A stretch of DNA of 10,476 nt, from the NCBI GenBank assembly GCA_004524535.1, contig SDNY01000126.1, positions 1-10,476 on the forward strand, written 5' to 3'. Both the position numbers and the translations under genes were made by a program. Under the pieces are notes generated by a model. It did no database searches. It had not been told where the DNA came from and saw only the letters and a program-made list of their open reading frames with translations. Every line of letters starts with the position of its first letter. The stretch's first letter is position 1. Shown here one piece after another: positions 1 through 10,476 of this stretch. The DNA comes from Promethearchaeota archaeon. Lineage in GTDB: Archaea > Asgardarchaeota > Lokiarchaeia > Sigyniarchaeales > SOKP01.

Positions 1-374
1 ATCAAAAAGTTCAGCATATTGTTAGTAAAGTGAGAAGTAAGACACCGCTTGATGGATATCAAGTTTTAAAAAGCATATTCCCAGCAGGTACTCTTTCAGG
101 AGCCCCTAAAAAGCGGGCCATGGAAATAATACAAGAATTAGAAACAGAAAATCGCTCAATTTATGGAGGTTCTATAGGATACTTCAGTTTCAACGGAGAT
201 CTCGCGATGGCTATAGCAATTAGAACATTATTCGGAAGGAATAATACATATTTTGCTCAAGCTGGAGGTGGAATAGTGGCAGATTCTCAACCTGAACAAG
301 AATATATTGAGACATACAATAAATTATATAGCGTCTTAAAATCAATAAAAATATCGGAGGCAATGGAGCGATGA
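1..374 (+). CDS. trpE: Anthranilate synthase component I, C-terminal part (runs off the left edge)
   Basis: Frame is open from position 3 (QKVQHIVSKVR...), upstream of the called GTG at 30. Chorismate-binding motifs VQHIVS, FPAGTLSGAPKKRAMEII, R-IYGG-IGY, AIAIRT and QAGGGIVADS are present. GTLSGAPK fits TrpE better than PabB. ATGA overlap with trpG. Confidence 0.9.
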   Translation, partial: QKVQHIVSKVRSKTPLDGYQVLKSIFPAGTLSGAPKKRAMEIIQELETENRSIYGGSIGYFSFNGDLAMAIAIRTLFGRNNTYFAQAGGGIVADSQPEQEYIETYNKLYSVLKSIKISEAMER

Positions 375-976
375 ATATATTATTTATAAACAATTATGAT
401 AGCTTTGTTTATAATCTCGTGAACTATTTTTGTCAATTAGCTCCAAACGCTAATATAACCATCGAGGATAATAATATCTCTGTTGAGAAGGTTGAAGAAT
501 ATTCTGCTGATAAAATTATTATTTCTCCAGGACCAGGTCATCCCAAATACGACACAGGTACCGTTATTCCCATCATTAAGAAATATTTTAAAAAAATTCC
601 TATATTAGGGATATGTCTTGGACATCAAGCAATTGTTGAATCATTCGGAGAGAACCAAGATTTAGAATATGTTGGTCGAGCTAAAGTAGGACCGATGCAT
701 GGTAAGGAATCTAAAGTTTTTCATGACCAAGAAAGTATTTTTGAAGATATTCCTAATCCATTAATGGTCATTCGATATCATTCTCTCTCTGCTAAATCTG
801 ATTTATTACCACAAGAATTAAAAATAACAGCTACAGCTGATGATGGCACAATTATGGGGGTTAGACATAAGAATTATCCAGTGGAAGGTGTTCAATTTCA
901 CCCCGAATCCATTAGAATGAAGCCTCATGGAATGCAAATCTTGAAAAATTTCTTGGAATTAAAAATTAAAAGATAG
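371..976 (+). CDS. trpG: Anthranilate synthase component II / class I glutamine amidotransferase (intact copy, C1)
   Basis: Motifs NNYDSF, ISPGPGHP, GICLGHQ (catalytic Cys), HGK, RYHSL and QFHPES (His/Glu of the triad). Translationally coupled to trpE. Confidence 0.93.
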   Translation: MNILFINNYDSFVYNLVNYFCQLAPNANITIEDNNISVEKVEEYSADKIIISPGPGHPKYDTGTVIPIIKKYFKKIPILGICLGHQAIVESFGENQDLEYVGRAKVGPMHGKESKVFHDQESIFEDIPNPLMVIRYHSLSAKSDLLPQELKITATADDGTIMGVRHKNYPVEGVQFHPESIRMKPHGMQILKNFLELKIKR

Positions 977-1010
977 ATTTTTAAAATGTAATTAAAAGGA
1001 TTTTATACAA

Positions 1011-1274
1011 TTACATCATTAAAAGGCGACTTCCATGGATTATTCTAGCAATTTCTAATATTTCCTCTTTGAAACGATATATTATCCTGAAATTTCGATA
1101 GATAATTTCCCTTATCTCTTCATTTTCTAATTCAGGAACAATTCTACCCATTTTGGGAAATTGGTTTAAGTTTTCAATAATATAAATAATTTTCTTGGCA
1201 AGGGTTTGAGCAAATTTTGGTGCAGTTTTTTCATAATATTTGATTATTGAGTCGTAATCATCAGCAGCATTTTT
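1011..1274 (-). pseudogene. RelE/ParE-family toxin, 5'-truncated (not in the ORF track)
   Basis: Manual translation gives 87 aa: KNAADDYDSIIKYYEKTAPKFAQTLAKKIIYIIENLNQFPKMGRIVPELENEEIREIIYRNFRIIYRFKEEILEIARIIHGSRLLMM*. FP-MGR-VPE, REI, RIIYR and IIHG-R are RelE/ParE hallmarks. In-frame TAA at 1275-1277 and no start codon, so the first few residues are missing. Confidence 0.85.
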
Positions 1275-1993
1275 TTAACGCCAATAGCGTTAGGATTTAA
1301 CGCCTTTTTTCTAGTTAAATAACCTTTTTCATAGAGTCTCATTACAACTTGTCTAACTCCATAAATATAATTCAAGTTATCAAATTGCTCTAAATCTGTT
1401 ATAAAATGCCATTTTCCGTCTAACTCTCTCATAACATCCAACTGTTTATTATTCAAGTGAATTGCCACTCTTTGAGCATTATTTATAAAGAACTTCTTAA
1501 AATCAAATTTAGGAACATCAATTTTAACTCCCGTCTTCTTTTCAAATTGCTTTATTATATAATCTTGCATCTCTTCTGGTTCAATTCTCTTAAGCTTACC
1601 ATTTATTTCTTCAAATCCTACCACTATCAAGATTATACCTAATTCATCACAAATTTCTTTCTTAAATTTATCTATTGATATTTGATTTCTGAAACCATTA
1701 TCATTTCGATGCCAAGCATCAACTCTCTCATAATGTTGTCTTCCATTTCTTTCTATTCCAATGCCTAACTCTTCATTATATCCATCTAAATGCCTTTTAT
1801 AAACGTTATGTGTTGAATATTTCAAAACAAAATTCCCTAAATTTTTATATCCAATTCTTGAATCAATTACACTGTCAAAGGTAGTTTTTGGAAATTTAAT
1901 TTCTCTATGGTAAATATAAGAGAAAATTCTTTCCATATATCCAATGCAAATGAGAGAGGTTTCTTTAAATTTTTTAGATAAAATTAACTTATA
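1244..1993 (-). CDS. Vsr/DUF559-like PD-(D/E)XK endonuclease-domain protein, probably a fragment
   Basis: HLDGYNEELGIGIERNGRQHY...Q...D..K...C.ELGIILIVV matches the LDGY..E..G.QHY restriction-fold motif. The frame stays open from the ATG at 1936 up to 1993 (SKKFKETSLICIGY). The C-terminal MLLMITTQ is an out-of-frame read of the ParE gene. Confidence 0.6.
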   Translation of the reverse strand, partial: YKLILSKKFKETSLICIGYMERIFSYIYHREIKFPKTTFDSVIDSRIGYKNLGNFVLKYSTHNVYKRHLDGYNEELGIGIERNGRQHYERVDAWHRNDNGFRNQISIDKFKKEICDELGIILIVVGFEEINGKLKRIEPEEMQDYIIKQFEKKTGVKIDVPKFDFKKFFINNAQRVAIHLNNKQLDVMRELDGKWHFITDLEQFDNLNYIYGVRQVVMRLYEKGYLTRKKALNPNAIGVKKMLLMITTQ

Positions 1994-2107
1994 TTAAGGC
2001 AAAAGATTAATAACGATTAAAGACAATTTCTGATACTTCTGCAGAGTAGAATCCAATTATGGTTGAAATAACTATTTTTTTGATGAATTTATTTGGCTCT
2101 ATACGTT

Positions 2108-2458
2108 TTATATATTTAAGTTTATTTCTCTAATTTTTTTTGCTAATTGCTCATCATTCCTAGCGATTAACTTTACTATCAAGGTTTTTGTTTGTTCAAT
2201 ATCTGATTTTGAGGTTATTCCTCTTTTCTTAACTTCATCTATCAAATCCCATAATGATGTTTTTGTTGTATTTGCTGCTTGTTCTAAAGTATACCCTTTT
2301 TGGTATAATTCAAGAGCTATATCAATTTTTTTTGTTTCTATTCCCTTATTAATAACATCCCTAACAATGGAAGCACGATCTACTCCAAGTAAATCTGCTA
2401 AACTGTCTAATTCTTTTAAAATATTCGCTTTAATCCTAACTGAAAGATTTTTTAACAT
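2108..2458 (-). CDS. Antitoxin with RHH/CopG-like N-terminus and UPF0175-like HTH region
   Basis: KNLSVRI...LD-LA...VDRASIVR (ribbon-helix-helix) followed by IALELYQKG-TLEQAA...SLWDL...KRGI (UPF0175/COG2886-like). TAATG overlap with the upstream PIN gene. Confidence 0.75.
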   Translation of the reverse strand: MLKNLSVRIKANILKELDSLADLLGVDRASIVRDVINKGIETKKIDIALELYQKGYTLEQAANTTKTSLWDLIDEVKKRGITSKSDIEQTKTLIVKLIARNDEQLAKKIREINLNI

Positions 2459-2952
2459 TATTCACTCATTAATTCTTTTGTTTTTTTTATAAGGAACATA
2501 TCTTCATATGAAGGGCTTGCTACCATAATCCATTTTTGAAAAAGTTGTTCAAATTGTTCATCATCAATCTTCTGTTGTTTATATGCATCTAAAAGAGTTA
2601 TTGGAACACTATAAACTTGTAAATCAAAGCTCTCAGCAATTCTAATTGCTTTTTTATCATCTACTAAACAAGAGCATTTTAAATCAATAGCATTTAAAAT
2701 AGTATCAGTTTCACCCACACCAAGTCCCATCTCAACTTCAGAGTTCTTCTCAACATCATGAACCTGAATATCATGCTTTTTTATTAATTTTTCCCCAATA
2801 AAAGCATCTGGCTTACCCCTATTCTTTCCATTCAATATAACCTCTTGATGCACTGAAGATGTGATTATTAGCTCTTCGTATAATTCTTTTAAAACATTTA
2901 TCCAGTCCATTTTTATTGAATAAATAAAGGAACTGGCATCTATTTTTATCAT
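2458..2952 (-). CDS. PIN-domain toxin, DUF3368/COG2405-like
   Basis: Acidic PIN motifs IDASSFI, SSVHQEV, LGVGETDTI and LVDDKKA. AAGGA lies just upstream of the start. Confidence 0.85.
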   Translation of the reverse strand: MIKIDASSFIYSIKMDWINVLKELYEELIITSSVHQEVILNGKNRGKPDAFIGEKLIKKHDIQVHDVEKNSEVEMGLGVGETDTILNAIDLKCSCLVDDKKAIRIAESFDLQVYSVPITLLDAYKQQKIDDEQFEQLFQKWIMVASPSYEDMFLIKKTKELMSE

Positions 2953-3009
2953 TTTTCCTTATGCTTGTTTTATTATTCTTTCAAATATCATATGTAATCT
3001 GAAGTATTT

Positions 3010-3060
3010 AAATGTATACATTTTGTATTCATCTCTATGTATTTATATACCTCTTTTTTC
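3010..3060 (-). promoter_or_regulatory. Putative archaeal promoter and operator of the PIN/UPF0175 pair
   Basis: Minus strand reads purine-rich GAAAAAAGAGG then TATATAAA (3049-3042). A perfect 14-bp palindrome AAATGTATACATTT (3010-3023) covers the expected transcription start. Confidence 0.5.
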
Positions 3061-3122
3061 TGATATTTAGACCTTGAGTTAATATAAGGATAAAATTATC
3101 AGAGAAAACCTGCAAATTTATT

Positions 3123-3555
3123 TCATTCTAAATTAAATATTCCAGATTTAATACTTTTTGGAATTTTATCAAAGTCATAGAAAAAACTTGAATTTTCCTC
3201 CTCATTACCACAGTCATAACATCTCAAAGAACAGTAGAAAATTTCATTGATCCACCAATCCTTAACCATTAATTCCTTGATTTTGGCAGCAATAGTGCAT
3301 TTTAATCTGAGTTGGAGATTTCTTCCACCACAACCTTGACATTTAAATTCTTTCCTCGCTTCTTCCTCTTGAAAATCATAAAAATCCTTAAGAATTTCTT
3401 CTATTTTTTCAGATGTTAGCTGATGTTTAGCTTGTAAATGTTGATATAAATTGTCTTCTGCGCTTTTAAATAGTCCAGTTTTATAATTACAAAAAGGATA
3501 TTTAAGCGATCCATTGGGATATTATTCCCCTGTATATTTTTTAAAATTTTACCAT
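3123..3555 (-). pseudogene. Zinc-finger protein pseudogene, C2H2-like plus C4 ribbon (not in the ORF track)
   Basis: A 132-codon open stretch runs 3521->3126: YPNGSLKYPFCNYKT...NLYQHLQAKH...FKCQGCGG...LRCYDCGN...IFNLE*. The probable ATG at 3555 overlaps the upstream gene's last codons. It is followed by a 1-nt frameshift in a T/A run and a TAA at 3524-3522. Confidence 0.65.
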
Positions 3556-6191
3556 TTTAACTGAGAGTTCCATTCTTTTAATAAGACTTCGTTATCTTTT
3601 TGATCAATAAGTTTCTGAAAGCCATCAAAGCGTTCAATAAAATAATCGGAAGAATTTAGAATTTTTCTTAATGCACCAATTAGATTTTTACTGAAATAGC
3701 CATAATCATTATGTAAATAACTAATGAAAGATTTTAAGCTTATACAAATGTCTTTCATAGATGTGCGGGTTGTGATTAATTTTTCTTTTATAATGTGAAG
3801 ACCCAAAAATTTTAGAAGCGTCTCTTCATTTATATAATTATCAATATCTTCTGAAATACTGCTAAAATCTTCCTCTTTTATCAACTTAATTAGATAGGTT
3901 AGGAACAGTTCAATATGTTTGACCTTCTTATTAATAGTTTCTTGTCGCAAGCTTTTATCTTCTAAAGTGAGTTCAAAATCAGAACTTAGAGATTCTATAA
4001 AACTAATTAGTTCTGAATAACTTTCTAACTCACTTGGAATTTTTCCGAACATATAAAATGCAGGACACCATCTATAGGGTTTGTCTAAACAACGATTCGG
4101 GCATGTTTTACATTCATCTATCAATATTATTATGGTGTTCCATAAAGTATTAAAAAGACCCTCATCAGTAATAAAGAAGCGAGCAAGTTTATAAATTGGA
4201 TTCCTAAGTAAATCCTCGTTATTTGAAAACACTCCATAATCTATACTAAAAGATGTCCTATTTTTAGATTTTTTAAACGAGTTTAAGATTTGATTAGTAG
4301 CTTTTTTAGAGATTTGAAAGCAAAGATTAATAAAATCTTCAGAGGCAATTAAATATGGTAAATTAAAATAATTTTCATAGTAAATCGTGTGAAAATTCTC
4401 TGCTAAGTGGTTTGCTAACTCAAATACAAACCAATTCTTTAGAATATGGTCTTCCTTATTTGGGAAATGAGATAAGCTATTTCTTAATAAGTCGTTTAGA
4501 TGATTCATAAAACCTTCATCTCTGATTTTATTTCCATATAGTTCCATTACTTTGATGGCATTTGAAATAATTTTTTCTGAGAATTTCAACAAATCCTTAA
4601 ATTTCTCCTCTTTGATTTTAATCGTATTAAGAGTATCTCGGGATTTGATCCTATCATGGACCCAATAACGTAACACGAAGTTTATTAATCTTTCTTTTTC
4701 TACCAATCCTGCTAATTTCAGAGCCTGTTTAAATGTTAATTCTAACTGATAAGAACTAATGGCTAATTGTAAAATTAAATTGAAATCAAATGGGCAAAAT
4801 TGTAATAAAAGACTTGTAAGTATTATTGAACTATGAAAATACCCGCCAACCTCAAGTAAGTATGAAAAATCCATATAGGTTTCAATCCTATATGGATCAA
4901 ATTCAAGGCTCTTAATATGACATAAAAGAGCATTATAATGAGCTCCTTGCTCGCCCAAGATCTTTCCTTTCAAATAGTATGCTGCTGCGCTCTCTGGTGC
5001 TTTTTTTATTAGCTTATTTATTAGAACAAGAGCCTTTTTGCTATGCCCGTTATAAAATTTTTCTTTTGCTTCCGTGAATAACTTTTGTTCTTCATTATCA
5101 GAATAACAATCTTTCCAACCATCCCAGCTAGATTTTATAAATCTCATTCTTTTCGAGTACGAATAAGAGATTGATTCCAGAAATTCCATATGATGAGATA
5201 ATTCTAAATTTATGTCCTTCGGTAAATTAAATAAAATTGTATAAAGATCTCTACTCGCAAAAGGAGTATTATTATCTATAGGAACTATTTCATTAATATA
5301 TTTATCAACATTTAGAAAATTTTCTAAATCTGCTTTAGTTTTGCAAGAATCAGAAATTTCTAAAAGAAATTCGTCGCCTTCTACATAACTCAACACGGTT
5401 GCAATATAACCTTGAAATGAGTTTATATCTACGTTTAAATCATCTAATAATTTGGAAAAGGATGTCTTTACAACATATCCTGCCAAGAAAAAGGTGTTAT
5501 ATAACATCAATAACCTAAAAAAGTATCGATTCTGAGTTGCAGAGCTTTTAAGTATTCTAAGAACTTTTGATGGGAGGGTTTCAATTTTTAAGAATTCATC
5601 AATAAAGAATAAAATTCTCTGAAAATTGGAATCCTCAATTGTCTTAAATAACTCTAAAATGGCGTTCATCACATTTTTTTTTGATTTTTTTTCAAAGTAG
5701 TTACGCATACGATTGAATTCTGCCTCATCCTCATGAAGTCTCTCAAAGTTAAGTGCCCAATCAATAATTTTATTTTTAATCTCAACAATTTCTTTATTCT
5801 TATCATTATCACTTAACTCCTCAATTATTTCATGAGTTTTAGAAATTTTTTCTACAATTTCATGCTGAATATTTCGACTCAGGATGTCTTGTAAAGTCAG
5901 ATAGTTTATAAAATCTAAAATAATCGTTTGAATCTTATATAGTGGGATTTCTAGTAATGAGGTCTGTGGATATAAGGATAATAAAAATTGATTAATATAA
6001 TTAACATTAAATTGATTTCGGTTGAATTTATTATTATTATTCTTAAGATATTCTTTTAAAAATGAAAGAATTACAGTCTTTGCTGTATTTAAATCTTTTT
6101 TCGATTGAAATTTTTTAGATAAAAAATATTTTGGTAATATTGTTTCGCATTTTACCATAAATTTTTCTAGATTGAAATCATTTTTTTCCAT
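3549..6191 (-). CDS. 880-aa TPR protein with N- and C-terminal integrase core-binding (SAM-like) domains and a Cys4 cluster
   Basis: Central TPRs (ALVLINKLIKKAPESAAAYYLKGKILGEQG; SLEFDPYRIETY). Cys cluster CKTCPNRC..PYRWC. The C-terminal F...LEDKSL..ETINK...IELFLTYL...KFLG..I...SLKSFISYL resembles the tyrosine-recombinase core-binding fold by eye. The CDS is confident; the domain calls are not verified. Confidence 0.75.
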   Translation of the reverse strand: MEKNDFNLEKFMVKCETILPKYFLSKKFQSKKDLNTAKTVILSFLKEYLKNNNNKFNRNQFNVNYINQFLLSLYPQTSLLEIPLYKIQTIILDFINYLTLQDILSRNIQHEIVEKISKTHEIIEELSDNDKNKEIVEIKNKIIDWALNFERLHEDEAEFNRMRNYFEKKSKKNVMNAILELFKTIEDSNFQRILFFIDEFLKIETLPSKVLRILKSSATQNRYFFRLLMLYNTFFLAGYVVKTSFSKLLDDLNVDINSFQGYIATVLSYVEGDEFLLEISDSCKTKADLENFLNVDKYINEIVPIDNNTPFASRDLYTILFNLPKDINLELSHHMEFLESISYSYSKRMRFIKSSWDGWKDCYSDNEEQKLFTEAKEKFYNGHSKKALVLINKLIKKAPESAAAYYLKGKILGEQGAHYNALLCHIKSLEFDPYRIETYMDFSYLLEVGGYFHSSIILTSLLLQFCPFDFNLILQLAISSYQLELTFKQALKLAGLVEKERLINFVLRYWVHDRIKSRDTLNTIKIKEEKFKDLLKFSEKIISNAIKVMELYGNKIRDEGFMNHLNDLLRNSLSHFPNKEDHILKNWFVFELANHLAENFHTIYYENYFNLPYLIASEDFINLCFQISKKATNQILNSFKKSKNRTSFSIDYGVFSNNEDLLRNPIYKLARFFITDEGLFNTLWNTIIILIDECKTCPNRCLDKPYRWCPAFYMFGKIPSELESYSELISFIESLSSDFELTLEDKSLRQETINKKVKHIELFLTYLIKLIKEEDFSSISEDIDNYINEETLLKFLGLHIIKEKLITTRTSMKDICISLKSFISYLHNDYGYFSKNLIGALRKILNSSDYFIERFDGFQKLIDQKDNEVLLKEWNSQLKW

Positions 6192-6402
6192 AAAAATTAA
6201 AATTCGTATTATCTATTTAATGTATTTTGATTTACAGTTAATAATCTCTAAGAGGAATCACTTTACTGAAAGAGAGTTTCCTAGCCATTTTTGTCGGAGT
6301 GGCCGATTATTATTAACTCCAAAACAATAAAGAATTCAGAATTAGTGCAATTATTAACAGATTAAGACAAAGTTAAAAAAATAAAACAATATTTGTTGAT
6401 AT

Positions 6403-7047
6403 ATGGAAGATTTTATTGACATTGACCATTCGGTTAGTAATGATTTTGATGAATTAATGGATATGGAATTGGCAGATTCTTCCTTGCTAATAAAGAGGCT
6501 CAGAGAACTGATTAAAGCAGATCCAGAATATTTTGACTCTTATATATATCTCCATAACTTATATCTTGAAATGGAAGATTATACTGAATGTAAGAAAATA
6601 CTATTAGAGGGATATGAACGAGCTCTAAAGCGGATTCTAAATATAAATAATCAATGGCCTTCTCGGTTAAGATGGAGCTATATTGAGAATAGACATATAA
6701 TACGTTTATTTGAAACCGTTGGATTATGGTTTTGGCGAAATAAGGAATATAATAAAGCTTTAGATCTTTTTCGAAAATTATTGAAATCAAATCCAATTGA
6801 TAATATTGGGGCACGATATTATATACTTGCTTTAAGGATCAAAGTCGAGTATGATAACTTTGATGAAATATTGGATAAAGGAGGATATTATGATGAAGAG
6901 ATTAATAAATGGTTTAATCAAGATTATAATAGATTCCCAGATGAATTTAATTGGTGGATAAAAGAGCTGGAAGCGGAACAAGAACAATTAAATAATGAGA
7001 ATTTCAAATTTCGGTCATCTAAGTTTTTCTTCAGATTACTAAACTAG
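6403..7047 (+). CDS. TPR-like hypothetical protein
   Basis: 214-aa helical-repeat ORF (LIKADPEYFDSYIYL; KALDLFRKLLKSNPIDNIGARYY), divergent from the 880-aa gene. Confidence 0.75.
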   Translation: MEDFIDIDHSVSNDFDELMDMELADSSLLIKRLRELIKADPEYFDSYIYLHNLYLEMEDYTECKKILLEGYERALKRILNINNQWPSRLRWSYIENRHIIRLFETVGLWFWRNKEYNKALDLFRKLLKSNPIDNIGARYYILALRIKVEYDNFDEILDKGGYYDEEINKWFNQDYNRFPDEFNWWIKELEAEQEQLNNENFKFRSSKFFFRLLN

Positions 7048-7057
7048 AAATAATTGA

Positions 7058-7079
7058 TAGTTTATATACCTATAAACTA
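7058..7079. repeat. 9-bp inverted repeat containing a TATA-like box
   Basis: TAGTTTATA-tacc-TATAAACTA is a perfect stem between the TPR gene stop and trpG copy C2. It could be an operator or a terminator. Confidence 0.5.
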
Positions 7080-7113
7080 AATTTTAATTATATCTAAATT
7101 TTTATAAAAAAAA

Positions 7114-7700
7114 ATCCTATTTATTAACAATTATGATAGTTTTGTTTATAATTTGGTTAATTATATCTGTCAATTAGAACCCAACGGCCAAATTATTGTC
7201 GAAGATAACAATGTTGCGGTGGATAAGATTAAAGAAATAAATGTTGATAAAATCATTATTTCACCAGGACCTGGACATTCTAAGTATGACACGGGCACAG
7301 TAATTCTAATCATTAAAGGATTTTACTTTAAAATACCAATATTAGGAATTTGTCTAAGTCATCAAGCAATTGTTGAAGCCTTCGGCGAAGATGAGAATAT
7401 GGAATACGTGGGAAGAGCTAAAGTAGGTCCTATGCATGGTAAGGAATCTAAAATCTTTCATGACCAAGAAACAATTCTTAAGGATGTTCCTAATCCACTT
7501 CAAGTAATTAGATATCACTCCCTTTCCGCAAGATCCAATATTTTACCTCAAAACCTAAAGATCAGCGCGTCCGCGGATGATGGCACATCATGGGTGTTCG
7601 GCATAAGAAATATCCGGTAGAAAGGCTGCAATTCCATCCCGAGTTGATAAAAATGAAACCACACGGGATGCAGATATTGAAAAATTTCTTAGAATTATAA
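7114..7700 (+). pseudogene. trpG: trpG relic C2, near full length
   Basis: Reads ILFINNYDSF...FLEL*. No start codon (ATA plus A-run, in-frame TAA at 7105). A 1-bp deletion near 7587 (acaatc->acatc) shifts the frame. Motif changes CLG->CLS, EGVQ->ERLQ and HPES->HPEL. About 76% identical to C1 over the last 270 nt (hand count). The called ORF 7153-7620 is part of this relic. Confidence 0.93.
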
Positions 7701-7710
7701 ATAAAAAAAT

Positions 7711-7747
7711 GGTATACTTTATATACCTATTATACTATATATACCGT
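7711..7747 (+). promoter_or_regulatory. TATA box with a 4x TATAC operator-like array
   Basis: TTTATATA at 7718-7725, 22 nt before the ATG at 7748 (leaderless spacing). TATAC occurs at 7713, 7722, 7731 and 7740. GGTATA-N5-TATACC inverted repeat at 7711-7727. Confidence 0.6.
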
Positions 7748-8014
7748 ATGAGCAAAAATACCACTATGAAACTTTCAAAAGAAACTTTGGAAAAATTGCA
7801 TAAGTTAGCTGGAGAGATCGCAGCAGAAAAGGGTAGAAGGGTAACTTTAGAAGAAGCACTTTTAGTGTTATTAGAAGAAAAGGAGAGGAAGAAAAACGAA
7901 ATGAATTCACATAAAGCTAATGAGGATAGAAAAGAACTTCTGTCCTTATTAGAAATGAAAATCGAAGGTGCAGGTCCTGAAGATTTTAAAGAATATGATT
8001 TTAACGATTTATAG
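7748..8014 (+). CDS. Antitoxin (VapB-like, RHH-type N-terminus)
   Basis: MSKNTTMKLSKETLEKL...G-RVTLEEAL with an acidic tail, directly upstream of a PIN gene. Start moved from 7709 to 7748 because the extension is the promoter. Confidence 0.75.
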   Translation: MSKNTTMKLSKETLEKLHKLAGEIAAEKGRRVTLEEALLVLLEEKERKKNEMNSHKANEDRKELLSLLEMKIEGAGPEDFKEYDFNDL

Positions 8015-8026
8015 GAGAAAATAATA

Positions 8027-8506
8027 ATGCAAATCTATATTGATACAGAACTCTGGGTTTTTGCTCAAAAATCACCAGATCCCTCAAGATTTAAAGACAA
8101 AGCTGAATATAATAGGATGTTAGATTTCCATATTAAATCTAGAAAATTCTTACAGGAGCAATTTGCTAATAACACAATTTCAATGACTACCCATCAATTA
8201 TGTGAACTATATCATGCGTTAGGTTTTAGAGGGCAAAAAATGGAACCCACTGAATTAATGAAATACTGTAGAAAGCTAACTGCAAATAAAATAATTACAT
8301 GGTATATAATTTCTAATGATGTCATTAATCAAGCAATAAACTTAAGTGCAAATAGTAAAGTACATATTTGGGATTATATCTGTGTTTTACCACTCTATAA
8401 AGACGTAGAAGTCATTTATTCATGTGATGATCATTTTAAAGATGAAACATTTCAATCATTAGGCCCTAAGATTGAAAATCCTATAGGGGAATGGATCAGT
8501 CTTTAA
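8027..8506 (+). CDS. PIN-domain (VapC-like) toxin
   Basis: Motifs IYIDTELW, QLCELY, HIWDY and IYSCDDHF. AGGAG at 8013-8017. Confidence 0.85.
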   Translation: MQIYIDTELWVFAQKSPDPSRFKDKAEYNRMLDFHIKSRKFLQEQFANNTISMTTHQLCELYHALGFRGQKMEPTELMKYCRKLTANKIITWYIISNDVINQAINLSANSKVHIWDYICVLPLYKDVEVIYSCDDHFKDETFQSLGPKIENPIGEWISL

Positions 8507-8528
8507 AAAGATTGAATACTAAAATTAT

Positions 8529-8588
8529 GAATCCATTAAAATGAAGCCCTATGGGATGCAAATTCTAAAAATTTTCTTGGAATTATAA
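8529..8588 (+). pseudogene. trpG: trpG relic C3, last 20 codons
   Basis: Translates as ESIKMKPYGMQILKIFLEL*. 51/60 nt identical to 905-964 (hand count), without gaps. Confidence 0.9.
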
Positions 8589-9044
8589 CTTTTTATTAAT
8601 TTTCTTTTCAATATCCTGACTTTGCGATTTCTTTTCCAAGAGATTGATGACATCAACAGTCTTATAGATAATTATTTTCGTTTGCTCATTAAAATGTTTA
8701 TCATTAGACCATATTCCATCATTTGTAATCGACAAAGATAATGCAATGAATTCAGTCTCTTTTTCATCAATTTTACCCATTATTTTTAATGCCTCATCCA
8801 TGTCTTTTTCATATTCCTTAATAGGAACTAAATTTAAGTTTTCTAATAAAATATTTAGAAGCTTTTTTATTTCTTCCTCAGTTTTTCCAGATTTTTGAAT
8901 AATGTAATGAAGATATTTCTTTACTTCACTCATAACGATTTCGGGTAAATAAAATTCGAATGATTCATTAAGAAGTAGTTCTCTAGTTGTTGAGTCTTTT
9001 AATAAGCTAGAGATTAATACATTAGTATCAATAATAAGCTTCAT
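8583..9044 (-). CDS. PIN-domain (VapC-like) toxin
   Basis: Motifs LIIDTNVLIS, VMSEV, DEKETEFIALS and IWSNDKHF. ATGA overlap with the upstream antitoxin. Confidence 0.88.
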   Translation of the reverse strand: MKLIIDTNVLISSLLKDSTTRELLLNESFEFYLPEIVMSEVKKYLHYIIQKSGKTEEEIKKLLNILLENLNLVPIKEYEKDMDEALKIMGKIDEKETEFIALSLSITNDGIWSNDKHFNEQTKIIIYKTVDVINLLEKKSQSQDIEKKINKKL

Positions 9045-9283
9045 TTTATCAGTTTTTCAAGATAATCTTTATGCTTTTGCCAACTTCTTTTAGTAATTTC
9101 ATTACTAATATCTTCAACATCATCTATAGTTAATTTACTAGTTGAGGTGATCTTTTCGGTGATTTCAATCTTTTCTATATAACGCTCTAAAGCGGATTGA
9201 GCAATGGTTTCCCATTTTATTTCTGGATGTTTTTTCATCTTTTCGAGTAAAGATTTTGATATATTAAGTTTGATCTCTGTCAT
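9041..9283 (-). CDS. RHH-type antitoxin
   Basis: MTEIKLNISKSLLEKMKKHPEIKWETIAQSALERYI is a common archaeal RHH antitoxin pattern, coupled to the PIN gene. The start is probably 9283 or 9292 rather than the TTG at 9301. Confidence 0.78.
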   Translation of the reverse strand: MTEIKLNISKSLLEKMKKHPEIKWETIAQSALERYIEKIEITEKITSTSKLTIDDVEDISNEITKRSWQKHKDYLEKLIK

Positions 9284-9342
9284 ATTATTCATATTATACA
9301 AATTTTCTAATTAATATATTTTTTTCTTGAGAATTGGGTAAT

Positions 9343-9564
9343 TTAATTAATATTTTTTAATCGTGATTTATATAGATATTTTTCTATTTCTTCCCATTCT
9401 TCAGAATCCTTTTCAAATAAACCTGTAAATTCTTCTATTAAATTTTTTCCTTTTTCTTTATCTATCAATCGGAGAATATAATTCGAAAGGGATTCATCTT
9501 TATGTTTCAAATCCTTTATCTTATTATACACTTCTTCAGAAATATCTATTGATTTATCAGTCAT
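9343..9564 (-). CDS. VapB-family antitoxin (DUF217/COG1753-like), with no cognate toxin adjacent
   Basis: KSIDISEEVYNKIKDLK-KDESLSNYILRLI...L-EF-G matches the K-I-IS-E-Y--L--LK---ES-S--I-RL pattern. Confidence 0.8.
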   Translation of the reverse strand: MTDKSIDISEEVYNKIKDLKHKDESLSNYILRLIDKEKGKNLIEEFTGLFEKDSEEWEEIEKYLYKSRLKNIN

Positions 9565-9640
9565 ATTCTAGTTCTATTAAGTAATTTTTAGTATTTATTT
9601 GTATTTGTCATAAAAACATTATAAATTGAGAGTATTTTAA

Positions 9641-9907
9641 GATTTATGTAATGAATGGAAAACTAAAAATCTTTCAAATAAAGACGACAAAAATTCGATC
9701 TATATCACCTCGAAATTTGTCGGAACGTAAAGATCTTACAAGAATGATCAAAAATGGCAAATTTTTAATGGAAAATGGGCAAAATGGGGATTTTTCTTCA
9801 AAAAATATCACTCGGGCTCTTCCGACATTAAAAGAAATGATATAGCCCAGATTATTGTCGGTTTTAAATTAATGATTTTCAAATTTCAATCAAAACGAAA
9901 AAATTAA
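9641..9907 (+). pseudogene. Possible decayed gene fragment of unknown family
   Basis: A frame other than the called 64-aa ORF runs 89 codons with one internal stop (9728): DLCNEWKTKNLSNKDDKNSIYITSKFVGT*RSYKNDQKWQIFNGKWAKWGFFFKKYHSGSSDIKRNDIAQIIVGFK... No family recognised. Confidence 0.3.
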
Positions 9908-9956
9908 AAATACACTCAATTATAATATTACTTTAGAATTAATTCATCTTGTTTTT

Positions 9957-10226
9957 ATGCACGGCAAGGAATCTAAAATCTTTCACGACCAAGAAAGAAT
10001 TCTTAAAGACATCCCTAATCCACTCTAAGTAATTAGATATCACTCACTTTCCGCAAAATCCGATATTTTACCCCAAGACCTAAAAATTAGTGCGACTGCG
10101 GATGATGGCACGATCATGGGGGTTAGGCATAAACAATATCCTATAGAAGGGGTCCAATTCCATCCCGAGTCGATAAAAATGAAACCCTATGGGATGAAAA
10201 TATTAAAAAACTTCTTGGAACTATGA
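9957..10226 (+). pseudogene. trpG: trpG relic C4, 3' 90 codons
   Basis: MHGKESKIFHDQE...QFHPES...FLEL* is collinear with 695-964. Nonsense CAA->TAA at 10026. About 77% identical to C1 and 84% to C2 (hand count). Confidence 0.93.
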
Positions 10227-10380
10227 ATATGATTTAAAAATTTAAAAAGGATAAATGAGATTTACGTACTCTCACATTAAAAAGAAAAAAAATTAGATTT
10301 AGAATTTGATTTTGCTCAAGATATTATTTTCTTTTTTATAATAAAAATTTATATAATAGAGTTCGAATTTATATTATAGA

Positions 10381-10476
10381 ATGCAAACTATTAAAGAAAG
10401 ATTAAAGAAAATAATTGATGATCAACCTGATGATGCATCTTATGAGGAAATCTTACGAGAAATGCTCTTTGATAAA
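10381..10476 (+). CDS. Probable antitoxin of a RelE/ParE module (runs off the right edge)
   Basis: MQTIKERLKKIIDDQPDDASYEEILREMLFDK... shows the K....I...PDD.S.EEI pattern of small proteins usually encoded upstream of RelE/ParE toxins. AT-rich TATA-like sequence lies upstream. Confidence 0.65.
   Translation, partial: MQTIKERLKKIIDDQPDDASYEEILREMLFDK

Follow-up and report, generated by a model that had tools for sequence, protein, structure and literature searches.

The stretch of DNA analysed here (the window) is the entire contig SDNY01000126.1 (C80), 10,476 nt of the metagenome-assembled genome (MAG) of an uncultured Promethearchaeota archaeon (GCA_004524535.1; 198 contigs, estimated contamination 4.4%). 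The window opens within trpE, the frame of which is open and runs off the contig start, and continues with one intact trpG gene and three 3' relics of trpG, all on the forward strand and lying closely where a preliminary description of this DNA had placed four same-strand copies (Table 1). Relic 2 has lost its start codon and carries a 1-nt deletion at 7586/7587 and no in-frame stop, while relic 3 encodes ESIKMKPYGMQILKIFLEL, followed by a stop. A whole-genome tblastn search recovered the three relics with E values of 4e-87, 0.002 and 6e-48. All three end in NFLEL and a stop codon; the intact gene has four additional codons, KIKR. The last 89 nt of the intact gene are part of a separately derived block (888-1271), and since this block matches a relic unit on contig C167 of the same genome, the tail of the intact trpG is chimeric, with a breakpoint near 888.

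Table 1. Features of the window with their positions, strand and supporting matches
Feature	Position	Strand	Evidence or remark
Repeat R1, right-hand 149 nt of 261 nt (inside trpE)	1-149	+	Letter-for-letter common to C167
trpE 3' end (anthranilate synthase component I)	3-374	+	Pfam Chorismate_bind E 3.1e-37, profile positions 150-257/257; NCBIfam TrpE models
Intact trpG, 201 aa	371-976	+	Pfam GATase E 3.5e-55; NCBIfam TIGR00566 trpG_papA 179.6 bits (cut-off 121)
Block with trpG tail	888-1271	+	94.8% identical to C167:7498-7881 (relic tail and ParE gene)
ParE remnant, 46 aa, inside block 888-1271	1011-1151	-	ParE_toxin E 1.1e-6
230-aa ORF	1244-1936	-	No family match (Pfam, NCBIfam, PADLOC)
Two-gene module, TA-pair-like layout: 116-aa RHH (CopG) and 164-aa protein	2108-2952	-	RHH_1 E 5.8e-5; PDC-S70 E 2.2e-16
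880-aa ORF	3549-6191	-	No Pfam, NCBIfam or PADLOC match
214-aa ORF	6403-7047	+	Weak TPR_19 match, under curated cut-off
Relic 2, near full-length trpG pseudogene	7108/7111-7703	+	Covers gene nt 371/374-976
Cassette of two ORFs (101 aa, 159 aa)	7709-8506	+	No family match (Pfam); recurs elsewhere
Relic 3, 60-nt trpG tail	8529-8588	+	84% identity over 63 nt, blastn E 3.7e-11
153-aa PIN_2 toxin-like gene and upstream 86-aa ORF, TA-pair-like layout	8583-9301	-	PIN_2 E 1.2e-24; TIGR00305 under cut-off
73-aa VapB-type antitoxin-like ORF	9343-9564	-	VAPB_antitox E 2e-10
Dispersed repeat	9612-9930		Copies on C121 and C119 at 82-96% identity; summed contig depth up at 113-145x
Relic 4, trpG codons 109-197	9957-10229	+	One in-frame stop
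Repeat R2, left-hand 149 nt of 155 nt	10328-10476	+	Common to C167; runs on into C133 or C138 (both reverse)

The cargo between the copies includes toxin-antitoxin (TA)-like genes and a match to PDC-S70, a candidate family of PADLOC. The middle part of the 880-aa ORF gives a weak TPR-like lead (atlas scores of 0.85-0.86, under the bar of the tool). The cassette at 7709-8506, together with its following tail, occurs three times in the genome at ~85% identity and is also found directly after a trpG relic in the genome of another genus (68% identity). Contigs linked to the window carry in addition a glycyl-radical enzyme, URO-D-like genes, transporters and glycosidases. The locus had been described as a TA/defence accretion, and such genes are indeed present, but the cargo is wider in kind.

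The array extends beyond the window, as had been supposed. Genome-wide, tblastn found 21 trpG relics and two full-length copies on six contigs, with one strand per contig; one of the relics comprises a complete trpG preceded by the 3' part of trpE. Contig-end overlaps via R1 and R2 give the path C52 > {C80, C167} > C133 reverse > {C167, C80} > C138 reverse, with each contig used once, and suggest that the six relic-bearing contigs would link into a trpE-trpG array of ~63 kb if the joins follow the overlaps. C80 and C167 share their start and end repeats, and the overlaps give them no relative order. As both window ends are exact repeats, the trpG of the window is only a candidate for the copy fused to a full-length trpE.

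Could such an array be a chimera of strains or species produced in assembly or binning? The number of contigs and the estimated contamination of the MAG leave room for this, as do the identical terminal repeats of C80 and C167, and the depth of 48-54x for C80-type against 62x for C167-type sequence also fits two equally abundant strains. Related variants in another sample from the same study show tail-to-tail joins, though with low depth and under the reliability bar of the tool. However, relics within contigs are 5-25% apart from one another, which k-mer collapse cannot produce, and C133 requires both C80/C167-type ends on one molecule. The same layout is seen in independent assemblies, among them a 289-kb and a 498-kb contig and dozens of metagenome contigs from other projects. 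A second assembler, run on the probable source reads, gave contigs covering 30/30 depth bins (~54x away from repeated stretches). Two of these, of 6188 nt (1224-7411) and 1229 nt (8465-9693), show 0 differences to the window and span the junction of block 1 with relic 2 and both sides of relic 3; being built from the same reads, they lend no independent support to contiguity. Taken together, an artefact is very unlikely.

The relics had been described as having one fixed 3' end and variable 5' ends. The former is seen in the window and, by tblastn, in 19/20 relics genome-wide, which end at the stop of the gene; by eye, however, one C167 relic ends at aa 172 and three C133 relics lose homology 10-30 nt before the stop. 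The 5' ends do not vary freely. Relic lengths span 50-1300 nt with a mode at 52-100 nt, and the start lies at or after codon 165 in 14/20 relics of this genome, 7/12 at species-representative loci and 29/41 at metagenome loci. Altogether, the last 33 codons contain the start of 50/73 relics, at nine or more distinct points within ~50 nt, and these short relics have the final ~52 nt of trpG in common. A 23-nt search found one further ultra-short tail only, so the mode is real.

The differences between relics and genes lie mainly at third codon positions (e.g. 20/11/65 at positions 1/2/3, compared with 21/5/58 between genes), with a third-position excess in 8/8 long relic-gene comparisons in the genome and 1/2 in relatives. 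This marks the relics as displaced functional alleles and not copies decayed in place; going by sequence, each would be the 3' part of a once-functional trpG allele. For example, relic 2 is 84% identical to the C167 trpG versus 75% to the window's own, and relic 4, C167:18739 and the C123 relic have 91-93% identity to the functional trpG of a same-genus relative versus 74-76% to that of the window. For relic 4, identity is 95% with the relic at C167:18739-19128 and 93% with the functional trpG of the same-genus relative. Old local duplications of trpG, decayed in place and later parted by unrelated insertions, would likewise leave direct repeats on one strand, and some relics are common to the same-genus relative, with tails beside MFS transporter genes in both genomes. 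The probability of this account is nevertheless next to negligible: the divergence is biased as between functional orthologues, several relics resemble the functional gene of another species more than the intact gene beside them, close relatives differ in relic number and in proximal cargo, and homology ends at sharp breakpoints.

The window allele points in the same direction. After position 149, identity between C80 and C167 falls at once to 56-82% per 50 nt. Beyond this shared repeat, the trpE 3' end and trpG of the window have 65-87% (mostly 71-83%) identity to five relatives, with trpG at 74-77% nucleotide identity to C167, the same-genus genome G008 and the remaining relatives. C167, for its part, has 82-95% identity to a same-genus relative across trpE/trpG alignment windows, and in trpE its identity to G008 is 94-95% as against 75-79% for C80. 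The trpE 3' end and trpG of the window are thus, as judged by identity, a foreign allele; among both collections searched, no trpG above 86% amino-acid identity was found as a donor. The relics as diverged functional alleles and the foreign window allele favour the uptake from relatives that the preliminary description had proposed.

Among the relatives, relics follow trpG at 5/24 species-representative loci with a full trpG (and at 2 dubious ones), 8 more loci have relics only, and of the 16 distinct metagenome loci that extend 0.7 kb or more downstream, 12 have relics after trpG. The relics of the relatives always share the strand of the gene, and none of 41 loci has relics on both strands. 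The same-genus 289-kb contig carries five relics and different proximal cassettes, together with a distal block common to this genome, and tail-bounded units lie inside this otherwise shared block. Downstream cargo and relic number therefore vary among MAGs and metagenome contigs, as had been expected.

A single junction was resolved in total. At 6299/6300 of C133 (reverse), a trpG tail that breaks off 27 nt ahead of its stop joins the middle of trpE at GCAA(A)TT / GCAATTT, with 4-7 nt of microhomology and ~0.5 kb from R1. This is an illegitimate microhomology join, in line with the illegitimate recombination suggested earlier. The trpE segment is present in two copies with differences at ~10 sites, and since each copy shares some of these sites with the outgroup, a plain in-place duplication of the target is excluded.

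Stacked 3' fragments were also sought at other core genes, in this genome alone and with trpG and tandem-paralogue contigs set aside. In at least 27 other genes, the 3' end recurs on the same strand no more than 12 kb downstream, past a small insert; such a copy lies upstream in 4 genes only, and over all categories 76 tail copies are same-strand versus 1 opposite-strand. These tails measure 28-377 nt; about half of them lose homology at the stop codon and the rest 10-60+ nt beyond it. trpG is therefore not special in kind, and the recurrence of its signature at 27 genes argues against one att specificity. Likewise, in the ribosomal protein operon, S17 and L14 are adjacent in a relative but are accompanied here by a 2.07-kb insert and a relocated 238-nt copy of a downstream operon segment, flanked by a 70-nt duplication. 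This is an empty-site comparison at another locus and is counted for displacement.

Integrase or transposase matches were found in 0/16 window ORFs (Pfam), 0/135 ORFs on the array contigs, 0/62 around trpG of relatives and 0/142 at 29 other tail-duplication loci. The window has no tRNA genes and no Rfam matches at E <= 0.1, and 20 aligned trpG tails gave neither a consensus secondary structure nor an attC-like fold. The reported absence of integrase, transposase and attC from the window is thus upheld and, for integrases and transposases, extended to the array. Genome-wide, there is one XerA-like gene beside cdc6, one sub-threshold 585-aa tyrosine-recombinase-like gene (C144), 0 serine recombinases, 0 rve, 1 DDE_Tnp_1 and 1 TnpB, none of them on array contigs. 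Repeats and mobile elements are under-represented in MAG assemblies, in which a recombinase carried by an unbinned plasmid or virus may be missed.

Such an enzyme, acting in trans, could have inserted and stacked small integrase-less cassettes of cargo and a trpG-tail att copy, in the manner of integron cassettes or cis-mobilisable elements, by using the last 50-60 nt of trpG as an att site, with the XerA-like enzyme, the C144 protein or an unbinned plasmid or virus as candidate sources and the long relics coming from separate homologous events. The clustered starts and common end of the short relics speak for it, as do the tight packing (a cargo start codon 8 nt after the relic 2 stop, 7700/7709) and the recurrence of one cassette-plus-tail unit here and in another genus. 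trpG tails also occur away from intact trpG, on C18 (beside a tail of msrA) and on C123 (within a defence island), for which a mobile, tail-recognised cassette is the simpler account, and the HPES-coding block opening the tail may be an invariant sequence of the type often used by integrases as a target. On the other hand, no recombinase is encoded among the 339 ORFs around such loci in the genome and relatives, the tails lack a common fold, and no trpG tail turned up in two scans of viral contigs. The resolved junction lies inside the tail at microhomology and not at the tail end, tail variation tracks codon structure as in pieces of functional genes, and the tails at the 27 other genes, having no shared sequence, would need many specificities. 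A site-specific origin is the chief rival reading, though rather unlikely.

The preliminary description knew of no comparable layout, yet one exists. The sections of Kirchberger et al. (2017; PMC5361080) concerned with displacement arrays describe them in T6SS effector-immunity clusters of Vibrio cholerae, with Rhs and CDI kin, cite Jackson et al. (2009) on rhs, propose homology-facilitated illegitimate recombination (HFIR) as the mechanism and liken the arrays to integrons. As described there, a main gene is followed by same-orientation displaced 3' ends with linked cargo, acquired horizontally from relatives and without an integrase, as in the window. The anchor here, however, is a housekeeping enzyme gene with a conserved 3' end in place of a variable toxin tip; the cargo (TA pairs, defence candidates, metabolic and signalling genes) is unrelated to it, there is no immunity logic to favour the keeping of old units, the host belongs to the Asgard archaea, and the signature recurs at no fewer than 27 other genes. 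HFIR itself (de Vries and Wackernagel, 2002; Prudhomme et al., 2002; Meier and Wackernagel, 2003; as cited in those sections) pairs one homologous anchor with a microhomology join close to it, which the C133 junction fits. It is known from laboratory transformation of bacteria, whereas here it would be read from sequence, to which a circle with a single crossover fits equally; no archaeal case was among the literature matches listed.

Integrons share with the array small cassettes, mostly lacking promoters, that are stacked in one direction at a fixed anchor and each end in a 55-100-nt repeated site. The array differs in having no IntI-like gene, in repeats that are protein-coding pieces without a conserved hairpin and reach 600-1300 nt, and in some cargo blocks of 6-9 kb with several genes. 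Integrative elements that accrete in tandem at the 3' ends of tRNA or protein genes are known from ICE/CIME at fda of Streptococcus thermophilus, tRNA-fragment arrays of Prochlorococcus islands and tRNA-gene 'gene capture' in Sulfolobus. There too, the incoming 3' end restores the target gene and the displaced tails form direct repeats that delimit islands; the repeats are short, fixed-length and near-identical and at least some units carry the integrase, whereas the tails of the array differ by 5-25%, vary between 50 and 1300 nt and come with no integrase found.

The window is best read as one stretch of a large displacement array anchored at trpE-trpG. The process that we favour, and to which we give an even chance, is sequential displacement without a recombinase, combining a homologous anchor with an illegitimate join. 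DNA from a related archaeon would enter with its own trpE/trpG end and whatever lay downstream; one side would recombine through trpE/trpG homology and the other would be sealed by a microhomology-mediated illegitimate join, either in the recipient (HFIR) or beforehand, during the formation of a circle, which would then be integrated through one homologous crossover. The incoming allele would keep the pathway intact while the resident gene end is displaced downstream. Existing tails may then serve as portable homology, by which cassettes of cargo and tail are passed between arrays, duplicated or deleted through homologous recombination, with no dedicated recombinase involved. The route of DNA entry and the direction and order of events are what we infer from the layout; HFIR and the circle, both raised earlier, fit the data, which favour neither over the other. 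The clustering of relic 5' ends counts against this sequential displacement, as random illegitimate joins would not predict a 52-100 nt mode; survival of short tails or the spread of a few founder tails would explain it, though ad hoc.

The model first put forward thus stands in part: relic origin, variability, the lack of an integrase and the junction support it, but the uniqueness of trpG, the novelty, the free 5' ends and the kind of cargo do not, and a strict time order with the newest block next to trpE is doubtful, as the whole window behaves as one haplotype block imported or displaced together and as tail-bounded units sit inside the distal block shared with the same-genus genome. If displacement without a recombinase is true, the array reads as a fossilised history of successive gene imports that needed no dedicated insertion enzyme.

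Contig C80, whose 10,476 nt make up the whole window, carries one intact trpG, followed on the same strand by three relics (displaced 3' parts of the gene), which were recovered by repeat finding, BLAST and pairwise alignment and confirm the four same-strand copies reported in the preliminary description. It is part of a 3.66-Mb genome in 198 contigs, estimated to be 99% complete and 4.4% contaminated; the GC content is about 29%. The three relics have one common 3' end, ...NFLEL and the stop.

Copies of trpG and associated features on contig C80
Feature	Position	Strand	Remarks
trpE 3' fragment	3-374	+	Open frame; its end overlaps the trpG start
Intact trpG	371-976	+	201 aa; Pfam GATase, E 3.5e-55; NCBIfam trpG_papA, 179.6 bits (cut-off 121)
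Relic 2	7108-7703	+	Near full length; start codon gone; 1-nt deletion at 7586/7587; without in-frame stop
Relic 3	8529-8588	+	60-nt tail
Dispersed repeat	9612-9930		Copies at C121:23940-24258 (82%) and C119:1-160 (96%); summed contig depth 113-145x in the source run; overlaps a 64-aa ORF without family match
Relic 4	9957-10229	+	Codons 109-197; one in-frame stop

The array is far larger than the window. A whole-genome tblastn found 2 full-length trpG genes and 21 relics on six contigs (seven on C167, five on C138, three each on C80 and C133, two on C18 and one on C123), always on one strand per contig. Both full-length copies are intact, with 201 and 197 aa; as in stacked gene-3'-end elements, the target gene has been kept intact by the incoming copy of its end. 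One ‘relic’ consists of about 820 nt of trpE together with a complete trpG that is still intact, because the 350-nt trpE fragment (Pfam profile positions 41-159) in which reverse-read C133 ends continues through R1, one of the two exact repeats that link the array contigs. R1 (261 nt) lies inside trpE and R2 measures 155 nt. The overlap graph leads from C52 to C80 or C167, from either of these to reversed C133 or reversed C138, and from reversed C133 to C80 or C167, and a path using each contig once gives a single array of about 63 kb. The order of C80 and C167 is not fixed by the overlaps, and their depths are alike (48-54x for C80-type contigs, 62x for a C167-type variant contig). Identical contig ends of 149 nt, considered as a biological feature, are partly an effect of contig cutting, the true exact repeats being those of 261 and 155 nt.

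A chimera of assembly or of strains could still affect this contig order, but it cannot make diverged relics within contigs, it is contradicted by independent assemblies, and it is very unlikely as the source of the array. All 30 depth bins are covered by contigs that a second assembler produced from the probable source run, and bins outside the repeats are at about 54x. Two of these contigs (window positions 1224-7411 and 8465-9693) show 0 differences from the window and span the junction of block 1 with relic 2 and both sides of relic 3. Because the reads are the same, this second assembly rules out an assembler-specific chimera and nothing beyond. In low-depth contigs from run X2, a second sample of the same study, the trpG body or tail runs straight into relic or post-relic sequence from further downstream (window positions 857-7629 and 956-10344), as expected if related populations carry shorter arrays. 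These joints, which link tail to tail, were set aside as evidence, with low depth, likeness <95 and short sides, all under the reliability bar.

The differences between relics and the intact gene lie mostly at third codon positions. For example, the C167 trpG differs at first, second and third positions by 20/11/65 from relic 2, by 16/12/57 from the relic at C167:5196 and by 9/5/38 from that at C138:71479, and two functional genes, those of C167 and of the same-genus relative G008, differ by 21/5/58. Such a bias indicates that the relics diverged as functional genes in separate lineages. Relic 4 is 95% identical to its counterpart at C167:18739, and these two, together with the C123 relic, match the functional trpG of G008 at 91-93% identity and the window's own trpG at only 74-76%. 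An old local duplication with decay in place is hence highly improbable, as it agrees neither with the codon-position pattern nor with relics that resemble the functional gene of another species more than the intact copy beside them.

The intact gene of the window is a foreign allele. For most of its length, the 5' part of trpE on C52 shares 93-99% identity with G008, and the 3' part on C167 shares 94-95%. The window equals C167 letter for letter over 149 nt and beyond that is 65-87% (mostly 71-83%) identical to all five relatives compared; its trpE 3'/trpG allele is therefore foreign, and identity breaks off sharply right behind a conserved 28-nt block. There is a second breakpoint near 888; the stretch 888-1271 matches a relic-plus-ParE unit on C167 at 94.8% identity, and the tail of the window trpG from 888 is of separate origin. 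As to the donor of the window allele, the best matches among species-representative genomes and metagenome contigs reach 85-86% amino-acid identity. The locus has the composition of a displacement array, in which a main gene precedes 3' fragments, displaced on its own strand, that stem from earlier or foreign alleles.

One junction could be resolved. At position 6299/6300 of reversed C133, a trpG tail cut 27 nt short of its stop is fused to mid-trpE with 4-7 nt of microhomology, the tail reading GCAA(A)TT where trpE reads GCAATTT. The join is an illegitimate event of the microhomology type and not a crossover in a conserved core. The host-like trpE segment to its right was considered as a target duplication, which was rejected: about 10 sites set the segment apart from the C52 copy, and the outgroup is matched by either copy at some of them, so that the two are separate alleles and not an in-place duplication. 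Both modes of joining fit these alleles. A linear fragment may have paired through homology on one side and been closed by an illegitimate join, i.e., homology-facilitated illegitimate recombination (HFIR), or a circle closed by the same illegitimate join may have entered through one homologous crossover in R1; the two would yield the same product, and both would be consistent with the resolved junction. In this one event the 261-nt exact repeat is a possible anchor or crossover zone and the junction has 4-7 nt of microhomology, a combination that HFIR and a circle with one homologous crossover would both leave.

The best reading of the array, to which we give about an even chance, is a recombinase-free sequential displacement. 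Foreign DNA from related archaea would find its anchor in trpE/trpG homology, an illegitimate join would close the other side, and the gene end already present would be shifted downstream; the tails (short relics) could later act as homology for exchange, duplication and deletion. The preliminary description had proposed integrase-less uptake of trpG tails with their cargo from relatives, giving a time-ordered array with variable relic 5' ends and a layout new to its author. Its observation is confirmed and extended and its inference is partly supported: the uptake stands as the best reading, and uniqueness, a strict order and free 5' ends need correcting.

Searches for a recombinase were negative in the arrays and at comparable loci. 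Integrase and transposase families matched 0/16 ORFs of the window, 0/135 of the array contigs, 0/62 around trpG in five relatives and 0/142 at 29 other tail-duplication loci; Phage_integrase likewise matched none of the 135 ORFs of C80, C133, C167, C138 (32-72 kb), the C52 end, C123 and C18. An integrase in at least one unit, as in ICE, IME or CIME, was found in 0/339 ORFs across the array contigs, the relatives' arrays and the 29 other loci. In the whole genome, PF00589 (tyrosine recombinase) has two matches, a XerA-like protein with a SAM-like N-domain beside cdc6 on C126 and a sub-cut-off protein of 585 aa on C144; serine recombinase and rve have none, DDE_Tnp_1 has one (C185) and the TnpB type has one over the cut-off (C160). 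None of these PF00589, DDE_Tnp_1 and TnpB-type matches lies on the array contigs. An IntI-type recombinase at the insertion point was not seen among the array-contig ORFs, the genome-wide candidates being only the XerA-like gene and the sub-threshold protein. As the genome is a MAG, and MAGs under-sample repeats, the result should be read as ‘not found’ and not as ‘absent’. The C144 protein (C144:14805-16559, L131:6805-8559, minus strand; Phage_integrase 22.7 bits against a cut-off of 27.1) is the only tyrosine-recombinase candidate in the genome besides the XerA-like gene, and adjoins a 614-aa GmrSD_N protein and two ORFs without match.

Searches for a recognition structure gave a similar outcome: besides integrase, transposase and attC-like fold, which the first description had already missed, the window lacks any tRNA or Rfam match. 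With 0 tRNA genes and no Rfam match at E <= 0.1 in the window, an att site based on tRNA or ncRNA was rejected. An attC-like structure was likewise rejected, RNAalifold giving 0 pairs and energy 0 on 20 aligned tails in a check by fold and Rfam. A trpG tail borne by a virus or plasmid was not seen in two viral-contig scans, which is no proof of its absence.

The relic 5' ends leave room for an enzyme. Relics starting at or after codon 165 account for 14/20 in this genome, 7/12 at species-representative loci and 29/41 at metagenome loci, so that 50/73 start in the last 33 codons and the 5' ends are not freely variable. A 23-nt search of the arrays added a single, still shorter tail (against 2.3 matches per Mb in the remaining genome, both strands counted), and the mode of tail length at 52-100 nt is therefore real. 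This 5'-end hot zone is the main fact that the recombinase-free model does not predict. Cassettes that are packed tightly and tails that lie remote from trpG would also suit a site-specific recombinase acting in trans on the last 50-60 nt of trpG. We consider such an enzyme possible but rather unlikely, given that none was found, that the tails lack a fold, that the resolved junction lies inside a tail and that many other target genes have unrelated tails. The tails do share their final ~52 nt, as a short att core of constant length would; against such a core are at least 9 different starting points (scored by eye for the short tails, within about 50 nt around the QFHPES-coding block), long relics of 270-1300 nt, identities of 68-95% and, again, the resolved junction. 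Sequential displacement may accommodate the hot zone in two ways: short tails may survive where long ones invite deletion by homologous recombination, or a few founder tails may have spread with their cassettes. A cassette of 101-aa and 159-aa ORFs with its tail occurs in three copies in this genome at about 85% identity; in another genus it stands immediately behind a trpG relic, with 68% identity. The 880-aa cargo protein gave nothing but sub-threshold TPR-like leads.

Among 40 related genomes, relics occur after trpG or alone in several genomes of the same genus and in two other genera. Clear relics follow 5/24 full trpG genes at species-representative loci (two more are dubious, and eight further loci have relics only) and one to three relics are present at 12/16 distinct metagenome loci that include a full trpG and extend 0.7 kb or more beyond it; no relic lies within 11 kb in the relatives G005 and G023. 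On a 289-kb contig of G008, trpE-trpG is followed by five relics with proximal cassettes unlike those of this genome, so that relic number and proximal cassettes vary between relatives. The distal block (DUF998, amine oxidase, AFOR, amidohydrolase, URO-D-like, cellulase-like, MFS) is common to G008 and C138. It contains extra tail-bounded units in this genome; units have therefore been added elsewhere than next to trpG alone, and a strict time order is doubtful. None of 41 relic-bearing loci has relics on both strands, and the arrays resemble integrons in that cassettes of one orientation each end in a repeated site. Upstream of trpE on C52, trpB-like and trpA genes lie about 7 kb away with unrelated genes between, and eukaryotic-type small GTPases (Gtr1/RagA, Arf, Ras/Roc) are found on C52 (C52:30600-40599, L017; near trpE), C144 and C93. 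The Gtr1/RagA and Arf types on C52 agree with an Asgard host.

The signature is not restricted to trpG. The 3083 ORFs called were compared to this one genome by blastn, leaving out the trpG contigs and a contig of tandem paralogues, and partial copies were counted at up to half the gene length, at least 76% identity and within 12 kb. Same-strand copies of the 3' end lie downstream of 27 genes and upstream of 4, and copies of the 5' end upstream of 11 and downstream of 7, with 76 same-strand matches against 1 on the opposite strand. A genome-wide search of the suggested kind thus shows this signature at other genes too, and trpG is not exceptional in kind. Hosts of tail copies include topoisomerase, HisRS, SAH hydrolase, ribosomal protein S17, a RadA-like protein, thioredoxin reductase, SHMT and msrA. 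The inserts of 0.3-10 kb encode toxin-antitoxin (TA) pairs (ParE, UPF0175, MNT/HEPN, PIN), LRR/WD40 proteins, glycosyltransferases, a rhamnosidase and DprA, with no integrase among the ORFs scanned at 29 loci. Homology between gene end and copy stops within a few nt of the stop codon in about half of the pairs and runs 10-60+ nt past it in the others; the fixed 3' end at the stop codon is hence best read as the limit of conservation between lineages and not as a cleavage site. Two candidates were discarded: the apparent seven stacked tails at C51:86000-101500 (L056), a tandem array of about ten paralogues of ~440 aa spaced ~1.47 kb apart (no Pfam match in four members scanned), and the HisRS locus as a native relic beside a foreign tail, as the three sequences compared (gene tail, relic and orthologue in the relative) lie roughly equally far apart (92-94%).

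Individual loci illustrate the range of these structures. In the ribosomal protein operon, the same-genus genome offers an empty site with S17 next to L14, and here there is a 2.07-kb insert with a relocated 238-nt copy of the downstream operon segment, flanked by a 70-nt duplication reaching 22 nt into L14. The operon (C188:33001-43000, L154, minus strand) is interrupted a second time relative to that genome, by a 2.09-kb insert with a 585-aa ORF. A 127-aa ORF follows the L5-like ORF and is, by operon order, a putative S8. Its first 40 codons sit 4.6 kb upstream in a copy 90% identical to the relative, and a divergent head (69% identical) stands in place, out of frame with the native body, so that the only genome copy of this putative S8 looks split or frameshifted. 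On C18 (C18:1-5400, L019), msrA is followed by a 2.3-kb insert with a DprA-like protein (DNA_processg_A, E 2.2e-61) and a 242-aa ORF, then by a 187-nt msrA tail, a trpG tail 45 nt on, a PIN cassette and another trpG tail, which puts relics of two different genes side by side in one stack. The DprA-like gene in this tail-bounded insert is only a hint of possible linear DNA uptake by this uncultured organism. On C123 (C123:47001-67000, L018), a 369-nt trpG relic lies without an intact trpG nearby in a defence-type island with a 1022-aa N6_Mtase/Eco57I-type protein, an AAA_15 + DUF3696 ATPase, DUF4238 and DUF4760, and the gene at C123:72013-73050 has two copies of its own 5' end upstream (96% and 93% identical).

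Similar displacement arrays have been described before. In Vibrio T6SS clusters, successive effector-immunity insertions shift the old effector 3' end and its immunity gene downstream, for which Kirchberger et al. propose HFIR, drawing a parallel with integrons and strings of orphaned Rhs 3' regions (PMC5361080). The displacement array of polymorphic toxin loci is the closest described layout. Here, however, the anchor is a housekeeping gene (anthranilate synthase component II) whose tail is conserved, the cargo has no relation to it, the array sits in an Asgard archaeon and the signature is spread genome-wide; nor is a variable toxin domain kept with an immunity gene at trpG. Asgard mobile elements described in two papers include integrase-bearing elements with short att motifs, viruses and proviruses, transposons and tRNA-targeting ‘aloposons’ (PMC11529989, PMC8813620), and the term-matched passages of these papers do not mention gene-tail arrays. 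Full-text searches of the literature listed no paper on a trpG-anchored array or on HFIR in archaea.

A recombinase-free, homology-anchored capture would bear on how Asgard archaea gain genes and would explain large variable islands despite almost no integrases or transposases. It would extend the displacement-array concept from bacterial toxin loci to housekeeping genes and archaea, and the relics would record donor alleles, so that transfers could be ordered and dated from sequence alone. Displaced intact gene copies and exact repeats in core genes also break assemblies, and may mislead MAG annotation and pathway calls. Tentatively, and as a possibility rather than an expectation, a large part of the accessory DNA of Promethearchaeota may arrive without a recombinase, anchored on the ends of conserved genes genome-wide and leaving displaced ends behind. 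At trpG this process would have run out of control, with the 55-100-nt tail serving as the handle of selfish, mostly TA cassettes that spread between species by homologous recombination. If true, each genome would be a readable ledger of past imports, and trpG would be an integron-like system without integrase or attC.
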